Program-made: the position numbers and the translations under genes
Shown: one piece after another, positions 1 through 32,000 of the stretch
Position numbering within the stretch: position 1 is the stretch's first letter
How the letters are laid out: each line of letters starts with the position of its first letter
The notes under the pieces: model-generated
What the model was told of the DNA's origin: nothing
The model's database searches: none
The model's input: only the letters and a program-made list of their open reading frames with translations
Assembly: GCF_004376175.1 (NCBI RefSeq)
Contig: NZ_SNUY01000029.1
Location: 14,056-46,055, forward strand
DNA: 32,000 bases
Direction: 5' to 3'
From: Halalkalibacterium halodurans
GTDB taxonomy: Bacteria > Bacillota > Bacilli > Bacillales > Bacillaceae_D

Positions 1-1596
1 TTCCACCTTTTCTTCATCCTTAAGTGCTCGCACTTCGGTCGTCACCCTACCCCCTACTTCCTTTTTTGAAATGTAGAGGTGCGTATCTGCCATGGCAGCC
101 ACTTGCGGTAAATGAGAAATGCATAAAACTTGCGAGCCGACGGAAATGTGGCGAATTTTTTCCGCTATTGCTTGCGCCACACGTCCGCTTACTCCTGTAT
201 CCACTTCATCGAAAATAACGGACGTGACGCCTTGATGATTGGAGAAGATTGTCTTTAATGCGAGCATAATCCGTGAAATCTCGCCACCTGAAGCGACTTT
301 GGCTAACGGCTTGACTGGTTCCCCTGGATTGGTGGATAAATAAAATTCTACATCATCTACGCCATTTTCACGAAAGGGCTTCTTCCCTTCTGCTGTTTCA
401 TGAAATTTTACTTCGAAGGACGTTTTCTCCATGTAAAGAGCGCGCAACTGCTCATGAATTGACTCGGTTAGCTCCATTGCTATCTGCTTACGAATGTTTG
501 TTAAGGCAGCACTTTCCACTTCTAAATCGAGTCGCATCGTTTCCAATGACTGCTCTAATTGTTTGATGCGGTCATCTTTATGTAAAATCGAATCAAGCTG
601 TTCCTCAATGGTTGATGCGTATTCCACGATTGCGTCGACTGAATCACCATATTTACGTTTCAGCTTCTGCAGTTCATGAAGTCTGCTTTCAATCATTTCA
701 AGTCGTGTAGGATCAAACTCAAGCTTGTCCAAATAGTCACGGAGTGTGAACATCGCCTCTTCAAGTAAATAATACTGCTCCTGTACGTGTTGTTGAAGCT
801 TACCTAATTCTGGGTCGTAGCTCGAAGCGTCTTCAATATGAGTGAGGGCATTGTTGATCCATTCAAGTCCTCGCCCTTCTCCATATAAATTATTGTATGC
901 ATCATGTACAGACTTAAACAGCTTTTCTGCATTTGCCAGCTTTAATCGTTCAGCTTCAAGTCGTTTATCTTCACCTGGTTCAAGGTTTGCGGCTTCAATT
1001 TCTTTTAACTGGTATTGAAATAAATCTGTTTTTTGCGCCATCTCTTTTTCATTTTCCGTCAATTGAGCGAGTTGTCTTTCCAGCGCTAAGTATTGCTTAT
1101 ACAATTCCTTATACTCATCCAACACAGTCTCTAATGGATGGCCCGCAAAATGATCGAGTAGTGAGAGATGCTGCTCTTTATGAAGCAATGTTTGATGCTC
1201 ATGTTGTCCATGGATATCCACAAGGCTTTGACCAATTTCTCTCAAGATTCCGAGCGTGACCAACTTTCCATTAATCCGGCAAATGCTCTTTCCTTGATTT
1301 GTCACATCTCTTCTTAAAACGATCATCCCATCATCCGCTTGTATTCCGAGGGCCTCCGCTTTCGCAAAAGCAGGATGCTTCGGCTCCAATATAAAAAGGC
1401 CTTCAATCTCTGCTCGTTTTTCGCCATAGCGGACATACTCCGCTGATCCTCGGCCTCCTAGCAGCAGACCAATCGCATCAATGATAATTGATTTTCCAGC
1501 ACCCGTTTCCCCTGTCAATACGGTTAAACCTTTATCAAAAGAGACTGTTAATTGTTCAATGATCGCAAATTGTTTGATGGATAACTCAACGAGCAT
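1..1596 (-). CDS. recN: DNA repair protein RecN, N-terminal 532 codons (3' end runs off the left edge)
   Basis: It is absent from the ORF track because no stop lies in the window. The reverse complement from ATG 1596-1594 reads MLVELSIKQFAIIEQLTVSFDKGLTVLTGETGAGKSIIIDAIGLL (Walker A GETGAGKS) and stays open to position 1. It lies downstream of ahrC, as in B. subtilis. Confidence 0.9.
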   Translation of the reverse strand, partial: MLVELSIKQFAIIEQLTVSFDKGLTVLTGETGAGKSIIIDAIGLLLGGRGSAEYVRYGEKRAEIEGLFILEPKHPAFAKAEALGIQADDGMIVLRRDVTNQGKSICRINGKLVTLGILREIGQSLVDIHGQHEHQTLLHKEQHLSLLDHFAGHPLETVLDEYKELYKQYLALERQLAQLTENEKEMAQKTDLFQYQLKEIEAANLEPGEDKRLEAERLKLANAEKLFKSVHDAYNNLYGEGRGLEWINNALTHIEDASSYDPELGKLQQHVQEQYYLLEEAMFTLRDYLDKLEFDPTRLEMIESRLHELQKLKRKYGDSVDAIVEYASTIEEQLDSILHKDDRIKQLEQSLETMRLDLEVESAALTNIRKQIAMELTESIHEQLRALYMEKTSFEVKFHETAEGKKPFRENGVDDVEFYLSTNPGEPVKPLAKVASGGEISRIMLALKTIFSNHQGVTSVIFDEVDTGVSGRVAQAIAEKIRHISVGSQVLCISHLPQVAAMADTHLYISKKEVGGRVTTEVRALKDEEKVE

Positions 1597-1626
1597 CGCT
1601 CATTCACACCTTTACTATAGGTTAAC

Positions 1627-2076
1627 CTATAACATGTTTAAAAATCGCTCGGTCACTACAGGTCCATCTTGCTTGTCTTTACATATGATCAGGATCGTAT
1701 CATCACCACAAATGGTTCCCATAATTTCAGTCCAATCAAGGTTATCAATGAGCGCACCAATGGCATGGGCATTCCCTGGCAATGTTTTCATCACAATTAA
1801 ATTATCCGTTCGGTCGATGCTAACAAAAGAGTCCACAAGACCACGTTTGAGCTTTTGTAACGGATTAAAACGTTGGTCAGCTGGTAAACTATATTTATAT
1901 CGCCCATCCATCATTGGTACTTTGACAAGATGCAGCTCTTTTATGTCACGAGAAACTGTTGCTTGGGTGACATTGTAACCAGCCGCCTTTAACTGTTCTA
2001 CAAGCTCATCTTGCGTTTCAACATCGTTATTTGCAATGATCTCTCTAATTTTAATATGTCGCTGTCCTTTATTCAT
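1627..2076 (-). CDS. ahrC: Arginine repressor ArgR/AhrC
   Basis: The track ORF is 1627..2085. The sequence from [14 protein letters not shown]...[18 protein letters not shown]...[14 protein letters not shown] is near-collinear with B. subtilis AhrC. I prefer the ATG at 2076 (MNKGQ) to the upstream start. Confidence 0.93.
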
Positions 2077-2221
2077 GATTACCACCTGTTTTCTAGAGTC
2101 AATACCTTTATTATCTACATAATTTGTTAGGAAAACAACCGATGATGACTGACTGTAGGCGCACTCGGAAAGTCGCCTCGTGTTTGACGCTTTGCGCTAG
2201 ACATCTCTGTTTCTATATTTA

Positions 2222-2249
2222 TAGAAAAACTTGGCATAGTGGCCAAGCT
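2222..2249 (-). terminator. Candidate Rho-independent terminator after tlyA/yqxC
   Basis: On the minus strand, CTTGGC-CACTAT-GCCAAG is followed by TTTTTCT. The stem is only 6 bp, so the call is weak. Confidence 0.45.
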
Positions 2250-2275
2250 TCCTTGTTGCTTTTTTCTCGATCGTT

Positions 2276-3094
2276 TTACCCTTTTTTCAACTCTAAATGG
2301 GCCCGTTCAACAGTGTCTCGAATCATTTCTTGGGAAATAAAGGATTCTTTATCCTTTCGCCACATCAGGTGAAGAAGAAACTCAATATTTCCTTCTCCTC
2401 CCGTTATAGGTGAAAAGTCAAGTCCTCCTACGGCATAACCTTCTTTTAAAGCAAATTCAACGATTGTGCTTAACACTTTTTGATGAACGCTTTTATCACG
2501 GACGATCCCCTTTTTCCCCACTTCCTCTCGACCTGCTTCAAATTGTGGCTTCACTAAAGCTACGACGTCGCTATTCTCAAGAAGCATCGTTTTTAAAACA
2601 GGTAAAATGAGTTTAAGCGAAATAAAGGATACATCAATGGTCGCCATATTTGGCAGTCCACGTTCTAATACCTCTGGCTTCAAATAACGAAAATTCGTCC
2701 GTTCCATTACAACGACTCGCTCGTCTTGGCGAAGCTTCCATGCTAATTGATTGTAGCCTACATCGACCGCATACACGAAGGTCGCCCCATTTTGCAAGGC
2801 GCAATCTGTAAACCCTCCTGTAGAAGCACCGATATCTAAGACAGCTCTGTCGGTTAAATGGAGGTCAAATGCACGGATGGCTTTTTCTAGTTTTAAACCG
2901 CCTCTGCTGACATAAGGAAGCACCTCTCCCTTGACGGAAAGAGGTGTATCACGATCCACCTTTAACCCAGGTTTATCGACTCGTTCATGTCCTGAGAAAA
3001 CGAGACCAGCCATAATCGACCGTTTGGCTTTTTCCCTCGTTTCCATCAGGCCACGCTCCACGAGCAATACATCTACACGTTCTTTTTTACTCAT
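2276..3094 (-). CDS. tlyA: TlyA-family rRNA 2'-O-methyltransferase (YqxC-like; S4 domain plus FtsJ-type methyltransferase)
   Basis: The 272-aa ORF has an N-terminus of MSKKERVDVLLVERGL..REKAKRSIMAG (S4-like) and an SAM motif LDIGASTGGFTD. Its position between dxs and ahrC matches B. subtilis. Confidence 0.9.
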   Translation of the reverse strand: MSKKERVDVLLVERGLMETREKAKRSIMAGLVFSGHERVDKPGLKVDRDTPLSVKGEVLPYVSRGGLKLEKAIRAFDLHLTDRAVLDIGASTGGFTDCALQNGATFVYAVDVGYNQLAWKLRQDERVVVMERTNFRYLKPEVLERGLPNMATIDVSFISLKLILPVLKTMLLENSDVVALVKPQFEAGREEVGKKGIVRDKSVHQKVLSTIVEFALKEGYAVGGLDFSPITGGEGNIEFLLHLMWRKDKESFISQEMIRDTVERAHLELKKG

Positions 3095-3101
3095 CTTAGC
3101 C

Positions 3102-4991
3102 TTACGCCCTTTTTTGCTTTCTCGGAAGCAATTTGCTTAATTGGTTCGCCACTTGGCTTGAGGTGAGGCCAATTTCTTCAAGCAATTCGCTTACGCTTCC
3201 GTGTTCAATAAATCGATCAGGTATTCCCATCCGCTGGGTGACGACATTGTGATACCCATGGTCATGGAAAAATTCCAGTACCGCACTACCAAAACTTCCT
3301 TGCACCGCTGTCTCCTCAAGCGTTAATACTGGTCGCCCGCTTTTCGCAATCTCGTGAAGCATCGCCTCATCAAGAGGTTTAACCGACCTAGCATTGATTA
3401 ACCGGATGGAATAACCTTGTTGTGAAAGCTCTTTACTCGCTTGCTCTGCAACTGGGATCATCGTTCCGAAGGTAAGAATACAGGCATCCGTTCCTTCTTG
3501 TAGCACTTCCCACGATCCAATTGGGATTTCCTTTAACACCTCGTCCATTTTGATTCCATACCCGTTCCCTCTCGGATAACGGACAGCTATTGGTCCACCC
3601 TCATATTGAATGGCTGTATAAACCATGTGCTGCAATTCATTTTCGTCCTTTGGCATAAGGATCTTCATGTTTGGTAAATGGCGTAAATAGGCGATATCGA
3701 AAACCCCTTGATGTGTTTCGCCATCTGCCCCAACAAGTCCTGCTCGGTCAATTGCAAAAAACACGTTTAAGTTTTGCCTGCAAATGTCGTGCACGACTTG
3801 GTCATATCCCCTTTGCAAAAAGGTTGAATACACAGCGAATACGGGCTTTAACCCTTGTGTTGCAAGTCCCCCGGCCATTGTGGTCGCATGCTGCTCTGCA
3901 ATCCCTACATCAAACATACGATCTGGAAATTCCTTTGCGAATTGGTCAAGCTTCGTCCCACCAGGCATGGCTGCAGTGAGGGCCACAATTCGAGGGTCGT
4001 TGCGAGCAATTTTCTTTAATGTTTCTGCAAACACACCGCTATAACTTGGCGGAGCCGGTTTTTTTACAAGCTCACCTGATTCAATTTTGTAATGACCGAC
4101 CCCATGCCATGTACCCTTCTCATCATTTTCTGCGGGGGCGTAGCCTTTTCCTTTTTTCGTCAGAACGTGAATGAGGACAGGACCTTTTGTTTTCTTCGCG
4201 TATTTCAAGTTTTCCATCAAATCGTCAAGGTCATGGCCGTCGACTGGTCCTAAATACGTAAAGCCCATTTCTTCAAAGAAAATGCCAGATACGAGCAAGT
4301 ACTTTAAGCTGTCTTTCACACGCTCAGCCGCTTGAGCCAACTTACCACCGAAAGCTGGAATCTTTTTGATCAGCATTTCCAGATCTTCTTTTGCCTTTTG
4401 ATATTTACCTGCTGTCCGCAAGCGCCCAAGAACATTGTGAAGAGCACCGACATTTGGAGCGATCGACATTTCATTATCGTTTAATACGACAATTAAATCC
4501 TTCTGCTCATGTCCGATATGGTTTAACGCTTCGAGGGCCATGCCACCTGTCAACGCTCCATCACCAATGATGGCGATAACGTTTTCATCTGTCCCCTTTA
4601 AATCACGGGCTGTAGCCATTCCCATCGCTGCAGATAGAGAAGTGGAACTGTGTCCCGTTTCCCAAACATCATGCTCACTCTCGTCGCGTTTCGGAAATCC
4701 ACAAAGCCCTTTATATTGTCTAAGTTGATCGAATTGTCCTGCTCGTCCAGTCAAAATTTTATGTACGTAAGCTTGATGACCTACGTCCCAAATCAACTTG
4801 TCTTTCGGACTGTCAAACAGTGAATGTAATGCCAACGTCAATTCGACAACCCCAAGGTTTGGCCCGAGATGGCCGCCCGTAATGGATAGCTTTTCAATTA
4901 AAAATTGACGAATCTCTTCCGCTAATTGCTCCAATTCTTGCTTTGTCATTGATTTGATCAAGGAAGGATCGTGCAGCTTCTCTAAGTCCAT
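3102..4991 (-). CDS. dxs: 1-deoxy-D-xylulose-5-phosphate synthase
   Basis: The 629-aa ORF begins [56 protein letters not shown], which are TPP-binding motifs. It appears full length and collinear with Dxs. Confidence 0.97.
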
Positions 4992-5000
4992 GAAGTGACC

Positions 5001-5615
5001 TCACTTTCGAGAATTTTTCTCTTTCTTCTTTTTTCCATTTGGTAGAAAGTTTATGTTCATTTTTTCTTCAAGAAAATAAAACACTTTTCCTACTTGGTAA
5101 ATAATTGCGGTGGAATGCTCAATCGCCAATGTCTTCCCAATCGCTTTACCGCCCACCGTTAGCGCGGCTACCACACTCGTAAATAAAACCGACAACGCAA
5201 ATTGCTGGCCTGAGTTTTCACCATACCCGAGCTGTAAAGCCAACTGAATGACAACATAGGTGGCTGCTGTTCCACTCACAATACCTGATATATCTCCAAT
5301 TACATCGTTGCAAAAATTCGCAAACCGATCCGCATTGCGAGTAATGGCGACAGCTTGTTTTGCCCCTTTTAACCGCTCTGAAGCCATCGCATGAAATGGC
5401 TTTTCATCTGCTGCAGTTGCTGCCACCCCAATTGTATCAAAAAGAATCCCAACAAGCACAATAAGCAAAACGATTCCCATGCCAACTGCCCAGGAAACAC
5501 CGCTTAACATGAATGTGGAGACAATTGAAAAAATCGCCGCTAACACAAGCGTGATAACGGCAATAGCTAAAGTCCAATTTATTGATTTTCCTAGAGATTT
5601 CATAGCGCCTCGCAT
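5001..5615 (-). CDS. oapA: OLE-associated membrane protein OapA (four predicted TM helices, Lys-rich C-terminal tail)
   Basis: The ORF is 204 aa, or 200 aa if the start is MKSLGK at 5603. Four hydrophobic spans are visible: WTLAIAVITLVLAAIFSIV, WAVGMGIVLLIVLVGILF, ISGIVSGTAATYVVIQLAL and FALSVLFTSVVAALTVGG. It lies immediately 3' of the large ncRNA and 9 nt 5' of dxs. No counterpart occupies this position in B. subtilis. Confidence 0.75.
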   Translation of the reverse strand: MRGAMKSLGKSINWTLAIAVITLVLAAIFSIVSTFMLSGVSWAVGMGIVLLIVLVGILFDTIGVAATAADEKPFHAMASERLKGAKQAVAITRNADRFANFCNDVIGDISGIVSGTAATYVVIQLALQLGYGENSGQQFALSVLFTSVVAALTVGGKAIGKTLAIEHSTAIIYQVGKVFYFLEEKMNINFLPNGKKKKEKNSRK

Positions 5616-5659
5616 ACACCTTTTTAAATAGAATACACTAAATTCGTTCCGACTGCGTA

Positions 5660-6275
5660 TGTATGAGAGTGGTCATTTAAAGAGTAAACTCTGTGGCTTA
5701 GGTCCAGTAGGATTTCCCAATTCAACACCAGTGCGTCGCCGCGCTGGCGGTTTCCCTTTATGTTGAACTTGGCGCTGTCACCAAACGCCAGACTGGATTA
5801 CCACTTAGTCCACACTGTAATCCTCTTTAAATGTCCCCATGGAACAGTCTAGGAGTTTTCCTCGGCAATCCCTTGCCATTCTCTTATCCTCTTTTGCAGA
5901 GCAGATTTCATATGGTACTAGAGAGGCAATGGCTGTTGGCCGACAGCGGATTGCTTCAAAACCCATAATCCCCTCTACTCCACTCAAGGCAGGCTACGCT
6001 GCTGACAAGCTCCCTAGCTTGCCTTCGCAGGTTCATACCCTTTGCTCTTGCCCTATGTCCATACATAAGCAGCAGAGAAAAAGGCCTCCACAGTAGGAGG
6101 GTCATCGCCCACATGCCTTTGTGGATCGCCCTACTACCTTTTCTCCCAGCAATGACCCAAGGCTGGGCGCCTCAAGCCATCACAAGGAGCTTCATCGATG
6201 TGCCCTTTGGCGGATTTTTAGCCCCGCCTTCAAGAATGGAGGATTGACTAGAATACTGCACCACTCTTATTCTAA
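5660..6275 (-). ncRNA. ole: OLE (ornate, large, extremophilic) RNA; ends approximate
   Basis: The 723-bp gap between ispA and oapA has no credible ORF. It carries many GC-rich local helices on the minus strand: GGCGG/CCGCC 6209-6228, CCACA/TGTGG 6109-6124 nested in GTAGGAGGG/CCCTACTAC 6093-6137, GCTGT/ACAGC 5932-5947, GGCAA/TTGCC 5864-5877 and GGATTAC/GTAATCC 5795-5823. An own promoter sits at 6281-6309. The ispA-RNA-4TM protein-dxs synteny matches the published OLE locus. The 5' end is set from that promoter and the 3' end from the expected ~600-nt size. Confidence 0.8.
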
Positions 6276-6280
6276 AAGAC

Positions 6281-6309
6281 ATTATACCATGAAATCAATC
6301 GAAGCTCAA
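6281..6309 (-). promoter_or_regulatory. Sigma-A type promoter with extended -10, directly upstream of OLE RNA
   Basis: The minus strand reads TTGAGC (6309-6304), a 17-nt spacer ending in TGG, then TATAAT (6286-6281). This gives TGnTATAAT. It starts about 30 nt after the ispA stop codon. Confidence 0.5.
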
Positions 6310-6338
6310 TTACATTAATTCCCTTCTTTGATCAGCAA

Positions 6339-7223
6339 CTAATGGTTACGATTCACGACATAATCCGTTAATTCCTCTAATAAGCGATGGTTCATTTGAA
6401 CACTATATAAATATTCCTTTGCCAGCAAAGTATGCAAGTGAAGCTTCTCTTTTGCCCCTTCGAGGGTTAATAGGCTTGGATAGGTGCTTTTTTGATTTCC
6501 ATCATCGCTTCCAACTGGTTTACCAATGGCAGCTTGATCCCCTTCAACATCTAAAATATCATCTTTTATTTGAAAGAGTAAGCCTAATTCTCTTGAAAAT
6601 CTACGTATGTTCTCAATATCTTGTTCAGATGCATCCGCAAGCCTTGCCCCTGCAACAATGGCGAACGAGAGAAGCGCCCCTGTTTTATGATGGTGGATAT
6701 ATTCAAGTCCCTCGACCGTTAGTTTTTGATTTTCTCCTTCGATATCAGCTACTTGTCCGCCTACCATTCCTTCTGGTCCAGCAGCCCTTGCAAGCTCTTC
6801 TATCAAGCAGAGTGTTTTGGCCGGGTCAACACCTTTCATTTTGGCCACAATCTCAAAGCTGTACGTTAATAATGCATCCCCTGCAAGAATGGCATGAGCT
6901 TCTCCGAACACTTTATGGTTCGTCGGTTTTCCCCGGCGAATATCATCATCATCCATCGATGGGAGGTCATCATGAATGAGCGAGTACGTATGAATCATCT
7001 CAATCGCACAGGCAAGGTCAATCCCCTGTGAAATATCCTTTTGAAAACTTTTCATCGTTGCCAATAGCAGCGCTGGTCGAATTCGTTTTCCTCCTGCCTT
7101 CAAGGAGTAAAGCATAGAATTTTTCAGCATGTCAGGAGAATTTAGTCGTTCAATATGTGCAGGCATCCGCTCTTCGATGATGTCTTTAATTTCATCTAAA
7201 AATTGTAACAGTTGTACACTCAC
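6339..7223 (-). CDS. ispA: Farnesyl diphosphate synthase (polyprenyl synthetase)
   Basis: The 294-aa ORF has both Asp-rich motifs, [17 protein letters not shown] and FQIKDDILD. Its GTG start overlaps the xseB stop (GTGA). Confidence 0.95.
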
Positions 7224-7462
7224 TCTTGTTCCTCCTGCAATACTGTTTCCTCAAAATTCCCATCTTCTTTCAATATCTGATCCATCTGCTTCTCTACAGT
7301 TGCCAGCTTTTCATGACAAACCTTCGAGAGGTTCATCCCTTTTTGGAACATCGAAATGGCTTCCTCTAGCGGCACGTCCCCTTGTTCAAGCTGTTCTACC
7401 ACTTCTTCAAGCTGCTCCATCGCCTCTTCAAAACTGAGTGGCGGTTGTTCATTTTTGATCAT
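7220..7462 (-). CDS. xseB: Exodeoxyribonuclease VII small subunit
   Basis: The 80-aa ORF reads [45 protein letters not shown], typical of XseB. It overlaps xseA and ispA in operon fashion. Confidence 0.93.
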
Positions 7463-8834
7463 ATCCTTCTCCCCCGCTTTCGCTCTCTATTTCTTTCACA
7501 TCACAGATGAGCTGCCCATCAGTAACCCGAAGGTGCAAGCGGTCATTCATCCTTACTTGCTTCACCGATTTTATCAGCTCTTGAGTTTTCGCTTTATATG
7601 GTAACGCGTAACCCCTCTCCATGACTCGCAGTGGACTGAGGAGGTTCAAACTAGAAATGGCTTGTTGGAATTGCTGCTCTTTCCGCTCCATCATTTGTTG
7701 GAATTCTTTCTTCAATAAAACTTCTAGCTTTACTCTTGCTTGCTCCGCTTGCCTGAGGCGCCCTTCTGGATGGATTCGTTTTAAGCGGTATTCAAGCTGA
7801 CTCAGTCGATCCTTAGCATCGCTAACCATTCGCCGTTGATGCTTCGTCAATCGCTCAAGCTGTTGATCAAGCTCTAATTCCTTTTGTTTAACCAATTGTG
7901 CTGGATAACGAAAGGCATACGATTTTTGCAGGCGTTGAAGGTGTTCTTTTTGCCTTTTGAGTAGTTCATGCTGGGCACGTTTTAGCCTTTGGGTATATTG
8001 GTTGACACGAGAGATGAGCTCTTTCAAGTCTGGAACGGCTAGCTCAGCGGCTCCTGTCGGTGTAGCTGCTCGTACATCGGCGACAAAGTCAGCGATTGTA
8101 TAATCTGTTTCATGACCGACAGCTGAAATGATCGGAATGACCGACTGATAAATCGCTCGGGCAACAAGCTCTTCATTAAATGCCCATAATTCTTCAATCG
8201 AACCCCCACCTCGACCAACAATGAGAAGATCGAATCCACCTACCTCATTGGCTTGCCTAATCGCTTTTGCGATCGAATGAGGTGCTTCCTCCCCTTGCAC
8301 GAGTACAGGGAGAAGCGTCAATTGAGCGATAGGAAAACGCCGTTTAATGGTTGAGGCGATGTCACGAATCGCTGCTCCTGTTGGCGATGTTACGATCGCA
8401 ATTTGTCTTGCAACAGGAGGCAATGGCTTTTTGTTTTCTTCCTTAAACAGTCCTTCTTGTTCAAGTCGTTCTTTTAGTTGTTCATAGGCAAGATATAAGT
8501 TTCCGATCCCATCCGGCTGCATTTCAAGCGCATAAAGTTGATATTGACCAAACGGTTCATACACGTTCACTTCTCCGCGAACAATGACCTTCATTCCATT
8601 TTCAGGTTTGAAATTTAAAAAACGATTATTACCTGCAAACATCACAGCAGACATTTTAGCATGCTCATCCTTTAGTGTGAAGTACATATGCCCTCTACTA
8701 TGATGCTTAAAGTTAGAGATCTCTCCTCGCATCCAAACGTCTTGCAATAACGGGTCATCTTCAATGGTTCGCTTCAAATGTCGTGTCACTTCTGAAACCG
8801 TCAAGATTGGCTGCTGACCTGCCATTTCACACAC
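7449..8834 (-). CDS. xseA: Exodeoxyribonuclease VII large subunit
   Basis: The 461-aa ORF has an N-terminal OB-fold region ([46 protein letters not shown]) and a catalytic region ([16 protein letters not shown]). The true start may be the internal MAGQQ. Confidence 0.95.
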
Positions 8835-8837
8835 GCC

Positions 8838-9677
8838 CTATTCTTTCGCTGCTTGAATCGTATTGGCTAATAGCATCGTGATCGTCATTGGTCCGACGCC
8901 TCCAGGAACAGGGGTAAGATGGGACGCTACCTCTCGAACACTTTCAAAGTCCACATCTCCGCAAAGCTTTCCATCGACACGGTTAATGCCGACATCGATC
9001 ACAACAGCGCCTTCTTTGACGTGACTTGCGTCAATAAAACGAGCTCTCCCAACCGCAACAATTAGAATGTCAGCCTGTTTTGTGATCTCAGTTAAATTTT
9101 TTGTACGCGAATGACAATATGTAACGGTAGCATGTTCATTTAACATTAATTGTCCGACTGGTTTACCAACGATATTGCTCCGTCCAACGACAACAACGTG
9201 CTTTCCGGCAATCTCCACATTTGCTTCTTGCAGCATGACAAGCACACCAAAAGGCGTACAAGGAAGGAACGTGTCTTCACCGATCATCATTCGCCCTACA
9301 CTGATCGGATGGAACCCGTCCACGTCTTTGGCAGGAGAAATCCGTTCAATAACCGCCTGTTCCGAAATTTGTTCTGGCAATGGCAGTTGCACGAGGATAC
9401 CATGGATCGTAGGATCGTTGTTCAAACGGTCAATTTCTGTTAACAGCTCCTCTTCCGAAGTGGATGCTGGAAGCTCTTTTAATACAGAATAAATTCCAAT
9501 TTGCTCACACGCTTTTTGTTTTGAGCGAACATATACTGTGGATGCAGGATCATTACCAACAAGAATCACAGCTAAGCCTGGGGTGATTCCACGTTCTTTT
9601 AACTTGGTTACCTCTGATTTTAATTCGTCACGCTTTTTTGCTGCTAATGCTTTTCCATCTAATAATACTGCACTCAT
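8838..9677 (-). CDS. folD: Bifunctional methylenetetrahydrofolate dehydrogenase / methenyl-THF cyclohydrolase
   Basis: The track ORF is 8838..9686. I prefer the ATG at 9677 (MSAVLLDGK) because GGAGTGGAG lies just upstream. Motifs include LAVILVGNDPASTVYVRSK, VVVVGRSNIVGKP and PVPGGVGPMT. Confidence 0.95.
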   Translation of the reverse strand: MSAVLLDGKALAAKKRDELKSEVTKLKERGITPGLAVILVGNDPASTVYVRSKQKACEQIGIYSVLKELPASTSEEELLTEIDRLNNDPTIHGILVQLPLPEQISEQAVIERISPAKDVDGFHPISVGRMMIGEDTFLPCTPFGVLVMLQEANVEIAGKHVVVVGRSNIVGKPVGQLMLNEHATVTYCHSRTKNLTEITKQADILIVAVGRARFIDASHVKEGAVVIDVGINRVDGKLCGDVDFESVREVASHLTPVPGGVGPMTITMLLANTIQAAKE

Positions 9678-9698
9678 CGTCTCCACTCCCTTTAAAAA

Positions 9699-10103
9699 TT
9701 ATTTGTCTTTTGGTTTATAGGCTTCCATTGTTTTTGATAGAACACCATTTATAAATCGACCAGCATCTTCCCCGCCAAAGGCTTTTGCGAGCTCAATTGC
9801 TTCATTAAAAGAGACATTTTTAGGAATATCGTCCACGTAATATAGTTCATATAAAGCCATGCGAAGAATCGCTCGATCTACATTGCCGATCCGGTCCACG
9901 GTCCAGCCTTGAAGGTGATCTGCATATAGCCGGTCCAACTCCTCTTGGTGGGTAACGGTTCCGCTAACAAGGTCGCTCATGAACGAACTTGCCTCTTCCC
10001 CTTCGTCGAGAACACTTTCAATGGCTTTTTCCATTGATGTGTCGATAACATCCATTTGATAAAGAGCTTGTACAGCTCGAAGTCGTGATAAACGTCGATT
10101 CAT
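9699..10103 (-). CDS. nusB: Transcription antitermination factor NusB
   Basis: The track ORF is 9699..10109. AAGGAG is 7 nt from the second ATG (10103, MNRRLSRLRAVQALYQMDV). The sequence has NusB-like helices throughout. Confidence 0.93.
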   Translation of the reverse strand: MNRRLSRLRAVQALYQMDVIDTSMEKAIESVLDEGEEASSFMSDLVSGTVTHQEELDRLYADHLQGWTVDRIGNVDRAILRMALYELYYVDDIPKNVSFNEAIELAKAFGGEDAGRFINGVLSKTMEAYKPKDK

Positions 10104-10300
10104 GCTCATACTCCTTCTAATTGAAAACTTAAAGATAGGTTAAGTTTCCCCATTAATATGTTTGATCATAGCATAACATTTTTCGTAAAAACAGAACAAT
10201 TGCAGAAAAGAGTCGGAACAACTTTCGTTTTCTGAATATTTTTGACCCTTTGTTTATCTATCAACGTTTAACTGATTGCTGAATCCTGTTTGATGAGTGC

Positions 10301-10330
10301 AAAAAAGCGACCCAAAATTGAGCCGCTTTT
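10301..10330 (-). terminator. Rho-independent terminator downstream of the asp23-family gene
   Basis: The minus strand reads AAAAGCGGC-UCAAUUUUGG-GUCGCUUUU followed by UUG. The stem is 9 bp including one G-U pair, followed by a U-run. Confidence 0.6.
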
Positions 10331-10337
10331 TGAGCCA

Positions 10338-10736
10338 TTATTTAGTTTCTTCTTCTCCATCGACTGCTTCAAAATGCACGCCGACAATATGAACGTTTAT
10401 GGATTGTAGCTCAATGGCAGTCATAGTTTGCAAAGCTTGTTTGATGTTTTGTTGAATTTTCTTCGCCACTTCTGGAACGGATACTCCGTAAAGAATAATG
10501 ACGGAAACATCAACGATAATCCCCTCGTCATTCAAATCAACCTTTACACCTTTGCCATGATTTTTATAACCTAATTTCTCTGCCACTCCTGCTGCAAAAT
10601 TGCCCCTCATGGTGGCGACCCCTTCAACTTCTGAGGCTGCAATCCCAGCGATTACTTCAATGACCTCTGGTGAAATTTCCACCCTGCCTAAATCTGTTTT
10701 TTGCTCTTCTAGGTCTAACAGATGGTTCTCGTTCAT
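10338..10736 (-). CDS. yqhY: Asp23/Gls24-family envelope stress protein (YqhY-like)
   Basis: The 132-aa ORF reads GRVEISPEVIEVIAGIAASEVEGVATMRGNFAAGVAEKLG, typical of Asp23/DUF322. It sits between accC and nusB, as in B. subtilis. Confidence 0.9.
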   Translation of the reverse strand: MNENHLLDLEEQKTDLGRVEISPEVIEVIAGIAASEVEGVATMRGNFAAGVAEKLGYKNHGKGVKVDLNDEGIIVDVSVIILYGVSVPEVAKKIQQNIKQALQTMTAIELQSINVHIVGVHFEAVDGEEETK

Positions 10737-10765
10737 CCTTTACACCTCCATTGGAATGGACCTTA

Positions 10766-12124
10766 CTATTTGCTCTCCTCCATGATGTTATAAATCTCTA
10801 AAAATTTCGTGTTGAAATCTCCAGATACAAACGTTTCATGGTTTAGCAAGCGCAAGTGAAACGGAATGGTCGTCTCAATTCCCTCTACCTCAAACTCTGC
10901 AAGTGCTCGCTTCATTTTTGCAATCGCCTCGTCCCTTGTCGCTCCGTGTGTGATCACCTTAGCAATCATGGAATCGTAAAAAGGAGGAATTGTATAGCCT
11001 GGGTATGCAGCAGAATCGACCCGAACTCCTAGTCCACCAGGTGCTAAGTAGCTTTTTAATTTACCTGGAGATGGCATAAAATTTTTCTCTGGGCTTTCTG
11101 CGTTAATCCGACACTCTATCGACCAACCATTAAATGTAACGTCTTCTTGTTTGTAGGACAACGGCTTCCCTGAAGCTACTTTGATTTGCTCTTTAATCAA
11201 GTCAATTCCCGTCACCATTTCTGTCACTGGATGCTCAACTTGGATTCTCGTGTTCATTTCCATAAAGTAGAAATCACCATTATTATGGTCATAAATAAAC
11301 TCAACGGTTCCTGCCCCCGAATAGTTGACGGCTTTCGCTGCAGCAACAGCGGCTTCCCCCATCTCCTTACGCTTCTTCTCTGTAATTGCAGGAGACGGTG
11401 TTTCCTCTAATAGCTTTTGCAATCTTCGCTGAATCGAGCAGTCCCGTTCCCCTAGATGAATTACGTGACCGTGGTTGTCGGCAAGCACTTGAATTTCAAC
11501 ATGACGGAAATCTTCAATGTATTTTTCAAGGTAGACACCAGGATTCCCGAACGCTGTTGCGGCTTCTTGTTGGGTAATGTTAATACCTTTTCGCAATTCC
11601 TCTTCATTACGAGCGACGCGAATTCCCTTACCCCCACCGCCTGCTGTAGCTTTAATGATGACTGGATAACCGATTTGTTCCGCTACTGCTAAGCCGTCTT
11701 CCACACTCTCGATGATTCCTTCTGAGCCTGGGACGATTGGAACGCCGGCACGTTTCATTGTTTCTCTTGCCACGTCTTTCGTTCCCATTTTGCTAATCGC
11801 ATCCGCACTAGGACCTACAAAAGTAATGTTGCATTCCCCACATATTTCAGCAAAATCGGCGTTCTCTGCTAAAAATCCATATCCAGGGTGAATCGCATCC
11901 ACTTCAGTTAAAGTCGCTACACTCATGATATTCGTGAAGTTTAAATAGCTTTTTGCAGATGGCGTCGGTCCAATGCAATAAGCTTCATCCGCCATTCGTA
12001 CGTGAAGGGCATCGCGATCAGCTTCTGAAAAAACAGCCACGGTTTCAATTCCTAACTCGCGACAAGCGCGAATAATTCGAACGGCAATTTCCCCGCGATT
12101 GGCAACTAGCAGTTTCTTTATCAT
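10766..12124 (-). CDS. accC: Acetyl-CoA carboxylase, biotin carboxylase subunit
   Basis: The 452-aa ORF begins [31 protein letters not shown] and has an ATP-grasp glycine loop [13 protein letters not shown] and the motif [14 protein letters not shown]. Confidence 0.97.
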
Positions 12125-12136
12125 CCAAATCTCTCC

Positions 12137-12646
12137 CTACTTTTGCGGCTCTACTACAAATAGAGGTTGACCGTATTCCACTAATTCGCCGTTCTCCGCT
12201 AAAACTTCGACGATCTTCCCTTTCACTTCCGCTTCAATTTCGTTCATTAATTTCATTGCTTCCACGATACAAACAACAGTATTTTCGCTAACATTATCAC
12301 CGACCTTTACATATGGATCAGAATCTGGCGATGGTGCAACATAGAAAGTCCCTACCATCGGAGACGTAATTTTATGTAAGTTGTCAGTTGCTTTCGTTTC
12401 AGCCTCTTCCTTCACAGGCTCTGAAGCAGGGGCTGCTTGAACGGCTTGTCCCTTAGGTGGCTCTTGAACGGCCTGAACAACAGGGGCTGGAACTGGAGCG
12501 CTCTGAACAGGCTGTTGGTAAGCAACAGTCTCTCCCTGAGATTTTTTCAATACGAGCTTTAATCCTTCTTGCTCAAGCTTAAACTCGTCTAAATCGGATT
12601 GATCAACCGCACGGATCAACTCGCGAATTTCTTGTACTTTTAACAT
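12137..12646 (-). CDS. accB: Acetyl-CoA carboxylase, biotin carboxyl carrier protein
   Basis: The 169-aa ORF has a Pro/Ala-rich linker and the biotinylation motif [14 protein letters not shown]. Confidence 0.95.
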
Positions 12647-12770
12647 TAATCAGCTCTCCTCCATTTCTCGTTAGCCAACGTAATACGTTGTAAACTAAAT
12701 GATCACATGATTCATTATAGCATATCCACAATAAAGAAAGCGCTTTCTTACCAAGTGATTCACCAAACGT

Positions 12771-13124
12771 TTATTCTTCTTGCTCCTCGCCTTCTTCTTT
12801 CGTGATGGCGTCAAATTTGTATTGGCGGAACACAGGGAACTCTGATAAATTATCAGGAATTTTTCCGTTTTCCAAAAGAATAATTTTCACAATATTTTTA
12901 TTTCGTGCCATATGGTACTTTTCACCATATTCATTTTCAAGTGTATACCTTTTTAAGCTTTGATAATCTTCCTCTTGAATGGATACGGTGTAAGTCCCAC
13001 CTTCTGTTTCATACTCATGTTGAAAGCCTACCTCAAACTCAACAATTTGAATATGGTCGTTTTTTAAATTTCGGGTTTGTTCCAATACGGCTTTTGCACC
13101 TTCGGTTAGTTCAGACCATTCCAT
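12771..13124 (-). CDS. Hypothetical small acidic protein (117 aa), no family recognised
   Basis: The ORF is clean, with AAGGAGAG 7 nt upstream of the ATG and a TGgTATAAT extended -10 about 45 nt upstream. It has a Glu-rich C-terminus. I recognise no motif, and this gene is not in the B. subtilis template at this position. Confidence 0.55.
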   Translation of the reverse strand: MEWSELTEGAKAVLEQTRNLKNDHIQIVEFEVGFQHEYETEGGTYTVSIQEEDYQSLKRYTLENEYGEKYHMARNKNIVKIILLENGKIPDNLSEFPVFRQYKFDAITKEEGEEQEE

Positions 13125-13546
13125 GTCAATCTCTCCTTAGCTATAGGAATTACGCTGACCTATTATACCATGATGAAAAACGGAATGCATCCTCGCTTCG
13201 AACATCTCGTATTTTTATGCGAATTCTTCCTTTTTGATTGAGCTCAAAAGGCAGAAGCTAGGAGGGCGCCCCTCTTATACATATAACATTTGCCAGCAAC
13301 TCACGTTTTCCTCCTTGTTGTCAATTGATCTTTTTACGTCAAACGAGCAAAACGCAATGCACTCGCTAAAAACTGGGGCCAAACAACAGAGAGCAAGAAA
13401 TCGGTGAACCTACGTGACTGATCGTAGGATGTTCTCGGGAAATCGCTTTATGTTTGAGGCTTTGACTAAACCTCTCTAGTTATTCTTTCTTTAGGAAAGC
13501 TGGTTGGGCGCCTAATCGTTTGCTTTTTTTATACTTTTAATTCTTT

Positions 13547-15112
13547 GAATCAATTTCATAAAGCCTATCTCTTGAATCAGACAAGAATCCAATTTTCGTT
13601 TTATTGATTTTAAAAATGGATTTAAGCTGCTTGAATCATCTCCTTTTCGGAGAGTACTTTAGCTATGCGATCACACGCGAGTTTCGAACCGTTATAGACT
13701 AATTGTGTCAAATCAAAATGTACTTTTGCTCGTTTTCCTGTACGGTAACGAACATTATTTAATTGGAAGAATTCTTTAAGATAAGCGATGACGCGTTCGA
13801 CTGCACTTCTTTGCTTGTAAAGATTTTTCCAAGCTTTTGAACCACGGGCTGGCGCTGTATAGCGACGTAGATCCGTCGTGATTTTCACTTTATAGACTTT
13901 CTGACAGAGCGTATCTTCTGCTAGCGGACAGTCTTTACACTCTTTTGGACGTGTATACTTTAGTGTCTCGTAAGTTGGGTCATAACTATCATACCGATAT
14001 GAATGTTCGCGAACACAGGTAGGGGCAAAATACTTATCAAAGCCTACTGGTTCTGATTCATTCTTCTTGTTATAAGCAATAATGGACTGGGCACGGATCC
14101 GATAGATTTGTTCATAAATAGCGGGATAATCGTAACCTGCATCCAGTGTACTGTAAGAGATCGGAAGGATAGAAAGACGCTCATGAATGCCTTTTAATAA
14201 AGGGATTGCCGCTTTTCCATCATTTAGATTACCAGATGAGAATAGAGATTGAAGAATGTACTGACTTTTGGTTCCAACGGCTAAATGTCCTTTATATCCA
14301 AACCAATAAGCATTCTTTCCTTCACTATTTTTCTTAATGCCCCATTTAGGATCAGTTGGAACGGACGATCGTAATTCATTTAAAGGCGTATCAAGCTGAG
14401 ATTCAATGGGTTTCTCAAAAACTGACAGAGCTGCTTCGCGTTCAGCCTGTTCTTGAACCCATTTCTCTTGTTCTTCTTTTGATTTACGCCCACGTTTTTT
14501 GGGTTCTGGTTTCGCTTTTTCTACTTTCGCTGGCGCTTGATCACGAGCTTCAATATGAGTCGCATCGATGGCAATGGTGTCGTCCATGACAAATCCTTCA
14601 ATGATGGCTTGAAGAATCTGCGTTTCTTGAACACGTTCTAAAACATCTGATTCTTCTAATTTTGTGAGCATTCTTGAATAAGATGCTTCAGATGGAATCG
14701 CATCAGAAAGAAGGAATCCACAATCTAAACGGAACATGTAGTCATTCTTTAAACGTTTAATAAGATCTTTAATCGTAGGAATTCGTTCAAGAATTCTAGC
14801 TGTAAGTGAGTAAATCATCGCTGCGTAGTTTAGCTGAACAGGAGCACCATAAAGGGTTTTTTTCGATACAACAGCTAGAATCGGATCAACCTCAATTGTC
14901 GAAAATACCGCTTCAAAACGGTGGGTAGGTTCTAACTCATATAAATCTTGCAGGGCAAATAGGCTTCCTTGTCGTATAATAGTCATAAGGGAGTCTTCCT
15001 CCAGTCGTTAGTTTTGTGTGGTAACTTACTAATTCGACTTTTGGGGAGGTACTCCTTTTTTCGTGTCTTAAAAGCCTTACGAGACTAAGGGTTCAAATTA
15101 TGAAATTTACTC
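13547..15112 (-). mobile_element. Insertion sequence, IS4/IS5-superfamily (IS1182-like); boundaries tentative
   Basis: It contains the intact transposase ORF 13622..14986. The candidate terminal inverted repeats are GAATCAATTTCATAA (13547-13561) and the reverse complement of 15098-15112, GAGTAAATTTCATAA, matching 13/15. They are flanked by a direct CTTT at 13543-13546 and 15113-15116. The outermost IR bases are the mismatched ones, so the ends are uncertain. Confidence 0.55.
13622..14986 (-). CDS. DDE transposase (IS4/IS5 superfamily, IS1182-like)
   Basis: The 454-aa ORF has an apparent DDE triad in typical contexts: IAIDATHIEA, FGYKGHLAV..., LDAGYDYP and YKQRSAVERVIAYLK. A Lys/Glu-rich linker is also present. 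The ORF looks intact. Confidence 0.85.
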   Translation of the reverse strand: MTIIRQGSLFALQDLYELEPTHRFEAVFSTIEVDPILAVVSKKTLYGAPVQLNYAAMIYSLTARILERIPTIKDLIKRLKNDYMFRLDCGFLLSDAIPSEASYSRMLTKLEESDVLERVQETQILQAIIEGFVMDDTIAIDATHIEARDQAPAKVEKAKPEPKKRGRKSKEEQEKWVQEQAEREAALSVFEKPIESQLDTPLNELRSSVPTDPKWGIKKNSEGKNAYWFGYKGHLAVGTKSQYILQSLFSSGNLNDGKAAIPLLKGIHERLSILPISYSTLDAGYDYPAIYEQIYRIRAQSIIAYNKKNESEPVGFDKYFAPTCVREHSYRYDSYDPTYETLKYTRPKECKDCPLAEDTLCQKVYKVKITTDLRRYTAPARGSKAWKNLYKQRSAVERVIAYLKEFFQLNNVRYRTGKRAKVHFDLTQLVYNGSKLACDRIAKVLSEKEMIQAA

Positions 15113-15144
15113 CTTTACAAAAAATTTACTCTTTCTTATAAGTG

Positions 15145-15177
15145 AAAAAAGGGAGACGTTAGTACGCCCCCCCTTTT
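15145..15177 (-). terminator. Rho-independent terminator of the spoIIIA operon
   Basis: The minus strand reads GGGGGGCGU-ACUA-ACGUCUCCC followed by UUUUUU. The stem is 9 bp with two G-U pairs. It starts 8 nt after the spoIIIAH stop. Confidence 0.6.
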
Positions 15178-15184
15178 GTAACCA

Positions 15185-15820
15185 TTACTTAGAATCATTA
15201 TGATGTCCTACCGTTACAAGACGATCGGAACCTAGCTGTTTGCTCGCCATCACCATAATTTCGTTGGCTTGCTCAGCTGTAAGTTCTTCAGCTTGCACGA
15301 TGATACGTACTTGCTCTTCTTCGGCAAGAACGAGCACATCATCGTACCCTTGTGCTTTGATCAACGTTTCCAATGTAGCTTCTTGCTGGGAAAGCCGTTG
15401 CAGTTCTTGACTCTTTGTGAACGCCTCGCTCTTCATTTCAGCGGTAGCATCTGGAGAGCCCATAATGTTCGTGTAGTTTTCAGCCATTTCTTCACGAGAG
15501 GCGATCATTTGGTTACGAATCGTCGCAAACACTTCATTGCTTGCCACATTTGAAATCGAGCCAACGTCTGAATCTGTCTCAGCCTCTGCTCCCATCTCCT
15601 CGTCCTCTTCTACCGTCACCTCTTCGCCTTCACCTTCAGCATCCAGATCGATGTCCATCTCCTCTAGCTGCCTTTCCATTTCTTCCTGCATATCGTTTAG
15701 CTCCTCATCCGAGACAAACGCAACATCTTCGCCTCCAGGGGACATCATGTAGTAAGCAGAAAGAACGACAATTAAGCTAAGCATTGTTAACAACCACACC
15801 GTTTGTTTTTTCAACACCAT
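15185..15820 (-). CDS. spoIIIAH: Stage III sporulation protein AH
   Basis: The 211-aa ORF has an N-terminus MVLKKQTVWLLTMLSLIVVLSAYY, nearly identical to B. subtilis SpoIIIAH, followed by an acidic linker and a C-terminal YscJ-like region. Confidence 0.9.
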   Translation of the reverse strand: MVLKKQTVWLLTMLSLIVVLSAYYMMSPGGEDVAFVSDEELNDMQEEMERQLEEMDIDLDAEGEGEEVTVEEDEEMGAEAETDSDVGSISNVASNEVFATIRNQMIASREEMAENYTNIMGSPDATAEMKSEAFTKSQELQRLSQQEATLETLIKAQGYDDVLVLAEEEQVRIIVQAEELTAEQANEIMVMASKQLGSDRLVTVGHHNDSK

Positions 15821-15822
15821 TA

Positions 15823-16488
15823 CTATTCCTCCTTCGATTTCTTAGGCATAACAGACACCCGATGAGCTGGAACATCCAACACTCGACTGACCGCTTCAAC
15901 GACCATCCCTTTGACTTGGGCATTTTCAACGCCTTCCGCTACAATCAATACCCCGCGGACTTGCGGTTTTTCCTTTTGTACAAGAAGAGGCTTCTCTTGA
16001 TCCCCTTCTCTGACGATCACGACCTCCTCGTCTCGCGATACATCATCCACCTTCCGTGTTCCCCCTTCGCGATCGGTCTCATCGGTCTTTTGTTGCTTCG
16101 TGCTCGAATTTTTCTCATAAACCATTCGTTCCGTCTCTGCAAGGTTAATCATGACCGTTACATCTGAAATTCCTACAATTTGCTCCAAGCTCTCTTTGAG
16201 CTGATTTTCGTACTGAATTTCATATTGCTCCATTTCACTAGACTGACTGGAGGAGCGCTGACCGAATGTCTCCTGATCTTCTTGGCGATCGGTATCATCT
16301 TCTTGAAAAACAGGTGCTGTGTCTCCTTGATCATCATTAGGTGACAGCAAATTACCAACAATCATGAGCATTAACCCTATACAAAGAATGACGATCACAT
16401 ATTGAAAAGAGAACTTCCCCTTTTCTGCCCCTTTTTTATGAAATAATTTTTTCAACCACTGGCGATCTTGTTGTTCATCATGACCCAT
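15823..16488 (-). CDS. spoIIIAG: Stage III sporulation protein AG
   Basis: The 221-aa ORF has a single N-terminal TM and a C-terminal region of VRGVLIVAEGVENAQVKGMVVEAVSRVLDVPAHRVSV, typical of SpoIIIAG. Operon position supports the call. Confidence 0.9.
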   Translation of the reverse strand: MGHDEQQDRQWLKKLFHKKGAEKGKFSFQYVIVILCIGLMLMIVGNLLSPNDDQGDTAPVFQEDDTDRQEDQETFGQRSSSQSSEMEQYEIQYENQLKESLEQIVGISDVTVMINLAETERMVYEKNSSTKQQKTDETDREGGTRKVDDVSRDEEVVIVREGDQEKPLLVQKEKPQVRGVLIVAEGVENAQVKGMVVEAVSRVLDVPAHRVSVMPKKSKEE

Positions 16489-17128
16489 TCCCTTGCTCCC
16501 CTCCTTCCCATACCAACGAAATCATTTCCTCAGGGATTTGCCATACTTCGGCAAGATAATGAATGTACTTCTGATTCATTCGATCCTCCGTTGACACTGA
16601 CTGAATGTCTTCGGTCTTTGATGCCAGATCGATCTGAACCGGGGAAACGACTTCGATGCTAACGGATTCATCATCGGCCTCCTCTGTTAATAAAACGGTA
16701 ACCGATTGAACTTGATCGGGATGAAACCCCGATTCATAAGCGGTAGGTTCGATAACAACATCCACTGATTGAATTTGAACACCATACGTTTCACGGAACT
16801 CCTCCTCCACTTGTCTTTTTAATTGGACAGCCATCTGTTCAGAAATATATGCACGCATGTCGGATTCTATATCATCTTTTTTTGAATTCCAGTCCGATTC
16901 TACGGAAAGTTCTGATGTGCTCGTCGCTAAGGAAAGCTCTGCAAACCAAGTGTCTAAATCTTCCGTTACAATCGCTAAGACCGGTTGTAGCATCACAACT
17001 AGCAACAGCAAACCGACGACCATGCGCACATATCGTTGGAACATAGAGTTTGGAAGTAGCAGTTCCAAAATCGTTGCTAGCAAAATGAGTAAGATTAAAT
17101 TCGTTAACCAGTCGGTTAGAAAACCCAC
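16478..17128 (-). CDS. spoIIIAF: Stage III sporulation protein AF
   Basis: The 216-aa ORF starts at GTG with GGGGAGGA upstream. Its N-terminus FLTDWLTNLILLILLATILELLLPNSMFQRYVRMVVGLLLLVVML matches SpoIIIAF. It overlaps spoIIIAG by 11 nt. Confidence 0.9.
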   Translation of the reverse strand: MGFLTDWLTNLILLILLATILELLLPNSMFQRYVRMVVGLLLLVVMLQPVLAIVTEDLDTWFAELSLATSTSELSVESDWNSKKDDIESDMRAYISEQMAVQLKRQVEEEFRETYGVQIQSVDVVIEPTAYESGFHPDQVQSVTVLLTEEADDESVSIEVVSPVQIDLASKTEDIQSVSTEDRMNQKYIHYLAEVWQIPEEMISLVWEGGEQGNGS

Positions 17129-17155
17129 GTCGGTTCCTCCCCTTTGTAAGATTCA

Positions 17156-18358
17156 TTATCGAATCATCACCGATGCATTACCGGCCACAATCATTATCGT
17201 AATCGCGAGAAAAAACATTAAACAAACGACGGCCAGAGAAGCAAAAATGAAAATAATCGCCTTTCCGATAATCGATAAACAGTCCGTTATCGGACCTGCA
17301 CCTAACGGCTGTAAGATAGCGGCTGAAATATGAAAAATCACCGCTAGAGACAGAACTTTAATTGCTGGAAAAGCACAGAGCATAAGCAGGATTGCCAGCC
17401 CAGCAACACCGACGGTATTTTTTAAAAGAAGCGACGCACTCATGACCGTATCGGCAGCATCTGTAAACATCCGGCCAACAACAGGGACAAAGTTGCCGGC
17501 AATGTATTTGGCCGTTCGAACCGTAATGCCATCTGTCACGGCAGTTGTTGCCCCTTGAACGGAGATAATCCCTAAAAACACCGTTAAAAAGACACCAAGA
17601 ACTCCGACTGCGATCGTGCGTAAAAAGTTAGCCAATTTCGTTACTTTATAGTGATCGGTCATCGTGCTCACAATGCTTAAAACCGTAGAGATAAACAGCA
17701 AAGGTAAGACAAAATGGTGAATGACCATTCCACTCGTATTAACCATAAATACAATCAACGGATGAAACAAAGCCGCAGAGGTAATATTTCCGATTGCCGC
17801 CATCAGGGCAAGAAGAAGCGGTAAAAGGGCCACCATAAAATGGACCATGCTGGATATGGCTTCTTTCGTATAATCCATTGCCACGTGAAAGCTATTTAAC
17901 GCAATAAGCATCAAGACCATATACGTAATGGCATACGCCACTTTGCTAATCGTCTTTTGTTCAAATGCGTTTTGTAATGACTGGAGCATCACCGAAAAAA
18001 CAGAAAGCAAGATGATCGACCCGAGCAGCTTGCCGTTTACAAGCAATTCATGAAGCAAGTATTTTACAAGTCCCATTCCCCATTCATCTATGCGGAATTG
18101 CTTGTCCCCTCGTAGAAACTCCATCAATGATCCTTTTTGGCTTTCTGGTAAAAATCCGCCATATTCAGTCGCAATTTCATGCCAAAATTGTTGGATCTCC
18201 TCAATTTCTAAGCTTTCTATTTGCCTTTCAATAAAGGAGTCATTCAATGAATCAAGCTCATCGGCTCCAGAGGCGGCATTGGGAATGGTGAAGATAAAGA
18301 AGATTAGAATGGCGGTCATCGCCCAAAAATGTTTCGTCCTTCGCTTCATGACCCTCAC
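17156..18358 (-). CDS. spoIIIAE: Stage III sporulation protein AE (polytopic membrane protein)
   Basis: The 400-aa ORF has a signal-like N-terminus followed by multiple TM segments. Size and operon position match SpoIIIAE. Confidence 0.92.
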   Translation of the reverse strand: MRVMKRRTKHFWAMTAILIFFIFTIPNAASGADELDSLNDSFIERQIESLEIEEIQQFWHEIATEYGGFLPESQKGSLMEFLRGDKQFRIDEWGMGLVKYLLHELLVNGKLLGSIILLSVFSVMLQSLQNAFEQKTISKVAYAITYMVLMLIALNSFHVAMDYTKEAISSMVHFMVALLPLLLALMAAIGNITSAALFHPLIVFMVNTSGMVIHHFVLPLLFISTVLSIVSTMTDHYKVTKLANFLRTIAVGVLGVFLTVFLGIISVQGATTAVTDGITVRTAKYIAGNFVPVVGRMFTDAADTVMSASLLLKNTVGVAGLAILLMLCAFPAIKVLSLAVIFHISAAILQPLGAGPITDCLSIIGKAIIFIFASLAVVCLMFFLAITIMIVAGNASVMIR

Positions 18359-18362
18359 CTCC

Positions 18363-18743
18363 TTAAGTTCCCGCCGATGGTAATAACGAAAGGATCATTT
18401 CAATGACTGCGGTTAAAATCGGAATCGCCATCACCAAGATCATAACTTTTCCGGCAAGCTCAATTTTGGAAGCGATAGCAGCTTGTCCTGCGTCCTTTGC
18501 AATTTGTGCGCCAAACTCAGCAATGTACGCAATGCCGATAATTTTTAGCAACGTCTGAACGTACATCATGTTGATGTTAGCGTCCTTCGCAATTTGCTCC
18601 AACAAGGCAATGACTCGTCCAATATGATCAATTAAAAATAAGAAGATAAAAGCACCGACAAAAACGACAAGAAGAAAAGCGATCATTGGCTTTTGCTCTT
18701 TTACAACGAGGGCAAGGAAGGTTGCGATTAAACCTACGCCCAC
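18363..18743 (-). CDS. spoIIIAD: Stage III sporulation protein AD (start probably a few codons upstream, see findings)
   Basis: The segment IVGVGLIATFLALVVKEQKP...IIGIAYIAEFGAQIAKDAGQAAIASKIELAGK is collinear with B. subtilis SpoIIIAD. The track start is GTG at 18743. Confidence 0.9.
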   Translation of the reverse strand: MGVGLIATFLALVVKEQKPMIAFLLVVFVGAFIFLFLIDHIGRVIALLEQIAKDANINMMYVQTLLKIIGIAYIAEFGAQIAKDAGQAAIASKIELAGKVMILVMAIPILTAVIEMILSLLPSAGT

Positions 18744-18775
18744 AATTTGTATGATGTCAATCGCAACTCCCCCCT

Positions 18776-18988
18776 TTAACCTTGAAATAGAAAGACGCCT
18801 CGAATTTTTTGAAAGAGATCATCTACAATCGTCGCAACCATATAAAGGACGACGACAAACCCAATCAAGGTCACCCAATGGGCCCAATCCTCTTTTCCCA
18901 TTTGCTTTAACACTGTATGAATCATGGCAACTACAATACCAATACCAGCAATTTGGAAAATGGTATTTACGTCATAAGCCACGAACAT
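18776..18988 (-). CDS. spoIIIAC: Stage III sporulation protein AC
   Basis: The 70-aa ORF reads DVNTIFQIAGIGIVVAMIHTVLKQMGKEDWAHWVTLIGFVVVLYMVATIVDDLFQKIRGVFLFQG, nearly collinear with B. subtilis SpoIIIAC. Confidence 0.9.
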   Translation of the reverse strand: MFVAYDVNTIFQIAGIGIVVAMIHTVLKQMGKEDWAHWVTLIGFVVVLYMVATIVDDLFQKIRGVFLFQG

Positions 18989-19016
18989 TCCCCTCCTTAC
19001 ACAGGCATGCCTTCTG

Positions 19017-19529
19017 TTACAGCATCATTAAAATGATGAGCAATCCTGCGAGCACCCCGAGACTTTTCATCATCCGTTCATAGCGGTATTGCTTATCCCT
19101 CGCCTCTCCTTCTTCCCTCTCCAAATGGGCGAGGGTTAGGCGCACTTGCTTTTGTTGTTGCTCACGATCATGCTGTCCAAGAGTGGCACCGAATTGAAGA
19201 ATGACCTCTCGTTCACTCGCTAGCAAAGCAGTGTACTTCCACGTCTCATTGATCGCTGCTTCCCATGCATCATAAACCGTTTCTTCCTTTTCCTTAAGCC
19301 TATAGGAAAAGTGCTCGAATAAATAAGAGACAGGCTTCGGCATTTGTGCTGCAATATGTCCTGTTGCTTCTGCCAACGGTGTTAATCCGTAGACCATTTC
19401 TGCTTCTAACGATTGTAAAGCGACCTTCAGTTGCCGTAATTGACGAGGCCTTTCATGAAGGCGCCTTGCCAATTCAAACCCTGCCCATGTCGTTGCCATT
19501 AATATGAAAATTGCACCGAGAAGCTTCAA
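19017..19529 (-). CDS. spoIIIAB: Stage III sporulation protein AB
   Basis: The 170-aa ORF begins MKLLGAIFILMATTWAGFELARRLHERPRQLRQLKVALQSLEAEMVYG, SpoIIIAB-like. It overlaps the spoIIIAA stop by 4 nt. Confidence 0.9.
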   Translation of the reverse strand: MKLLGAIFILMATTWAGFELARRLHERPRQLRQLKVALQSLEAEMVYGLTPLAEATGHIAAQMPKPVSYLFEHFSYRLKEKEETVYDAWEAAINETWKYTALLASEREVILQFGATLGQHDREQQQKQVRLTLAHLEREEGEARDKQYRYERMMKSLGVLAGLLIILMML

Positions 19530-20455
19530 CTGACATAACCTACATCTTTCGCTTTAGCATTGCGAATCCTGCGAACGACTCCAGGCTTAGCTCGCCTTTC
19601 TAATTCAATGCAACGATCAAATGCTTCAATCTCGAGGAGCTCTCGGATCGCTGGTCGTTTACTGACCTCTTCTAGCTCATATCCATGGGCAGTTGTCATC
19701 ACCTTCACTCCTGCATGTAGGGCTTCTTGAATGGCAACACAATCTTCTTTTCGGCCAATTTCATCCACGATGAGCACATCGGGACTCATCGAACGGATCA
19801 TCATCATCATCCCTTCTGCTTTCGGGCAGCCATCCAAAACGTCTACGCGCATACCAAGTTCATGTTGTGGAACTCCTTTGACAGCTGCTGCTATCTCTGA
19901 ACGCTCATCGACGATCCCCACCTTTAATGGTGGAATGCCTTTGCGTGACCATCCGACACTGACAAGCCGTGCAAGGTCTCGTAACAATGTTGTTTTTCCT
20001 GACTGAGGTGGGCCAATAAGCAACGTATTCAACCATCCTTTTTGATAAACGTGGGAAATGAGCGGCTCTGCAGTACCAATTTTTTGCTTCGCAACACGAA
20101 TGTTGAAGGAACTTATGTCACGAACTGTTTTGACATATCCTTTTTCTAGCGTGACCTTACCAGCAAGTCCGACACGATGACCGCCAGCCATTGTAATAAA
20201 GCCACGCTTCAGTTCCTCTTCAAATGCATAAATCGAATAAGCACTTAATTGATTTAATAAAAATTGCGCATCTTTTGTCGTTACGACATATTCACACCCC
20301 TGATGTTCTGGATAATGAGGGAGATGGTTTACAATCACTTCCAATGGACGGTGCACACGAATGCGAATTTCTTCCACATCTTTTTGGATGGACGGTGGTA
20401 GCTTCTTTAACAGTTGACGTATGGTTTCTGGCAACACAGCGAAAATCTCTTGCAC
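19526..20455 (-). CDS. spoIIIAA: Stage III sporulation protein AA (AAA+/secretion-type ATPase)
   Basis: The track ORF is 19526..20500 with a TTG start. I prefer the GTG at 20455, preceded by AAAGGGG at 9-nt spacing, which removes the overlap with yqhV. Walker A is IGPPQSGKTTLLRDLAR and Walker B is VLIVDEIG. Confidence 0.92.
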   Translation of the reverse strand: MQEIFAVLPETIRQLLKKLPPSIQKDVEEIRIRVHRPLEVIVNHLPHYPEHQGCEYVVTTKDAQFLLNQLSAYSIYAFEEELKRGFITMAGGHRVGLAGKVTLEKGYVKTVRDISSFNIRVAKQKIGTAEPLISHVYQKGWLNTLLIGPPQSGKTTLLRDLARLVSVGWSRKGIPPLKVGIVDERSEIAAAVKGVPQHELGMRVDVLDGCPKAEGMMMMIRSMSPDVLIVDEIGRKEDCVAIQEALHAGVKVMTTAHGYELEEVSKRPAIRELLEIEAFDRCIELERRAKPGVVRRIRNAKAKDVGYVS

Positions 20456-20469
20456 CTTGATTCGCCCCT

Positions 20470-20751
20470 TTACTTTCGAATGCCGATTAAAATCAAGCAA
20501 ACGCCCGTACCGATAAACAACAACCGCGTCGGTGACATACGGTCCGCCATACTTAGCAAACCGATCGTGATGGAAGAAAGAAAAATGACCGGCCCAACAA
20601 TGGCAAGCATGGCGTTAATAGCAACCGCTTTTTCTACACTGTTAAGCTTTAACATTAACCCCGCTGCCGTTAATTCAATGAGACCTGATATGATTCTGAG
20701 GCCGACCATCACTAATAAAGCTGTTTCAAACACAAAAAGCCATGATTTCAC
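20470..20751 (-). CDS. yqhV: YqhV-like small membrane protein (DUF2619-type)
   Basis: The 93-aa ORF starts at GTG with GGTGA 6 nt upstream. The segment GLRIISGLIELTAAGLMLKLNSVEKAVAINAMLAIVGPVIF is collinear with B. subtilis YqhV. It lies directly upstream of spoIIIAA. Confidence 0.85.
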   Translation of the reverse strand: MKSWLFVFETALLVMVGLRIISGLIELTAAGLMLKLNSVEKAVAINAMLAIVGPVIFLSSITIGLLSMADRMSPTRLLFIGTGVCLILIGIRK

Positions 20752-20788
20752 AGACTGTCACCTCGAACTTGTACGCTCGTTCTTGTAA

Positions 20789-20818
20789 ACTCTATGATCC
20801 ACTGGACAAGTTGATGAC
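20789..20818 (-). promoter_or_regulatory. Candidate sigma-E (mother-cell) promoter for yqhV-spoIIIA
   Basis: The minus strand reads GTCATCAA (20818-20811), 14 nt, then CATAGAGT (20796-20789). The sigma-E pattern is roughly GTCATATT-N14-CATACAnT. It lies about 40 nt upstream of the yqhV start. Confidence 0.4.
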
Positions 20819-20842
20819 AACCTTTTTATTGTCCAGATCATA

Positions 20843-20871
20843 AGAAAAAGGCTAGGAATGACTCCTAACCT
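20843..20871 (-). terminator. Rho-independent terminator ending an unannotated unit between efp and yqhV
   Basis: The minus strand reads GGUUAGGA-GUCAU-UCCUAGCC followed by UUUUUCUU. The stem is 8-9 bp with one G-U pair. Confidence 0.55.
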
Positions 20872-21090
20872 TGAACGAACGATATTTCGTAGTAAAAACA
20901 GAGAAAAAGCGTTCCATCTCTCATAAACAATGACCCTCTATGGAGTGCTACGTTCGGATGGTTAATTACTAAGACTGCTTAAAAGGACGTGCCAGCCTCC
21001 ACTTTATATTTAAAAAACTTTGGCTTGTCGTCACATCCTACTGCAAAAGCGTTGACCTTTACTCCTTTACAAAAGTTGAATTCTGAAAGT

Positions 21091-21127
21091 AAAAAACCGG
21101 TCATTTTCTCAATGGACCGGTTTTTTT
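21091..21127 (-). terminator. Rho-independent terminator of efp (symmetric, A-run/T-run on both sides)
   Basis: The hairpin is CCGGTC (21097-21102), a 12-nt loop, then GACCGG (21115-21120). It is flanked by A6 and T7 and starts about 10 nt after the efp stop. Confidence 0.75.
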
Positions 21128-21137
21128 ACCCTATTTT

Positions 21138-21695
21138 TTATGCACGAGAGACATAATCACCGCTACGTGTATCGATGACTAGCACATCCCCTTCATTTAC
21201 GAAAAACGGAACTTGAACGGTTAGTCCTGTTTCAAGGGTCGCAGGCTTTGTACCACCAGAAGCTGTATCACCTTTAATACCAGGCTCTGTTTCCGTAACC
21301 GTTAATTCCACGGTATTTGGTACTTCAACGCCAAGTGTTTCCCCTTGGTAGCTAATTACGTGCACTTCCATGTTTTCTTTTAAGAACTTTAATTCATGCT
21401 CAATCTGCGCAGTCGACAGTTCTAATTGTTCAAAAGTTTCATTATCCATGAATGTATGAACATCACCGCTTGCATATAAATATTGCATACGACGGTTTTC
21501 AATATGAGCTTTTGAAACTTTTTCACCGGCACGAAACGTTTTTTCTTGTACCGCACCAGTGCGTAAATTACGAAGTTTGGAACGAACAAAAGCTGCACCT
21601 TTTCCAGGCTTTACGTGTTGAAACTCCATCACTTGCCAAATTCCATTATCCACTTCAATCGTTAAACCTGTTTTAAAATCGTTAACAGAAATCAT
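21138..21695 (-). CDS. efp: Translation elongation factor P
   Basis: The track ORF is 21138..21710. I prefer the ATG at 21695 ([20 protein letters not shown]) with GGAGG 8 nt upstream. The product is 185 aa and near-collinear with B. subtilis Efp, including [15 protein letters not shown]. Confidence 0.96.
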
Positions 21696-21739
21696 ACGTA
21701 ATTCCTCCATCTTCGGTTATAAGCATTTACCCATATGCT

Positions 21740-21768
21740 ACTATACCACAGCTTTTCTCATCTGTTGA
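21740..21768 (-). promoter_or_regulatory. Candidate sigma-A promoter (extended -10) for efp
   Basis: The minus strand reads TCAACA (21768-21763), a 17-nt spacer ending in TGG, then TATAGT (21745-21740). Confidence 0.45.
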
Positions 21769-21844
21769 TGAAAAATTGCAATTGCTTAATTAAGAAAACT
21801 TGTGAGTGATTTCCTGACCTCTCGCGTTCTTAAGAAAAAAGTGA

Positions 21845-22912
21845 TCACTCTCCTACGAACAATAGTTCTTTCGGCGACTTTGTGAGCGAACGGTTCCCTG
21901 ACTCTGTAATCACCGTATCATCTTCAATTCGTGTGCCGCCTACACCCGAGATATAAATACCCGGTTCAACTGTTACGACCATTCCCGGCTTCAACACGGC
22001 CTTTGATTTCATCGATAGTCCCGGCCCTTCATGAACTTCTAATCCTAGCCCGTGTCCGGTCGAATGACCGAAATATTCACCATATCCCTTGGCTGTAATG
22101 TGATCTCTCGTTAGGGCATCAGCTTCTTTCCCTGTTATTCCTGGCTTGATACCTTCCATCCCTTTTAATTGGGCTTCAAGAACCGTATCGTAGATTTTTC
22201 GCAATTCATCGTTAATGTCACCGACGGCCACAGTCCGAGTAATATCGGAGCAATATCCTTTATAGTAAGCACCGAAATCCAAGGTAACAAGCTCCCCTTT
22301 CTCGATGACCTTGTCACTAGCAACACCATGGGGCAATGCAGAGCGATAACCAGATGCGACGATAATGTCGAACGATGAACTCTCCGCTCCTTGTTTTCGC
22401 ATAAAAAATTCAAGCTCATTCGCTACTTCACGTTCTGTTACTCCCGCTCGTATGTATGATGTAATATGGGCAAATGCAGCGTCAGCAATATTCGCAGCCT
22501 CCTGCATTATCTGAAGCTCCGTTTCATCTTTAATCAAACGAATGTTTTCAACAAGTCCAGCAACCGGAACTAGTTCGCTATCTACAAGTTTATTGAGCAG
22601 CTCGTATGTTTCAAATGTGAGATGACTTTTTTCAAATCCTAGCTTTTGAATACCGAGCTTCTTCGCTTGGTTAGCTATTTCTTCAAAAATAGTTCCCGTA
22701 TGTTTTACAATATCAAACCCTCGTGCTTGTTCCTCAGCCTGCTCCACGTAGCGGAAGTCGGTAATGAAAATGGCCGCTCCTCCCGTTACGATCGCCGCAC
22801 CGGCCGTCCCCGTAAATTCGGTGACATATCGTCGATTATACGGACTCATAATTAAAAGACCGTCAAAATCATGTTCATGAATAGCTGCACGAATACGCTC
22901 TAAACGATTCAT
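21845..22912 (-). CDS. yqhT: M24-family Xaa-Pro aminopeptidase/dipeptidase (YqhT-like)
   Basis: The 355-aa ORF has metal-ligand contexts DFGAYYKGYCSDITRT, HSTGHGLGLEVHE and VEPGIYI..GGTRIED. It overlaps the aroQ stop by 4 nt. Confidence 0.93.
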   Translation of the reverse strand: MNRLERIRAAIHEHDFDGLLIMSPYNRRYVTEFTGTAGAAIVTGGAAIFITDFRYVEQAEEQARGFDIVKHTGTIFEEIANQAKKLGIQKLGFEKSHLTFETYELLNKLVDSELVPVAGLVENIRLIKDETELQIMQEAANIADAAFAHITSYIRAGVTEREVANELEFFMRKQGAESSSFDIIVASGYRSALPHGVASDKVIEKGELVTLDFGAYYKGYCSDITRTVAVGDINDELRKIYDTVLEAQLKGMEGIKPGITGKEADALTRDHITAKGYGEYFGHSTGHGLGLEVHEGPGLSMKSKAVLKPGMVVTVEPGIYISGVGGTRIEDDTVITESGNRSLTKSPKELLFVGE

Positions 22913-23346
22913 TTTTTTTCCCCCTCCAATAGAGCAAGCATTGCCAATTCATAGCCGATAACCCCTAAGCCAACAATTTGTCCTTTTGTCACTGGAGCTG
23001 TGACAGATGTATGACGAAACGACTCCCGCGCATGGACATTGGATAAGTGAACTTCTATGACAGGAACTGATATGCTCGCAATTGCATCACGAATAGCATA
23101 GCTATAGTGGGTAAACGCACCTGGATTAAGAATAACTCCACTTGACCGCCCTTCAGCCTCATGAATCCAATCAATGATGTCACCTTCATGATTGGATTGC
23201 CGACAGTCAGCCTTATACCCTCGTGCTTCTGCAAACTTGATAAGGCGTTCATGCAAATCTGACAAGGTTTCACGGCCGTAAATGTCAGGCTCTCGCTTCC
23301 CTAAACGATTTAAGTTCGGTCCATTAATGACCATAATCGTCTCCAC
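22909..23346 (-). CDS. aroQ: Type II 3-dehydroquinate dehydratase
   Basis: The 145-aa ORF reads INGPNLNRLGKREPDIYG...QSNHEGDIIDWIHEA...ILNPGAFTHYSYAIRDA...EVHLSNVHARE, the canonical AroQ motifs. Confidence 0.93.
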   Translation of the reverse strand: METIMVINGPNLNRLGKREPDIYGRETLSDLHERLIKFAEARGYKADCRQSNHEGDIIDWIHEAEGRSSGVILNPGAFTHYSYAIRDAIASISVPVIEVHLSNVHARESFRHTSVTAPVTKGQIVGLGVIGYELAMLALLEGEKK

Positions 23347-23442
23347 TCTTTTGCCCTCCTTTTTCTACGCATCATCACAGACATATAGAGTCATTGTAGC
23401 ATAGGAGGGAAAAGTTGGCGAAAGGGAAGAAATGCCCACAGC

Positions 23443-23931
23443 TTATTGTTGCTGCTCTGCATATTCATAAGAGATGGAGAATCCGATAAAAGCACCGTAA
23501 AGAGCATAAAGGCATAATGTCGTAATAATCGTATTGAAATCTAAATGCTGGACCGTTTTTAAACCTGGAAAAATCGGATTGAGCACGTAAAAAACAATCA
23601 ACCAAAGAATGAGCCCAAACCCTACTCCTGCCCATATAGAAAGAACTTTTGCTAAAATCGCCCGATACAAAAAAGCAACAGCAATGGATAGGAGTCCAAT
23701 CGCAATTACCCCAATAAGCTGACCGATGTACGTCTCCTTCCAGTCACCTAACGCCCAAGGCATTAAGATTAATGCTGGACCGATTCGTACGAAGTTAAAG
23801 TAAAATGCCAAGTATCCGAGCAGGGACCAAAAAACTCCGCCTACAAAGCCGATGATCACTACCTTCGTTCCGTACGTCATTTGTTGCTCTCGTTTGCTTT
23901 GCTCCAATCGCTCTTCACTCATAGGAAGCAC
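23443..23931 (-). CDS. yqhR: YqhR-like integral membrane protein
   Basis: The 162-aa ORF has four hydrophobic segments. Its position upstream of aroQ and divergent from yqhQ matches B. subtilis yqhR. The call rests mainly on synteny. Confidence 0.7.
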   Translation of the reverse strand: MLPMSEERLEQSKREQQMTYGTKVVIIGFVGGVFWSLLGYLAFYFNFVRIGPALILMPWALGDWKETYIGQLIGVIAIGLLSIAVAFLYRAILAKVLSIWAGVGFGLILWLIVFYVLNPIFPGLKTVQHLDFNTIITTLCLYALYGAFIGFSISYEYAEQQQ

Positions 23932-24127
23932 CTCCCGTTCGTAGTATATCCAAGAGGGAATCGCTCCACTCGTTTGGAATAAAAGGGCATTTTTTTGTTT
24001 AGTCTATAAATAGTCATTCATCCTTTTTATTCCCTAACATAGAGGTTTTTGTGTGTTTGATGTAAAATAAAAGAGGGAATATATTTTTTGAAGCAAATGA
24101 TTTGCTGCAGATAGGTTGGTGACACAT

Positions 24128-25105
24128 ATGGCACAACAGGAAAAGCCAGCGTACGGTGGTCAAGCCGTTATTGAAGGCGTCATGTTTGGTGGGAAACATA
24201 CGACGTTAACGACCATCCGGCGCATCGATGGATCATATGATTATTTAGAAGTAAAGAAAGAAACGAAACCTTGGATACAATCACTAAAAAAAATTCCGTT
24301 CATCCGTGGGGTTGTTGGGATTTTGGAAGCAAGTAGCTACGGGACAAAGCATTTAAACTTCTCAACAGATCGCTATGAAGTCGATCCAAAAGAGGATGAT
24401 CAAATTGTCCCTGAAGAGAAAAAATCTAAACTCGCCATGATTTTTGGAGTCGCTGCGATTGGAATTTTATCGTTTCTTTTCGGGAAATTCATTTTCACAC
24501 TCGTTCCAGTATTTCTCGCAGAAACGTTAAGTTTTCTTTTCCCTGGTCATGTTGCGCAAAACTTGCTTGAAGGCCTGTTTAAACTCATTTTATTGCTCAC
24601 ATATATTTATGCTATCTCCTTTACTCCGCTCATTCGAAAAGTTTTCCAATACCATGGGGCCGAGCATAAAGTGATCAATGCGTATGAGCGGGGCCTGCCG
24701 TTAACAGTTGAAAATGTGCAACAGCAATCACGCTTGCATTATCGCTGCGGAAGTAGCTTTATTCTCTTTACCGTGATCGTCGGTGTTTTTGTTTACTTGC
24801 TCGTCCCATTCGATAACTTATGGGAACGGGTCATTCATCGACTCGCATTGCTTCCCGTTGTATTAGGTACCTCATATGAAGTATTGCAATTAACGAATAA
24901 AGTTCGCCACGTTCCTGTTCTCCGTTTCCTTGGCTACCCTGGGCTCTGGCTTCAATTGTTAACAACAAAGGAGCCGAAGGATGACCAGGTTGAAGTTGCG
25001 ATTCATTCGTTTGAAGAGATGCTGAAACGAGAACAATCGTATGAAGCAAGCCTGTCTGCCCCATCGTCCGACAGGCAAGCAATGAACGCATTAGAATCAA
25101 GTTAG
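24128..25105 (+). CDS. yqhQ: YqhQ-like membrane protein (DUF1385 family)
   Basis: The track ORF is 24116..25105 with a TTG start. I prefer the ATG at 24128. The segments YGGQAVIEGVMFGGKH and FQYHGAEHKVINAYE are characteristic of DUF1385/YqhQ. Confidence 0.85.
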   Translation: MAQQEKPAYGGQAVIEGVMFGGKHTTLTTIRRIDGSYDYLEVKKETKPWIQSLKKIPFIRGVVGILEASSYGTKHLNFSTDRYEVDPKEDDQIVPEEKKSKLAMIFGVAAIGILSFLFGKFIFTLVPVFLAETLSFLFPGHVAQNLLEGLFKLILLLTYIYAISFTPLIRKVFQYHGAEHKVINAYERGLPLTVENVQQQSRLHYRCGSSFILFTVIVGVFVYLLVPFDNLWERVIHRLALLPVVLGTSYEVLQLTNKVRHVPVLRFLGYPGLWLQLLTTKEPKDDQVEVAIHSFEEMLKREQSYEASLSAPSSDRQAMNALESS

Positions 25106-25132
25106 TTAATTTACGGTTGGAGGTGATTAGCC

Positions 25133-25543
25133 TTGCATCGTACGTTCCATCCCCTCGTACTTCTCGTTATAGGGTTAGCGATTGTTGGGTTTGTCACGAT
25201 GTTATTTACGAATCCATTAGGGCTCTTGCGTCAACTCATCATGGTTGCCGTCATTGCGGCCATCATCTATTTCGTCTTTCGTTGGATCGTATCAAGGCGG
25301 TATGGTAGCCCCGTAAAAGGCCAGGGGGCTAACCGCCCAACGGCCGCACAAATTCGCAAAGCGAAACGAACAAGCACGGTGCAAAAACAAAAAGAGGGTA
25401 AGTCCTTCGGAATGTTTTCTGACCGGACCCCATCCTCAACCAAAAGAAAGAAATCCCCTGCTCTAAAGCGCCGGGATGAGAATCCGCACCTCACCGTCAT
25501 CGAAGGTAAGAAAAACAAAAAGAAAAACCGGGCCCTTTTTTAA
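25133..25543 (+). CDS. yqhP: YqhP-like small membrane protein with basic C-terminal tail
   Basis: The 136-aa ORF starts at TTG with GGAGGTGA 6 nt upstream. It has two N-terminal TM segments and then a Lys/Arg-rich tail. The call rests on synteny after yqhQ. Confidence 0.65.
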   Translation: MHRTFHPLVLLVIGLAIVGFVTMLFTNPLGLLRQLIMVAVIAAIIYFVFRWIVSRRYGSPVKGQGANRPTAAQIRKAKRTSTVQKQKEGKSFGMFSDRTPSSTKRKKSPALKRRDENPHLTVIEGKKNKKKNRALF

Positions 25544-25548
25544 CCGTT

Positions 25549-25583
25549 AAAGGAGGCTAAATCCTACGGGGATCGCCTCCTTT
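25549..25583. terminator. Bidirectional terminator hairpin between convergent yqhP and yqhO
   Basis: AAAGGAGGC (25549-25557) and GCCTCCTTT (25575-25583) form a perfect 9-bp stem with a 17-nt loop, between two convergent stops. Confidence 0.6.
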
Positions 25584-25585
25584 CT

Positions 25586-26476
25586 TCATGACCATGTTGA
25601 CAAAAATTGCAATGTTTCTTCTCTACCTAATTGGACTAGGGCCTTCTTTTGAGCTTCGTCCAAATCGAAGTCAGTTGCTTTGACGGATTGGACAGGAATA
25701 AAGACAATGTTCTTCGCATGATCCTTGGCAATATAGCGAAGATCATGAGCCCGAATCATCGTATCGAACAATGATTGATACAAATCCACCGCATTGTTGA
25801 TTAAATGGGGCGCCATTTCTTCAAGCCCTGGTGTTAGTTGAAAGCCAATGACAGGTCGCTTTAACGGCTGTTTTTTCCGATTGTGAAACAACCAAATCGG
25901 GAAGTTACTTAAAATTCCACCATCCACAACATAAGAACGCTCACCTCTCCGCTTACGATTGTACAACTTCACCGGCTGAAAAAAGTATGGAATTCCACAG
26001 CTCATCCTCACAGCACGCGCCACAGAGAAACGTTCAGGGATAAGACCATAATCCTTTAAATCGTCGGGGAGAACGATCAACCTCCCACGGGAAATATCAG
26101 AAGCGACAATTTTCAAAGCCCCCTTCGGTAAATCGGCGAACGTTGATACTCCTTTATGGCCTAGTACTTGAATTAACCACTTTTCTAGTTGGTCCCCTTT
26201 GTACATGCCGAGCTTAAAATAAAGGCGCAACCATTTTGCAAACGGGAAAGGCATGACTTTTCCGCCGTCTTTAAACATTTTTCCGTCTAGCTGTTCCATA
26301 ATGGAAAAAAGCTCGTCACTTCGATAACCTGAGCATACGAGGGAAGCGAAAATCGCCCCTGCACTCGTTCCTGCCACCCGGGTAAATGAAAACCCATTCT
26401 CCTCTAAGACTTGCAATGCACCGATAAAAGCGAATGCTTTAACGCCACCACCAGCAAAAACACCATCCACATTCAT
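25586..26476 (-). CDS. yqhO: Patatin-like phospholipase (YqhO-like)
   Basis: The 296-aa ORF has the oxyanion motif GGGVKAFAFIGAL, the nucleophile elbow GTSAGA and a later DGG motif (VVDGGILSNFP). Confidence 0.88.
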   Translation of the reverse strand: MNVDGVFAGGGVKAFAFIGALQVLEENGFSFTRVAGTSAGAIFASLVCSGYRSDELFSIMEQLDGKMFKDGGKVMPFPFAKWLRLYFKLGMYKGDQLEKWLIQVLGHKGVSTFADLPKGALKIVASDISRGRLIVLPDDLKDYGLIPERFSVARAVRMSCGIPYFFQPVKLYNRKRRGERSYVVDGGILSNFPIWLFHNRKKQPLKRPVIGFQLTPGLEEMAPHLINNAVDLYQSLFDTMIRAHDLRYIAKDHAKNIVFIPVQSVKATDFDLDEAQKKALVQLGREETLQFLSTWS

Positions 26477-26686
26477 CGTTCACGCCCCCTCCCCTATCAT
26501 CATATGACAGAGGACGACAGCACTTTCAAAAAATACAGTGTAAACAATAGAGTAGCTCGGCCTTTTCTCAACTCCCTTCATCAACCATTGATAGCCAAAA
26601 CGTTTCAAAACCCGATATCATGTTTAACCTTATGTTAAAGTAGAAATCTGATATGAGCCAATGCATAGTAGTCGTGAACGATTCCC

Positions 26687-26714
26687 TTGACATCATTAAA
26701 AGCTTTCATATACA
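26687..26714 (+). promoter_or_regulatory. Candidate sigma-A promoter for the esterase gene
   Basis: TTGACA (26687-26692), 16 nt, then TATACA (26709-26714). It lies about 60 nt upstream of the AAAGGAG RBS and ATG at 26772. Confidence 0.4.
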
Positions 26715-26771
26715 TTCATTTCAATTACTACTATTGAAAACTCTCTAAATGCTTTACTTAGTAAGAAAGGA

Positions 26772-27746
26772 GTGATTACGATGGACCGTCAGACAATTGC
26801 CCAAAAGTTTCAAGAACGTATTCTCGGTCTCTTATTTTACCCTTATCACTCACGAATACTTCAAACATTTACCCAAAAATGGCGGGACCGAATCGACCGT
26901 GACAGAAGCAATGCACTCGAACCGAGCACCATCCCTTTTGTCCAACGAGAAGAAAAAATTCTCCCTACCTCGTATGGTGGAACTCGCGTGCTCATCTACC
27001 GCCATGATAAAACATTAAATAGCTAAATACCAGTATATGTAAACATGCACGGTGGCGGTTTCGTCATGGGAAATGCGGAGATGGATGACGTTTGGTGTAG
27101 AGTCATAGCTGATCGTGCCAATTGTGTAGTGGTCAATATTGATTACAGGCTCGCACCACAGCATAAATTTCCAACTGCTGTTTATGAATGTTATGAGGTG
27201 GTCCAATGGCTTGTCGACCATCCTGAGCAATTCTCCATCACCCCTCAGAAAGTAGCCATTGGCGGTCATAGTGCTGGAGGTAACTTAGCTACGGCTGTCT
27301 GTCTGTTAAATTTAGAACGAGGAAATGAACTTCCAATCATCTACCAAATAATCGACTATGCACCGCTTGACTTACATACAGACCCAGCTCTGAAGCCATC
27401 ATTCAAGGACGCAATCCCAGTAAAGATGGCAAGGCTATTTAATGCTTCTTATGTAGAGACTGAGGAAGATGCCCGCAACCCATTAGCGTCTCCTCTTTTT
27501 GCTGAGTCGCTTCAAGGATTGCCAGATGCGCTAGTGATTACTGCTGAGCATGATTCGCTTGCGGCCGAGGGGGAGCAATATGCGGAAAGATTAAAACAAG
27601 CTGGTGTGAAGGTGACATACAAGGACTATAAAGGAATGCCCCATGGGTTTACTCATGTCGGTGACCTAGCGGTAGCAGAACACGCTTGGCATCTCATGTG
27701 CGACAAGTTAAAGGAAGCGTTTTCAAAGTCCTGCGAGCCTATGTAA
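26772..27746 (+). pseudogene. HSL-family (family IV) alpha/beta-hydrolase esterase/lipase interrupted by an in-frame TAA
   Basis: Track ORFs 26772..27026 and 27045..27746 are in the same frame, separated only by TAA at 27024-27026. The read-through is ...GGTRVLIYRHDKTLNS*IPVYVNMHGGGFVMGN. The downstream part has HGGG, the nucleophile GGHSAGGNLA, and the later EHDSL and MPHGF motifs. Confidence 0.75.
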
Positions 27747-27776
27747 ACATGCTCTACTTCCTTTACTTACAGAAAA

Positions 27777-27801
27777 AGCTGCTGAGTTCAACTCAGCAGC
27801 T
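27777..27801 (-). terminator. Terminator hairpin at the mntR 3' end (possibly bidirectional with the esterase gene)
   Basis: AGCTGCTGAGT (27777-27787) and ACTCAGCAGCT (27791-27801) form an 11-bp perfect stem. The minus strand is followed by TTTTTCTG. The hairpin overlaps the mntR stop codon. Confidence 0.6.
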
Positions 27802-28219
27802 ATTCTTCGTTTTTTTTCTGAACTTCCCGCAAGTCATTCAACCTGGATGGATCTTCTTGAAAATACTGGACAAGATCACCGATCCGATCAATGGCATCCC
27901 AGCTAAGATGATGCTCGATTCCTTCCACATCTTCGTATATATGGTCACTGTCGACACCAATCATTTTTAGAAAGTCTTCCAACAAATCATGGCGATACAC
28001 GAGTCGTTTGCCAATTTTCTTTCCTTTTGCCGTTAAAATAAGGCCTCGATAGCGTTCATAAACTAAATAATCGCTTTTATCCAGCTTCTGAACCATTTTT
28101 GTAACAGATGAAGGGTGCACCTCCAATGCCTCGGCAATATCGGATACACGAGCATACCCTTTTTCTTCAATTAGTAAATAAATTCGTTCCAAATAATCTT
28201 CCATGCTTGGCGTTGGCAT
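27800..28219 (-). CDS. mntR: Manganese transport regulator MntR (DtxR family)
   Basis: The track ORF is 27800..28243. I prefer the ATG at 28219 ([47 protein letters not shown]), which is nearly identical in register to B. subtilis MntR. GGAGGGGA lies upstream. Confidence 0.93.
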
Positions 28220-28342
28220 GTGGTCCCCTCCAATTTCAAACAACAGCTACACTCTGTCTTCTAAAATCCTTTGCTTTGCTACACTCGAGAAATTATTGCA
28301 ACAATATAATTTTACTATAGATAACCAAATAGAACAATCATC

Positions 28343-29369
28343 TTACGTAAAGTATTCGATGGTCGCTTGGGGGAACATTTGATGGATATAGCCTTCTATC
28401 GCCTCTTTTAATGCCTCAGCTTCCTCGTCCTTATATACATATTTGCCAATGCCATAGCGACCCCATTTGTATTTTCGTTCTTCTTCTTCCATTTGTAACT
28501 TCGTTTTCGGATATCGCTTCATAATGACGCGCTTTGCCGGCTTCGTGAAGCGATGTTGGATCAATTCAAATGTTAAATCGTTACGGCAGCTTCTTGGCAG
28601 CGTTGCCTCTAATCGTTCAAACAGCTCTTGGTACCCCCTCTGCCAACCGTAAAATAATCGGAGCAACGATAAAACCAAGAGGATAGCCAGCCTCTGCCAA
28701 CTTTTTCGCCGCTTCCAGCCGTTCTGAAAGACTGGATGTCCCTAGCTCGAAATGACGCACAACATAATCTGCATTCACGCTAAAACGGAACCTCGTTTTC
28801 CCATTATGGTTGGCATCAAGTAAATGATTGACATGATGATACTTCGTGACAAAGCGCAAACGACCATATTCTGTTTGTCCTATGTGCTCAATCGTCTTTT
28901 TTAACGAGTGGGTTAGGTGGTCAATGCCGACGATATCTGAAGTACAAGCCGCTTCAAACCGAGTAATCTCAGGCTCCCGCTTGTGGATGTATTGATCCGC
29001 TGCTGCAAAGATCTCCTCTAAATTCACGTATGTGCGGATATACGGCTTACTACCTAACGTTGTCTGCAAATAACAGTAATGGCAATGCCCCATACACCCT
29101 GTAGCCAGAGGGATCGCATACTCAGCAGACGGCTTCGACGTATCGAACGTCAAGGTTTTTCTTACCCCGATCACAAGGGTTGATTTTGCATTCCGGTATT
29201 GTTGTAGTTCATTTTTTCCGGGGATGTTTCGCACTTGGTTGTGGGAAGTCGTTTCCCTAAGCTCGACATCCATGTGTTTAAATTTTTCCACGAGGGTTCG
29301 TCCGAGCTCATACTCAAGTGCCCTTGGCTCATAATAGACGAGCTGTGGTAGAAATGGCTCCATCTTCAT
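28343..29369 (-). pseudogene. splB: Spore photoproduct lyase SplB (radical SAM), split by a frameshift near 28645-28660
   Basis: ORF 28617..29405 carries FLPQLVYYEPRALEY...ATGCMGHCHYCYLQ (CxxxCxxC)...GYPLGFIVAPII and then stops. ORF 28343..28678, in another frame, continues YGWQRGYQELFERLEATLP...LTFELIQHRFTKPAKRV...IEYFT. Together they are collinear with the 342-aa B. subtilis SplB. The junction lies at a T4 run (plus-strand AAAA 28651-28654). The likely start is MKMEP at 29369. Confidence 0.85.
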
Positions 29370-29482
29370 TCGTGCACATCCTTTTTTACTTAGTGTGCAC
29401 GTCACACCCCTTTTTCACATATCCACATAATGTTAGAACCGTTAGCCAGCAAAAAAGAGTGTAGCTTTGAAATAAAATTTGA

Positions 29483-29655
29483 TCAAAAATTTTCCACAAA
29501 CCCGTATGAAAAACTGCGATTGTCCATTTTTACTGCAAGATACATCCGTGTTTTTCGCTCTGAAACCATTGTATCAAGCTCCCAGTGACCAAATGTTGTT
29601 CTTTTCTTTACTTCTTTTGAACTCTGATCAATCGAAGTACCAATGTTAAAACGTC
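29483..29655 (-). pseudogene. IS30-family transposase remnant (internal fragment)
   Basis: Minus-strand translation gives TRGRFNIGTSIDQSSKEVKKRTTFGHWELDTMVSERKTRMYLAVKMDNRS. The FGHWExDTV...ERKTR context is typical of IS30-family transposases, with about 15 residues missing between DTxV and ERKTR. Only about 57 codons are open, with no N- or C-terminal domains. Confidence 0.5.
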
Positions 29656-29780
29656 CTCTAGTGGGAGTAGCTCATGATAAACCTCCGTGTAAGGGTTGTG
29701 TGGTAACTTCATTTTACGCGAAGGATCATGGGCTTTTTGTGTTTATTTTTAGGTGTGGCACTTAATATTACAATTCGTCA

Positions 29781-29828
29781 TATAAAAACACCCCAAAAGA
29801 TAGATTTTCTACTATAACTTTTGGGGTG
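29781..29828 (-). terminator. Orphan Rho-independent terminator (no intact upstream gene)
   Basis: CACCCCAAAAG (29789-29799) and CTTTTGGGGTG (29818-29828) form a perfect 11-bp stem with an 18-nt loop. On the minus strand it is followed by TTTTTATATG. Confidence 0.5.
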
Positions 29829-30088
29829 CAGCACCCAGAAGAGCTGATTACTATTATAAATTACACTTTTGCAACGTTAATTTATTTACGAACCGTGGTT
29901 ACTTTCCTAGTTATCGAATGTAACACATTGACATTTGTGTATGGCAAAATAAAAGTGCAGAGCTTTGCAAAGGAAAAATGCAGAGTCCTGCACTAAATTT
30001 TTGTGCGTAAACAAAAAAAGACTTGCCAGTCACCCCAAGTCCCACTACAGTAATTGTGTCAAGCAATTGGTAGTGGAGGTAAGAAAGG

Positions 30089-31513
30089 ATGCTAGCAATG
30101 TCTGATATTAATTGTATCAAACATTTAAGAAATAACAAAGGTTTATCTATTTCAGAAATACAAAGAACAATGGGAATTAATTGGCGAACAGCTAAGAAGT
30201 ATGCGGATGAAGATCAACTCCCTAAACAGAAATCATTTAAAAAGAAAGGGATGATGTATGAGGAAAAGTGGGGAGAAATTGTTTCAGATTGGCTTTTTGA
30301 GGATTTAAAGTTAAGGAAAAAATTAAGAAGAACAAAGAAACAAATATTTGAAGAACTAAAGGAAATGGGTTTCCAAGGTTCTTATCGTACTGTTTGTTAC
30401 TTTATCTCTGAATGGATGAATACTCACCAAGAAGAAAAGGATAAAGGGTATGAAAGATTAGAACATCCTCCGGGTGAAGCTCAAGTAGACTTTGGAGTAA
30501 TGGAAGCTGTACAAGATGGAGAAATTGTGGATATTCATGCTTTAGTTATGACGTTTCCTCATAGTAATGCTGGATTTGCAGTACCGTTACCAGCTGAAAA
30601 TCAAGAATGCTTCTTACATGGCCTCAATATTCTTTTTAAACAGGTTGGGGGAGTACCTAAAAGGATAAGAATCGATAATTTGACCCCCGCTGTGAAGAAA
30701 AAAAGGACAAAAAATGAAGAAGCACAATTAACTGATGAATTTGTTCAATTTCAGAATTATTATGGCTTTGATGTGCAGGTATGCAATCCAAGAAGTGGCC
30801 ATGAAAAAGGAAATGTTGAGAATAAAGTTGGATATATACGCTATAACTTTTTTACTTCAGCTCCAATAATGGACAGCTATGAGGGTTTAACGGATCAATT
30901 ATTTCATAAATTAGAGGCGGACAGAAATAGAATTCATTATGCCAAAAACGTACGTATTGAGGACTTATGGCAGGAAGAGCGGGATTATCTTCTAGCCTTA
31001 CCAGAAAAGCCCTATCCTGTATTTAAAGAGCATCTTGTTAAAGTAAACAAATATAATGAAGTGAAAGTGGACCAGACGTTGGTTCATGTCCCTAAGGGTG
31101 GCAACTATAGTCAATTACAAATGATATTAACATGGGATCAATTAAAGATTGTTTCACCTAATGGGGAGATATTATTGGATGACTATCGGCCATATATGAA
31201 AAAGCGAAAAGCATTACCATGGCTTTCAATAATTAAAACATGGATTCATAAACCAAGGGTTGTAGAATATTCGCGCTATCATAAGTATTTACCGGGAAGA
31301 ATTAAAGAATTTTTGTTGGTAGATAATTTAATTATTCGACGAAAACGATTAGAAGCTCTAGCTAGTTTATTAGTTTCTCATGACATGAAGAAGATTAATG
31401 AAGAGTTCTATGAATTAATTGCACAGGATAAGCTACCTAGTGATAATAATCCTTATGAAGTGGACTGGAGTAAATACGATTCATTAGCTCCTAGAGAGGA
31501 GGCTGTCAATTGA
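30089..31513 (+). CDS. istA: IS21-family transposase IstA
   Basis: The 474-aa ORF has GGAGG 9 nt upstream and an N-terminal HTH (GLSISEIQRTMGINWRTAKKY). DDE-region contexts are GEAQVDFG, RIDNLTPAV and GHEKGNVENKVGYIR. Confidence 0.93.
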   Translation: MLAMSDINCIKHLRNNKGLSISEIQRTMGINWRTAKKYADEDQLPKQKSFKKKGMMYEEKWGEIVSDWLFEDLKLRKKLRRTKKQIFEELKEMGFQGSYRTVCYFISEWMNTHQEEKDKGYERLEHPPGEAQVDFGVMEAVQDGEIVDIHALVMTFPHSNAGFAVPLPAENQECFLHGLNILFKQVGGVPKRIRIDNLTPAVKKKRTKNEEAQLTDEFVQFQNYYGFDVQVCNPRSGHEKGNVENKVGYIRYNFFTSAPIMDSYEGLTDQLFHKLEADRNRIHYAKNVRIEDLWQEERDYLLALPEKPYPVFKEHLVKVNKYNEVKVDQTLVHVPKGGNYSQLQMILTWDQLKIVSPNGEILLDDYRPYMKKRKALPWLSIIKTWIHKPRVVEYSRYHKYLPGRIKEFLLVDNLIIRRKRLEALASLLVSHDMKKINEEFYELIAQDKLPSDNNPYEVDWSKYDSLAPREEAVN

Positions 31514-32000
31514 AACAGGACATTAAAGAATTGTGTAAGTCATTGAGGTTAGCTTATGTTGCGGATGTATACGAGCAAATACCGTTTGAAACTCCGGAAC
31601 AATTCTTGTATGGGCTACTTAAGGAGGAAATAAGATTAAGAGAAAAAGCGAGAGCAATCCGCTTGATAAAAAAGGCGAAGTTCTTAGATAAAAAGAGTTT
31701 ACATGATTACGAGTGGACCGAACAACTTCGGTTCCCTCCTCACTTAACCAAAGAGGATTTGTGTAGCCTACAATTTATTGAGAATCGAGAAAATGTAGTT
31801 TTAGTTGGTTCACCCGGGACAGGGAAGACTCATTTAGCCACAGGACTAGGGAGAAAAGCTTGTGAACTAGGTTATGAGGTTCGTTTTTACCGTGTTGCCC
31901 ACCTAGTTGAGGAATTAGAGCAAGCTTTACGTAACAACCGTTTATCAGCATTTAGAAAACGGATGGAGAAGGTTGATTTGGTCATTTTAGATGAAATGGG
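31510..32000 (+). CDS. istB: IS21-family helper ATPase IstB, N-terminal 163 codons (truncated by window end)
   Basis: It is absent from the ORF track because no stop lies in the window. The TTG at 31510 overlaps the istA TGA. Translation gives KQDIKELCKSLRLAYVADVYEQ...VVLVGSPGTGKTHLATGLGRKA (Walker A)...VDLVILDEMG (Walker B). Confidence 0.9.
   Translation, partial: MKQDIKELCKSLRLAYVADVYEQIPFETPEQFLYGLLKEEIRLREKARAIRLIKKAKFLDKKSLHDYEWTEQLRFPPHLTKEDLCSLQFIENRENVVLVGSPGTGKTHLATGLGRKACELGYEVRFYRVAHLVEELEQALRNNRLSAFRKRMEKVDLVILDEM

Follow-up and report, generated by a model that had tools for sequence, protein, structure and literature searches.

The 32-kb stretch of DNA analysed here (the window, to which all coordinates refer) raises the question of what lies between ispA and dxs, two genes that we take to adjoin each other in B. 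subtilis. In the window, ispA (farnesyl diphosphate synthase) occupies 6339–7223 on the minus strand (NCBIfam NF045485 FPPsyn, 423 bits; Pfam polyprenyl_synt) and ends with a TAG stop at 6339–6341. Because the next open reading frame (ORF) begins at 5615 or 5603, the gap that follows measures 723 or 735 bp. It contains only ORFs of 52–85 aa, on both strands, in agreement with the initial annotation, which had seen 723 bp devoid of a credible ORF. The protein gene beyond the gap stops at a TGA (5001–5003) and, after a spacer measured at 9 nt, as annotated, dxs (1-deoxy-D-xylulose-5-phosphate synthase; 3102–4991, minus strand; TIGR00204, 942.8 bits) begins with its ATG at 4991.

Identity of the locus

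From the arrangement of ispA, a non-coding RNA, a small protein with four transmembrane spans and dxs, the initial annotation had deduced the ole–oapA pair and predicted a strong minus-strand match of about 600 nt to the OLE covariance model. Rfam OLE model RF01071 matched the minus strand at 5653–6280 with 538.6 bits (E = 1.9e-155; gathering score, 50 bits) over its full length (model positions 1–616 of 616), and we take this 628-nt match as the extent of the OLE RNA gene. OLE was the sole Rfam match, with no other family in the 32 kb, and the window contains no tRNA genes. The downstream protein, which begins 50 nt past the end of the Rfam match, was expected to show OapA homology; an exact-sequence look-up found its 200-aa form residue-for-residue identical to BH2780 (BAB06499.1, Q9K970_HALH5), the name by which OapA was ‘previously also called’ (PMC7936274). 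With both the RF01071 match and the BH2780 identity, the deduced pair is borne out, and the locus is ole–oapA of Halalkalibacterium halodurans, strain C-125 or one near-identical to it. The gene order is xseA-xseB-ispA-ole-oapA-dxs-tlyA-argR, which includes the predicted succession, and the wider cluster around ole comprises argR, yqhY (Asp23 family), nusB, folD, xseAB, accBC and dxs. Genes for OapB, OapC or bS21 were absent from the annotated window ORFs of at least 90 aa.

H. halodurans is an alkaliphile. The OapA and DNA matches to this species place the element in a host of the expected kind, OLE being an RNA of extremophilic or anaerobic Bacillota. The window DNA is 99.4–99.8% identical to H. 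halodurans contigs (0.2–0.6% of flanking positions differ), and no SNP falls within ole or oapA among the contigs compared. Elsewhere in the window, an IS1182-family insertion (13547–15105) is absent from eight other H. halodurans contigs; the window also has an esterase gene interrupted by an in-frame stop, and its splB is split. Since H. halodurans is the species in which the pair was characterised, and where it has been under study since 2006, ole–oapA is here a familiar element in the organism that serves as its model and nothing new: the reasoning from raw sequence was validated as a correct identification, and no new biology follows from it. Landmarks known from publications (promoter, P1–P14.1, k-turn, tetraloops and dimer loops) can, however, now be placed by coordinate in the window.

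The element itself deserves attention, since few bacterial non-coding RNAs for which the field has yet to find a biochemical function are as large or as well conserved as OLE. In H. halodurans it is an abundant, stable, membrane-localised transcript (PMC3413148, PMC12265935). Related Bacillaceae loci were located through their OapA homologue in a contig scan and, among the matches listed, which do not include H. halodurans itself, all 20 of 20 carry a full-length OLE match directly upstream.

Conserved fold of the OLE RNA

The published B. halodurans OLE numbering could be transferred to the window as position 6282 − n for nucleotide n. With this offset the window agrees with 15 of 15 nucleotides named in publications, among them k-turn U84/C85, the GUGA tetraloop G501–A504 and the bulged U498, whereas no other offset gives agreement at more than 6 of 15. 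The RNA is about 600 nt long with many stems kept by covariation, as befits OLE. Canonical pairs are formed at 147 of the 158 Rfam consensus pairs in the window and, across 21 Bacillaceae OLE sequences, 90.3% of consensus pair cells are paired, compared with 40–45% (about 42%) when partners are slid; compensatory (double) changes occur at 106 of the 158 pairs, and none of 500 shuffles reached the observed values. Invariant positions number 234 of 628 across 21 Bacillaceae genera, a sample narrower than the whole family, for which near-invariant blocks at about 25% of positions serve as the criterion.

The closing helix P1 (5666–6267, minus strand like all elements below) pairs AGAGUGGU (6267–6260) with ACCACUCU (5673–5666) and brackets a structured core of about 600 nt. 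P1–P3 were found independently by RNAalifold, which recovered P1 with compensatory changes, for example at one pair where 15 sequences have G-C and 6 have A-U. Inside it lies a long-range helix that we infer from the literature text to be P3/P3.1. Its 5′ strand (6232–6246) reads CAAUCCU and then CCAUUCUU, and its 3′ strand (5866–5883) reads GAGAAUGG, a CAA bulge and GGGAUUG; 6246–6232 thus pairs with 5883–5866 in a helix of about 15 bp that a 3-nt bulge interrupts. In 21 of 21 species 11–14 of these pairs form although the sequences differ (RNAalifold and per-species RNAduplex). A membrane-crossing role has been proposed for this helix (PMC12265935).

The elements of the published dimer follow. 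P4 (6209–6228) is an Rfam helix, GGCGGG/UCCGCC, that is 100% paired in 21 species with compensatory change in 4 of 6 pairs; its conserved A-rich loop, GCUAAAAA (6222–6215), is a dimerisation contact in cryo-EM structures (PMC12265935). P5/P5.1 and the flanking k-turn segments span 6135–6199, with a 20-bp helix (6189–6143; 97% paired, 21 species) capped by the loop GCCCA (6168–6164). Complementary to this loop is that of P6/P6.1 (6092–6138), AAGGCA at 6119–6114, and the P5.1 and P6.1 loops form an inter-molecular kissing loop (PMC12265935). Of the variable stems, which together cover 5999–6084, P7 (6084–6038) shows compensatory changes in 16 of its 17 pairs and has five non-canonical pairs in this species; for P8 (6030–5999) the counts are 9 of 12 and one. 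The long arm P9 (5887–5990; Rfam helices 8–13) ends in the loop CGGCCA (5942–5937), which carries a GGCC palindrome and through which the two RNAs of the dimer form a symmetric kissing loop; covariation of the palindrome has been described (PMC12286853).

The protein-binding elements could be placed with the same numbering. The k-turn segments at nt 83–96 and nt 136–147 of the published RNA correspond to 6199–6186 and 6146–6135, with U84 at 6198 and C85 at 6197, both identities as published; these P5-flanking segments, J4a/5, constitute the binding site of OapC (YbxF) (PMC9723947). The four-way junction that binds OapB (5703–5797; Rfam helices 18–21) is 91–100% paired with many compensatory changes. 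It comprises P12.2 (5797–5792 with 5708–5703), P13 (5790–5770), which has the bulged U498 at 5784 and the GUGA tetraloop at 5781–5778, and P14/P14.1 (5769–5719), with a GCGA tetraloop at 5739–5736. In the co-crystal, OapB contacts the P13 GNRA tetraloop with the bulged U, plus P12.2 (PMC7936274). G489–C575 falls at 5793/5707, and all named OapB-site nucleotides match. The predicted OapB and OapC binding sites are therefore both present in the window OLE, as judged from nucleotide identity.

All six complementary segments listed in the initial annotation exist in the sequence, and four of them coincide with Rfam consensus helices: GGCGGG/TCCGCC (6228–6209), CCACA/TGTGG (6124–6109) and its enclosing helix (6138–6092), which form P6/P6.1, and CGCTGT/ACAGC within 5958–5922. 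The other two lie outside the conserved fold. GGCAA/TTGCC (5877–5864) was rejected as a conserved helix; in relatives just 56% of its cells are paired, and this local hairpin is in competition with the 3′ strands of P3/P3.1, a helix that has covariation support. GGATTAC/GTAATCC (5823–5795) is pairable in most species and clashes with the P12.2 pairs of the OapB co-crystal. It had been considered as an OapB-controlled switch and was dropped, as 74 relatives show pairing without covariation (46 A-U, 15 A·C, 10 G·U and 3 G-C, the numbers predicted by independence).

Promoter and expression of ole

A promoter belonging to the gap itself had been annotated at 6281–6309. This sigma-A-type site on the minus strand consists of TTGAGC (6309–6304), a 17-nt spacer and TGg-TATAAT (6289–6281); with 10 of 12 consensus matches and a TG extension it is the best sigma-70-like site in 4800–6600, and it sits at the location of the published proximal promoter. 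The predicted transcription start, at about 6274–6272, lies just ahead of P1. In five other strains the hexamers are the same, and SNPs nearby occur only at 6299, 6321, 6329 and 6331. A promoter directly upstream of ole was reported to raise expression more than 100-fold, 5′ RACE ends map near the start of P1, and OLE RNA decays with a half-life of about 3 h, appearing on northerns as a single band (PMC3413148). We found no intrinsic terminator between OLE RNA and oapA. With the site seen here and the activity published, a strong sigma-A-type promoter of its own (6309–6281) drives ole, which is also reached by transcripts reading through from the xseA-xseB-ispA cluster; the product, enclosed by P1, is a structured and stable RNA of about 600 nt.

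OapA and its weak resemblance to CNNM proteins

The oapA gene (BH2780; 5001–5603, minus strand) encodes 200 aa with a weakly CNNM-like sequence. The initial annotation had left the start at 5615 or 5603, giving 204 or 200 aa. Because 26 of 26 aligned homologues begin with MK and the 200-aa form is on record, the start is assigned from sequence to the ATG at 5603; the 204-aa form from 5615 is not on record and was rejected with the homologue alignment. Both protein features that had been noted are seen in the 200-aa form: four hydrophobic spans, at about residues 10–32, 36–60, 101–124 and 134–155 by hydropathy, and a Lys-rich tail, GKKKKEKNSRK; K or R occupies 7 of the final 15 positions. K153 and K157 are invariant.

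According to the published work, OapA binds OLE RNA (2:1), and the RNA depends on it for localisation to the membrane; that literature describes the dominant-negative PM1 allele of OapA as one with changes at two aspartates that are strictly conserved. A search returned 4605 OapA homologues at E ≤ 1e-5. Among 27 OapA sequences, D56, D92, D100 and D104 are invariant, and the invariant polar residues within the membrane spans are D56, N99, D100, D104, S110, T112, T142 and T149. The PM1 pair is presumably D100/D104.

No NCBIfam model for OapA exists (0 families matched), and the Pfam search returned no domain other than a sub-threshold match to CNNM (PF01595; E = 0.004, 17.2 bits, under the gathering score of 28.4). 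PF01595 was matched at E ≤ 0.01 by 16 of 27 OapA homologues, the best at 1.2e-5. A PDB sequence profile search with the 27 homologues yielded only chance matches, to coronavirus spike proteins (E ≥ 0.22). By Foldseek, the top four matches of an OapA model were all to MtCorB, an archaeal CNNM protein (7m1t, 7m1u; probability 0.99–1.00), all others scoring at most 0.21. The model was made by AlphaFold2 from a shallow 27-sequence alignment and has low confidence (pLDDT 57), so this match is suggestive of a membrane domain that resembles the CorB fold. OapA may work like a CNNM protein, though it is no member by that family's own criteria.

Assembly and models of OLE function

By far the most probable account overall is the ole–oapA locus with its own promoter and the dimeric ribonucleoprotein (RNP) assembly published for H. 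halodurans and clostridial homologues (PMC12265935, PMC9723947, PMC7936274, PMC12286853). The dimer loops, k-turn and tetraloops of that assembly are all present in the window sequence. [quoted passage not shown]

As to what the assembly does, we tentatively favour, at somewhat less than even confidence, OapA as a stripped-down CNNM/CorB-type transporter whose cytosolic domains are replaced by the OLE RNP, which gates Mg2+ export. OapA would retain only the transmembrane domain of a CNNM/CorB-type divalent-cation transporter, OLE RNA and its protein partners would stand in for the absent cytosolic CBS-pair and CorC domains, and the RNP would, on sensing the state of the cell, gate or tune the export of Mg2+. 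Such gating would account for the Mg2+, cold, ethanol and carbon-source knockout phenotypes. The weak CNNM matches of OapA and its homologues, the MtCorB structural matches, and the published anticorrelation of OLE with MpfA and Mg2+-sensitivity phenotype speak for this reading; against it, the CNNM score lies under the gathering threshold, the PDB profile search gave chance matches only, the OapA model is of low confidence, transport activity of OapA has never been shown in published work, other models are still listed in the literature, and the knockout phenotypes and candidate partners (bS21, ArgR and others) are far broader than Mg2+ homeostasis. In a further published hypothesis, which we consider doubtful, P3/P3.1 spans the bilayer beside OapA, so that OLE would be an integral-membrane RNA that replaces the CBS/CorC domains and gates a CNNM-type Mg2+ transporter. 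In a rival reading, OapA is a mere membrane anchor and OLE a multi-partner signalling scaffold (‘bTOR’), with no regulation of ion transport, that sequesters or releases bS21, OapB, OapC and possibly ArgR. The diversity of the published phenotypes and pull-down partners and the several distinct predicted protein sites in the RNA fit this, as does the clustering of ole with argR, yqhY, nusB, folD, xseAB, accBC and dxs, which is as in published gene associations; we nevertheless hold it to be rather unlikely, as it leaves without explanation both the CNNM-like invariant polar residues in the membrane spans of OapA and the OLE–MpfA anticorrelation.

Ribozyme models, like the ‘bTOR’ signalling hub, are still listed in the literature. 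OLE could be, for example, the proposed c-di-AMP synthase, with OapA only positioning it at the membrane, and its size, ornate fold and invariant positions (234/628 across 21 genera) do resemble those of known large ribozymes. Yet no catalytic activity of OLE has been reported since its discovery in 2006, the northern shows a single band without self-processing (PMC3413148), and dimer contacts and protein sites now account for many conserved nucleotides, so that we judge catalysis improbable. That the gap is instead a long structured, cis-regulatory 5′ leader of an oapA–dxs mRNA, or hides a small protein gene, is very improbable indeed. The cluster is co-transcribed, an intrinsic terminator is missing between OLE and oapA, and gene callers put 44-aa and 53-aa ORFs inside the gap in public assemblies. 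However, these small ORFs lie on both strands and are reported by some gene callers only; between-species variation tracks base-pairing rather than codons, with length differences located in stems; and OLE accumulates as a discrete, very stable species (PMC3413148) that binds proteins in trans. The published northern, half-life and binding data thus contradict a leader or a small gene.

Comparison with known systems

With OLE/OapA of H. halodurans C-125 the window locus has in common the full-length model match, the 15 of 15 nucleotide identities, a 100% identical OapA, the gene order and the location of the proximal promoter. CNNM/CorB/CorC/MpfA Mg2+ transporters (PF01595, DUF21) have a transmembrane domain weakly similar to OapA, and knockouts of both systems are published as Mg2+-sensitive; unlike them, OapA, which ends at residue 200 and therefore has no CBS pair or CorC/HlyC domain, is always paired with a 600-nt RNA. 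The ‘ornate’ RNAs GOLLD and ROOL resemble OLE in being large non-coding RNAs that are highly structured, assemble into homo-oligomers and have no assigned biochemical function. They share no sequence or structural homology with OLE, which differs in being a dimer rather than a nanocage, in its membrane association through a dedicated protein and in its confinement to Bacillota.

An OLE RNA gene between ispA and dxs

When the entire window was scanned with the Rfam 15 covariance models at their gathering thresholds, the sole match was to the OLE RNA family (RF01071) at 5653–6280 (−), with 538.6 bits (E = 1.9e-155; the family's gathering score is 50) and coverage of model positions 1–616 of 616. 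This full-length minus-strand match was the one predicted by the initial annotation, which had placed an OLE RNA gene (ole) and its protein gene oapA between ispA and dxs. The gap follows ispA (FPP synthase, 423 bits; 6339–7223 (−), stop TAG), and the next sizeable minus-strand ORF starts at 5615 or 5603. The gap is indeed devoid of credible ORFs, containing nothing beyond ORFs of 52–85 aa spread over both strands. The highest-scoring sigma-70-like site in the searched region 4800–6600, TTGAGC-17 nt-TATAAT with a TG extension (10/12), lies at 6309–6281, exactly where a promoter had been proposed, and the proximal promoter of ole has been reported to raise expression more than 100-fold (PMC3413148). 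Overlapping it at 6269–6298 (−) is a second site that resembles a promoter less well, TTGATT-18 nt-TAGAAT (9/12); a start from it would fall inside helix P1, and it is probably a chance match.

Conserved RNA structure

A profile scan with the OapA alignment, using one genome per species, found at least 80 Bacillaceae loci, of which 20 from different genera were picked for an OLE test and joined with the window into a 21-sequence alignment. In all 20 loci a full-length OLE match (481–534 bits) ended immediately before the OapA homologue. With the Rfam structure, 90.3% of pair cells in the 21 sequences were paired, compared with 40–45% when the 3′ partners were slid by 1–3 columns, and 106 of the 158 pairs showed both-sided changes; none of 500 shuffles reached the observed pairing or change values. 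Mapped onto the window sequence, 147 of the 158 consensus pairs are standard ones. Run on the alignment without the Rfam structure, RNAalifold added P1 (6267–6260 with 5673–5666 (−)), P2 and P3/P3.1 (6246–6232 with 5883–5866 (−)), all unpaired in the Rfam consensus. P3/P3.1, a duplex of about 15 bp with a 3-nt bulge in the window, forms 11–14 pairs in every species by per-species duplex calculation though the sequences differ, and was proposed by Lyon and Breaker to span the membrane (PMC12265935).

Four of the six helices listed in the initial annotation match consensus helices. The other two were rejected as conserved structure, GGCAA/TTGCC for its low pairing and GGATTAC/GTAATCC for the independence of its sides and a clash with P12.2. 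The former (5877–5864) is a local hairpin from the 3′ strands of P3.1 and P3, with 56% of cells paired in relatives and no covariation. The latter (5823–5795) is complementary in most species without covarying: in 74 Bacillaceae sequences its variable position held 46 A-U, 15 A·C, 10 G·U and 3 G-C, the last against 3.2 expected by chance, and its pairing would disrupt three pairs of P12.2, a helix present in the OapB co-crystal (PMC7936274). Because this position does not covary and includes 15 A·C mismatches, conservation at 5795–5823 is of sequence, not pairing. GGAUUAC and GUAAUCC sit in conserved internal loops beside P12.2 and resemble a helix.

Setting published nucleotide 1 at window 6281 brought 15/15 published nucleotide identities into agreement, against at most 6/15 at other offsets within ±3, and thereby gave a full coordinate map of the published landmarks. 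These include U84 and C85 in the k-turn, contacted by OapC (B. halodurans numbering; PMC9723947), and, from the OapB complex, bulged U498, the GUGA tetraloop G501–A504, the G489–C575 and C491–U573 pairs, U576 and G577 (PMC7936274). All dimer-contact loops of the cryo-EM papers were found in the window sequence, with P-numbers tentatively assigned to Rfam helices from the wording of those papers: the A-rich P4 loop at 6222–6215 (−) (PMC12265935), the complementary P5.1 (GCCCA, 6168–6164 (−)) and P6.1 (AAGGCA, 6119–6114 (−)) loops, and the P9 loop with palindromic GGCC at 5942–5937 (−) (PMC12286853). Judged by sequence, every published binding and dimerisation motif occurs in this ole gene. In several public H. 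halodurans assemblies, 44-aa and 53-aa hypothetical ORFs are annotated inside the OLE gene (2357–2491 (−) and 2638–2799 (+) in the compared contigs L001, L004 and L005; approximately window 6113–6247 and 5805–5966); these are almost certainly spurious protein calls.

The oapA product

The initial annotation had left the oapA start at 5615 or 5603 (204 or 200 aa). All 26 aligned homologues start with MK at the ATG at 5603, the 204-aa form has no record and the 200-aa form is on at least 24 contigs; oapA therefore starts at 5603, and 5615 was dropped. Exact-sequence look-up of the 200-aa form returned BAB06499.1, ‘BH2780 protein’ (Q9K970_HALH5), and OapA was ‘previously also called BH2780 or OAP’ (PMC7936274), so that the suspected homology to OapA proved to be identity. 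Together with the RF01071 match, this makes the reading of ole/oapA from raw sequence accurate. The product has the four hydrophobic spans and Lys-rich tail (GKKKKEKNSRK) described earlier, and the dxs ATG (TIGR00204, 943 bits) lies, as also noted, 9 nt past the oapA TGA stop. A homology search gave 4605 relatives at E ≤ 1e-5, the top one 99% identical and from Halalkalibacterium halodurans. NCBIfam contains no family for it, and its one Pfam match, to CNNM, stays below threshold (17.2 bits, E 0.004).

Strain comparison and genomic surroundings

Ten H. halodurans contigs share 99.4–99.8% identity with the DNA around the locus. In a position-by-position comparison, five of them differ from the window at 12–32 sites over 6.6 kb, with zero differences in ole (628 nt) and oapA, the latter partly a selection effect because the contigs were fetched by exact OapA sequence. 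The closest differences are at 5631 in the spacer and at 6299, 6321, 6329 and 6331 in the promoter spacer and upstream. Given this DNA identity and that to BH2780, this ole-oapA locus belongs to the species that has served for experimental work on OLE RNA.

The minus-strand order is efp, the spoIIIAA-AH operon, an IS1182-family element, a 117-aa ORF, accB, accC, yqhY (Asp23 family), nusB, folD, xseA, xseB, ispA, ole, oapA, dxs, tlyA and argR, in agreement with published gene associations of ole. A 2025 review mentions ArgR as a candidate partner of OLE, not yet published, and ranks yqhY high among the associated genes; both are present here, argR/ahrC at 1627–2085 (−) as the third gene downstream of ole and yqhY at 10338–10736 (−) as the sixth upstream.

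The IS1182-family element (13547–15105; transposase ORF 13622–14986 (−)) lies between spoIIIAH and the 117-aa ORF, about 7 kb upstream of ole within the same-strand cluster. It has 15-nt imperfect terminal inverted repeats (13547–13561 and 15098–15112), and its target appears to be duplicated over 11 bp. Eight further H. halodurans contigs lack the element at this site; the break of a ninth (GCA_001274915.2) falls 15 nt inside it, so that strain probably has the insertion too. An IS21-family transposase gene (30089–31513 (+), 242 bits) marks a second mobile element. In splB (spore photoproduct lyase, 28343–29405 (−)), two overlapping ORFs, 28617–29405 and 28343–28678, cover model positions 1–235 and 234–338, which implies a frameshift near 28617–28678, whether splB is a pseudogene or the sequence is in error. 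A hormone-sensitive-lipase-family esterase/lipase gene (26772–27746 (+)) has an in-frame TAG at 27024–27026 separating an N-terminal 84 aa (26772–27026) from a same-frame remainder (27045–27746) that has HGGG and matches the model from position 77.

Possible function

In published work on this species or close homologues, OLE RNA runs as one band, has a half-life of about 3 h and is induced by alcohols (PMC3413148). That the gap is a cis-acting leader or hidden ORF is essentially excluded. In the same literature the RNA dimerises (PMC12265935, PMC12286853) and has defined binding sites for OapB, OapC and bS21 (PMC7936274 and PMC9723947 for OapB and OapC). OapA binds it and is required for its membrane localisation (PMC12265935, PMC7936274). 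That OLE RNA is a ribozyme seems improbable.

Knockouts are likewise reported to cope poorly with cold, ethanol, poor carbon sources and more than 2 mM Mg2+ (PMC7936274 among sources). OapA resembles the membrane domain of the CNNM/CorB/MpfA Mg2+ transporters, as suggested by PF01595 matches at E ≤ 0.01 in 16 of 27 OapA homologues and by Foldseek, in which the top four matches of a weak OapA model (pLDDT 57) were all the archaeal CNNM structure MtCorB (probability 0.99–1.00, all others ≤0.21); a PDB sequence-profile search with OapA found nothing. Fernando and Breaker also reported this relationship, and that OLE anticorrelates with MpfA. We tentatively favour, at less than even odds, a reading in which OLE RNA and its partners would gate cation export in place of the CBS and CorC domains that OapA lacks. 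The main rival, rated almost as likely, is that OLE is a scaffold or signalling hub and OapA only its anchor.

Comparison with known systems

OapA scores below the Pfam threshold for CNNM and has neither CBS nor CorC domains; by that family's criteria its sequence does not make it a member, although it may work like one. Nothing sets the window copy apart from the published OLE/OapA copy, and on every feature testable in silico the element fits OLE/OapA.
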